56,867 nt of DNA from Vicinamibacterales bacterium. GTDB taxonomy: Bacteria; Acidobacteriota; Vicinamibacteria; Vicinamibacterales; CAVVIG01. Shown piece by piece: positions 1-56,867 of the stretch (its first letter is position 1; each line of letters opens with the position of its first letter). The translations under genes were made by a program, and so were the position numbers. Location of the stretch: NCBI GenBank assembly GCA_040081555.1, contig JBEBGG010000004.1:1-56867 (forward strand). Reading direction: 5' to 3'. The notes under the pieces are model-generated. The model did no database searches. It was not told the origin of the DNA and saw only the letters and a list, made by a program, of their open reading frames with translations.

Positions 1-1142
1 ACCGAAGAGGGTGAGACCGCAACCGGCTGCAACGACGCCGGCGATGATTCCGGCACGCGACCGCGCGAAAGATAAAACCCGGCGCCAACCACGAAGGCCG
101 CCACGACCAGACCGACACCCAGCCAGGGGAGCCGTCCAGACGACGTGGCACTGCTCGCCGATACTGCTCTCGTCTGCGCCGAGTCGCCGATTGGGACGCT
201 CGTCGTCGTGCGTGCGCCTGAGCTCTGACGAGCACCGACCCCGGACAATGACACCGTCACAGCACCAGTCCGGGCTACGGCCGACGCCCCTGACTCGAGG
301 TCCCGCTTGACGCGCCTGAGGTCGGCGCGCAGGCCGGCCGCCTCCTGATAGCGCAGCTCGCGGTCTTTCTCGAGGCAGTTATTGATCACATCCTGCAACC
401 GCGCCGGCACGTCAGGATTGAGCGCGACCGGTGCGGTCGGTGCTTGCGTCAGGATCTGCGAGAACACGACCGCGGACGTCTTCCCCTTGAACGGCTGATG
501 CCCGGTGACGCACTCGTAGAGCACCACCCCCAGGGCAAAGAGATCGGTCCGCCCATCGAGGTCTTCGCCCTGCACCTGCTCTGGCGACATGTAGGCCACG
601 GTGCCCATGGCCACGCCGGCGGCCGTCTGGTCGATGGTCGGCGCGAGGGTCATCTGCGTGCCAAGCTCTCGGTTGACCAACTTGGCGAGCCCGAAGTCGA
701 GAACCTTGATCTGGCCGCGATCAACAACGAACAAGTTCGCGGGCTTGATGTCGCGATGGATGATGTGTTGCCCATGCGCGCAGTCGAGCGCATCGGCCAC
801 CTGGATGCCGACGTCGATCGCCTCGTGCATCTTGAGAGGCTTGGTCGCGATCCGGTCGCGCAGCGTTTGTCCCTTCAGCAACTCCATCACGATGAACGGG
901 CGGCCTTCGTGCTCGCCGACGTCGTAGATCGTGCAGATGTTCGGATGGTTCAGCCCCGACGCGGTCCGCGCTTCGCTGCGAAGGCGCTCGAGCGCCTTGA
1001 GGTCATTCGCGAACTCCTCGGGCACGAACTTGATCGCCACCGGACGGCCGAGACGGGGGTCGACGCCTTCATAGACGACACCCATGCCGCCGACGCCGAG
1101 TTGGCTGATGATCCGATAGTGCGAAAGAGTCTGACCGAGCAT
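1..1142 (-). CDS. Hanks-type Ser/Thr protein kinase with a transmembrane helix; C-terminal part runs off the left edge of the window (absent from the ORF track)
   Basis: Translated by hand from ATG at 1142: MLGQTLSHYRIISQLGVGGMGVVY...VAIK...HRDIKPAN...DFGLAK...GTVAYMSPEQ, then a Ser/Ala-rich linker and hydrophobic LPWLGVGLVVAAFVVGAGFYL. No stop seen in the segments translated. Confidence 0.93.
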   Translation of the reverse strand, partial: MLGQTLSHYRIISQLGVGGMGVVYEGVDPRLGRPVAIKFVPEEFANDLKALERLRSEARTASGLNHPNICTIYDVGEHEGRPFIVMELLKGQTLRDRIATKPLKMHEAIDVGIQVADALDCAHGQHIIHRDIKPANLFVVDRGQIKVLDFGLAKLVNRELGTQMTLAPTIDQTAAGVAMGTVAYMSPEQVQGEDLDGRTDLFALGVVLYECVTGHQPFKGKTSAVVFSQILTQAPTAPVALNPDVPARLQDVINNCLEKDRELRYQEAAGLRADLRRVKRDLESGASAVARTGAVTVSLSGVGARQSSGARTTTSVPIGDSAQTRAVSASSATSSGRLPWLGVGLVVAAFVVGAGFYLSRGRVPESSPASLQPVAVSPSS

Positions 1143-1195
1143 TCAGGGAATCACGAGATTCTAGTGCAGAAGGACACGGCCCGCCCTCACCTCAA

Positions 1196-2815
1196 TCAGA
1201 ACCGAGACGACCGGATCCATGTGTCGGAGCGAGACCAGCTGGCGGTGAGGTCGTCGTCGACCGATTTGTCGGCCTTGTTCTGTCCGGTCAACGCCTGCTG
1301 CAGCCCCAGAAGCGACCAGCCATTGTGCGGATGATGGCGCAGCTCCGCGCGATAGACGCGTTCGGCGTCGGCAAAGCGTTTGGCCTCGAGCAATGCCGCG
1401 CCCAGCCAATGACTTGCCGAGAACGGCAATGGCTCCGGCTCGTCATAGGTCAATGCTTCCTGGGCATCTGCCGCCATCTGGAAGACCGAAATCGCACCGG
1501 GCAGGTCGCCAGCCATCCGCTTCATTTCGCCGTCAAGCACTCCAGCAACGACACCAAGCAAGTCCTTGGCAGCCGTGACTCGAAAGACCGCGTTTGATGT
1601 CTCGGCAGCGCGGCGAACGCGGTCGAGATAGACCCGGGCAAAATCAGCCTGCCCCTGTTTCAGATTCGCGTAGCCCTGTGCGAAGTCCCAGAGTCCTCCT
1701 TGCAGTTCTGGCTTCGGACGGTTGGTCACCGCGAGTACTTCGTCAAAGCGACCGAAACGAATCAGCGTCAGCACTTCGTAGAACGACTCGCCGGTGAGCT
1801 TGGCATAGTCCTTCCCGGCGCGCATGGCGATGGCACCCTGGCCGTCGTACGACGCGGCGTAGAGCAGCATGTGCAGGTTGTGTTCGGGATAAATTGCGAA
1901 CCCTTCACCGATCGACGCCTTCAGGTCGGAATGCCACGCCTCGAGATTTGCTCGGACGGAATCGCCCCATCGACCCACTTCGTTCCAGGTGTGCGACGGC
2001 ATGTGGTTGATGTGACTCGCACCGGGAATCGACCGGCCGAGAAACTCCGCACACGCCTGAGCGCGGCCAGGCACGATGGTGGACTCGGTGGCGTGCACGT
2101 AGAGGTGGCATGCACCCGGATGGTGCACATCGCGCGACAACACGCTCTCGAGCACCTGATGGAGACGCTTCACGTTGGGGGCGTCGATATCGCGCCTTCC
2201 CCGGCGTGGCTCGAGCAGGAACAGAGCGTCGGCATACAACGTCACGACCTCGAGGTCGTCGGGAAACTGCTCGGACGCCTTGCGCATCGCCTCCGCATAG
2301 GCGCGGTCCTGATCGACTCGCTTCGCCGCATCGAACGTGCTCACGTAGCGCGAGGCCATGGCCTCGATGAGCACGCGCTCCTTGGCGTCGGCGTGGCTCT
2401 CGAGGCTGAGCGCCTTCTGAATCGCCGCGTAGGCATGCGGCGCCTCTTCCGCCGTCATCGGCGCATTGAGATACGACCCCCACGCCCAGGCTTCGCCCCA
2501 ATAGCAGATGGCGCAGTCCCCATCGCGCTTCCACGCCTCGCGAAACGAGCGCACCGCCTCCGCCTTGGCGAAGGCGTACATCATCTGAAAGCCCTGGTTG
2601 AAGTACGCCTGCGCCTCCGCGTCCTTGGTCGAGATCGGCTTCTTGAATTCGCCCAGGCCGGTCTTGTAGAACTGAATGGGATCGGTATATCGCTCGAACA
2701 CCGACCGCGTGGCGGGCGTCGTCTGCGCAACAGCCCTGTCGGCTGCAACGTGACACAAGACCACGCACCACAGCCCTACCAACGCGAGCCAGCGAGCCTG
2801 TCTGAACTCTCTCAC
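1196..2815 (-). CDS. Secreted TPR-like helical-repeat protein with a His-rich motif cluster, function unknown
   Basis: ORF 1196..2956. Likely start is GTG 2815 (GAGG upstream), giving a signal-peptide-like N-terminus (MREFRQARWLALVGLW...AVAQ). TPR-like A/Y/L spacing; motifs HPGACHLYVH, HINHMPSH and EHNLH. Confidence 0.8.
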   Translation of the reverse strand: MREFRQARWLALVGLWCVVLCHVAADRAVAQTTPATRSVFERYTDPIQFYKTGLGEFKKPISTKDAEAQAYFNQGFQMMYAFAKAEAVRSFREAWKRDGDCAICYWGEAWAWGSYLNAPMTAEEAPHAYAAIQKALSLESHADAKERVLIEAMASRYVSTFDAAKRVDQDRAYAEAMRKASEQFPDDLEVVTLYADALFLLEPRRGRRDIDAPNVKRLHQVLESVLSRDVHHPGACHLYVHATESTIVPGRAQACAEFLGRSIPGASHINHMPSHTWNEVGRWGDSVRANLEAWHSDLKASIGEGFAIYPEHNLHMLLYAASYDGQGAIAMRAGKDYAKLTGESFYEVLTLIRFGRFDEVLAVTNRPKPELQGGLWDFAQGYANLKQGQADFARVYLDRVRRAAETSNAVFRVTAAKDLLGVVAGVLDGEMKRMAGDLPGAISVFQMAADAQEALTYDEPEPLPFSASHWLGAALLEAKRFADAERVYRAELRHHPHNGWSLLGLQQALTGQNKADKSVDDDLTASWSRSDTWIRSSRF

Positions 2816-3005
2816 GCCCCACCTCGAATCCGGACCCGTGACACCTCTCGCAACGTGGCACCTCTGGACACCCACGGCACCCCGGAATGATACGCCCGAC
2901 TCTTGGCTCTCCTCCACGCCTGAAGGGCCGGCTGATGAGAACGGGCCGCACGACACCCGAGGCGTCCGGCGAAGGGCCGGGCAGAGGGTGAGCTACAGTT
3001 CCTGC

Positions 3006-3938
3006 GTGGAGCGAACGATCACGGCGGACCGCGGCGACGGGGGACTCCGGATTGATCTCGTGCTCAGGCGCCATCTTGCTGGCGCCGAGGCCGCGACCCG
3101 CACTCAGCTGCAGGCGTGGATTGCCGAAGGGCGCGTGCGCATCAACGGCCTGATCGTACATCGCGTCGCGGCGCGCACCATGGCGGGCGATGTCGTCACC
3201 GTCACCCTGCCGGCCATGGCAGAGCGCGTTGTCATGGAGGCCGAGCCTCTCCCACTTCAGATCCTCCATGAGGACGCTGACCTCCTGGTTCTCAACAAGC
3301 CCACCGGCATCGTGGTCCATCCGACGTACGGTCACCAGACCCAGACCCTCATGAATGGCCTGCTGTGGCTCGCTCGAGACTGGCCAGAGGGCGACCGTCC
3401 GTCCATCGTCGGACGCCTGGACAAGCAGACATCAGGCCTCGTGGTCGTCGCCAAGCGAGCCGATGTGCATGCGACGCTTCAGCGCTCCATGGCCAGCACC
3501 GGAAGCGAGAAGCAATACCTGGCGGTCGTGTATGGCCGACCGCCGGAAGGACCACTGACCATCGACCTCAAGCTGGCTCGCGACCCGAAAGACCGTCGAC
3601 GCGTGGTGGCTTCCTCGACGGAGGGTTCGGCCTCGCGGACCATCGTGGCAACGATTGCGGCGGCTGAGCACGATGGTGACTGGGTTTCCCTGGTGCGTTG
3701 CCGACTGCTGACCGGCAGGATGCATCAGATTCGCGTGCATCTAGCGGCCTCGGGCTGGCCCATCGCGGGCGATACGAAGTACGGAAGGCCGATGGCTGGC
3801 ATCGAGCGTCAGGCCCTGCATGCCTGTCGCGTATCGATGCCTCACCCGAGCACCGGCCTGCGGCTCACGATCGACGCGCCGCTGCCGCCCGACATTCAGG
3901 GCATCGTCGACACACGCCTCGGCCCCGTCAGCCTTTGA
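3006..3938 (+). CDS. RluA-family (RluD-like) RNA pseudouridine synthase with N-terminal S4-like domain
   Basis: LNKPTGIVVHP, catalytic GRLDKQTSG, TGRMHQIRVH and QALHA motifs. Start placed at GTG 3006 rather than the ORF-track start at 2838. Confidence 0.92.
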   Translation: MERTITADRGDGGLRIDLVLRRHLAGAEAATRTQLQAWIAEGRVRINGLIVHRVAARTMAGDVVTVTLPAMAERVVMEAEPLPLQILHEDADLLVLNKPTGIVVHPTYGHQTQTLMNGLLWLARDWPEGDRPSIVGRLDKQTSGLVVVAKRADVHATLQRSMASTGSEKQYLAVVYGRPPEGPLTIDLKLARDPKDRRRVVASSTEGSASRTIVATIAAAEHDGDWVSLVRCRLLTGRMHQIRVHLAASGWPIAGDTKYGRPMAGIERQALHACRVSMPHPSTGLRLTIDAPLPPDIQGIVDTRLGPVSL

Positions 3939-4275
3939 CGGCGAAGCCCTTCTTGGTGAGATGGGGGCGCAACCGCTCACGGTGGTCGCCTTGCAGTTCA
4001 ATCGCGCCATCTTTCACGGCGCCACCGGTCCCGCAGAACTGCTTGAGCTCCGTCACCAGCTGCTTGAGGAAGGCCGCGTTGTTTGGGAGCCCGTCGACAA
4101 CGGTGACCGTCTTGCCGCCTCGACCTGACTTCTCCATGCGCAGCTTGGCGACGACGCGGGCGGGCACCGACTCGGTCGCGCGCGCGCTGCTACAGACGCA
4201 TTGCTTTGCCGGCCAGCCACAGCGTGGACAGATTTCGCCTTTGTCTGTCGAATACACCGTTCGCCCGTCGGCCAT
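3928..4275 (-). CDS. yciH: SUI1/eIF1-like translation factor (YciH family)
   Basis: GRGGKTVTVVDGL, ELKQFCGTGGAV and IELQGDHR; N-terminal CPRC...CVC; GGAGG upstream of the ATG. Confidence 0.9.
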   Translation of the reverse strand: MADGRTVYSTDKGEICPRCGWPAKQCVCSSARATESVPARVVAKLRMEKSGRGGKTVTVVDGLPNNAAFLKQLVTELKQFCGTGGAVKDGAIELQGDHRERLRPHLTKKGFAVKG

Positions 4276-4412
4276 CAGCCTGCGTCCTCCGTCTCTGAAG
4301 TGCCTGTCAGTGCTGTGCGATCAATCAACGTGTCTGGACTCAGATGCCGAGGGCACGAATCCAGAATCGACGACCGGTCATGACCTGGGCGGCATCCTTC
4401 TACCCTCGAACG

Positions 4413-4447
4413 AAAAAAGGCGGCGGCTCCCCAAGGAACCGCCGCCC
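4413..4447 (-). terminator. Intrinsic terminator after rpoC
   Basis: Minus strand reads GGGCGGCGGTTCC-TTGG-GGAGCCGCCGCC-TTTTTT: GC stem plus U tract, downstream of the rpoC stop. Confidence 0.85.
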
Positions 4448-4514
4448 CACTGCCTATTGACTGCCTGTCGGCGGCCGGCGACTGACTACCGACCATCAAC
4501 CATGGACGGACGAA

Positions 4515-8738
<4,224 letters not shown>

Positions 8739-8742
8739 CGAT

Positions 8743-13035
<4,293 letters not shown>

Positions 13036-13073
13036 TCTTTGGACCTCGAAGAGAAAATCCGCGCGCTACCTAA

Positions 13074-13142
13074 AAGGCTGTAGGCCTTAGGCTGCAGGCG
13101 CTGGGACGTGCCCAGCACCTAGAGCCCAAAGCCTAGAGACCT
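13074..13142. repeat. Inverted pair of degenerate 7-nt repeat arrays (hairpin) in the rplL-rpoB spacer
   Basis: AAGGCTG TAGGCCT TAGGCTG CAGGCGC TGGG-ACGTG-CCCA GCACCTA GAGCCCA AAGCCTA GAGACCT. Confidence 0.75.
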
Positions 13143-13173
13143 GTCTGACAAGTGCGGACGCCGAAGCGTCTCG

Positions 13174-13563
13174 CTACTTGACTTCGACCTTCGCGCCGAC
13201 CTCTTCGAACTTCTTCTTGATCGTGGCGGCCTCGTCCTTGCTCACGCCTTCCTTAATCGCCTTCGGGGCGCTCTCGACGAGGTCCTTGGCTTCCTTCAGA
13301 CCGAGGCTGGTGATCTCCCGAACCACCTTAATGACGTTGATCTTGTTGCCGCCAATATCGGTCAAGGTCACCGTGAACTCGGTCTTCTCTTCCGCTGGCG
13401 CCGCACCGCCGGCCGCACCACCACCCATCGGCATGCCCATCGGCATGGCTGCCGCAGCGGATACGCCGAGTTCGGATTCGAGAGTCTTCACGAGCTGCGA
13501 CAGCTCGAGCACGCTGATTCCCTTGATGTAGTCGACCACCTGCTGCTGCGTCACTTGGGACAT
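13174..13563 (-). CDS. rplL: 50S ribosomal protein L7/L12
   Basis: [33 protein letters not shown]. Confidence 0.99.
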
Positions 13564-13576
13564 TACTGTTCTCCTG

Positions 13577-13611
13577 CTGGCTCTGGGCTCTAGGCTTTCG
13601 GCTCTAGGCCT
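13577..13611. repeat. Degenerate 7-nt tandem array upstream of the rplL RBS
   Basis: CTGGCTC TGGGCTC TAGGCTT TCGGCTC TAGGCCT. Confidence 0.75.
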
Positions 13612-13668
13612 GTCTCTTGTTTCAATACCTTGGCAGCTCGCGGCTCACACCGAGAGGCCAACACCTAT

Positions 13669-14196
13669 CTACTGCTCGCTTCTCTTCTTCTCCGCTGCCG
13701 CCAACACGTTCATGAGATCACGTGGCGCAGCGTTCAGCACGCTGACAATCTGGACCATCGGCGCCTGCAGCACGAAGAGGAGCTTCGCGAGCAGTTCAGG
13801 TTTACCCGGCAATGACGCCAGCTCATTTACTTCGGCCGGCTGAATCGCTCGGCCCTGCACAACCGCCGCCTTGATGCTGATGGCTGGAGCAGTCTTGATG
13901 AAGGTGGTGAGTGTCTTGGCGAGCGCGACCGGATCGTTCTTCGTGTAGGCCACCGCGGTCGCACCCTCGAAGTACTTCTCGAGGACCTCAAACGCCGTGC
14001 CCTTGATCGCGCGCTTGGCGAGCGTGTTCTTGACGACCTTGTAACTGGCCTTGACGCCGCGCAGTTGGCGGCGGAGTTCGGTGACCTGCGGGACGTTCAG
14101 TCCCTTGTAGTCAACCAGGACCGCCGTCTGCGAGCCACCGAGCTCACCACTCAACGCCAGTAGTTCCGCGGCTTTGTCTGATTTAGTGACGGCCAT
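13669..14196 (-). CDS. rplJ: 50S ribosomal protein L10
   Basis: [27 protein letters not shown] and LASLP. Start overlaps the rplA stop (TAATG). Confidence 0.98.
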
Positions 14197-14903
14197 TAGT
14201 GTTTCACCACCACGTCGATGTTCGTCGTGTCGATCCGGACACCGGGACCCATCGTCGACGACAACGTCACGCTTCTGAGGTACTTGCCTTTCGCGGCCGC
14301 CGGCTTCGCCTTGACAATGCTTTCAACAAGCGCAAGCGCATTGGCCACGAGCGAGTCGCTGGCAAACGAAATCTTACCGACCGGGGCGTGGATGATGCCG
14401 GTCTTGTCGACACGGAATTCCACCTTGCCCGCTTTGATTTCGAGAACGGCCTTGCGAATATCGGTCGAGACCGTGCCTGTCTTCGGGTTTGGCATCAGCC
14501 CGCGTGGGCCGAGCACCTTACCGAGGCGACCGACTGCGCGCATCATGTCCGGGGTGGCGACGACGGCATCGAAGTCGGTCCAACCTCCCATGATCTTCTC
14601 GACGATCTCTTCGCCGCCAACGAAGTCAGCCCCCGCTTCGGTCGCTTCCTTCTGCTTGTCGCCGCCAGCGATCGCCAGCACGCGCTTGGTCTTACCGAGG
14701 CCGTGCGGGAGGACCACGGTGCCACGCACCATCTGATCCGCATGCTTGGGGTCAACGCCGAGTCTGAGCGTCAACTCGACCGTCTCATCGAACTTCGCAA
14801 ACTTGACCTTCTGCACGAGCGGGATGGCATCTTCGATCGAGTAAAGCCGATCGATGGCCACCTGAGCCCGGGCAGCGGTGTATTTCTTGCCGTGCCTTCG
14901 CAT
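14196..14903 (-). CDS. rplA: 50S ribosomal protein L1
   Basis: [30 protein letters not shown] and SSTMGPG. Start placed at ATG 14903 (MRRHGKKY). Confidence 0.98.
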
Positions 14904-14912
14904 AGTACCTCT

Positions 14913-14943
14913 GTGGTGCAATCGAGCCTCCCGGCTCTCCCAC
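14913..14943 (-). promoter_or_regulatory. Candidate L1-binding autogenous operator directly upstream of rplA
   Basis: Minus strand GTGGGAG-AGCC-GGGA-GGCT-CGATTGCA-CCAC: outer GTGG/CCAC stem, GGAG internal loop and capping hairpin, 9 nt before the ATG. Resembles known L1 leaders by eye. Confidence 0.6.
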
Positions 14944-15017
14944 TCTATTGAAACGTGTCAGCAAGGAATGCGTCGACGGCCAAGGCCTTCTTCACGTCCC
15001 TACTGGCAGATCTCGTG

Positions 15018-15440
15018 TTATCCGACCACGTCCAGCCCCATCGAGCGGGCCGTGCCAGCCACCGTCCTGATGGCCGATTCAAGCGACTCGCAGTTGAGAT
15101 CCGGCATCTTCAACTTGGCGATGTCTTCCACCTGCTTGGCAGTCACCGTACCGACTTTGTTCTTGTTCGGCTCCGCAGACCCCTTCGCGATATTCGCGGC
15201 ACGCTTCAACAACACCGGCGCCGGCGGCGTCTTGGTGATGAAGCTGTAGGAGCGATCCGCGTACACCGTCACCACGACCGGGATGATGAGCCCCTCGTCC
15301 TTCGCGGTCTTGGCGTTGAAGTTCTTGCAGAAGTCCATGATGTTGACGCCCTGCGGACCGAGCGCGGTGCCGACAGGCGGCGCCGGCGTCGCCTTGCCGG
15401 CGGCAATCTGGAGCTTCACGAGTGCTTGGACTTTCTTCAT
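15018..15440 (-). CDS. rplK: 50S ribosomal protein L11
   Basis: [23 protein letters not shown] and GTARSMG. Confidence 0.99.
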
Positions 15441-15467
15441 TGGCTTTTGACTCTAGGCTCTCGGAGA
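15440..15467. repeat. Degenerate 7-nt array abutting the rplK start
   Basis: TTGGCTT TTGACTC TAGGCTC TCGGAGA. Confidence 0.6.
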
Positions 15468-15471
15468 GCGA

Positions 15472-16038
15472 TTAAATTTTTTCGACCTGCAAGAAATCGA
15501 GTTCGACCGGGGTGGCGCGGCCGAAGATCGTCACCATCACCCTCAACGTGTTCTTGTCGAGATTCACATCCTCGACCGTTCCGTTGAAGCTGGTGAAGGG
15601 CCCTTCGTTGATCCGCACCTGCTCGCCCTTTTCGAACATGTATTTCGGCTTTGGCTTTTCCGACGCCGTTTTCACCTGTGTCAGGATTTGATCGACCTCG
15701 TCCTTGCTGAGTGGCGTCGGACGCGAGCCTGCACCAACGAATCCGGTGACTTTCGGCGTGTTCTTGACGACATGCCACGCCTCGTCCGACATCTCCATCT
15801 CAACGAGGATATAGCCTGGGAAGAACCGCTTCGACGTCACCACCTTGCGGCCGGCGCGCATCTCCACGACGTCCTCTGTAGGGATCAACACCTCGCCGAT
15901 CTTGCCCTGGAGTCCGTAGGCCCGCACTCGTTCCTGCAGCGACTCGGACACCTTCTTCTCGAAGCCGGAGTAGGTGTGGACGATGTACCACTTCTTATCC
16001 GCGTCAGCGGCCGGCTCGACCTGGCTCATCTCGCTCAT
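15472..16038 (-). CDS. nusG: Transcription termination/antitermination factor NusG
   Basis: [34 protein letters not shown] and KOW-domain [15 protein letters not shown] 16038 overlaps the secE stop (ATGA). Confidence 0.98.
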
Positions 16039-16280
16039 GCTCCACCGAATGTGCGGAAGATCCACGAGACGATCGCGTCAATCCCGTAATCGAGGACAAA
16101 CAAGTACAACCCGAAGAAGATCGACGTCAAAATAACGACGACGGTCGTCGCGTAGACTTCCTTCCGGGACGGCCAGGTTACGCGCTTCAGCTCATTGCGA
16201 ACTTCACTCAGGAAGACCCGCATCCGCTCGAAGCGGCCACCGGCGGCCTCTCGAACTGTCTCGAGCGTGGTATCAGACAT
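16035..16280 (-). CDS. secE: Preprotein translocase subunit SecE
   Basis: [19 protein letters not shown] followed by one transmembrane helix; position before nusG. Confidence 0.97.
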
Positions 16281-16292
16281 CACTAAATCCTT

Positions 16293-16410
16293 GAATCTGG
16301 CGATTGGGTCATGTGGCTATCGGGTCATGTCTTGTGCGCTCTTCGAGCCGTTCACCTGCCGAAGCCGCACAGACATGAGCAAGTAACCACAGGCCTCGAT
16401 CACCAGATTC
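16293..16410. repeat. Long imperfect hairpin with 8-nt-periodic arms between tRNA-Trp and secE
   Basis: Left arm GAATCTGG CGATTGGG TCATGTGG CTATCGGG TCATGTC. Reverse complement of the right arm is GAATCTGG TGATCGAG GCCTGTGG TTACTTGC TCATGTC. Confidence 0.7.
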
Positions 16411-16423
16411 TCATCTCACTGAG

Positions 16424-16499
16424 TGGCAGGACAGGAGGGAATCGAACCCCCAACCCCCGGTTTTGGAGACCGGTGCTCTGCCAATTGAGCTACTGTCCT
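16424..16499 (-). tRNA. tRNA-Trp(CCA)
   Basis: AGGACAGTAGCTCAATTGGCAGAGCACCGGTCTCCAAAACCGG...GGTTCGATTCCCTCCTGTCCTGCCA; anticodon CCA, encoded 3' CCA. Confidence 0.97.
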
Positions 16500-16510
16500 A
16501 CACCGATTCG

Positions 16511-16660
16511 TTACTTCGTCTCTTTATGCGCCGTGTGCTTGCGGCAGAAGCGACAGTACTTGCTGAACTCCAGCCGGTCGGTCGTCTTCTTCTTGTTCTT
16601 CGTCGAGCTGTAGTTGCGGCGCTTACAGTCGCCACATGCAAACGCGATGATGTCTCTCAT
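16511..16660 (-). CDS. rpmG: 50S ribosomal protein L33, zinc-binding (C+) form; too short for the ORF track
   Basis: [49 protein letters not shown]. Confidence 0.97.
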
Positions 16661-16669
16661 GGTTCCCTG

Positions 16670-16697
16670 CAGGCTATAGGCGCCAGGCTTTTGGGCC
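16670..16697. repeat. Degenerate 7-nt array upstream of the rpmG RBS
   Basis: CAGGCTA TAGGCGC CAGGCTT TTGGGCC. A separate 9-bp perfect hairpin lies at 16725-16749. Confidence 0.65.
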
Positions 16698-16767
16698 CTA
16701 CACCTGAACGCATCGGACTCCCGAACGCTGAGCTCTTCAAGCTCAGCGTCCAGAGCCCAACACCCTC

Positions 16768-17967
16768 TTATTCAAGAATCTCTGTAATCGTCCCAGAGCC
16801 GACGGTACGACCACCTTCACGGATGGCAAACCGCGCGCCCTTTTCAAGCGCAACTGGCGTCATCAGCTCACCAGTGATGCTCGTGTTGTCGCCCGGCATC
16901 ACCATTTCCACGCCTTCCGGCAGCTTCAGCGTGCCAGTGACGTCGGTGGTGCGGATGTAGAACTGCGGACGATAGCCGTTGAAGAACGGCGTGTGACGAC
17001 CGCCCTCTTCTTTGCTCAGGATGTAGACCTCACCAGCGAACTTGGTGTGAGCCTTGATCGAGCCGGGCTTGGCGAGGACCTGGCCGCGCTCGACGTCTTC
17101 CTTTTCTACGCCGCGCAGCAGCACGCCGATGTTGTCGCCGGCCACACCCTCATCGAGCAGCTTGCGGAACATTTCGACGCCGGTAACGATCTTCTTTTCG
17201 GTCGGCTTGAATCCGACGATTTCAATTTCTTCGCCAACCTTCACTCTGCCGCGATCGACGCGGCCGGTGACCACCGTTCCACGACCCGAGATCGAGAACA
17301 CGTCTTCGATCGGCATCATGAACGGCTTGTCAATTTCGCGCGGCGGCAACGGAATGAACGTATCGAGCGCCTCCATCAGCTTGAGCACGGAGGCAACACC
17401 TTCCGGATCGCCCTGCAGAGCCTTGAGGGCCGACACGCGCACCACCGGGACATCGTCGCCAGGGAAGCCGTACTGCTTGAGAAGCTCGCGCACTTCGAGC
17501 TCCACCAGGTCGAGCAGCTCCGGGTCGTCAATGGCGTCGACCTTGTTCAGCGCTACGACGAGGTGGGGCACGTTCACCTGGCGGGCCAGGAGCACGTGCT
17601 CGCGCGTCTGCGGCATGGGACCGTCGATGGCGGAAACGACGAGAATCCCGCCGTCCATCTGCGCCGCTCCGGTAATCATGTTCTTGACGTAGTCAGCATG
17701 CCCCGGGCAGTCGACGTGTGCGTAGTGCCGGTTCGTCGTCGAGTACTCGACGTGGCTCGTCGCAATCGTCATGACCTTGGAGTCGTCGCGTCGCCCCTGC
17801 GACTCCGACGCCTTCGCCACTTCGTCATACGAAACAAACTTCGCCCAGCCCTTGTCGGCGGCGACCTTGGTAAGTGCTGCCGTCAAGGTCGTCTTGCCGT
17901 GGTCGATATGACCGATGGTGCCAACGTTGACGTGCGGTTTGGACCGATCGAATTTCTCTTTAGCCAT
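16768..17967 (-). CDS. tuf: Elongation factor Tu
   Basis: [33 protein letters not shown] and GGRHTPFF. Confidence 0.99.
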
Positions 17968-18161
17968 GTCTCAGGACCCTCGCGCTCTCCGGTTGTCTCT
18001 CTACGTCGTGTATTGCGTTAACTCTCTGGTCTCGTCGCCGCAAGTGGCGGCCTCGTTCGCTCGTCGTCGCTTTCGCTGATCTGGCCGAGTCTCACACGCC
18101 TAGTCGAGCGGTGAAGACCGTCCTCCGACCCCGCTCAGGACATCCCGAGTCCGTCGAGGGA

Positions 18162-18237
18162 TGGAGCCGATGACCAGGATCGAACTGGTGACCTCGTCCT
18201 TACCAAGGACGTGCTCTGCCAACTGAGCTACATCGGC
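18162..18237 (-). tRNA. tRNA-Thr(GGT)
   Basis: GCCGATGTAGCTCAGTTGGCAGAGCACGTCCTTGGTAAGGAC...TTCGATCCTGGTCATCGGCTCCA. Confidence 0.97.
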
Positions 18238-18315
18238 CTGCCTACTGACTCTCGCATATGGCGTCTCGTCACTTCGTGCGCAGATCGAGAACGCCAAATT
18301 CACCTGATCGTCTTG

Positions 18316-18390
18316 TGGAGCGGGAGACGGGGATCGAACCCGCGACCAACAGCTTGGAAGGCTGTGACTCTACCACTGAGTTACTCCCGC
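18316..18390 (-). tRNA. tRNA-Gly(TCC)
   Basis: GCGGGAGTAACTCAGTGGTAGAGTCACAGCCTTCCAAGCTGT...GGTTCGATCCCCGTCTCCCGCTCCA. Confidence 0.97.
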
Positions 18391-18531
18391 CTTCGCGCCT
18401 GGCTGTTCACCTCTGCTCAACGCTTCGGCGGCCACGTCCGGCGCATCTCCTCGATCCCGGTAGCATCTCTCTAGCGCTCCGCCTCACTGGCTTACCACCC
18501 ACGGCTCGCGAGTACCGCGGCGAGCGAAGGA

Positions 18532-18617
18532 TGGTGGCGAGGGAAGGACTCGAACCTTCGAAGCCCTAGGGCGACAGATTTACAGTCTGCTGCGTTTGAC
18601 CGCTTCGCTACCTCGCC
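18532..18617 (-). tRNA. tRNA-Tyr(GTA)
   Basis: GGCGAGGTAGCGAAGCGGTCAAACGCAGCAGACTGTAAATCTG, long variable arm, GGTTCGAGTCCTTCCCTCGCCACCA. Confidence 0.97.
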
Positions 18618-18762
18618 TAAGTTGTGTCTCTGGAAAACCGTGTATCGACCTTCGCGCGTGTGACTCTTTCTGCTACCAGCGGACGACGTGCACTCACTCT
18701 TCGCTGCGTTTCCACAGCGACCCGATTCCTCGCTACGCTTCCGCAGCAATCTCACCGGCGAC

Positions 18763-18839
18763 TGGAGCTGGCGAAGGGATTCGAACCCCCGACCTGCTGA
18801 TTACAAATCAGCTGCTCTACCGGCCTGAGCTACGCCAGC
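18763..18839 (-). tRNA. tRNA-Thr(TGT)
   Basis: GCTGGCGTAGCTCAGGCCGGTAGAGCAGCTGATTTGTAATCAGC...GGTTCGAATCCCTTCGCCAGCTCCA. Completes the canonical Thr-Tyr-Gly-Thr-tuf unit. Confidence 0.97.
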
Positions 18840-18854
18840 CAAAACAAAAGCCGC

Positions 18855-18884
18855 ACTGTAGCACGTCCCATGCCACGCGTGCAA
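18855..18884 (-). promoter_or_regulatory. Sigma70-type promoter for the tRNA-tuf operon
   Basis: TTGCAC-18 nt-TACAGT with a TG extended -10, 15 nt before tRNA-Thr. Confidence 0.65.
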
Positions 18885-18903
18885 GCATCTGCGCTCTCTG
18901 CGA

Positions 18904-19632
18904 TTAGCGTTCTGGTGTGGCCGAGCTTCGCTGGCGCACTGCCTCAAACAACGCAACCCCCGTGGCGACCGACACATTGAGGCTCGCGACATGCCCACGC
19001 ATCGGAATCGAGGCGAGCCAATCACAACGCTCCCTGACAAGACGACGCAGGCCCGTACCCTCGGCGCCCATGACGATCGCGGTCGGCAGAGTCAAGTCTA
19101 TTTCATCCAATCGTTTAGCGGAAGAACCTTCAAGACCAACGGTCCAGACCCCTCGCTCCTTCAACTCTTCGAGCGCTCGCGCGATGTTCACGACATCAGC
19201 GACCCTGACACGCGAGATTGCGCCGGCCGAGGCCTTCGCCGCGGCCCCATCGAGCGGCGCGGCATGGCGGGACTGCCGCACCACTCCGGTGGCACCGGCG
19301 GCGTCGACGGTGCGCAGGATCGCACCGACATTGTGCGGGTCCTCGATGCCGTCAAGCACCACGATCAGTGGCGCCTCGGCACCACCGTCAAGCAGATCCG
19401 AAAGGTCGAACCGCTCTCGCTCCTTCACCTCCGCCACGATGCCTTGATGCACCCCTCCCCGAGCAGCGCGATCCAGCTCCTGCGCCGGCACACGGCTCAC
19501 CGCAAGGCCTTCCGTCGCTGCGGCCGCCACAAGTTCGAGCACACGCGCGCTTGCGCGGTCGGCGACGCGCAGCCGACTGACACGTCCGGCCTTCAGCGCT
19601 TCCGCGACGGGATTGATGCCGTAGATGATCAT
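18904..19632 (-). CDS. rlmB: 23S rRNA G2251 2'-O-methyltransferase RlmB (TrmH/SPOUT family)
   Basis: IYGINPVAEAL, HQGIVA, DPHNVGAILRT, GAEGTGL and SLNVSVA. Start placed at ATG 19632. Confidence 0.93.
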   Translation of the reverse strand: MIIYGINPVAEALKAGRVSRLRVADRASARVLELVAAAATEGLAVSRVPAQELDRAARGGVHQGIVAEVKERERFDLSDLLDGGAEAPLIVVLDGIEDPHNVGAILRTVDAAGATGVVRQSRHAAPLDGAAAKASAGAISRVRVADVVNIARALEELKERGVWTVGLEGSSAKRLDEIDLTLPTAIVMGAEGTGLRRLVRERCDWLASIPMRGHVASLNVSVATGVALFEAVRQRSSATPER

Positions 19633-19651
19633 CTGTGCAGAGTGCGAAGCG

Positions 19652-21175
19652 TTAGCCGAGCGCCTTCGAGAAATCGGCCGCGCGTTCGCGGCAGCCGGTG
19701 ATGCGCGGCAGACCCGAGCCGGGCGCCAGATCAGCGCCGCGGTCAATCGCCGGCACGGCCAGATCGAGCTCTGGCCCCTCAGCGCGCCCCGTCAAAATGA
19801 CCCGGATCGGATGAAACAGCGCACGCCCTTTCTGGCCCGTGGCAACCTTGACGCGGTTGGCGACATGACGGAACCGCTCGCGGTCAAGACGAGGCTCGTC
19901 GGCCAGCTCACGCGCCAACGCGACGGCCACCGCGCGTGGACCGTCGGCGAGCATCTCATGACGGAGGTCGTCGTGCTCAAGCGCCTGCTCGACTGAATAG
20001 TTAAAGAGGAACGCCAAACGGGACGGCACCTCGTCGAGACGACTCACCACGCTGGTGGCGATCGGAATCACGGAGGCGAGAAACTCCATCGCCTCCGGGG
20101 CGCTGGCGATGCTGATACCGGCGTTATGAAAAAACGGCAGTGAGAGTTCTGCGAGCCGAGCCGGCTCAGCGATCTTGAGATAATGCCGATTCGCCCAAGC
20201 GAGCTTTTCTTCGTCAAACGCGCCGGCGCTATGCGTCACCGCGCTCAATGAAAAGCGCCGCGCAAGTTCGTGGGCGGGAAACAACTCCGACTGCTCGCTT
20301 GCGCCATCCACCACCTCGGTCGCGTCGCGCGGCGACCAACCGATCAACGCGAGGTAGTTCACCAGCGCTTCAGGCAGATAGCCCTTGGTGCGAAACTCGG
20401 CGACCGACGTGGCACCATGACGCTTCGACAACGGTGCGTGATCAGGCCCCATCACCAGCGACAGGTGGGCAAACGCCGGCGGCGTGAACCCCATCGCCTC
20501 GTACAACAGGATCTGCCGGGGCGTGTTCGAAATGTGATCCTCGCCGCGAATCACCTGGGTCACACCCATCAACGCGTCGTCGACAACGACGGCGAAGTTG
20601 TAGGCCGGCACTCCCTCGGCCCGCATGATGACAGGATCGCCAATCACACTGGTGTGAAATCGCACTTCCCCGCGGACGGCGTCGGTAAAGCCGACGTCGC
20701 GATTCTCGGGAATACGGAATCGTATGGCGGCCTTTTCGCCGCGGGCGAGCCGAGTATCAACGTCAGCGACCGACAGCCGGCGGCACGCACCGTCGTAACC
20801 CGCAAAGCCGTCAGCATCCATCGCAGCGGCCCGCCGTGCCTCCAGCTGCTCCTTCGTGCAGAAGCAGCGATACGCCTTGCCGATCGTCAACAGTTCCTGG
20901 GCGTAGGACTGATAGAGGTGCAGGCGCTCGGATTGCCGGTAGGGGCCACGCGCGCCGCCAATATCCGGGCCCTCGTCCCAATCAAGCCCCAGCCAGCGGA
21001 GGTCGCGAACGATCGCCGCTTCCGATTCGATCGTCGAACGCTCGACGTCGGTGTCCTCAATTCGGAGAATAAACTCGCCACCGCGACCGCGCGCCAAGAA
21101 CCAATTAAACAGCGCCGTTCGCGCGTTACCGACGTGCAGCTGTCCGGTCGGACTGGGCGCAAAGCGTACCCTCAT
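19652..21175 (-). CDS. gltX: Glutamate-tRNA ligase
   Basis: RVRFAPSPTGQLHVGN (HIGH-like), RIEDTD, IRGEDH and LSKRHG (KMSKS-like). Confidence 0.97.
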   Translation of the reverse strand: MRVRFAPSPTGQLHVGNARTALFNWFLARGRGGEFILRIEDTDVERSTIESEAAIVRDLRWLGLDWDEGPDIGGARGPYRQSERLHLYQSYAQELLTIGKAYRCFCTKEQLEARRAAAMDADGFAGYDGACRRLSVADVDTRLARGEKAAIRFRIPENRDVGFTDAVRGEVRFHTSVIGDPVIMRAEGVPAYNFAVVVDDALMGVTQVIRGEDHISNTPRQILLYEAMGFTPPAFAHLSLVMGPDHAPLSKRHGATSVAEFRTKGYLPEALVNYLALIGWSPRDATEVVDGASEQSELFPAHELARRFSLSAVTHSAGAFDEEKLAWANRHYLKIAEPARLAELSLPFFHNAGISIASAPEAMEFLASVIPIATSVVSRLDEVPSRLAFLFNYSVEQALEHDDLRHEMLADGPRAVAVALARELADEPRLDRERFRHVANRVKVATGQKGRALFHPIRVILTGRAEGPELDLAVPAIDRGADLAPGSGLPRITGCRERAADFSKALG

Positions 21176-22359
21176 GAGCGCCGCCGCACGAGCGCCACGG
21201 CCTGCGCGGCCACCGCTTCGCCCCGCCCCACGGCGTCGACGCCTTCGTTCGTCTTACCCTTGATGCTTACCTGCGCAACGTCGACACCGATCGCCCCTGC
21301 GACCGCCGCACGCATCGCATCGACATAATCTCGAATCTTCGGACGTTCGAGCACAACCGTGATGTCGACGTGCCGAACCTCGAACCCCTGCTGCGAGACA
21401 TGTGCCACGGCTCGAGTCAGCAGATCCAAGCTCGACGCATCTTTCCATGCCGGGTCCGTATCGGGAAACATCCGCCCGATGTCACCAAGGGCCGCGGCGC
21501 CAAGAATCGCATCAGTCGCCGCATGACACACCACGTCAGCGTCCGAGTGCCCGAGGGCGCCTCGGTCGGACGGGATCGCGATGCCGCCGAGAATCAGCGG
21601 TCGCTCGGCGACCAGTCGATGGAGGTCGTAGCCTGTGCCGACGCCCTCCCTGGCTCTCGAAATCGAGCCCTTGCGCGCGATGGAATCAGCGACCGCAAGA
21701 TCGTCTGGCGTCGTGATCTTGATATTGGTCGACTCGCCCTCCACCAGACGGACGGGATGTCCCGCGCGCTCAGCCAACGAGGCTTCGTCGGTAGCGTCGC
21801 TGCCCATCTCGCTGAGGGCCAGCGCATCGCGCAACACGGCACGGCGGAAGGCCTGTGGTGTTTGTGCCAGATAGATCGTGTCGCGCGGCAGCGTCTCGGC
21901 GACAAACGACAGCATGGTTCCAGCCGGCTCCACCGCTCGCTTGACGGTGTCGCGCGCCCGCGTCGCGGCGACCGCGGCGCCACATTCGACCGCCGCCGCG
22001 ATGGTGCTCGAGATCAACGCCTCGCTCGCAAACGGCCGGGCGGCATCGTGAACCACGATGAGAGTGGCACGCGCATCGATCGCCTCGAAGGCATTGGCAA
22101 CAGAATCCTGCCGCCGCGCGCCACCGGGGACGACGCGAATGGGCTTGGCGACACCGGTCAGGTACGGCGGCGGTTGCGCAACGCTGTCGGCGGGCAGCGC
22201 AATGACCAATTCGTCAACGTCTGGGTGCCGAACAAACAATGACACACATCGCTCGAGTGGTGAGCGCCCATCCACGGCCAACAGCTGTTTCGCCACGGGA
22301 CCGCCCATCCTCGTGCCACGGCCCCCAGCTGCGATGATTACCGAGACAAACAACGGCAT
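21172..22359 (-). CDS. ispDF: Bifunctional IspD/IspF (MEP cytidylyltransferase / MEcPP synthase)
   Basis: AAGGRGTRMG, HDAARPF, QTPQAF and KITTPDD (IspD), fused to GYDLHRL, GHSDADV and GRGEAVAA (IspF). Confidence 0.96.
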   Translation of the reverse strand: MPLFVSVIIAAGGRGTRMGGPVAKQLLAVDGRSPLERCVSLFVRHPDVDELVIALPADSVAQPPPYLTGVAKPIRVVPGGARRQDSVANAFEAIDARATLIVVHDAARPFASEALISSTIAAAVECGAAVAATRARDTVKRAVEPAGTMLSFVAETLPRDTIYLAQTPQAFRRAVLRDALALSEMGSDATDEASLAERAGHPVRLVEGESTNIKITTPDDLAVADSIARKGSISRAREGVGTGYDLHRLVAERPLILGGIAIPSDRGALGHSDADVVCHAATDAILGAAALGDIGRMFPDTDPAWKDASSLDLLTRAVAHVSQQGFEVRHVDITVVLERPKIRDYVDAMRAAVAGAIGVDVAQVSIKGKTNEGVDAVGRGEAVAAQAVALVRRRS

Positions 22360-22404
22360 GGAAGACAAGGGTGTGATTATATCGGGGCTCGCAGCCCTGG
22401 CCGA

Positions 22405-23178
22405 CTATCGACTGACGGCTGGTAACGACGCCTCTCGGCGATTCGCGAATTGCCTGGCTTCGACTGTCGCCGACACAATGGCGTGGACGCGATCACCGAA
22501 TGCCTTGGCATCGCGCGGGGTCGGGCTGGGATTCGGCGGCGGAGCGATCGGGTCGTGCACGATTAGCGTCACCTGAGCCGGCTCGGTCCGGAGTCGGCCC
22601 TTGGGCATAATCGCCCTGGTGCCAACCACTGCCACGGGCACAACTGGCAGGCCGGCCTGAATGGCCAATAGGAAGCTACCACCCTTGAAACGCGCGACAT
22701 GCCCGTCGCCACTTCTCGTCCCTTCGGCAAAAATGATGAGCGACAGCCCCTCGGAGACCAGCGACCGCCATCGCTCGAGAATGCCGGCGGGGTCAGGATG
22801 CTTCCGGTCGACCAATAGGTGACGACCGCGCTTCAGGTGCCAACCAAGCACCGGAAACCGCGCAAGCGACGCCTTCGCGATAATCCGCAGCTGAAACGGC
22901 AACGACCAGAACAGTACCGGCGTGTCGTAGATGCTCTGGTGGTTCGAGACAAACACGTAGGTCGTGCCCGGCACGACCCGCTCGAGCCCCTCGACCGTGA
23001 CGCTGACACCGGTGGTCTTGAGAATCAGCCATGACCAGGCGCGCGCACAGCGATGGGCAAAGTGCCCGCGCCTATCGAACAGGCTCGAGACAATCGACGC
23101 CGCGCCGAGCACGAAGGTATAGACGCTGATAGCGGGAATCAGAAAAAAAACCGTCCGCCACCAATGGTAGGGAGGCAT
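22405..23178 (-). CDS. plsC: 1-acyl-sn-glycerol-3-phosphate acyltransferase family
   Basis: NHQSIYD (HX4D) and FAEGTRS motifs; N-terminal hydrophobic segment. Confidence 0.9.
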   Translation of the reverse strand: MPPYHWWRTVFFLIPAISVYTFVLGAASIVSSLFDRRGHFAHRCARAWSWLILKTTGVSVTVEGLERVVPGTTYVFVSNHQSIYDTPVLFWSLPFQLRIIAKASLARFPVLGWHLKRGRHLLVDRKHPDPAGILERWRSLVSEGLSLIIFAEGTRSGDGHVARFKGGSFLLAIQAGLPVVPVAVVGTRAIMPKGRLRTEPAQVTLIVHDPIAPPPNPSPTPRDAKAFGDRVHAIVSATVEARQFANRREASLPAVSR

Positions 23179-23192
23179 CGTCGTCGATGGCC

Positions 23193-24296
23193 TCAGCTCT
23201 GTTGCGCGGCAGATGAGGAAATCGATGGCGCCGGCGGCGTCGACACGTGCTGGCGCGCTGAACCGACAGCAGCCACACTCGTCTGCGTCGCGGCTACAGG
23301 CTGCGGCATGCCGGCCTCGAAATAGCGGCCAAAGATCATCTTCCCCGCGGTCGTCTGCAACACGCTTGTGACAACGACATCGATCGTCTTACTGATCATC
23401 TTGCGGGCATTGTCGACCACCACCATCGTGCCATCGTCCAGATACGCGACCCCCTGGTTGTACTCCTTGCCTTCTTTCAGGATGAACACCTTCATGAGCT
23501 CGCCGGGGAGAACAACCGGCTTGAGAGCGTTGGCGAGGTCGTTGAGGTTCAGGACCGAGACGCCACGCAGCTGTGCGACCTTGTTCAAGTTGAAGTCGTT
23601 GGTCACGATCTTCCCTTGCAGCGTCCGCGCGAGCTCAATCAGCTTCAGGTCGACTTCACGAACCTCTGGATAGTCGAGATCGGAAATGATCACCTCGACG
23701 CCGTTCATTTTCTGAATCTTCTGGAGGATGTCCAGACCGCGGCGGCCCCTGTTGCGCTTCATTGAATCACCCGAGTCTGCGACCAGCTGGAGCTCACGGA
23801 GGACGAATTGCGGGATGACGAGCGCGCCATCGATGAAACCGGTGTCACACACATCGGCAATACGGCCGTCAATGATGACGCTCGTATCGAGGATCTTGTA
23901 CCGGCGGGCCGCCTGTGGAGTCCGGAACATGGCCATCAGCCGGGTCGGCTCGAGGCACTCGCCGTTCTTGGCGCCCACGACCAGGCCGAGATACGGCAGC
24001 ACGATCAGCAGAACACTGTGCAGGAACTCCACCCTCCCGTCCGCAGGGTTGGTCCAAAAAAGCCCGGCCTCGATCCCACGGGCGAAGGCCAGCCCGATGA
24101 CGCCGCCAATCAAAGCCCCAAGCAGACGAGTGGGCGGCGACTCGCGCAGCTGGATCTCGAAGGCCACTGCCAAACCCGCGAGTACGACCGCAAAGCCGAC
24201 GTTCGCCACTATCCCGAAGGGCAATGGCTGCAACAAGACGGCCGAATAGCCGACCGCGGCAACGATGAATGCACGTGCGAGTAAGAACCAGGCCAT
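23193..24296 (-). CDS. Membrane PIN/TRAM domain protein (YacL-like)
   Basis: N-terminal TM helices, ILDTSVIIDGRI, RGRRGLDIL, TNDFNLNKVA and GVAYLDDGTMVVV; follows radA as in Bacillus. Confidence 0.93.
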   Translation of the reverse strand: MAWFLLARAFIVAAVGYSAVLLQPLPFGIVANVGFAVVLAGLAVAFEIQLRESPPTRLLGALIGGVIGLAFARGIEAGLFWTNPADGRVEFLHSVLLIVLPYLGLVVGAKNGECLEPTRLMAMFRTPQAARRYKILDTSVIIDGRIADVCDTGFIDGALVIPQFVLRELQLVADSGDSMKRNRGRRGLDILQKIQKMNGVEVIISDLDYPEVREVDLKLIELARTLQGKIVTNDFNLNKVAQLRGVSVLNLNDLANALKPVVLPGELMKVFILKEGKEYNQGVAYLDDGTMVVVDNARKMISKTIDVVVTSVLQTTAGKMIFGRYFEAGMPQPVAATQTSVAAVGSARQHVSTPPAPSISSSAAQQS

Positions 24297-24335
24297 GAGT
24301 GCCCCCCGCTAGGAAAGGCCAACCATATCTCATCT

Positions 24336-25724
24336 TCAGGATAGGAGCGCGTCCAGCGCGTCGCCGACCGTCCGCACACCGACCAATTCGCAGCCGATGG
24401 ACAAGGCGCGATCAGAAGGGTCGATGTTGGCTTCCGGCATGACGCAGCGCTCAAATCCCATCTGCGTGGCCTCACGAATGCGCAGCGGTGCCTGCGTGAC
24501 GGCGCGAATCTCTCCAGCCAGGCCGACTTCGCCAAACATCGCCGTCGTGGGCGAGATCACGCGGTTGCGCACGCTCGAGGCAATCGCCGCCAGCACCGCC
24601 AGGTCAGTCGCGGGCTCGTCAATCGTCATGCCACCCGCAATATTGACGAACACATCGTCACCTGTCAGGTTGAGGCCGGCGCGTTTCTCGAGCACGGCGA
24701 GCAGGAGCGACAGGCGCTGCTGATCGATCCCGCTCGCCATGCGCCGCGCGCTCCCGTACGTGCTGCTGCTGACAAGCGCCTGCACTTCAATCAGAATCGG
24801 ACGCGACCCCTCCACCGAGCAGAGCACGGCAGACCCTGGTGCATTCATCGGCCGCTCCGCCAGAAACATCTTCGACGGGTTGGGCACAGGGCGCAGCCCG
24901 GCCGCGGTCATCTCGAACACGCCGAGCTCGCTTGCGGCACCGAAGCGATTCTTCACGGCACGCACCACGCGGTGCGAGTGATGACGCTCGCCCTCGAAGT
25001 ACAGCACCGTGTCAACCACGTGCTCAAGCGCCTTCGGACCAGCCAAACTGCCATCCTTGGTCACGTGTCCGATGACGAAGGTCGGAATATTCTGCCCCTT
25101 CGCCATAAAGAGGAGTTGCGTGGCGGCCTCGCGGACTTGGCCGATACTGCCCGGCGCTGATTGGAACTTCAGCGAGAACACCGTCTGGATCGAATCGACA
25201 ATCACCAGCGACGGCCTAATACGAGGAATCTCTTCGAGAATTCGCTCGAGACACGTTTCGGCCAGCAGATAAAGCGGCGCCTGGCCAACGTTGAGACGCT
25301 CGCCGCGCGCCTTGACTTGATGCTGAGACTCTTCCCCAGAGCTGTACAACACCGGGCCGACCGACGCTGCCATGTTCGCCGCGGCCTGAAGCAGGAGCGT
25401 CGACTTGCCAATGCCCGGCTCGCCGCCAAGCAGAACGAGGGAGCCAGGCACAACGCCGCCCCCCAAGACACGGTCTAGTTCACCGATGCCGGTCGACAAC
25501 CGTGCGTGATTCTCAAGCGTGATGTCGGCATAGAGCCGTGCTCCGCCATCACTCGACCCACTGGCATAGCGATGCCCGGCCACTGCCGCTGACCCGGCGT
25601 GCTCCATAGGCCGCTCTTCGACGTAGGAGTTCCAGGCCTCGCACTCACTACAGCGACCAAGCCACTTGGGCGCCTGGGCACCGCACTCCTGACAGACGAA
25701 CACCGTGGCGGGACGCTTCGCCAC
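24336..25724 (-). CDS. radA: DNA repair protein RadA/Sms
   Basis: CQECG...CSEC zinc finger, GGEPGIGKSTLL, KNRFG motif and Lon-like C-terminus. Confidence 0.98.
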   Translation of the reverse strand: MAKRPATVFVCQECGAQAPKWLGRCSECEAWNSYVEERPMEHAGSAAVAGHRYASGSSDGGARLYADITLENHARLSTGIGELDRVLGGGVVPGSLVLLGGEPGIGKSTLLLQAAANMAASVGPVLYSSGEESQHQVKARGERLNVGQAPLYLLAETCLERILEEIPRIRPSLVIVDSIQTVFSLKFQSAPGSIGQVREAATQLLFMAKGQNIPTFVIGHVTKDGSLAGPKALEHVVDTVLYFEGERHHSHRVVRAVKNRFGAASELGVFEMTAAGLRPVPNPSKMFLAERPMNAPGSAVLCSVEGSRPILIEVQALVSSSTYGSARRMASGIDQQRLSLLLAVLEKRAGLNLTGDDVFVNIAGGMTIDEPATDLAVLAAIASSVRNRVISPTTAMFGEVGLAGEIRAVTQAPLRIREATQMGFERCVMPEANIDPSDRALSIGCELVGVRTVGDALDALLS

Positions 25725-25869
25725 TACCGCTGCCGCAATTGGGTCATGTGATGTTCTCGAAATTTGGTGACGTCAGTCCATTCAAGCATTGACCGGTGAC
25801 ACGCCAGGTCACACATCGTGGTCCCGAAATCACCAAGTCACCGTCGCGCAAAAAGCACCCGCCTCGGCG

Positions 25870-26994
25870 TCAGTGCTCATAGGCCCGCATGATTCGAGAG
25901 CCGATGCGACAGACAACCTCCCAGGGAATCGTGCCGATCGAGGCCGCCATCTCACGCACGTCTATACGATCGTCCCCCTGACGCCCGATGATCACAACCT
26001 CGTCACCAGGCTCGACCGGGAGTCCGGTGACGTCGGCCATCAGCATGTCCATGCAGACCGACCCGACCACCGGTGCGCGCCGCCCGCGAATGAGCACTGA
26101 TCCACGGCCAGCGAGGCGGCAATCCACTCCGTCTGCGTACCCGGCTGGCACGATGGCGATTGTCGTCGGCCTCTCGGCCGTGAAGCGACCACCGTAGCCA
26201 GTGATTTCGCCAGGACGCATGCCCTTCACCCCAACCACGCGGCTGACCAGCGTCATGACCGGATCCAGAGACAGGGTGGAAGCCAGCGGCGGCGGCACGA
26301 TACCGTAGAGCAGCAGGCCTGGCCGGACACGGTCGAACCAGACGCGTGAATCGCGGAGGGTGGCGGCGCTGTTGGCGGCGTGCCGATACGTCGGCCGTCC
26401 ACCAAGGCCTTCGAGATCGGCAAGCGCGCGGAGCCACCGATGTCTTTGTTGCTCAAAGATCGGCGAATCGAGTACATCCGCGGTGGCAAAGTGCGTGTAG
26501 ACCGCATCAAGCTCCAGCCGATCGCTGGCCAGCAGCTCCGGCAGCGTCCTCGTCAAGTTGTCTGACCTGAACCCGAGCCGGTTCATGCCGGTATCGATCT
26601 TCAAGTGGTAACGCACACGCTGCCCGTATCGTGCCGCCGCGGCCTGCACGGCCCGCGCCGCGCCTGGGGTCGAAATCGTCGGCGTGAGTCGGCCATCAAA
26701 GACACCATCGAGCTCGCTGACCGAGAGTGCGCCAAACACGAGGATCTCCGCTCGCACCCCAGCTGCGCGTAGCGCCAGCCCTTCTTCGATGTCGGCACAG
26801 GCCAGCAAGTCGGCGCCGGCATTCTCTAAGGCCAGGGCCACCTGGCTGGCGCCATGTCCGTAGGCGTTTGCCTTGACGACCGCAATGACGCCCGGAGGAC
26901 GCACGCCGCCGTCACGCCGCAGGAACTCGACGATGTGCTGATAGTTCGAGCGGATCGCCGCCAGATCGATTCTGGCCGTCGTCGGACGGGTCAT
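25870..26994 (-). CDS. alr: Alanine racemase
   Basis: [11 protein letters not shown] (PLP lysine), [21 protein letters not shown] and GYADG. Confidence 0.98.
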
Positions 26995-28343
26995 CCGTTG
27001 CCTGCGGCCAGGTTCTCGAAGCGGGTGTATTCCTTGAGGAACGCCAGCTTCACGACGCCAGTGGGGCCATTACGCTGCTTGCCGATGATGATCTCAGCGG
27101 TGCCCAGGGCCTCGGGTGGCGGGTTGTTCTTGTCGGCGTACTGTTCTTCGCGATAGATGAACGCAACGACGTCGGCGTCTTGCTCGAGGGCGCCCGACTC
27201 GCGCAGGTCAGACAGCTGCGGACGATGATCGGACCTCGCCTCCGGTGCGCGACTCAGCTGTGACAGCACAACAACCGGAACACTGAGCTCTTTGGCCAGC
27301 CCTTTCATCGAACGCGAGATCGACGCGAGTTCCAGCGTGCGGTTCTCGAACTTGCCGCGCCCCTGCATCAACTGGATGTAGTCGATGATGATGAGATGGA
27401 GGCCATGCTGCGAGGCCAACCGCCGGCACTTGGCCCGCATCTCGAGCACGCCGATCGATGCGGTATCGTCGATGAAGATCTTGGCTTCACTGAGAGTGCC
27501 AATCGCCTGCGACAGCTTGCCCCAGTCTCGCTCGCCAAGGAACCCGCCGCGCAGGCGATGCGCGTCGATCCGCGCCTCAGATGTCAGCATGCGCAGAAAC
27601 AACTGCTCCTTCGACATTTCGAGACTGAATACCCCGACCGTCATGTCAGTCTTGGTGCCCACATGCTGGGCGATATTCATGACGAGACTGGTCTTACCCA
27701 TCGACGGACGGGCCGCGACGATGATCAAATCGCCCTTCTGAAGCCCGGAGGTCATCTCGTCCAGGTCGGTGAAGCCAGTCGGGACACCGGTGATCAGCTC
27801 CTTCTTCGACTGAAGGGCCTCGATAGTGTCCAGGCTAGTGGCAGCCAGATCGCGCATCGAGACAAAGCCATCGCTCACCTTGTCGTCGGCGATGGCAAAA
27901 ATCTGATGCTCGGCTTGATCGAGGATGACGTCGGCGTCCTCCTCACCGTCGTAGGCGCTCGCCAAAATCTTGTGCGACGCGAAGATCAAATTTCGGAGGG
28001 TGCTCTTCTCCTTGATGATGCGCGCGTAATGACCGACGTTGGTGGAGCGCGGCACACCGTCGACCAGCGCGGCGAGGTAGGCCGGTCCACCGATCTCATC
28101 GAGGTCCCCCGACCGAGTCAGCTCTTCCTTCAGGGTGATGAAGTCAATAGCGTCGCCGCGTTCGGCGAGCTTGACCATCTTGTCCCAGATGCGGCGGTGG
28201 GCATCGCGGTAGAAATCGGCCGAGTCAATGAACTCGGCAGCGATGTTGAAGACGTCGTTGTGCAGCAGAATGGCGCCCAGCACAGAGCGCTCGGCCTCAA
28301 GGTTGTGAGGCAGCGTGCGTTCAGCGGCGACGGCGTCAGCCAT
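26991..28343 (-). CDS. dnaB: Replicative DNA helicase DnaB (no intein)
   Basis: [31 protein letters not shown] and [13 protein letters not shown]. Confidence 0.98.
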
Positions 28344-28413
28344 ACATCTCTAGGGCGATGAACGAAGTGGACACGGGCGATGTCAGGACCAGGAGGGGAA
28401 AGTATAGAGCAGC

Positions 28414-28460
28414 AAAAAGCAAAAGACCCGGACTCGACGATTTCGTCGAAATCCGGGCCT
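28414..28460 (-). terminator. Intrinsic terminator after rplI
   Basis: Minus strand AGGCCCGGATTTCGACGA-AA-TCGTCGAGTCCGGGTC-TTTTGCTTTTT. Confidence 0.75.
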
Positions 28461-28498
28461 CTGGTCCCTTGAGATTAACTGATCTTCAGATCGACCGC

Positions 28499-28954
28499 CT
28501 AGGCTCCGGCCGCCGCAGCGACAACCTTGACTTTCAGATTCACGACCACGTCGCGGTGTAGTTTCACCGGGACGTCGACCTCGCCGACCTTCTTCAGCGG
28601 CTCGGCCAGTTGAATCTTTCGACGATCGAGTTCGAAGCCCTTGGCGGCCACGGCGTCGGCGATATCGGACGAAGTCACCGAGCCGTACAAAGCATCGGTT
28701 TCGCCGACACGCCGGGCAATGACAACTTCGATGTTCGACAGACGTTCGGCGAGCGCCTCAAGCCCCTTCTTCTCTTCCGCTTCCTTCGCCTCAAACTTGG
28801 TCCGCTCGCGCTCGATTTGCTTCTTGTTGCCCTCGGTCACGAGCAATGCAAGCTTGCGCGGCAGCAGATAGTTGCGGGCGTAGCCTGCGGCAACCTTCAC
28901 GACCTCGCCACGACGGCCGAGGTTGTCGACGTGCTCTCTCAGAATGACTTCCAT
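28499..28954 (-). CDS. rplI: 50S ribosomal protein L9
   Basis: MEVILREHVDNLG, GYARNYLLP and LYGSVT. Confidence 0.99.
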   Translation of the reverse strand: MEVILREHVDNLGRRGEVVKVAAGYARNYLLPRKLALLVTEGNKKQIERERTKFEAKEAEEKKGLEALAERLSNIEVVIARRVGETDALYGSVTSSDIADAVAAKGFELDRRKIQLAEPLKKVGEVDVPVKLHRDVVVNLKVKVVAAAAGA

Positions 28955-28961
28955 AGCAGCC

Positions 28962-29261
28962 TCAATCAGTCACGTACGGAATGAGCGCAATTTGGCGCGC
29001 GCGCTTGATCGCCGTCTGCAGCTTACGCTGGTGCATCGCGCAGGTGCCTGAAATGCGACGCGGCAGAATCTTGCCGCGCTCTGGCACAAACGGGCCGAGC
29101 AGTTTGGCATCCTTGTAGTTAATGTCGTCGATCTTGTCTGCGCAGAACTTGCAGACCTTACGCCGACGAAACATCGGCCGGCGAGCGCCCTGCTGTTTGT
29201 CCTTGTCCTTCTTGTCACCGCGACCGCGGCCACCAGTTGAGCGTCCCTGTCCAAACGGCAT
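28962..29261 (-). CDS. rpsR: 30S ribosomal protein S18 (zinc-binding form, N-terminal extension)
   Basis: [33 protein letters not shown]. Confidence 0.98.
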
Positions 29262-29263
29262 GG

Positions 29264-29713
29264 CTAAACCTCTCCCCCGTCAAAACGATCATCACCATCG
29301 TCATCGTTATCCGAAGAACGGCCTTCGCCCGGCTGGCGCTGCGGCGGCAGGCCGCGCTTGACGCGACGGCGTTCGGATTCGGTCTGGCGCTTGGTGCGGG
29401 TGCGTTCGACCACCTTCTTCTCTTCATCCACTCGGACGACCATGTGGCGGATGACCAGATCGAGCACCTTGAGGCGTCGATCGATTTCCTTCATCAACTC
29501 GCCGCTACCGTTGATGACTTCGAGGACGTAGACGCCTTCTTTGTGGCGCCCGATCTCGTAGGCCAGCTTCCGGCGGCCCCAGTTCTCTGTTTTCTCAATC
29601 TGCCCGTTCAGACGCGAGACGATGCTCGCGATCTGCTCGTGCAGTTCGGCGGCCTGCTGCTCCGTCGTTTCGGGCGGGAGAATATAGACGAGTTCGTACT
29701 GTCGATCTGCCAT
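29264..29713 (-). CDS. rpsF: 30S ribosomal protein S6
   Basis: [19 protein letters not shown] and VIRHMVVR; charged C-terminal tail. Confidence 0.98.
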
Positions 29714-29858
29714 TGGTACTCCTTCAGGACGCGCCGAGCCCGGTTTAGTCCGGACCCGCCGCGGTCACCCAACCAGGGATGACAAGTGTTCAGTGAGTCG
29801 ACCCCTCAACCAACGTGGGGCCGTCTCGAACGACATCGAGAGACGCTTCATCACGCGA

Positions 29859-30440
29859 CTACCGCGCGACTCGCTCAGGACCGTCGGGATCGCTGTTAAA
29901 ACCGTTCATCACCGCCTCGATCCCAGACGCAATGAACATCTCTGCTGCATCGGCGGCGCGCGACGTCATACGCGCCACCTCCTCCAACTCACCGCTGTCG
30001 AACTTCGCCAGCACGTGACCGGCAAGGTCGCGTTCGCTCTGTCCGCGCCCCACCCCCACCCGCAGCCGGCCAAATTCCGCGCCGACGTGCGCGATGATCG
30101 ACTTCAGGCCGTTGTGACCACCCGCCGACCCATCCCGCCGCGCCCGCAACCTGGCGAGCGGCAGATGAACCTCGTCGACCACCACCAGCAGATCCGCCGG
30201 CTCGATCCTGAAGTAGCGCAGGATGCTACCGACCGCCTCGCCGCTGAGATTCATGAACGTCAGGGGCTTGACCAGCAGGGCATCACGCTCGCGCCACTTC
30301 GCAACCAGCGCATCGACCGACGACGAACCGAATTCGACGCCGGCGCGACGACCGAGTTCGTCGAGCACAGCGAAGCCGATGTTGTGACGCGTGCCGTAGT
30401 ACTTCGAGCCAGGATTACCCAACCCGACGATCGCCTTCAC
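29859..30440 (-). CDS. pth: Peptidyl-tRNA hydrolase
   Basis: IVGLGNPG, TRHNIGF, KPLTFMNLSG and GGHNGLKSI. Confidence 0.98.
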   Translation of the reverse strand: MKAIVGLGNPGSKYYGTRHNIGFAVLDELGRRAGVEFGSSSVDALVAKWRERDALLVKPLTFMNLSGEAVGSILRYFRIEPADLLVVVDEVHLPLARLRARRDGSAGGHNGLKSIIAHVGAEFGRLRVGVGRGQSERDLAGHVLAKFDSGELEEVARMTSRAADAAEMFIASGIEAVMNGFNSDPDGPERVAR

Positions 30441-30451
30441 AACGTCGCCCG

Positions 30452-31141
30452 TTACTTCTTCTTGTCGTCTTTCTTATCTGCGCTGTCTTCGTCCTTCTTG
30501 CCCTTCTTGACGACTTCGGGCTCTGAGGTGGCTGCCGGTGCCGCCGCGTCCGCCGTCGCCGCCGCCGCTTCTGCCTTCGGCAGGATCACATGCAAGAGCA
30601 TGGTGTCAGGATCGAGCAAGGGCTTCCACTTCGACTCGTGAGCGATGTCGCGCACGCGAACGCCGTCGTGCACCATCAGCTCAGTAACGTCGACTTCGAC
30701 GTGTTCCGGGATGTCGCCAGGAAAACACTCGATTTCAATCTCGCGACGGACAAATTCAATGATGCCGCCCTGCAGCTTGGCGCCCTTGGCTTCCCCCTTC
30801 ACCACCACCGGCACGGTAATCCGCAACAACTTGTCCATCGCCACGCGATAGAAATCGGCATGCAAGATCGCATGGGTCACCGGGTCCAGCAGATAGTCGC
30901 GAACCAGCACCTTGTCTTCCGCGCCGGCCACCTTCAGCGAGATCAATGTGTTGGCCCCGCTATCGGAATGCAAGATGCGGAGCAGCGCCTTCGGGTCGAC
31001 ATCAATCGACGTCGCCTCGCGGCTCGCACCGACGCTCGCAGCGCCGTAAACAACGGCCGGCACGCGGCCAGCCCGACGGGTACGGCGCGCTTCGTTCTTG
31101 CCAATGGTGTCGCGGCGGTTTGCTTCGAGTGTGGCTTCCAT
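30452..31141 (-). CDS. rplY: 50S ribosomal protein L25/Ctc (long form)
   Basis: RRAGRVPAVVYG, ILHADFYRV and IPEHVEVDV; Lys/Asp-rich tail. Confidence 0.96.
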   Translation of the reverse strand: MEATLEANRRDTIGKNEARRTRRAGRVPAVVYGAASVGASREATSIDVDPKALLRILHSDSGANTLISLKVAGAEDKVLVRDYLLDPVTHAILHADFYRVAMDKLLRITVPVVVKGEAKGAKLQGGIIEFVRREIEIECFPGDIPEHVEVDVTELMVHDGVRVRDIAHESKWKPLLDPDTMLLHVILPKAEAAAATADAAAPAATSEPEVVKKGKKDEDSADKKDDKKK

Positions 31142-31153
31142 GTTTCTCGTTCC

Positions 31154-31188
31154 TAGATGCTGGTTGCTGGATGCTAGTGACTGTTTGC
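31154..31188. repeat. Degenerate 7-nt array in the prs-rplY spacer
   Basis: TAGATGC TGGTTGC TGGATGC TAGTGAC TGTTTGC. Confidence 0.65.
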
Positions 31189-32162
31189 TAGACGAAGAGG
31201 CTCGAGACCGAGGTCTCCTCGTGAATACTCTTAATCGCCTGGCCGAGCAGGCGCGCCACCGACAACACCACGATCTTGTCGCAGGCCTCGGTCGCCTTGG
31301 CCTGCGGAATGGTGTTGGTGACGATCATCTTGTCGATCGGCGACTTCTCGATACGCTCAATCGCCGGGCCCGACAGCACACCGTGGACCGCACAGGCCAG
31401 AATACGCGCCGCACCGTTGTTCTTCAATGCGATCGCGGCCTTGGTGATGGTACCGGCCGTATCGACGATGTCGTCCTGAATGATGCAGGTGCGCCCTTCG
31501 ACCGTTCCAATCACGTTCATGACTTCGGCGGTGCCATCGTCGCTTCGGCGCTTGTCGATCACAGCGAGGTCGGCATTCAGGCGCTTCGCGTAGGCACGCG
31601 CGCGCTCGGCGCCCCCGGCGTCCGGCGCCACAATCGTGAGATTTGGCGACTCGAGACGATCGAGATACTCGATGATGACCGGCGCGGCGAACAGATGATC
31701 GACCGGGATGTCGAAAAACCCCTGAATCTGTGCCTTATGCAGATCCATCGTGAGGACACGGTTGGTGCCGGCGGCCCCGAGGACGTTGGCCACCAACTTC
31801 GCCGAGATTGGAACGCGCGGCTTGTCCTTGCGGTCCTGACGAGCGTAGCCGTAATAGGGCATCACGGCTGTGATGCGCGCCGCAGACGAGCGGCGGAACG
31901 CGTCAACCATGATCATCAGTTCCATGACGTGATCGTCCACGCTGCCAGTGGTCGTGGCCACCGTCGGCTGGACAATGAACACATCCGTACCGCGGATGTT
32001 CTCGTCGATCTGAAAGGAGACTTCCGTGTCAGGAAAACGACGGAGGCGAGCCTGGCCGATCGGCACGCGGAGAAAATCCGCGATCTCGCGCGTGAGATCG
32101 TGATGCGCGCTCCCAGAGAAAATTTTCAACTCACCAAAACCTGTCGACATCGCCTCGTCCAC
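31188..32162 (-). CDS. prs: Ribose-phosphate pyrophosphokinase
   Basis: PYYGYARQDRK, DLHKAQIQGFF, PDAGG and QDDIVDTAGT. Confidence 0.98.
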   Translation of the reverse strand: MDEAMSTGFGELKIFSGSAHHDLTREIADFLRVPIGQARLRRFPDTEVSFQIDENIRGTDVFIVQPTVATTTGSVDDHVMELMIMVDAFRRSSAARITAVMPYYGYARQDRKDKPRVPISAKLVANVLGAAGTNRVLTMDLHKAQIQGFFDIPVDHLFAAPVIIEYLDRLESPNLTIVAPDAGGAERARAYAKRLNADLAVIDKRRSDDGTAEVMNVIGTVEGRTCIIQDDIVDTAGTITKAAIALKNNGAARILACAVHGVLSGPAIERIEKSPIDKMIVTNTIPQAKATEACDKIVVLSVARLLGQAIKSIHEETSVSSLFV

Positions 32163-32188
32163 GACTCACCAACAGCCCTGATAAAAGG

Positions 32189-32263
32189 TGGCTGGGGCGG
32201 AAGGATTCGAACCTTCGAATACGGGATCCAAAGACCCGCGCCTTACCACTTGGCCACGCCCCA
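32189..32263 (-). tRNA. tRNA-Gln(TTG)
   Basis: TGGGGCGTGGCCAAGTGGTAAGGCGCGGGTCTTTGGATCCCG...GGTTCGAATCCTTCCGCCCCAGCCA; usual ispE-tRNA-Gln-prs position. Confidence 0.96.
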
Positions 32264-32328
32264 CCGAACGGTTTCCGAAGGAGTTGCAGAACTCAGGAGT
32301 GGATGAAACCACGTGGTGCAAACGGCTA

Positions 32329-32358
32329 AGTCTATACGATGGCCCATTTGAGTCGCAA
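32329..32358 (-). promoter_or_regulatory. Sigma70-type promoter for tRNA-Gln/prs
   Basis: TTGCGA-18 nt-TAGACT on the minus strand between ispE and tRNA-Gln. Confidence 0.5.
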
Positions 32359-32377
32359 GGGTTTGACGGCGCTCGAC

Positions 32378-33268
32378 CTACTGTGGAGCCGTCCGCGTAC
32401 GGTATTCGTGACGACCTACTGTCCGCGTCACCGTTACGAGGCGTCCCTTGCCGCTCAACGCAGCGGCGGCGGCACGCGCCACGGATTGTTCAGGAAAAAG
32501 GCCAAAAACAGCGGATCCACTGCCGGACATCCCACTCTGAACGGCCCCAAGGGTCATCAGTCTCTTCACAATTTTTCCCACCTCGGGGTGGCGCGCCGTG
32601 ACTGGCGGCTGCAGATCATTACCGATCTCGCCCCCACCGAGCATGCTGGGCTGCGGCTTCGAAGAAACAAGCCCCTTTGGGTGGATTGCGTCCCACCAAC
32701 CATAGGCCTCCCTGGTGCTCACCCCGAACGCCGGCCGTATCAGCACGACCCAGACCGCCGGCCGGTCGGCCAGCGGATACAGGATCTCGCCGCGGCCGAC
32801 CCCAAGGACCGTACCCCCCTCCAAGAAGTAGGCGACATCAGCACCCAGCCCCCGACCGACCGCGTGCAGCGCCACGTCGCCGACTTGCGTCCGCCAGAGC
32901 CGCGCTAACCCTCTGAGAGCCGCCGCCGCGTCACTGCTGCCACCGCCGAGACCCGCCTGCATGGGAATCCGCTTGTTTATTCCAACAGTCACACCAGCCG
33001 GACGTCCGGGGCGCTTATCCGCCCGCCACAACCGCTCAGCCGCGCGCCACACGAGATTGCCCTCATCTGTCGGACAGGCCGGGTCGTCGCAGGTGAGTAT
33101 CAGTGGACCGCGGGTGGCGGTGAACACCAGCGTGTCGTGAAGCGCCACAGACTGGAACGTCGTACGCAGCTCATGGTATCCGTCGGCGTGCGTTCCGAGG
33201 ATTCTCAGCGACAGATTAATCTTGGCGAGTGCACGGACGCGGAACGTTCGCCTCGAGAGTGGTGTCAC
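32378..33268 (-). CDS. ispE: 4-diphosphocytidyl-2-C-methyl-D-erythritol kinase
   Basis: AKINLSLRI, GYHEL, KRIPMQAGLGGGSSDAA (GHMP kinase) and MSGSGS. Confidence 0.97.
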   Translation of the reverse strand: MTPLSRRTFRVRALAKINLSLRILGTHADGYHELRTTFQSVALHDTLVFTATRGPLILTCDDPACPTDEGNLVWRAAERLWRADKRPGRPAGVTVGINKRIPMQAGLGGGSSDAAAALRGLARLWRTQVGDVALHAVGRGLGADVAYFLEGGTVLGVGRGEILYPLADRPAVWVVLIRPAFGVSTREAYGWWDAIHPKGLVSSKPQPSMLGGGEIGNDLQPPVTARHPEVGKIVKRLMTLGAVQSGMSGSGSAVFGLFPEQSVARAAAAALSGKGRLVTVTRTVGRHEYRTRTAPQ

Positions 33269-33270
33269 GT

Positions 33271-34095
33271 TCAGCGGTCCGAGGATTCGGCCAGAGGCCC
33301 GGAAGCGCGCAGCTGGTCCAGCGTGATTGGTTGATATCCTGCGGGTACCACAGGGTGAAACACTTCGTCGCCGAGCGGCACGTTCAGCTCGACCTGCGAC
33401 AGCGCGAGCGCCACGTCGAAACGCGACGGCTCGGCCCTGGCGAGGCGAATCGTACGAGGCAAACCATTGACAATGTCTGCGTACTCAGCGCGCCACTCGG
33501 CACGGCCGTTCCCACGGTGCACAACCGCCCCCACATGCCACGGCTCGCTCGGCCCCGATCTCCGGAGATAGACGCGCGGTTCGCCGAAGATCACCCGCCA
33601 CCGGTCGCCGCTCTGTTGAGCGGCGCGGCCATCAACTCCGGTAACACACCCGGTGAGTGTGTCGCGCAGCTCGTGCGGTGTGAGCGCCACACCGGCGATG
33701 GCCTCGAGCACGTCCGAGGGATGCCCCCGTTCAAGCATGCGGTGGTCACGAGGCAGCAGCAGCGTCGCCACGTCGTCAACCGCAGCAAATACGAACGCCG
33801 AGGCGCCAAACGGTGCCGGCGCCTCAATGTACGCAGACGCGGGCGCGGCAACGCCCACCAGGAGCCGACTTCGTGCACGTCGTCCGCCGATCCGGCCGCT
33901 GAGGCGAATTTCCGCAGTCATGCTGCGAACGGCGACGCAAGCGGCGGTCGCTTGCTCAATCGCATCCTCGCCATCGGTGGCCGGGGTGAGCTGCCCAGTG
34001 GGCAAGGTGATGAGTGGCTTCACACCGCACGCCGTCGTGCACGTCACTGACAGCACTGCAGCCGCAAAGGCACGCCAGAGGCGAGCAGCGCTCAT
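33271..34095 (-). CDS. Predicted lipoprotein at the lolB position (between the TPR gene and ispE)
   Basis: MSAARLWRAFAAAVLSVTCTTA-C lipobox-like signal and beta-strand-rich pattern. ATG 34095 overlaps the upstream TPR stop. Product inferred from synteny only. Confidence 0.7.
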   Translation of the reverse strand: MSAARLWRAFAAAVLSVTCTTACGVKPLITLPTGQLTPATDGEDAIEQATAACVAVRSMTAEIRLSGRIGGRRARSRLLVGVAAPASAYIEAPAPFGASAFVFAAVDDVATLLLPRDHRMLERGHPSDVLEAIAGVALTPHELRDTLTGCVTGVDGRAAQQSGDRWRVIFGEPRVYLRRSGPSEPWHVGAVVHRGNGRAEWRAEYADIVNGLPRTIRLARAEPSRFDVALALSQVELNVPLGDEVFHPVVPAGYQPITLDQLRASGPLAESSDR

Positions 34096-36092
34096 CGCTT
34101 GGGGAGCTTTTGTCTCGCGGACCGAATCTTTCGGTCGATACCACTCCGATCGATCGCGTCCGCGTCCCCAGACAACGCTTTGTTCCACGCGCTGATCGCA
34201 TCGTCGTATCGACCAAGCTTGAAGAGAACATCGGCGTAGTGATCCTGAACCACCGAATTGCTCTGGAGCTGCTCGGCGGCCTTCTGCAAGTTCTCGAGCG
34301 CGAGTTGCAGCTTGCCATCCTTAAAGTACGCCCAACCGATGCTGTCGAGGTACGAGCCATTCTCGGGTTCAATCGCCAGCGCCCGCTTTATGTAATCCAC
34401 CGACTCGTTCAGGCGCTCTCCTCGCTCGGCGAGCATGTATCCCAGGTAGTTGAGTGCCGCCGCATTATCGGGCTCCTTCGAAATGAGCTGACGAAACACC
34501 GATTCTGATTCCGGGTACTTCTTCTGCTTGTCCAGCGCGGCGCCGAGTTCGAACGTGATGTCGGTCTCATTGGGAAACCGGGCCTGCGCCGTTTGCAGTG
34601 TCCGAATCGCCTGCGCGCCTCGATTGGCGTCGAGATAGGCCTGCGCCAGCGCCACGTATGGGCCAGACTCACCACCTGACTTGGCAACCAGGCCTTCGAG
34701 AATAGCCAGTCCCTGCTCGACCTTTCCCGAGCGGCGCAAGGCGAGGGATTCGAGACGCGCGAGACGCAGGTCATCGGGTGACTGCTGCCGCGCCGTGTGC
34801 GCCAAGTCCGCCGCTGCGGAATAGTTCTTCGCAGCGAGCTGCGCCTGAATCAGATAGCTGAGAAACGACTGATCGTTGGGCGACACCTTGCGCCCTTCTT
34901 CGAAGGTCGCGACGGCTTTCTCGTGCTGACCGAGTTCCAGATACGCAAAGCCGAGGTGGGGCAACAGAAGACGCAACGCCAACGCGTTGCTCGCACCGCC
35001 ACGGAAGGTCGCCAGCGCAGGCACGAGCGCGTCAATGATCGGCTGGTAGCGGCGCTGGGCCTCAAGGGCCTCAGCCAGAGCCGAGAAGCCCTGTGGGTTG
35101 TGTGGATTCTGGGTCACGAGACGCCGCGCGGCGCCCTCCGCAGCGTGGCTATCCCCCGCGAGACGCTCAGATGTCGAAAGCAGAAAGAGCACCCGCTCAT
35201 CCGTGGGACGCATGACTGCCGTTTCACGCAGTACATCGCGGGCACGCAATGCGTTAGTCCGCTCGCCCGTATTGAGCAGCATTTCCGCCAGCCCCTTGCG
35301 GTAGTCGATGCTGCGGGGCGAGCTCTTCAGCGCCTGCTCGTAGGCGATGGCTGCGTCAGACCAGCGATGGCTGCGGCCGTAGAAGTCCGCCAAGGTGGCG
35401 TAGAGCTGAGGGTTATCCGGTGCTGATTCTTCGAGCCAAGTGACACCTTCCGCCGTGCGGCCGGCCGCCATGTAGGCCTCGGCCAGAAGGTTTGGCCCCT
35501 CTTGCCACCCTGGTTCCTGCTTCACGAGATCAGTCAGAACCGGAATCGCCTTGCCGTACGCTGCCGTCGCCATGTACAGGCGCGAGAGCATCGCGCGCAG
35601 GTTGGCGTCGGCCGTCGACAGCGGTGGCTCGATCGCTTGTTCCAGATGTTCGACCGCCTTGTTTAGATTGTCTCGCTGGGCGTTGCGCGTCGGCCGCTGC
35701 CCTTCAGGCGCCGCGCTGGCCAACGTCGCGTAGACCATCCCAAGCACGCGATGGGCGTCGCGATTGGACGGCGCCAGGCGCAGCGCCTGCTCGGCGCTCT
35801 GCACCGCGTCGTTAGCCCGCCCCTCGCGCATGAACAAGTCGGCGAGGTCGGCGTGAATTGTCGCTGATGCCGGATCGAGCGTGGCGGCTGTTCGATAGGC
35901 GGCAATCGCGCCGTCCACATCATCGTCCTCGAGCAGATGCGCACGCAAGAACTGCTCATAGGACTGCGCCACGCGATCAACGTCCGTCGTCGCTGGCGCC
36001 GGCCGTTGCGGCACAGCCGCCTGTCGACCCTGCCCAGCTGCAAGGGACGGCGCCGACGCGGCCAGCATGGCGACGAAAACGACAAGCGTCAT
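34092..36092 (-). CDS. Secreted/periplasmic multi-TPR protein
   Basis: Signal-peptide-like N-terminus and many TPR repeats (e.g. AAALNYLGYMLAE...SYLDSIGWAYFKDG). Start ATG 36092, or GTG 36113. Confidence 0.9.
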   Translation of the reverse strand: MTLVVFVAMLAASAPSLAAGQGRQAAVPQRPAPATTDVDRVAQSYEQFLRAHLLEDDDVDGAIAAYRTAATLDPASATIHADLADLFMREGRANDAVQSAEQALRLAPSNRDAHRVLGMVYATLASAAPEGQRPTRNAQRDNLNKAVEHLEQAIEPPLSTADANLRAMLSRLYMATAAYGKAIPVLTDLVKQEPGWQEGPNLLAEAYMAAGRTAEGVTWLEESAPDNPQLYATLADFYGRSHRWSDAAIAYEQALKSSPRSIDYRKGLAEMLLNTGERTNALRARDVLRETAVMRPTDERVLFLLSTSERLAGDSHAAEGAARRLVTQNPHNPQGFSALAEALEAQRRYQPIIDALVPALATFRGGASNALALRLLLPHLGFAYLELGQHEKAVATFEEGRKVSPNDQSFLSYLIQAQLAAKNYSAAADLAHTARQQSPDDLRLARLESLALRRSGKVEQGLAILEGLVAKSGGESGPYVALAQAYLDANRGAQAIRTLQTAQARFPNETDITFELGAALDKQKKYPESESVFRQLISKEPDNAAALNYLGYMLAERGERLNESVDYIKRALAIEPENGSYLDSIGWAYFKDGKLQLALENLQKAAEQLQSNSVVQDHYADVLFKLGRYDDAISAWNKALSGDADAIDRSGIDRKIRSARQKLPKR

Positions 36093-36141
36093 AGGGTTGG
36101 AATTGTTCCACAAAAAGCGGGGATGTCATATAGTCCCAACC

Positions 36142-36312
36142 ATGTCTGTTGACCCGGAATTGCTCGAAATTCTCGCGTGCCCGCACTGCAAGACGCCCGT
36201 CACGCTGGTCCACGCCGGCGCCGCCCTCAAGTGCCATACCTGCCGCCGCGTCTACCCCATCAAGGACGACATTCCGGTGATGCTGATTGACGAAGCGACG
36301 ATTGAAGCCTGA
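36142..36312 (+). CDS. Trm112/YcaR-family small zinc-ribbon protein
   Basis: MSVDPELLEILACPHCK...CHTCRRVYPIKDDIPVMLIDEA. Confidence 0.92.
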   Translation: MSVDPELLEILACPHCKTPVTLVHAGAALKCHTCRRVYPIKDDIPVMLIDEATIEA

Positions 36313-37386
36313 TTGAAGATTCTCCTCATTCGACTTAGGCAAATCGGCGACGTCGTCTTCACGACGCCAGCCGTTCACGCTCTTCGACGGCAGTTCCCAC
36401 ACGCGCATCTCTCCTACCTCGTTGAACCCGCCGCCGCGCCGGTCGTTGCCCACAACCCGCATCTCTCTCAGGTGATCGTCGCGCCCCGCCGGTCCGGACT
36501 GATTGGCACGCTCGCGGACCTCAGCCTCGGCCGCAGGCTCAGGCGCAACGACTTCGACCTTGTGATCGACTTTCATGGAGGCCCCCGCGCATCACTACTC
36601 GCATGGCTGAGCGGCGCGCCCCGCCGCATTGGTTACGACATTCCAGGACGAGGCTGGATGTACACCGACGTCGTCGCCAGGCCGCGCGAGCTGCGCCCCC
36701 GCCACTCCGTCGAGAACCAGTGGGATCTGCTCGCCCCTCTCGGGATCGGCGCGCCAACGCCAGAGGGGTTTCCGGTTGAGATGCTCACTGGCGGCGATGC
36801 CGAGGAGCGAGTGACGAGGCGGCTGAAGGCGGCTGGGATTGCCGGCCAACTGATCATCGTCATGCACGTGAGCGCGGGCAATCCGTTCCGGCGCTGGCCG
36901 GTGGCCTCATTCGGCGAAGTGGCGGCCCGACTGCTTGCCGATCAGTCCCACCGCCGCATCATCGTCACCTCGGGTCCGTCTGAAGCCGACGCCGCGGCGC
37001 GGGTGGTCAACGACGCACGACTACGCCTTCCTGCCTTGCAGCAGTCGCACGTTGAGGCGTGGAGCGACGACTTCCCACTTGAAGACTTGCGCGCCCTGAG
37101 CGCGCGGGCCGCGCTCTACATCGGCGGCGACAGCGGTCCCATGCACGTCGCAGCCACGAGCGACGTCCCGATGGTGTCGCTCTACGGCCCGACCCTGCCA
37201 GCACGCTCGGCCCCATGGCGCAGTCACCCCGAACGAGCCGTCGCCGTTGGGGTGCAGGACCTGGCGTGCCGCCCCTGCGATCAACGCGTGTGCGTCACAC
37301 ACGACTTTCGGTGCCTCGGCCGTCTGGAACCGGCGGCTGTACTCGCCGCGGCCGAATTTCTGCTGGCAAACGAACGGGTACACTAG
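36313..37386 (+). CDS. Glycosyltransferase family 9 (LPS heptosyltransferase-like)
   Basis: KILLIRLRQIGDVVFTTP, RRWP, GGDSGPMHVA and SLYGPT; TTG start directly after the Trm112 stop. Confidence 0.92.
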   Translation: MKILLIRLRQIGDVVFTTPAVHALRRQFPHAHLSYLVEPAAAPVVAHNPHLSQVIVAPRRSGLIGTLADLSLGRRLRRNDFDLVIDFHGGPRASLLAWLSGAPRRIGYDIPGRGWMYTDVVARPRELRPRHSVENQWDLLAPLGIGAPTPEGFPVEMLTGGDAEERVTRRLKAAGIAGQLIIVMHVSAGNPFRRWPVASFGEVAARLLADQSHRRIIVTSGPSEADAAARVVNDARLRLPALQQSHVEAWSDDFPLEDLRALSARAALYIGGDSGPMHVAATSDVPMVSLYGPTLPARSAPWRSHPERAVAVGVQDLACRPCDQRVCVTHDFRCLGRLEPAAVLAAAEFLLANERVH

Positions 37387-37398
37387 AACAACGAGGCC

Positions 37399-38637
37399 AT
37401 GACCAACGCTCAGGCGATCAGCGCCGTGCCCGCGCGTGACGGCACCACGGCATCGATGACCGGCCGTCTCGAACTGGCGGGCACGCTCTCGATCTTCGGG
37501 ATGGCGATCGCGGTCCAGTTTTCGATCGCCATTGCCCAGCTCGCCTTGGCTATCGCCATCGTCTGCTGGCTGGCCGTCAGCTACGTCGGCCGAGAGCGGG
37601 TGGCGGTGCCGCGTTTCTTCTGGCCGGTCGTGGCCTACTGCGGATGGACGCTGGTCTCTTCCATCTTCTCCGGCAATCCAGGCCTCAGCCTGCTCGACTC
37701 CAAACAGCTGGTGCTGTTTCTCATTGTCCCGGTCGCCTATCGCTTCATCTCAGCCCAACGCGCGCCGCTGCTGCTGACCATGGTCATGTCGATCGGCGCG
37801 GTCAGCGCCGCCTACGGGCTCTTTCAGTGGGCGCTGCTTCATTACAACGAGGTGGGCCTGCGGCCCCAGGGCACGCTCGGACACTACATGACCTACTCCG
37901 GTCTCCTGATGCAAGTCCTCGGCATCGCCATCGCCAAGCTGCTGTTCGCGCGAGGCGAGCGCGTCTGGGCCGCACTTGTCATGCCCGCCCTACTGATGAC
38001 CGTGGCATTGACCCTGTCGAGAAACGCGTGGGTCGGTACCTTCGCCGCAGCGGCGGTCCTGCTGGCACTCAAGGACCTGCGCCTACTGCTCACACTCCCG
38101 ATGGTCGCCGGCCTGACACTGACCCTTGCCGGGTCGGTGGTGAATGCCCGCGTGTTGTCGATGTTCAATTCACAGGACGCCACACGGGTCGATCGCATCG
38201 CGATGATCCGCGAAGGCATCCACATGGTGCAGGCCCACCCTCTGGTCGGCGTCGGCCCCAACATGGTCAAGGAACTCTACGAGCAGTTCCGCGTCCCGGG
38301 CGCAATCGAAAGGATCAACCCGCATCTGCACAACGTTCCGGTGCAGATTGCCGCCGAGCGAGGTCTCCCGGCGCTCGCGTGCTGGCTCGCATTCATTGGG
38401 CTGCTGTTTGTCGATCTCTGGCGCGCCTTCAAACGGCGGAGTCCGACTGCAGGAAACTCCCACATAGTCAATCCGCAAAAGTCTGTGGTCGGGGCGGCCC
38501 TGGCCGGCCTCATTGCCATGGTCGCCGGCGGCATGTTCGAGTACAACTTCGGCGACTCGGAATTTCTCATGCTCTTCCTACTGATCGCGGTCCTGCCATT
38601 CGTGCCAAGCCGCCAGACAGCGAGCACTGCATCGTGA
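37399..38637 (+). CDS. O-antigen ligase family membrane protein
   Basis: Multiple TM helices, LTLSRNAW, HPLVGVG and HLHNVPVQIAAERG. Confidence 0.88.
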   Translation: MTNAQAISAVPARDGTTASMTGRLELAGTLSIFGMAIAVQFSIAIAQLALAIAIVCWLAVSYVGRERVAVPRFFWPVVAYCGWTLVSSIFSGNPGLSLLDSKQLVLFLIVPVAYRFISAQRAPLLLTMVMSIGAVSAAYGLFQWALLHYNEVGLRPQGTLGHYMTYSGLLMQVLGIAIAKLLFARGERVWAALVMPALLMTVALTLSRNAWVGTFAAAAVLLALKDLRLLLTLPMVAGLTLTLAGSVVNARVLSMFNSQDATRVDRIAMIREGIHMVQAHPLVGVGPNMVKELYEQFRVPGAIERINPHLHNVPVQIAAERGLPALACWLAFIGLLFVDLWRAFKRRSPTAGNSHIVNPQKSVVGAALAGLIAMVAGGMFEYNFGDSEFLMLFLLIAVLPFVPSRQTASTAS

Positions 38638-39617
38638 CTCTTCCTGCACTCAGGCCAGCCCGCGCGCGAGATCTGATCGCCAGTTTCAGGGGACTGCCCG
38701 TGCTGGTGGTCGGCGACGTCATGCTGGATCGCTTCATCGTCGGCGACGTCACGCGCATTTCCCCAGAAGCGCCGGTCCCGGTGGTCCGCTTCCGGTCCGA
38801 ACACGTGCGCCTAGGTGGCGCCGCCAACGTCGTGCAGAATCTGGCAGCATTTGGCGCCCGCGTCTCGCTGATCGGTCTTGTCGGCGCCGATGCCGCCGCG
38901 GCGCGCGTCCGCGAGTTGCTCGACGCATGCGGCGTCTCGGGTGAAGGGTTGGTCGAGGATCGCAGTCGGCCCACGGTCGAAAAGGTGCGAATCGTCACGG
39001 GACGTAACCAGCAGGTCGCCAGAATCGACTACGAGGAAGACACCGACGCGACTGGGGACGTCGAGGCTCGCATCGTCAAGGCAGTGCTCGACGCCGCGCC
39101 GCACGCGTCGATCCTGCTCGCCTCCGACTATCTGAAAGGCACGCTGACGAGGGCGACCATGCGAGCGCTGGTGGCGGCAAAGACCAACTCACGCCGACTT
39201 CTCGTCGATCCGAAGATTCCACACCTCGAACACTACGCCGGCGCCAGCCTGGTCACGCCGAACCATCTCGAGGCAGAAATCGCCACGCATCAGCGCATTC
39301 GAACGGACGACGATGCGCGGCTGGCGGCGGTGGCGTTCCGGGAGCGCGCGCGGTGCGACGCGGCATTGATTACGCGTGGTGAGCACGGGCTATGGCTGTC
39401 GAGTCCGGACATGGAAGGCGCGGTGCCGGCTGTGGCCCGAGAAGTGTCCGACGTCACCGGCGCGGGCGACACCGTGGTGGCGACGCTCGCGCTAGTGCTC
39501 GCAGCCGGCGGCACGCTCGCCGAAGCCGCGGTCCTCGCCAACCAGGCCGCCGGCATCGTCGTCGGCAAGTTCGGGCCAGCGACAGTCACGCCCGCCGAGC
39601 TCGCCGCAGCCTTCTAG
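38634..39617 (+). CDS. rfaE1: D-glycero-beta-D-manno-heptose-7-phosphate kinase (HldE/RfaE kinase domain only)
   Basis: VVGDVMLD, RISPEAPVPVV, GGAANV, SDYLKG, TPNHLE and DVTGAGDTV. GTG 38634 overlaps the ligase stop; the ORF-track extension to 37644 is out of frame with the ligase. Confidence 0.93.
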   Translation: MTLPALRPARARDLIASFRGLPVLVVGDVMLDRFIVGDVTRISPEAPVPVVRFRSEHVRLGGAANVVQNLAAFGARVSLIGLVGADAAAARVRELLDACGVSGEGLVEDRSRPTVEKVRIVTGRNQQVARIDYEEDTDATGDVEARIVKAVLDAAPHASILLASDYLKGTLTRATMRALVAAKTNSRRLLVDPKIPHLEHYAGASLVTPNHLEAEIATHQRIRTDDDARLAAVAFRERARCDAALITRGEHGLWLSSPDMEGAVPAVAREVSDVTGAGDTVVATLALVLAAGGTLAEAAVLANQAAGIVVGKFGPATVTPAELAAAF

Positions 39618-39663
39618 GCCGGCGTTCGGCCTAGGAAAGCGTACGACAATCAGGCGCCTCTCT

Positions 39664-41277
39664 TTAGTGCCTGAAATGGCGACGGCCGGTGAAGACCATC
39701 GCAATTCCGAACTCGTCGGCCGCAGCGATCACTTCCGCGTCGCGTACCGATCCGCCCGGCTGCACAACCGCGGTGGCACCCGCAGCCACGACCGCATCGA
39801 GACCGTCTCGGAAGGGGAAAAACGCGTCGGAGGCGGCCACCGATCCGGCAAGCGGACGCGACGGGTTCTTCGCCACCTCGCGGGCCTTCATCACTGCGAC
39901 GTTCACCGCATCCACTCGACTCATCTGTCCGGCACCGACTGCGAGCGTCTGCCTGGCGCTGGTAAAGATCACGGTATTCGACTTCACGTGTGCGCAGACA
40001 CGCCACGCGAAACGCAGGGCTTCCCATTCCTCGATGGTCGGCTCGCGCTTGCTTGCGATCTTGAAACCATCGGGAAGCTGACCGGTCCAGGGCCGTTGTG
40101 CTTCCGCCACAAAATCACGCTCCTGCGCCAGCGTCGCACCAAGAATGGTGCGAAAGTCGACCCCGCCACTCTTCAGCTGCGAGAAATCGGCAACGACCAC
40201 GCGCATGTTCGCTCGACGTGCAAGAACCGGCAGCGCCTCAGGATCGACAGCCGGCGCAATCACCGCTTCAATGAACGTCGACACGATCGCCTCGGCTGTC
40301 AGCACGTCGATGACGCGGTTGACGGCGACGATGCCACCAAACGCGGCAAGGCTATCGGCTTCACGAGCGCGCACGTACGCGTCCGCCGCAGTAATGCCGA
40401 TCGCCGCGCCGCATGGGTTGGTGTGCTTCACCACGACGGCGGCAGGCTCGTCGAACTCCAGAGCAATGCGAGCAGCCGCGTCGAGATCGAGCAGATTCGT
40501 GTACGAGAGCTCGCGACCCTGAAGAATCTTGGCCGCGCCGAAGCCGCCGCCCGCGCCCTGGCCACCGCTGGCCACGTACCACGCGGCCTTCTGATGCGAG
40601 TTTTCACCGTATCGCAGGTCACGCACCTTCTCGAGGCCGAGGTCGAAGGACACCGGCAGCACAACCAGCGAGGAACTCCTGCGGGCGAACTGCTCACCAT
40701 TGAGATCGACGGCGGCCAGGGTACGGGAGATCGCCGTGTCGTACGACGCCGTGTGCGCCAGCGCCTTGCGCATCAGATCGAAACGGAACGCCAGACTCGG
40801 TCCGAGATCGATTTCGGACAACAGCCGCCCGTAGTCCACCGGATCGACGACCACCATGACGCCCCGAAAGTTCTTGGCGGCGGCGCGCACCATTGAAGGC
40901 CCACCGATGTCGATCTCCTCAACCAACGCGTCAAACGGTGTCGCCGGGTTCGCTGCGGCCTTCACAAACGGATACAGATTGACGACAACCACATCGACAA
41001 GGCTGATACCCAAGGCGGCGATCGCCTCGATGTCGTCCGGGCGGTCGCGGCGGGCAAGAATGCCGCCGTGGAGGGCCGGGTGCAGGGTCTTGACACGGCC
41101 GTCCATCATTTCTGGAAAACCCGTGACATCGGAGACGTTGGTGACCGGCAAACCGGCGTCAGCAAGCGTGCGCGCGGTGCCACCGGTCGAGATCAGTTCG
41201 AAGCCGCGTTCAACAAGACCGCGACCAAGATCGGCAACGCCGGTCTTGTCGGACACACTCAGTAGGGCTCTTGGCAT
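39664..41277 (-). CDS. purH: Bifunctional AICAR transformylase / IMP cyclohydrolase
   Basis: [39 protein letters not shown] and SDAFFPFRD. Confidence 0.98.
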
Positions 41278-41333
41278 ATAGGGGGAAGTTCAGTATTATC
41301 ACCCGGACGCCGGGCGGGCCTGGCGCCGTAAGG

Positions 41334-41361
41334 AAAAGGCCGCAGCAATGCGGCCTTTTTT
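41334..41361. terminator. Terminator-like hairpin with A/T tracts on both sides, between divergent purH and csp
   Basis: AAAAGGCCGCA-GCAA-TGCGGCCTTTTTT. Confidence 0.65.
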
Positions 41362-41471
41362 ATTGCTCCGACGACGTGTCGAGGCTCCGTCTCGAGCCAA
41401 TCACGCGAAGATCGGGGTTGGTTTTACTGACTCGGCGAACAGCCGGTGTCATAGCAAGCAGGAAGAGAACG

Positions 41472-41675
41472 ATGCGCATCACAGGCAAGGTCAAGTGGTT
41501 CAACAACGCCAAAGGCTATGGGTTCATCGAGCGCGACGGAGGCAGTGATGTCTTCGTACATTACTCCGCCATTCAGGGCGACGGTTTCCGTTCGCTGGAA
41601 GAAGGCCAGGCCGTAGAGTTCGAGATCGTTGACGGCCCGAAAGGCCCGCAGGCCGGCAACGTCACTAAAGTCTAG
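41472..41675 (+). CDS. Cold-shock protein (CspA family)
   Basis: [24 protein letters not shown] and GPKGPQA. Start ATG 41472. Confidence 0.98.
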
Positions 41676-41691
41676 TTTCTAGACCGGTTCG

Positions 41692-41739
41692 AGGGCCGAA
41701 GCGCGGGCGACAACGCCCAGCTTCGGCCCTTACCTTTTT
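41692..41739 (+). terminator. Terminator after csp, between convergent genes
   Basis: AGGGCCGAAGC-GC-GGGCG-ACAA-CGCCC-A-GCTTCGGCCCT followed by TACCTTTTT. Confidence 0.7.
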
Positions 41740-42326
41740 CACCCTTCGTCTGCTCCCCGCAGCGCACGTGCCGTAAAGGCCACCTTCCCGTCCTTCACGG
41801 CGACTCGAAAAGCGACCTCGCTTCCGCCGCCGACCTTCATCTTCTGCACCTGGGTCTTCACCAATTCCGCAAACCGGTGAAACGGCACGTTGTCGGCGCC
41901 CACCTCACGCCGCGCTTCGGCCACCGACGCATACAGCTCGTGCAGCTTGTCCATCTCGTTCAGGGGATCGCTGAACGCGGCAACGTGGAGAATGCGATCC
42001 TCCGGCCGCCTCTCTGCCGACGCTCGCGCTGGCGCTGTCTGCGCGAATGGCCCAGCGCGCCCTTCCTCTCTGGCGCGCAGGCCGCGGTCCCAAAGGTCGA
42101 TGAAGGTGGCAAAGCGCGTCTGCAGCGTCAGGAAGCGGAAGCGCTCCCCATAGTTGGGACTCGGCGACCGATCGATTTGCTTGACGGTCGCCTCGACTCG
42201 CCGCCGGGTTTCCCAGGGCGGACGCGCCAGCCGGCCAGCGAAGAACATGTTGTATTCAGCTTCCAACCGCTTGAGATCTGCCTCGAGACGCGTCAGGTCT
42301 CGATCGAGCGGAGAGTCGGCCGTCAT
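41739..42326 (-). CDS. Conserved hypothetical protein, helical N-domain plus small alpha/beta C-domain; resembles 'MXAN_5187 C-terminal domain' proteins (from memory)
   Basis: LEAEYNMFFAG..RPP, RFRFLTLQTRF and LYASVAEARREVG...FAELVKTQ...VAFRVAVKDGKVAF. Family assignment not verified by search. Confidence 0.6.
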   Translation of the reverse strand: MTADSPLDRDLTRLEADLKRLEAEYNMFFAGRLARPPWETRRRVEATVKQIDRSPSPNYGERFRFLTLQTRFATFIDLWDRGLRAREEGRAGPFAQTAPARASAERRPEDRILHVAAFSDPLNEMDKLHELYASVAEARREVGADNVPFHRFAELVKTQVQKMKVGGGSEVAFRVAVKDGKVAFTARALRGADEG

Positions 42327-42399
42327 TGATGCGTGAACACCATAGGACACATTGGCCGCGCGGTTGTGGGCTCCGGCTTAGGCCGAAGCGTCATATCCG

Positions 42400-43836
42400 T
42401 CAGAAGATCGTGCTGATCGAGGCTGCGGCCCAGTCCATCACCTGCGCGGGCAGGATGCCGAGATACAGCACAAGCACCGCCGACGCCAGCAGCGCAAGCG
42501 CAGCAATAGCGGGCACGGCGGGCACGCGGATCGGTTCGTTGTTCGGCGTCATGTACATCATCACGATGACACGCAGGTAGAAGAACACCGAAACGACGCT
42601 CGTCAGTACACCGATAATCGCCAGCCACGTATAGCCAGCGCTGATCGTCGCCATGAAGACGTAGTACTTGGCAATGAAGCCGCCGAAGGGGGGGAACCCG
42701 CCGAGCGACAGGAGGAACATGGCCATGAGCCCGGCGAGGACGGGATGCTGGTTCCACAGCCCGGCGTAGTCCTTGAACTGATCGTTTGGCCGCTCACGGC
42801 TTTCGATCAGCCCGATGAGGCCGAAGGCGCCTAGGTTGGTGACAGCGTAGGTCAGCAAATAGAACAGAATCGCGCCCTTACCAAGGTCGTTGGCGGCGAG
42901 GAGCGCGGCCAGCAGATAGCCACCGTGCGCGATGCTCGAATACGCCAGCATGCGCTTGAGGCTCGACTGCGCCACACCAACCACGGTGCCCAGGATCATC
43001 GTGGCGGCGGCGATCGCCCAGATGATTGGCGCCCAGTCAGCGCGTAGCGGTTCGTAGGCCGAGAGGAAGACACGGGCGAACGCCGCAAAGGCCGCGGCCT
43101 TGACGCCAGTGGACATGAAGCCCGTGACCGGCGGCGGCGCGCCCTCGTAGGCGTCCGGGGTCCACATGTGAAACGGCACCGCCGCCACCTTGAACGCAAA
43201 GCCGACCAGTAGCAAGCCCATCGCCATCAGCTGTAGCGGCGCAGGGTGCATCGATTGCGCCGCGATCATCGCGCCGATCTGCGTGAGGCTGGTCGAACCC
43301 GTCACGCCGTACGTCAGGGCAATGCCGTACAGGAAGAACGAGCTGGCAAAGGCGCCGAGGAGGAAGTATTTCATCGCCGCCTCGCTGGCGACCGGTCGGT
43401 CACGGCGAATGCCGGTCAGAACGTAGACCGCCAGCGACATCACTTCCAGTGCGAGGAAGATCACCAACAAGTCTGTAGCCGTTGCCATCAGGATCATTCC
43501 ACCGAGGGCAAACAGCATCAGCGCGTAGTACTCACCAAGCGGCAACCCTTCGCGTTCAACGACAGGGCCCGACAGCGCGATCGACAGCACGCCGACAATG
43601 ATCAGGATCCAGGTGACAAACAGCCCGAAGTTGTCGGCGACGACCACGCCAAAGCTGGCCGTGTTGCGGTCCCACAGCAGGAACGTCGCGACCGACGCAC
43701 CAATCAGGCCGATGATCCCGAGCGGACCGATCGGCATCCGCTCGCCCGGCGCGCGGAAGGCTTCGGCGAGCATCGCTGCGATCCCCGCAGCGAAGACACA
43801 GGCCATCGGCACGATAGCGTTCATGGAGGAGAACAT
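42400..43836 (-). CDS. nuoN: NADH-quinone oxidoreductase subunit N
   Basis: LEVMSL, EAAMKYFLLG, FKVAAVPFHMWTPDAYEGAP and KRMLAYSSI. Confidence 0.97.
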   Translation of the reverse strand: MFSSMNAIVPMACVFAAGIAAMLAEAFRAPGERMPIGPLGIIGLIGASVATFLLWDRNTASFGVVVADNFGLFVTWILIIVGVLSIALSGPVVEREGLPLGEYYALMLFALGGMILMATATDLLVIFLALEVMSLAVYVLTGIRRDRPVASEAAMKYFLLGAFASSFFLYGIALTYGVTGSTSLTQIGAMIAAQSMHPAPLQLMAMGLLLVGFAFKVAAVPFHMWTPDAYEGAPPPVTGFMSTGVKAAAFAAFARVFLSAYEPLRADWAPIIWAIAAATMILGTVVGVAQSSLKRMLAYSSIAHGGYLLAALLAANDLGKGAILFYLLTYAVTNLGAFGLIGLIESRERPNDQFKDYAGLWNQHPVLAGLMAMFLLSLGGFPPFGGFIAKYYVFMATISAGYTWLAIIGVLTSVVSVFFYLRVIVMMYMTPNNEPIRVPAVPAIAALALLASAVLVLYLGILPAQVMDWAAASISTIF

Positions 43837-43838
43837 GG

Positions 43839-45401
43839 CTAGTTGCCCCCCCGCGTCTGCGCCAGCGAGATGTCGCTATTGGTCGGCGTGGATGGCACAT
43901 GGGCCTGCACAGAGGAGCCCTGCTTCAACTGACTGAGCAACCGCTCAATGGACGGCCCCATGGGCTTGAGAAACAGATTCGGCAGCACGCCCATGACGAT
44001 CGAGAGTGCAATGACAGGGATCAGCAGTGCCCACTCTCGGGGCTTCAGGTCCGGCAGCGCCTTGTTCTTTTCGGTGATCGGCCCGTAGTTCACGCGCTGG
44101 AACATCCACAGCATGTAGGTAGCCGAGAGGATCACGCCCGTGGCGGCGAAGGCCGCAAGCGTCGGATTCCAGGCAAACGCGCCAAGCAGAATCAGAAACT
44201 CTCCAACGAAGCCGTTCAGACCAGGCAAACCAATCGACGCCAGTGTGATGATGAGGAAAGCGGCCACGAGGCGCGGTGTCACATGCTTGAGGCCGCCATA
44301 CTCCGAAATCAGCCGCGTGTGACGCCGGTCGGACAACATGCCGACAATGAGGAAGAGGCCGCCGGTGCTGATCCCGTGATTCAGCATTTGGTAGACAGCG
44401 CCTTGCACGCCGTGCGTGTTCATCGCGGTAATGCCGAGAACAACGAACCCGAGGTGGCTGACGCTCGAATACGCGACCAGCTTCTTCATGTCCGGCTGCA
44501 CCATCGCCACCAGCGCGCCGTAGATGATGCCAATCACCGCCAGTAGAGCGAGGTAGGGCGCGAAGTAGGCCGCGGCTTCGGGAAACAGCGGAAATGCGAA
44601 ACGCAAGAGTCCGTAGGTCCCCATCTTCAACAGCACGCCGGCGAGAATCACTGAACCGGCGGTGGGCGCTTCAACGTGCGCGTCAGGCAGCCATGTGTGG
44701 AACGGGAACAGTGGCACCTTGATCGCAAACGCCAGGGCAAAGGCCAGGAAGAACCAGAACTGCAAGTGTGACGGGACAGTGAGCGTGTACAGCTCGAGCA
44801 GGTCAAAACTGTATCGACCGGTGGCCGTCGCATAGAGGCCTGCCATGCCGAGGATCGCAAGCAGCATCAAGACGCTGCCGGCCATCGTGTAGAGCAGGAA
44901 CTTGATCGACGCGTAGATCCGGCGGTCGTACCCCCAGATCCCGATGAGGAAGTACATCGGAATGAGCATCGCGTCCCAAAACACATAGAAGAGAAACAGA
45001 TCGAGTGAGACGAACACGCCGATCATCGCCGACTCGAGCAGCAGCACCACCATGCAGAAGGCGCGGAGTTTCTTGTGCACCGATTCCCATGAACAGAGCA
45101 GGGCGATTGGTGTCAGGAATCCGGTAAGCACGATGAGCAGCAGGCTGATGCCATCGACGCCCACGGCGTAACCGATGCCAAACGCCGGAATCCAGGCGTG
45201 GCGCTCAACGAGCTGGAACTCGGCCGAACTGCTGTCGAACTGCGCCCACAACAGGACGGTGACCGCAAACACCAGCAGCGACACGCCAAGAGCGGCGTTA
45301 CGGATAATCGATTCGTGCTCGTGATCGTCTTTGAACGCCAGAAGCGCGAGGGCGCCGACGATTGGCAGGGCGATAAGCGCAGTCAGTATCGGAAATGGCA
45401 T
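43839..45401 (-). CDS. nuoM: NADH-quinone oxidoreductase subunit M
   Basis: GVDGISL, KVPLFPFHTWLPDAHVEAPT and KKLVAYSSVSH. Start ATG 45401. Confidence 0.97.
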   Translation of the reverse strand: MPFPILTALIALPIVGALALLAFKDDHEHESIIRNAALGVSLLVFAVTVLLWAQFDSSSAEFQLVERHAWIPAFGIGYAVGVDGISLLLIVLTGFLTPIALLCSWESVHKKLRAFCMVVLLLESAMIGVFVSLDLFLFYVFWDAMLIPMYFLIGIWGYDRRIYASIKFLLYTMAGSVLMLLAILGMAGLYATATGRYSFDLLELYTLTVPSHLQFWFFLAFALAFAIKVPLFPFHTWLPDAHVEAPTAGSVILAGVLLKMGTYGLLRFAFPLFPEAAAYFAPYLALLAVIGIIYGALVAMVQPDMKKLVAYSSVSHLGFVVLGITAMNTHGVQGAVYQMLNHGISTGGLFLIVGMLSDRRHTRLISEYGGLKHVTPRLVAAFLIITLASIGLPGLNGFVGEFLILLGAFAWNPTLAAFAATGVILSATYMLWMFQRVNYGPITEKNKALPDLKPREWALLIPVIALSIVMGVLPNLFLKPMGPSIERLLSQLKQGSSVQAHVPSTPTNSDISLAQTRGGN

Positions 45402-45405
45402 CCCG

Positions 45406-47427
45406 CTATTTCCACAAGTAGTAGCCGAGCACGAAGACGACGCCGAAGACCAGCGATGCGGCATACGCGCGCACCGACCCGGTCTGGAACAGCTTCAGTC
45501 CGTTACTCAGGAGGCCGACGGCCCCTGCCGTCCCATTCACCATGCCGTCGATGATTCGCACATCGACGACCTTCCACAGACCGAACTCCGATAACAGTTT
45601 CAGAGGCTGCACAATCAGCGCGTCGTAGATTTCATCGACGTAGTACTTGTTGGACAGCAACGTTCGCAAGCCCCCAAAACTCTCGGCAATTCCGTCAGCG
45701 GCTCGACGGCTCTTCACGAAGAAGAACCACGCGACGCCAATGCCCGCGATACCGACCAGAGAGGACGTGACCATCAACCTCAGCTCGAGGCCTTCGTCCG
45801 CGGCATGTCCCATCGGTTCCCCGACTTCGCCCGATGTGCCATGGACCTGGACTTCGTGGGCCTGGACTTCGTGGGCCTCTACCTCGAGGTTCTGCGCCAG
45901 GAACGTCTCTATCCGGTTGGAGCCGCCAATCACGTGCGGCACACCCACGTAGCCAGCCAGCACCGACCCGATCGCCAGGACCACCAACGCGAAGGCCATC
46001 GCCTTCGGCGCATCGTGCAGGTGCGAGCTATGGCCGTGCGCACCGTGCCCATGGGCCCCGTGGTCGCCATGGGCGGCCGCAGCAGCAACGACGCGCTCGC
46101 CGTGAAAGGTCATGAACACGAGGCGGAACATGTAGACGGCCGTCAGGAATGACGTCAGCACGCCGAGCATCCACAGATAGGTATGGCCGCTAGCGTAGGT
46201 GCGGTAAAGGATTTCGTCCTTGCTGAAGAAGCCCGCCAGTCCGGGGAAGCCGGCGATCGCCAACGCACCGATCAGGAAGGTCCAGTAGGTGATGGGCAGA
46301 TCCCTCTTCAGTCCGCCCATCCTTCGCATGTCCTGCTCTCCCGCCAGCGCGTGAATCACCGCGCCGGAGCCCAGGAACATCAACGCTTTGAAGAACGCAT
46401 GCGTGTAGAGATGGAAGATGCCGCCGGTGAAGGCGCCGACGCCCATCGCCAGAAACATATAACCGAGCTGCGACACGGTCGAATACGCCAGCACGCGCTT
46501 GATGTCGTTCTGGACCAGACCGATCGTGCCCGCCATGAACGCGGTCAGCACGCCGACGGTCGCAATGATCGTCATGGTCTCGGGCGCATGACTGAAGAGC
46601 ACGGCGTTGCGTCCAATCATGTACACGCCTGCCGTCACCATCGTCGCGGCGTGGATGAGGGCGGACACGGGAGTCGGCCCTTCCATCGCATCCGGCAGCC
46701 AGATGTAGAGAGGAAGCTGCGCCGACTTGCCCGTCGCGCCCACAAAGAGCAGCAGCGTCGCCAGCGAGATGGTGCCAAAGGTCGCCTCGGGGCTGAGCGC
46801 GGCCACCTTATGGGCCAGCTCCTGGAAGTCGACCGTACCGAAGGTCACAAACAGCAGCAACACTCCGAGCACAAAGCCGAAGTCGCCGATGCGGTTGACG
46901 ATGAAGGCCTTCTTGCCGGCGTCGTTAGCCGACTTCTTCGAGAAATAGAAGCCAATGAGCAGGTAAGAACAAAGACCAACGCCCTCCCAACCGACGAACA
47001 TGACCAGGAAGTTGGCGCCGAGCACCAGCACCAGCATGAACGCGGCAAAGAGATTCAAGTACGAGAAGTAGCGCGCGAACTCTGAGTCGCGCTCCTCGTG
47101 CATATAGGCGGTCGAGTAGATGTGAATCAGCGAACCAATGCCCGTGATCACGAGAATCATCAGCGCCGACAGCGGATCGAGCCGGAGCGTGAAGTCCGCC
47201 TCGAAGCTACCCGACGAGATCCAGCTGAAGATCCGGTCGACGATGGCCCGGTCGCCTTCCGGCATACCGAGCAACTGAAGGACCGACGCAAGGGCGACCG
47301 CAAACGACCCGACCATCGCCGCACAAGCGACGCCGCCAGCGACGGACTGCTTCAGACGTTTGCCGACACTGGCGTTGATGAGGAAGCCGATGAACGGCAG
47401 CAGGGGAATCAGCAGCAACATGCTCAT
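45406..47427 (-). CDS. nuoL: NADH-quinone oxidoreductase subunit L
   Basis: WEGVG, NRIGD, GKSAQLPL, WLPDAMEGPTPVSALIHAATMV and HAFFKA. ATG overlaps the nuoK stop. Confidence 0.98.
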   Translation of the reverse strand: MSMLLLIPLLPFIGFLINASVGKRLKQSVAGGVACAAMVGSFAVALASVLQLLGMPEGDRAIVDRIFSWISSGSFEADFTLRLDPLSALMILVITGIGSLIHIYSTAYMHEERDSEFARYFSYLNLFAAFMLVLVLGANFLVMFVGWEGVGLCSYLLIGFYFSKKSANDAGKKAFIVNRIGDFGFVLGVLLLFVTFGTVDFQELAHKVAALSPEATFGTISLATLLLFVGATGKSAQLPLYIWLPDAMEGPTPVSALIHAATMVTAGVYMIGRNAVLFSHAPETMTIIATVGVLTAFMAGTIGLVQNDIKRVLAYSTVSQLGYMFLAMGVGAFTGGIFHLYTHAFFKALMFLGSGAVIHALAGEQDMRRMGGLKRDLPITYWTFLIGALAIAGFPGLAGFFSKDEILYRTYASGHTYLWMLGVLTSFLTAVYMFRLVFMTFHGERVVAAAAAHGDHGAHGHGAHGHSSHLHDAPKAMAFALVVLAIGSVLAGYVGVPHVIGGSNRIETFLAQNLEVEAHEVQAHEVQVHGTSGEVGEPMGHAADEGLELRLMVTSSLVGIAGIGVAWFFFVKSRRAADGIAESFGGLRTLLSNKYYVDEIYDALIVQPLKLLSEFGLWKVVDVRIIDGMVNGTAGAVGLLSNGLKLFQTGSVRAYAASLVFGVVFVLGYYLWK

Positions 47428-47729
47428 TACCACTTCAACGCCGTGAAGGTGTCAGGATTGAGCGACTCCCGATGCCGGAAGAGCGCGATGACGATGGCGA
47501 GGCCGACGGCGGCTTCGGCGGCGGCGACGGTCATGACAAAGAACACAATGATTTGCCCGTCCGCGGTCCCAAACGCACGTCCGAAGGCAACAAACGTCAG
47601 GTTGACCGCGTTCAGCATGATTTCAATCGACAGCAGAATCGTGATGAGATTCCGCCTGACGAACACGCCGGCAGCGCCAATGGAGAAGAGCACAGCCGAG
47701 AGCACGAGGTAATCGTTGAGCGTCGGCAT
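47427..47729 (-). CDS. nuoK: NADH-quinone oxidoreductase subunit K
   Basis: [13 protein letters not shown] and [11 protein letters not shown]. Confidence 0.97.
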
Positions 47730-48259
47730 CAGCGTCCCTCCCTCCGCGCGTCCGCTCGTGGTTCACGACGGGCCATGAGAACAGCGCCAACCATGGCGAC
47801 GAGAATCAGCACCGAGGTCACTTCGAACTGGAAGGCGTAGGTCGTGAACAGTGACTTGCCAATCATTGCGACCGACACCACCGGTGTCGGGCCAAACTGT
47901 TCGTTGGGCGCCCCTGAGCTGAGCGCCCAGACCAGTTCGACCACCAGCAACAGTGCGAGGGCCGCACCAAACCGCATTGGTCCCGGCCGCAGCAGGGGGT
48001 GCACCCGCTCGTCGTACTGCGTGTCTTCATGCGGCGCATTGAGCAACATGACGACAAACAGAAACAACACCATGATGGCGCCGGCGTAGACAATGATCTG
48101 GATGACCGCGGCAAACGGCGCGTCCAGCAGCACGTAGAGACCGGACAGCGCGCCAAACGACGCGATGAGCAGCAGAACGCTGTAGACCGGATTGCGCTGA
48201 GCGATGACCAGCAACGACGTCAGCACCGCGACGGCCGCGAAGAGATAGAAGAGCGTCAT
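47729..48259 (-). CDS. nuoJ: NADH-quinone oxidoreductase subunit J
   Basis: [27 protein letters not shown] and [15 protein letters not shown]. Confidence 0.96.
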
Positions 48260-49284
48260 AGCCCGAAATACAGCACAGCGGCCGCCGTCACAAGGAGGTT
48301 GATGACCGAGGCCGGCAAGAGAATCTTCCAGCCAAACGACATCAGCTGGTCGTAGCGGTAGCGCGGCAGCGTCCAGCGCATCCAGACGTAGAAGAACAGC
48401 AGCGCGCCGACTTTAGCGAGAAACACCAGCCAACCGAACGACACCGGCACGAATGGGAAGTACCAGCCGCCCAGAAACAGATCCGTCGCCACCGCCGAGA
48501 CGGTGACCATGTTGATGTATTCCGCCAGGAAGAACAGCGCGAATGCCATCGAGCTGTACTCGGTGTGATAGCCAGCCACGAGTTCCTGCTCGGCTTCGGG
48601 AAAGTCGAACGGCGCCCGGTTGGTTTCGGCGATACCTGCGGTCATGAAGATCAGGAACCCGAGGGGTTGCAGAAAGACGAACCAGCGTGCAGACGGAATC
48701 CCCAGCAGACTCGCACCCTGCGCATGGACGATGTCGGTGATCGACATCGAATTCGCCAGAATCAGCACGCCGACCAGCGACAAACCGTAGGACAACTCGT
48801 AGCTGATCATCTGCGCCGACGAGCGAAGGCCGCCAAGCAACGAGTACTTGCTGTTGCTCGCCCAGCCAGCGAGCACGATGCCGTAGACGCCCATCGAGGC
48901 GATGGCAAAGACGACCAGGACGGCAACGTTGACGTCCGCTACCTGCAACTTCAGCGGTTCATCGAACAGACCGAAGATGGTCGTCTCCGGACCGATCGGT
49001 ACGACCGCAAACGCTGCAAACGCCGTAGCGGCGCAGATCAGGGGCGCGATGTAGAACAGCAGGACGTCTGCGGCCGCCGGCCGAAGGTTTTCCTTGAACA
49101 GCAGCTTCAACACATCCGCAAATGGCTGAAGGAGCCCGGCGGGCCCGACCCGCGTGGGGCCGACGCGCTGCTGCATACGCGCCGCCTCTTTGCGCTCCAC
49201 CCAAACCATGCCTGCAGCAGCATGCACGAGGCCCAGCAGCACGACGACGAACATGGCGATCTGGCCGACGATGACCGGGAGCAT
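48256..49284 (-). CDS. nuoH: NADH-quinone oxidoreductase subunit H
   Basis: ERKEAARMQQRVGP, QPFADVLKL, NRAPFDFPEAEQEL and PRYRYDQLM. Start ATG 49284. Confidence 0.97.
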   Translation of the reverse strand: MLPVIVGQIAMFVVVLLGLVHAAAGMVWVERKEAARMQQRVGPTRVGPAGLLQPFADVLKLLFKENLRPAAADVLLFYIAPLICAATAFAAFAVVPIGPETTIFGLFDEPLKLQVADVNVAVLVVFAIASMGVYGIVLAGWASNSKYSLLGGLRSSAQMISYELSYGLSLVGVLILANSMSITDIVHAQGASLLGIPSARWFVFLQPLGFLIFMTAGIAETNRAPFDFPEAEQELVAGYHTEYSSMAFALFFLAEYINMVTVSAVATDLFLGGWYFPFVPVSFGWLVFLAKVGALLFFYVWMRWTLPRYRYDQLMSFGWKILLPASVINLLVTAAAVLYFGL

Positions 49285-49286
49285 GT

Positions 49287-50588
49287 CTAGTGCGCCCCCA
49301 CCGGATGCTGTGCGCGCCAGTCGGCGTGCAGCGTGCACCGGCCCTCGCGCACGTGCGCTTCGAATTCGTGCCGGAAGTGTTTCAGCGTCGTCAACACGGG
49401 CGTTGCCGCCGCATCGCCGAAGGCACACAGGGTCTTGCCATTGATGTTGCCGGCCACACTGCCCAATAGATCGATATCGCGCATCGTGCCCTGGCCACCT
49501 TCCACCCTCGCGAGCAGTTTATAGAGCCAGTCGGTCCCTTCGCGGCAGGGTGTGCACTTGCCGCACGACTCGTGTTTGTAGAAGTGCAGCAGGTTCATGG
49601 CCAACCACACCATGCACACCGAGTCGTCGAGCACGATGATGGCGGCAGAGCCGAGCAGCGAGCCAGCTTTGGCCACCGCGTCGAAACTCGCCTGAGTGTC
49701 GAGTTGGTCCGGCAACAGAATCGGCACCGATGATCCGCCCGGAATCACCGCCTTCAGCTTCCGGCCATTGGGAACGCCGCCGGCGTACCTGTCGCCTTCG
49801 ATGAGTTCGCGCAGCGTGATGTTCATCGACGCTTCAAACACGCCGGGATTCTTGACGTGGCCGCTCACGCAGTACAGCTTCGGCCCACCGTTCTTCTCGG
49901 GGCCCAGCGCCGCGAACCATTCAGGTCCCTTGTCAATGATCAGCGGAACGTTGGTCAGCGTCTCGACGTTATTGACGGCGGTCGGGCAACCGTAAAGACC
50001 AAACACGGCGGGAAACGGCGGCTTGTTCCGCGGCTGCGCACGCTTGCCTTCGAGCGATTCGAGGAGGGCCGTCTCCTCGCCCGCTTCGTACGCGCCGGCG
50101 CCGCGGTGCACGAACACCTCGCAGTCGAACCCTGACCCGAAGATGTTCTTGCCCAGATACCCCTTGGCGTGCGCTTCCGCGATCGCCGCCTCGAGGTGCA
50201 ACTGCACGTGGTAGAACTCGCCGCGAATGTAGATGTAGGCGACTTTCGCACCGATCGCGTAGCAGGCAATCGCACACCCTTCTATCAACAGGTGCGGGTT
50301 GCGCTCCATCAGCACGTGGTCTTTGAACGTGCCCGGCTCGCTCTCGTCGGCGTTGCAGACGATGTAGCGCGGATTGACTGATTTCTTGTCGACGAACTGC
50401 CACTTCATGCCGGTCGGAAAGCCCGCGCCGCCACGACCGCGCAGGCCCGACGCCTTCACCATCTCGATGATCTGATCGGGCGTATTCCCGAGCGCCTTCT
50501 TGAGGGCGCCATACCCGCCGTGCGACAGATAGCTGTCGATCGAGAAGGCGTTTCTCTCGCGGACGTGAGGAGTGAGCAAGGGTTCCAT
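49287..50588 (-). CDS. nuoF: NADH-quinone oxidoreductase subunit F (FMN, N3 cluster)
   Basis: GRGGAGFPTG, NADESEPG, GAYEAGEETAL and SCGKCTPCREG...LCAFG. Confidence 0.98.
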   Translation of the reverse strand: MEPLLTPHVRERNAFSIDSYLSHGGYGALKKALGNTPDQIIEMVKASGLRGRGGAGFPTGMKWQFVDKKSVNPRYIVCNADESEPGTFKDHVLMERNPHLLIEGCAIACYAIGAKVAYIYIRGEFYHVQLHLEAAIAEAHAKGYLGKNIFGSGFDCEVFVHRGAGAYEAGEETALLESLEGKRAQPRNKPPFPAVFGLYGCPTAVNNVETLTNVPLIIDKGPEWFAALGPEKNGGPKLYCVSGHVKNPGVFEASMNITLRELIEGDRYAGGVPNGRKLKAVIPGGSSVPILLPDQLDTQASFDAVAKAGSLLGSAAIIVLDDSVCMVWLAMNLLHFYKHESCGKCTPCREGTDWLYKLLARVEGGQGTMRDIDLLGSVAGNINGKTLCAFGDAAATPVLTTLKHFRHEFEAHVREGRCTLHADWRAQHPVGAH

Positions 50589-50651
50589 AGGATTACGCCA
50601 CAGCGGCGCGCTGACACAGAGGCCTGTGGCTCACTGTGGTTGCACGCTCCG

Positions 50652-51254
50652 TCACTTGCCCTCCATCACGAGGTGGCAGCCAGTAAGGGAGGACTCCCCT
50701 TTCGCACGGAGGTCGTCGAGCAGCTTCTTGACGCCTTCGGGGCGCTGATGCTCCTGCCAGGCGTCGTTCACCATGATGACCGGCGCGCGATCACACGCGC
50801 CCAGACATTCGACCTCGAGCACCGTGAAAGTGCCGGTCGCGTCCGTCTCGCCCGGTTTGATATTGAGCGCGTGGCAGAGTTCGGCCGTCACCCGTTCGGC
50901 CCCATTGACGGCGCAGGACAGCGTGCGGCAGACACTCAGCACGTACTTGCCGACGGCCTTTCTGAAAAACATCGTGTAGTAGGTGACGACATCTTCGACG
51001 TCCGCAGGCGTAATCTCCAGCAGGCCGGCCACGTAACGCATCGACGCGCCCGTGATGAAGCCCTGCTGATACTGCACAAGGTACAAGGCCGGAAGCACCG
51101 CGGACCGTTTCTGGTCGGGTGGATAGCGCACAATGATCTCGTTGAACTTGGCGAGGTTGTCTGGCGTGTAGACAAACGGTTCGCCCTGCTCGGTGAGTTC
51201 CCGCACCGACTTCTGAAATGTGGCGCCATACGCCATCTCGGGATGGAAGCTCAC
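50652..51254 (-). CDS. nuoE: NADH-quinone oxidoreductase subunit E (2Fe-2S)
   Basis: CRTLSC and ECLGACDRAP cluster ligands; GTG start overlaps the nuoD stop. Confidence 0.95.
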   Translation of the reverse strand: MSFHPEMAYGATFQKSVRELTEQGEPFVYTPDNLAKFNEIIVRYPPDQKRSAVLPALYLVQYQQGFITGASMRYVAGLLEITPADVEDVVTYYTMFFRKAVGKYVLSVCRTLSCAVNGAERVTAELCHALNIKPGETDATGTFTVLEVECLGACDRAPVIMVNDAWQEHQRPEGVKKLLDDLRAKGESSLTGCHLVMEGK

Positions 51255-52432
51255 CGGTCCACGTCTCCCATGACGACGTCAATCGAGCCGATGACGGCTA
51301 TGACGTCTGCAATCAGTCCACCGACAATCAGACGCTCGAGCGCCTGGCAGGCGAGCAGCGACGGCGCGCGCGACTTGATTCGCCACGGCCGGTTCGTGCC
51401 GTCGGACACAATCGAGAAGCCCTGCTCGCCGCGGGGCCCTTCGACCGGCACGTACGATTCGCCGGCCGGCACCACGAAGCCCTGCGAATACAGGAGAAAG
51501 TGCTGAATGAGCGCTTCCATCTCGGTGTAGACGGCGGCCTTCGGCGGTGGCGTAATCTTGGGGTCCGCCACGGCGTAGACACCGATCGGCGAAATCCGGT
51601 CGAGCGCCTGCCGCACCAGTTTCATCGACTCCTTCAACTCGGCGACGCGGACCTGATAGCGCGAATAAACGTCGCCCTTCTGCTGCACGGGGACGTTGAA
51701 GTCGTAGGTCTCGTAGCCAAGATACGGGAACGCCTTGCGGACGTCGTAGCCGACGCCGGCCGCACGCGCGATCGGCCCGACCAGACCGTAGGCCACGGCG
51801 TCTTCCGCGGAAACGACACCCACGCCTTTGGTGCGCTCCATGTAGATGTGGTTCTTGGTGAGCAGATCTTCGTACTCGCCCAACTTGATCTCGAGTCGAT
51901 CGATAAAGGTGCGGACGGCCTCGTGGAAGCCGCGCGGCAAATCCTCACGCACACCGCCGACGCGCATGTAGCTCGGAAACAGGCGGAAACCCGCCAGCAT
52001 CTCGTTCAGATTGAGGAGCAACTCGCGCTCGCGGAAGCAGTAGAGCATCACCGACACGGCGCCCACTTCCATGCCGTGCGTGCCCAGCCACACGAGGTGA
52101 CTATTGATCCGCTGCAGTTCAGCAACCAGAACGCGGATGTCCTTCACGCGCTGCGGCAGCTCGAGGCCGAGCAACTGCTCGACCGACAGGCAGAACGCCA
52201 TGCTGTTGGACTGCGCGCTCAGGTAGTCCATCCGCTCGACGAGCGGAATGATCTGTTGCCACTTCTTCTGCTCCGCGGTCTTCTCGATGCCGGTATGCAG
52301 GAAACCGATCGTCGGAGCGCAGGCACGGACCGTTTCGCCATCGAGCTCCAGCACCAGCCGCAGCACGCCGTGCGTGCTGGGGTGCTGAGGCCCCATGTTG
52401 ACGGTCATTGTTTCAGAGCGCAGTTCAGGCAA
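51251..52432 (-). CDS. nuoD: NADH-quinone oxidoreductase subunit D
   Basis: NMGPQHPSTHGVLRL, GFLHTGIEK, ERMDYL and DVVMGDVDR. Probable TTG start at 52432 with GGAGAG upstream. Confidence 0.97.
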   Translation of the reverse strand: MPELRSETMTVNMGPQHPSTHGVLRLVLELDGETVRACAPTIGFLHTGIEKTAEQKKWQQIIPLVERMDYLSAQSNSMAFCLSVEQLLGLELPQRVKDIRVLVAELQRINSHLVWLGTHGMEVGAVSVMLYCFRERELLLNLNEMLAGFRLFPSYMRVGGVREDLPRGFHEAVRTFIDRLEIKLGEYEDLLTKNHIYMERTKGVGVVSAEDAVAYGLVGPIARAAGVGYDVRKAFPYLGYETYDFNVPVQQKGDVYSRYQVRVAELKESMKLVRQALDRISPIGVYAVADPKITPPPKAAVYTEMEALIQHFLLYSQGFVVPAGESYVPVEGPRGEQGFSIVSDGTNRPWRIKSRAPSLLACQALERLIVGGLIADVIAVIGSIDVVMGDVDR

Positions 52433-53000
52433 CGAAGGCTCTCTCCACCAAATCACACAATACGTGCAGCAGCGTGCGATGCACTTCCTGCACCCGAGGC
52501 GTCGACGTCGACGGCACGTTGATATGCACGTCGGCGCTTCGCCCAGCCGCGCCGCCGTCAGAGCCGGTCAGCGCAATCGTTTCAATTCCGCGCGCCCGCG
52601 CCGTATGCAGGGCCGCCAGCACATTCGGCGAACCGCCACTCGTCGTAATCGCGAGCACGATATCTCCGGCGCGGCCAAGCGCCTCCACCTGACGCGCGAA
52701 CACGCGATCGAACCCGTAGTCGTTGGCGACGCTCGTCAGCACACTGGTGTCGGTTGTCAACGCGATGGCCGCCATGCCGGACCGCTCACGCTGAAATCGA
52801 CCGACCAATTCCGCAGCGACATGCTGCGCGTCTGCCGCGCTCCCACCATTGCCAAACACCAGGACCTTCCCGCCACGCGTCAATGCCGCCACCACTGCTG
52901 CCGCCGCACGCTCGAGTGACGCCCGCCCTCCGCTCGCGACCCGCTGATGCAGCGCCACCGTGTCTGCAAATGCGCCCGTGAACGCATCAAGATCGGGCAA
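52425..53000 (-). CDS. gmhA: Phosphoheptose (sedoheptulose-7-phosphate) isomerase, SIS domain, inside the nuo operon
   Basis: GNGGSAADAQHVAAELVGRF, ANDYGF, TTSGGSPN and RVQEVH..LLHVLC. TTG start with AAGGA upstream. Confidence 0.93.
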   Translation of the reverse strand: MPDLDAFTGAFADTVALHQRVASGGRASLERAAAAVVAALTRGGKVLVFGNGGSAADAQHVAAELVGRFQRERSGMAAIALTTDTSVLTSVANDYGFDRVFARQVEALGRAGDIVLAITTSGGSPNVLAALHTARARGIETIALTGSDGGAAGRSADVHINVPSTSTPRVQEVHRTLLHVLCDLVERAFVA

Positions 53001-53532
53001 GCCGATCCTTCATCACGTTCGCCTTGAACTCCTCGGCCGTGACCTGCGTCAACGAGCTCGCGTTTGGTTTCATCCGGATCTGCACCGGCGAATCCTTACG
53101 CAACGGGAAGCCTTCCCAGTCCTCCGGCATCAGCAGACGCCTCGGATCAGGATGGCCGTCGAACGCGATGCCGAACAGATCCCACACTTCCCGCTCAAGC
53201 CAGTTGGCCGCCGGCCAGATGTCGCAGCACGTCGGCACGTGCGGATCATGACTCGGCAGCTGCACCTTCAGTCGCAGGCGCAACCGATGCTCCAGCGACA
53301 CCAAAATATAAACGAGTTCGAAACGCGGCGCTCGCGGCCAGAAGTCCACAGCCGTGAGCTCGGCGAGAAATGTAAAGCGCAGCTCAGGACGATCGCGTAG
53401 CGCCTTCAATGTGTCATGCAGCGTGTCAGGCGACGCCATCAGCGTCACCTGCAGATCGATGCTCGGCACGCGCTCAAACTGCGCGCCGGGCAAGACTTCT
53501 TGCAGATGGGCGACCAGCGTTGTCGAATCCAT
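52987..53532 (-). CDS. nuoC: NADH-quinone oxidoreductase subunit C
   Basis: LTAVD, ANWLEREVWDLFGI and GHPDPRRLLMPEDWEGFPLRKD. ATG overlaps the nuoB stop. Confidence 0.96.
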   Translation of the reverse strand: MDSTTLVAHLQEVLPGAQFERVPSIDLQVTLMASPDTLHDTLKALRDRPELRFTFLAELTAVDFWPRAPRFELVYILVSLEHRLRLRLKVQLPSHDPHVPTCCDIWPAANWLEREVWDLFGIAFDGHPDPRRLLMPEDWEGFPLRKDSPVQIRMKPNASSLTQVTAEEFKANVMKDRLARS

Positions 53533-54020
53533 TAGGCGGGTTTCTTCCTGTAGTCGGCCATCTTCGACTGGTCGATCTTGCGCTGCAACTGCACGATCCC
53601 GTAGATCACGGCTTCCGGACGCGGCGGACAGCCGGGCACATAGACGTCCACCGGCACAACTTGATCTACGCCCTGCACGATGGCGTAGTTGTCGAAGACG
53701 CCGCCAATCGATGCGCAGGCGCCCATCGAGATGACCCACTTCGGCTCCGGCATCTGGTCGTAGATGCGACGCAGAGCCGGCGCCATCTTGCGCGACAGGC
53801 GTCCAGCCACGATCATCAGATCAGACTGGCGCGGGCTGCCGCGAAACACTTCAGCGCCGAAGCGCGCGATGTCATAACGGCCACAGCTCATTGCCATCAT
53901 TTCGATGGCACAGCAGGCGAGACCGAACGTGACCGGCCAGATGGCCGATCGTCGCGCCCACTGCACGACTTTCTCGAGCTGAGTGGTAATGACGGGGATT
54001 TCGTATTCTTCAATGCCCAT
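53532..54020 (-). CDS. nuoB: NADH-quinone oxidoreductase subunit B (N2 cluster)
   Basis: [16 protein letters not shown] and PGCPPRPE. Confidence 0.98.
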
Positions 54021-54023
54021 GAA

Positions 54024-54386
54024 TCAGTCCCTGGCGCCCCAGTCCAGCGCGCCCTTACGCCAGACGTAGATATAGCCGGTGAGCAGCAGCGCCATAAAGA
54101 GCAAGACCTGGACAAAACCCGGCCAGCCAAGGTCGCGCAGCGCCATTGCCCATGGGTAGAGGAAGGCCACTTCGATGTCGAACAGAAGAAAAATCATCGC
54201 GACAAGGTAGAACTTGACCGACTGGCGCTCGCGCGCATCGCCCACGGCGGGCATGCCGCACTCGTACGGGGCTGATTTTTCAACGGACGGCCTGCTCGGA
54301 CCGAGGAGCGCAGACAAGCCGATCATCACTCCCCCGAAAACGAGGCCGAGGGCGATCATGATCAGGATGGACAGCCAGCCCTGCAT
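54024..54386 (-). CDS. nuoA: NADH-quinone oxidoreductase subunit A
   Basis: PYECG and FLLFDIEVAFLYPWA. Confidence 0.97.
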   Translation of the reverse strand: MQGWLSILIMIALGLVFGGVMIGLSALLGPSRPSVEKSAPYECGMPAVGDARERQSVKFYLVAMIFLLFDIEVAFLYPWAMALRDLGWPGFVQVLLFMALLLTGYIYVWRKGALDWGARD

Positions 54387-54407
54387 AGGTGAGATAGACG
54401 CTCGCGA

Positions 54408-54433
54408 GAGCTTGTGAACAATTTCTCAAGCTC
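54408..54433. promoter_or_regulatory. Palindromic operator matching the Rex consensus upstream of nuoA
   Basis: GAGC-TTGTGAA-CAAT-TTCTCAA-GCTC versus the Rex box TTGTGAA-N4-TTCACAA (1 mismatch). Confidence 0.65.
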
Positions 54434-54441
54434 GGGCTTTA

Positions 54442-54470
54442 ATGCTACCGGATCGAATGGCATCCGTCCA
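54442..54470 (-). promoter_or_regulatory. Candidate sigma70 promoter of the nuo operon
   Basis: TGGACG-17 nt-TAGCAT on the minus strand, placing the palindrome just downstream of the predicted TSS. Confidence 0.45.
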
Positions 54471-54505
54471 CACAAGAACTGTCCCGAGACCCTCCCCGAC
54501 TCCCG

Positions 54506-56203
54506 TCAGCGCATTCCGGTCGTAGTCGAAGCCGCAACGCCCGGGAGCTCCCACTCGTATCCCGGCGTCATAAGCAGCCGTACGTCCTCGACCGGCGCAC
54601 CGACGGTGAAGTGATACAGGCTCTGGAACGCGTGGCCCTGCAGCCCCATCACTTCATGTACCGCATCGTCGAAGAAGCAGCCGATGCCTGTGCCGCGAAT
54701 GCCCGCGGCCTCGGCCTCGAGATAGAGCATCTGCCCCACAACACCCGACTCCCAGAACAAGCGCCGGTAGGAACTGGCGCCCTCCTCGATGAGTGGCGCT
54801 GCGAATTCAGCAATCATCCCTAGACTGAAGAAACCGTCGGCCGCAATGTTCTGGTCACAGCTGAGACGCCTGGCAAGCCCGCGGCAGTCGCCCACCGCAA
54901 GGCGAGTCAGCGGCAGGTGCGAATGTGCCGGTTCAGCGACAAAATCGCGACCACACGCCTCGCGCAGCGCCGCGCCACCGCTCGCACTCCTGGCAAAGAG
55001 ATAGAGGCCGGGCTCCACACCGGTCACGCGGTGAACGAAAAGCAGGAGATGAATCCGTGGCGGCCACCAGAGCGCGCTCCACGGCCCGCGGCCGTCAGGG
55101 AGCAGCCGCGACAGCATCGCAAAAAAGGCCTCGGCCTCAATCGCGGCGCGCCCATCAAAAGCGACCGCACTTCGACGCTGCAACAGCAACCCGCGAACAT
55201 CAGCAGGCACCGGCGTTACCGCCGACACCGCCGATGCGGCCGCAAGGTCCGGCTGCATTCGAACCCGCGCGGCTGCGAAATGGGCATCACCACCGGACCG
55301 CGTCGCTGCCGCGATCTCGTCGATGCTGGCCCACTCAATATGGTCTTCACTGAGCTGGCTCGCTCGCCCCACCCAGTGTCCCCGGGCCACGGCTGCCGCA
55401 AGCGCAGCGCCTGATCGGAGAGACTCCGGAACCTGCGCCGCCGCCGGCACGACCGCCATGACGCAGCCCGGTTCTTCTCGCTCCGCTTCGAAGAAGTCCG
55501 CGTCGCGGTCCGCGCCAGTGACGGCTCCCGCCTGGGCATGCGACCAGCCTGGTAGCAATTCAGCGCGCCAGCCGTGGACGCGCGCCGCGATGGCGAGCGC
55601 CGCAATCGCGTGACCGAGATCATGCTGACAGTAGCGGAACGCGCGCTCCCCGTACTTCCACGCCTCTCGCCAATGGATCGACGTGAGCGCGACAAGGACA
55701 ATGCTTGAGCCTTCGGTAAGGGCGCGCCATTCGGCAAGGCTGAATACGCAGCGGCGCTCGAGGGCATGCGCGTCGGGCGCGTAGTGACACACCGCCGGCT
55801 CGCCCATGGCTGTATCTGGCACTGGGCCGATGACATAGGCCTCGGTCGGATGTAGGTTGCCGCTGGAAGGATTGACCCGCAACGCCCACCGCGAAGCCCC
55901 GGCCACTTTCCAGGCCGAGAGCCCGAGTGAATAGCGGAGGAGGCCGCCGAGGAAGCCACACGACAACGGCGTCGCCGCCTCGCCGGCGTCATCAAACAGT
56001 TTCGACCAGGTGACGGGTCGTTCGGGAAGGTGGCCGATACCGGAGGTGGGGTCTGGGGGAAGAGGAAAACGCGGCGCCCCTTCATACGAGCGGAAGGGGC
56101 GCGGCTGCGACGCCCAGTCGAGGTACCCCAGCGACCGGGCGTAGCGATTGAAGTGGTGTTTGGTGCTGTCGTGATAGCGGTAGATCTCGCTATCGGCTGA
56201 CAC
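54506..56203 (-). CDS. SagB/ThcOx-like tandem nitroreductase-fold flavoprotein
   Basis: YHDSTKH, LRVNPSSGNLHPTE, WKYGERAFRY, second domain LLQRRSA and GQMLYLEAEAAG..GTGIGCFFDD. Confidence 0.85.
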   Translation of the reverse strand: MSADSEIYRYHDSTKHHFNRYARSLGYLDWASQPRPFRSYEGAPRFPLPPDPTSGIGHLPERPVTWSKLFDDAGEAATPLSCGFLGGLLRYSLGLSAWKVAGASRWALRVNPSSGNLHPTEAYVIGPVPDTAMGEPAVCHYAPDAHALERRCVFSLAEWRALTEGSSIVLVALTSIHWREAWKYGERAFRYCQHDLGHAIAALAIAARVHGWRAELLPGWSHAQAGAVTGADRDADFFEAEREEPGCVMAVVPAAAQVPESLRSGAALAAAVARGHWVGRASQLSEDHIEWASIDEIAAATRSGGDAHFAAARVRMQPDLAAASAVSAVTPVPADVRGLLLQRRSAVAFDGRAAIEAEAFFAMLSRLLPDGRGPWSALWWPPRIHLLLFVHRVTGVEPGLYLFARSASGGAALREACGRDFVAEPAHSHLPLTRLAVGDCRGLARRLSCDQNIAADGFFSLGMIAEFAAPLIEEGASSYRRLFWESGVVGQMLYLEAEAAGIRGTGIGCFFDDAVHEVMGLQGHAFQSLYHFTVGAPVEDVRLLMTPGYEWELPGVAASTTTGMR

Positions 56204-56459
56204 TCATCGCTTTCATGCGGCGAGTCACTTCTTCGAGCGCCTGCCCGATCTGTGCCTTGCGCCGTTCGTGCGTGGTCGTGGCGAGCTGCCCTTCAAGTTC
56301 GAGCTTGGCGAGCCGCAGGGACTCCCTCCCTCTCACCACTTCGGGGTCTTCCTGGCTGACCCGTCCCTCACGCGCCTGGCTGCGTTCGCGCTCGAGCTCT
56401 TCCATGCGCTCTTGAATTCGTGCATCCGCGTCGATCAATCCTTCGCCGGCGTCACCCAT
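56190..56459 (-). CDS. Small charged coiled-coil hypothetical protein
   Basis: 89 aa, E/R-rich heptad pattern, GGAG upstream; overlaps the flavoprotein start by 14 nt. Confidence 0.7.
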   Translation of the reverse strand: MGDAGEGLIDADARIQERMEELERERSQAREGRVSQEDPEVVRGRESLRLAKLELEGQLATTTHERRKAQIGQALEEVTRRMKAMSVSR

Positions 56460-56512
56460 GAATGCGTGGCTCCATCTAAATCAAAGTGAAGGCTCATTAT
56501 AAGATGCCTTCC

Positions 56513-56854
56513 GTGAGCGCCCGTGTGAATTCGGACCCACTGGCGCTGTTTCATCCCGCGGTTCGTGACTGGTTTACCTCGTCGTTTCCAGAACCCACGC
56601 GTCCGCAGACGCTCGGCTGGCCCGCCATCGCTCGGGGTGAGTCGACCCTCATCCTCTCCCCGACGGGCAGCGGCAAGACCCTCACCGCCTTCCTGTGGGC
56701 ACTCAACCGGCTCACCACCACCGAACCACCAGAAGCCGCCGCCCGTACCCGGCTGCTGTACATCTCCCCGTTGCGGGCGCTGGCGGTGGAGCAGTCGCTG
56801 GTGCCGGCGCTTCGGGCGCGGCCGCCTGCAACAGGAGAGCTGCGAGGATCGTAA
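56513..56854 (+). pseudogene. N-terminal fragment of an Lhr-type DEAD/DEAH helicase with a premature stop
   Basis: FHPAVRDWF..PTRPQ..GWPAIA, Walker A SPTGSGKT and motif Ia LYISPLRALA, followed by unrelated residues and TAA at 56852-56854. Confidence 0.6.
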
Positions 56855-56867
56855 GCGTCATTGGATA

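Follow-up and report, generated by a model that had tools for sequence, protein, structure and literature searches.

Why should a gene of lipopolysaccharide (LPS) synthesis lie inside an operon for respiratory complex I? The question is raised by a stretch of 56,867 nucleotides from a Vicinamibacterales bacterium (the whole stretch is referred to as the window), in which a gene for a SIS-domain protein separates nuoC from nuoD. The protein resembles GmhA, the enzyme of the first committed step in the synthesis of ADP-L-glycero-D-manno-heptose for the LPS inner core. The operon is encoded on the minus strand and comprises the following genes.

54024-54386, minus strand: nuoA, taken from the ORF list; together with nuoB at the head of the operon
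53532-54020, minus strand: nuoB, from the ORF list and an Oxidored_q6 match
52987-53532, minus strand: nuoC (30-kDa subunit); Complex1_30kDa 158 bits, TIGR01961 138 bits and above its cut-off
52425-53000, minus strand: gmhA, predicted D-sedoheptulose-7-phosphate isomerase of 191 aa; Pfam SIS_2 99.9 bits, GmhA models at the top
51251-52432, minus strand: nuoD (49-kDa subunit); TIGR01962 539 bits, cut-off 459
42400-51254, minus strand: remainder of the operon with nuoE, F, H, J, K, L, M and N; Pfam matches for E, F and H, and the ORF list

The nuoC gene runs from an ATG at 53532 to a TGA at 52987-52989. gmhA starts with a TTG at position 53000, upstream of which just three codons remain open; an AAGGA box is located 5 nt in front of this TTG, and the first 14 nt of the gene are shared with the end of nuoC. 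The stop codon of gmhA is the TGA at 52425-52427. Alignment to orthologues starting with ATG 'MPEIRTETMTVNMGPQHP' placed the start of nuoD at a TTG at 52432, which is preceded at a distance of about 10 nt by GGAGAG and leads to an overlap of 8 nt with the gmhA stop. An earlier note on this DNA had described an intact gmhA between nuoC and nuoD, overlaps of 14 and 8 nt and SD-like boxes before gmhA and nuoD. Sequence reading and orthologue alignment confirmed the coordinates, both overlaps and both boxes. On the nuoN side the operon reaches down to about 42400, and neither Pfam matches nor the ORF list revealed nuoG or nuoI in the part between 42400 and 51254. A genome-wide search identified the gmhA-bearing operon as the sole nuo cluster of the genome.

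As the source genome is an assembly of 351 contigs, the arrangement might have been an assembly chimera or a neutral insertion specific to one strain, and the earlier note had itself considered that it could be confined to this assembly or strain or that the junctions might not be spanned. A 1363-nt contig from an independent study covered positions 52379-53300 with 7 differences and bridged both gmhA junctions, and the same stretch was tiled by contigs of two further studies. Altogether it was found in metagenomes of drinking water, bioreactors, freshwater and wastewater, contributed by at least 11 studies. Moreover, the gene order recurs in approximately 100 other genomes, closed or near-closed ones among them, which is far beyond chance or misassembly. 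The chimera and the strain-specific insertion are thereby refuted, and the probability left to either is negligible.

The protein contains one SIS domain (PF13580, SIS_2; residues 14-146 of 191, 99.9 bits at a cut-off of 27) and has the length of solved GmhA chains. A protein-cluster look-up returned no public name. Two GmhA models were the top NCBIfam matches, both narrowly under their thresholds: NF010546 with 228 bits (cut-off 276) and TIGR00441 with 200.4 bits (cut-off 209.45). The GmhA of Helicobacter pylori likewise stays under the NF010546 cut-off (239.6 bits), yet passes TIGR00441. Among solved structures, the protein matched that of Burkholderia pseudomallei GmhA best (2xbl/2x3y, E 5e-53), and the next matches were further GmhA entries. 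In the alignment with 2xbl, which spans residues 27-188, the zinc-binding and catalytic residues H60, E64, Q171 and H179 coincide with their counterparts. All GmhA motifs listed in the earlier note are present, and GNGGS (G50-S54), H60, E64, N93-D94, T120-S121-G122-x-S124, Q171 and H179 do not vary among 20 orthologues, a pattern indicating purifying selection on the complete catalytic set. The SIS fold family and the length are thus shared with the known GmhA proteins of B. pseudomallei (2X3Y/2XBL), E. coli, P. aeruginosa, C. jejuni and H. pylori; the catalytic residues and the GNGGS, ND and TSGxS motifs are kept as well, and the downstream enzymes of ADP-heptose synthesis are encoded in the same genome. 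All these features point to a canonical GmhA that is predicted to be catalytically active. The SIS gene within these nuo operons should be annotated as gmhA and not as a complex I subunit. DiaA, the DnaA initiator-associating SIS protein, was also considered and was rejected because NF008138 reached 151 bits at a cut-off of 352 and GmhA structures ranked above DiaA.

A search of the 99%-complete genome returned one GmhA homologue, the SIS gene of the nuo operon; a second copy, the presence of which the earlier note had left to be surveyed, does not exist in this genome. Enzymes of the pathway were located with H. pylori probes that had been checked beforehand. HldD was found on contig C256 (366 bits, cut-off 274.6) and HldC on contig C32 (194 bits, cut-off 181.5). 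Contig C305 carries a cluster consisting of a WaaF-like GT9 gene (178 bits, cut-off 134.6), GmhB, a second kinase, a second adenylyltransferase and a WaaC-like GT9 gene. Three LPS-core genes lie in the window itself.

36313-37386, plus strand: GT9 heptosyltransferase; Glyco_transf_9 108 bits
37399-38637, plus strand: WaaL-type O-antigen ligase; Wzy_C 65 bits
about 38676-39617, plus strand: heptose-7-phosphate kinase HldA; rfaE_dom_I 342-345 bits (cut-off 345)

This cluster (36313-39617) is convergent on the nuo operon, with purH and one small gene located before nuoN, and its linkage to nuo is also present in relatives. In total, the genome encodes two HldA, GmhB, two HldC, HldD, three GT9 proteins and WaaL. 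Judged from this gene content, the ADP-heptose/LPS-core pathway is complete.

A consensus scan of positions 50500-54700 detected no sigma-70-like promoter anywhere in this range and no terminator-like site at the two gmhA junctions; its one terminator-like match falls within nuoA. In a relative, a metatranscriptome contig of 254 nt with about 95% identity extends from the end of nuoC into gmhA, at a low depth of 2.1 that leaves DNA carry-over possible. In a library labelled 'metagenomic RNA-Seq', contigs cross both junctions. Three RNA runs searched for transcripts of the organism itself contained just short conserved nuoD/nuoC pieces from other organisms. The overlapping genes, the junctions free of promoter- and terminator-like sites and the RNA contig of the relative make it very likely that gmhA is co-transcribed with nuo. 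In these bacteria the supply of heptose for the LPS core probably depends on the transcription of nuo or, where gmhA is linked to nqr (see below), of nqr.

To what extent the arrangement is conserved was examined in 151 Vicinamibacterales genomes, each at least 90% complete, in which GmhA was called at E <= 1e-30. The protein was present in 121 genomes and absent from 30. Of the GmhA-bearing genomes, whose contexts were examined in all but two cases, about 100 from 14 families have the gene between nuoC and nuoD and 19 have it at other loci. At least one closed genome of the order carries gmhA elsewhere. Among 40 relatives, 17 of the 19 loci fetched displayed the order nuoA-B-C-gmhA-D-E. Most of 29 orthologous loci offer a possible gmhA start that overlaps the nuoC stop (-14, -4 or -1), and the distance between the gmhA stop and the nuoD start varies from -32 to about +155 nt, so that spacers remain short. 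None of the 21 loci of a phylum-wide sample that lie outside Vicinamibacterales exhibited nuoC-gmhA-nuoD, nor did any of 77 named loci from many phyla. In H. pylori and in other families of the Acidobacteriota, gmhA is associated with hldE, hldD and gmhB, in the other Acidobacteriota between adenylyltransferase and kinase genes, whereas the gmhA of the window is placed between nuoC and nuoD and its reading frame overlaps both. A literature search for gmhA within a nuo operon found no description, and the complex I genomics papers that were consulted contained nothing on inserted genes or on Acidobacteria. The position of gmhA between nuoC and nuoD is unusual and apparently unreported before; the enzyme itself is known. 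The earlier note had ranked the locus as a candidate for an undescribed system, a label that has to be given up for a known enzyme in an unusual operon position, which does not amount to a new molecular system.

Orthologous operons in which nuoC is directly adjacent to nuoD, without gmhA, were found in at least seven genera of the same family, their NuoD being 80-84% identical. In 41 genomes we compared the occurrence of gmhA with that of the linked, window-type heptose kinase gene hldA. Both genes were present in 29 genomes and neither in 9; the kinase occurred alone in 3 and gmhA alone in none (Fisher p = 6e-7, phylogeny ignored). In one genome a gmhA remnant of about 190 nt persists between nuoC and nuoD, and an intact gmhA lies beside a GHMP kinase gene and a Wzz gene. 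Other relocated copies adjoin hldA, gmhB or GT9 genes, and at least 10 lineages have relocated gmhA to sugar clusters. Relocated copies nest among nuo-linked ones in a GmhA tree that is poorly resolved owing to the short protein; at least 4-8 label changes have to be assumed for the nuo-linked copies, and the insertion is undatable from this tree. As far as gene content and gene order can tell, the retention of gmhA is best read as following the need for heptose and not the needs of complex I. Some GmhA-less genomes still carry an hldE-gmhB-GT9 cluster, which implies that the heptose logic of the order is only partly understood.

A different neighbourhood was observed in family f12. All eight sampled genomes contain gmhA-nqrABCDEF-apbE, with gmhA located 15-35 nt upstream of nqrA. 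The downstream flank is that of the window, namely a small MXAN_5187-like gene, purH and the convergent hldA-waaL-GT9 genes. The f12 genomes are devoid of the orthologous nuo operon and carry only a 48-50% identical paralogue. The matching flank and the missing operon indicate that Na+-NQR has replaced complex I in situ in this family and that gmhA was retained, now as the first gene. Families f10 and f17 share this GT1/nqrA locus, from which gmhA is deleted in their case. GmhA is absent in both families, and the linked kinase is also missing from the two genomes tested (G033 and G040). Elsewhere in the order, nqr occupies a separate locus alongside nuo-gmhA; in the genome to which the window belongs, no nqr was found.

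These comparisons bear on the proposal of the earlier note that the SIS protein moonlights in complex I, as an assembly factor or as a partner that senses sugar phosphates. The protein would then attach to the complex close to NuoB/C/D, conceivably also as an accessory subunit. Enzyme-like or accessory subunits such as the SDR-like NDUFA9, the acyl carrier protein, the gamma-carbonic anhydrases of plants and the frataxin-like Nqo15 of Thermus provide a general precedent and illustrate what such a partner would resemble, and gmhA is indeed positioned between the genes of two interacting subunits. A subunit, however, should be present wherever the orthologous operon is, and gmhA is dispensable for this operon: it is missing from it in at least seven genera of one family and was kept beside nqr in f12, which is without orthologous complex I. 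Its loss tracks the heptose kinase. In the alignments, no column of NuoC or mature NuoD separates genomes with gmhA from those without. The SIS protein has no extension, and neither an extra domain nor a clade-specific surface patch emerged from the structure-match alignment and the position comparison. Just four scattered positions (H18, G153, H159 and T176) are kept in nuo-linked GmhA and not outside, and the whole catalytic set appears to be under purifying selection. Signs of neofunctionalisation, sought in GmhA as well as in NuoC and NuoD, are thus not supported by these comparisons. The operons without gmhA, the tracking of the kinase, the lack of co-varying columns and the few clade-specific positions argue against a role as accessory subunit or assembly factor, and we regard moonlighting as very improbable. 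Most likely gmhA plays no role in complex I.

The second proposal was adaptive co-regulation, according to which the position was selected so that heptose and LPS-core synthesis tracks the NADH:quinone oxidoreductase, for example through one redox-responsive promoter, and the entry of sedoheptulose-7-phosphate into the pathway follows respiration. Conservation of the nuo position in most GmhA-bearing genomes and in 14 families, together with the conserved gene overlaps, would fit this proposal, but a promoterless essential gene inside an essential operon is expected to persist neutrally. Likewise, the location of gmhA directly upstream of nqrA throughout the f12 sample ties the gene to two unrelated NADH dehydrogenases, a linkage for which in situ displacement at the same locus and with the same downstream flank fully accounts. 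In addition, the lineages that shifted gmhA to sugar clusters did so with no apparent penalty. We therefore consider selection for co-regulation unlikely. Lower still is the probability that we assign to the strongest form of the idea, in which GmhA expression is deliberately tied to the main NADH:quinone oxidoreductase (complex I in most families, or Na+-NQR in f12). If true, one redox or respiratory signal would adjust both this enzyme and the synthesis of LPS-core heptose, a drain on the sedoheptulose-7-phosphate of the pentose-phosphate pathway, and the two might even be in direct contact, either physically or through regulation. The nqr linkage is explained by history, yet it could keep selected co-expression with NADH oxidation alive as an idea.

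Probably, then, gmhA is a real LPS gene, the only GmhA copy of the genome and predicted to be active, which rides as a co-transcribed passenger of the NADH-dehydrogenase locus, moved between nuoC and nuoD early in the order and has been kept by the need for heptose. According to this scenario, the insertion into the main complex I operon took place in an early member of the Vicinamibacterales, and gmhA may have been transferred from the LPS-core cluster by which the nuo operon is flanked to this day. Since then it would have been expressed as part of the polycistronic nuo transcript, with its translation coupled to that of nuoC and nuoD, as suggested by the overlaps and the one RNA contig. Where the linked heptose kinase was lost, gmhA is cleanly deleted; repeatedly, it was shifted into sugar clusters; and when Na+-NQR displaced complex I in situ, it stayed at the head of the operon. 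The locus may thus serve as a well-documented example of how an essential envelope gene can persist as a passenger in a respiratory operon: it was cleanly lost more than once, relocated, left behind as a decayed remnant in one genome and carried through the exchange of complex I for Na+-NQR.

Events of this kind are already known, be it an unrelated gene in a nuo cluster, a mosaic operon or in situ displacement. Unidentified reading frames (URFs) in the nuo clusters of Paracoccus and Rhodobacter mostly encode small proteins to which no function is assigned. They were reportedly described for the nqo/nuo clusters of Paracoccus denitrificans and Rhodobacter capsulatus by Xu, Matsuno-Yagi and Yagi in 1993 and by Dupuis et al. 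in 1998, the latter being reference 15 of PMC4859585. Like gmhA, the URFs are non-subunit genes in an otherwise canonical nuo operon and presumably co-transcribed with it. Unlike them, the gene inserted here can be recognised as coding for a housekeeping enzyme that belongs to another pathway; it separates nuoC from nuoD and is conserved order-wide. Mosaic operons and in situ gene displacement are said to have been treated by Omelchenko et al. in Genome Biology in 2003. As in such displacements, the complex I genes of f12 gave way at the same locus to the analogous, non-homologous Na+-NQR, with gmhA and the flanks kept. In contrast to the mosaic-operon cases, a whole respiratory operon of 13 genes was displaced around an unrelated passenger, which is now the first gene. 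Across the Vicinamibacterales, abundant and little-studied Acidobacteria of soil and water, the order nuoC-gmhA-nuoD provides a clean gene-order marker.

A complete gmhA-nqrABCDEF-apbE operon, headed by the phosphoheptose isomerase gene gmhA, was found in family f12 of the Vicinamibacterales. It encodes Na+-NQR, an NADH:quinone oxidoreductase non-homologous to complex I. In the f12 locus L270 (G035:C12:88000-107500) the following genes were located, with positions counted within the locus.

about 4780-5340: gmhA
5354-6730: nqrA
11203-12375: apbE, the last gene of the operon begun by gmhA

The operon occupies the locus that is held by the nuo operon in other families, and both share the same downstream flank. 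Na+-NQR displaced complex I in situ in family f12.

Between nuoC and nuoD of the relative G012 (C13, L114), a decayed gmhA piece of roughly 190 nt was observed at 2146-2334. This remnant corresponds to residues 99-154 with 45% identity, and the same genome also carries an intact gmhA at another place. In the 64%-complete genome G006, gmhA, nuoA, nuoC, nuoD and hldA all look split into frame-shifted pieces on one contig (C12:398004-413848), for which sequencing or assembly error is a more likely explanation than pseudogenes. One contig from a sediment RNA library (run X22) links the nuoD start (window 52345-52408) to the nuoC end (53075-53141) with 120 other nucleotides in between; it represents another organism, in which nuoC adjoins nuoD without gmhA.

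GmhA was undetected in genome searches of six relatives (G010, G011, G016, G018, G033 and G040). Despite this, they retain a cluster of an hldE-like kinase/adenylyltransferase gene and gmhB, flanked by two GT9 heptosyltransferase genes. Its counterpart in the source genome of the window is:

C305:12849-16750: hldE-like/gmhB/GT9 cluster

The nuo operon of the window lacks nuoG and nuoI (48256-50588). No NuoI was detected in the whole source genome (TIGR01971, E <= 1e-8), and a NuoG-like gene lies apart from the operon, isolated between genes for a peptidase M1 and a DsbD-like protein.

C59:560-2347 (L268): NuoG/Nqo3-like gene

Many relatives possess a second, divergent nuo-like cluster (L118-L132; e.g. 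G040:C1:1312651 and G009:C2:3037368), in which NuoC and NuoD show 40-50% identity and nuoB is missing between nuoA and nuoC. A search of the source genome revealed no such second cluster. Immediately upstream of nuoA in the window, and on the same strand, lies a further reading frame.

54506-56203, minus strand: 565-aa ORF, matching only the nitroreductase family, at its C-terminus
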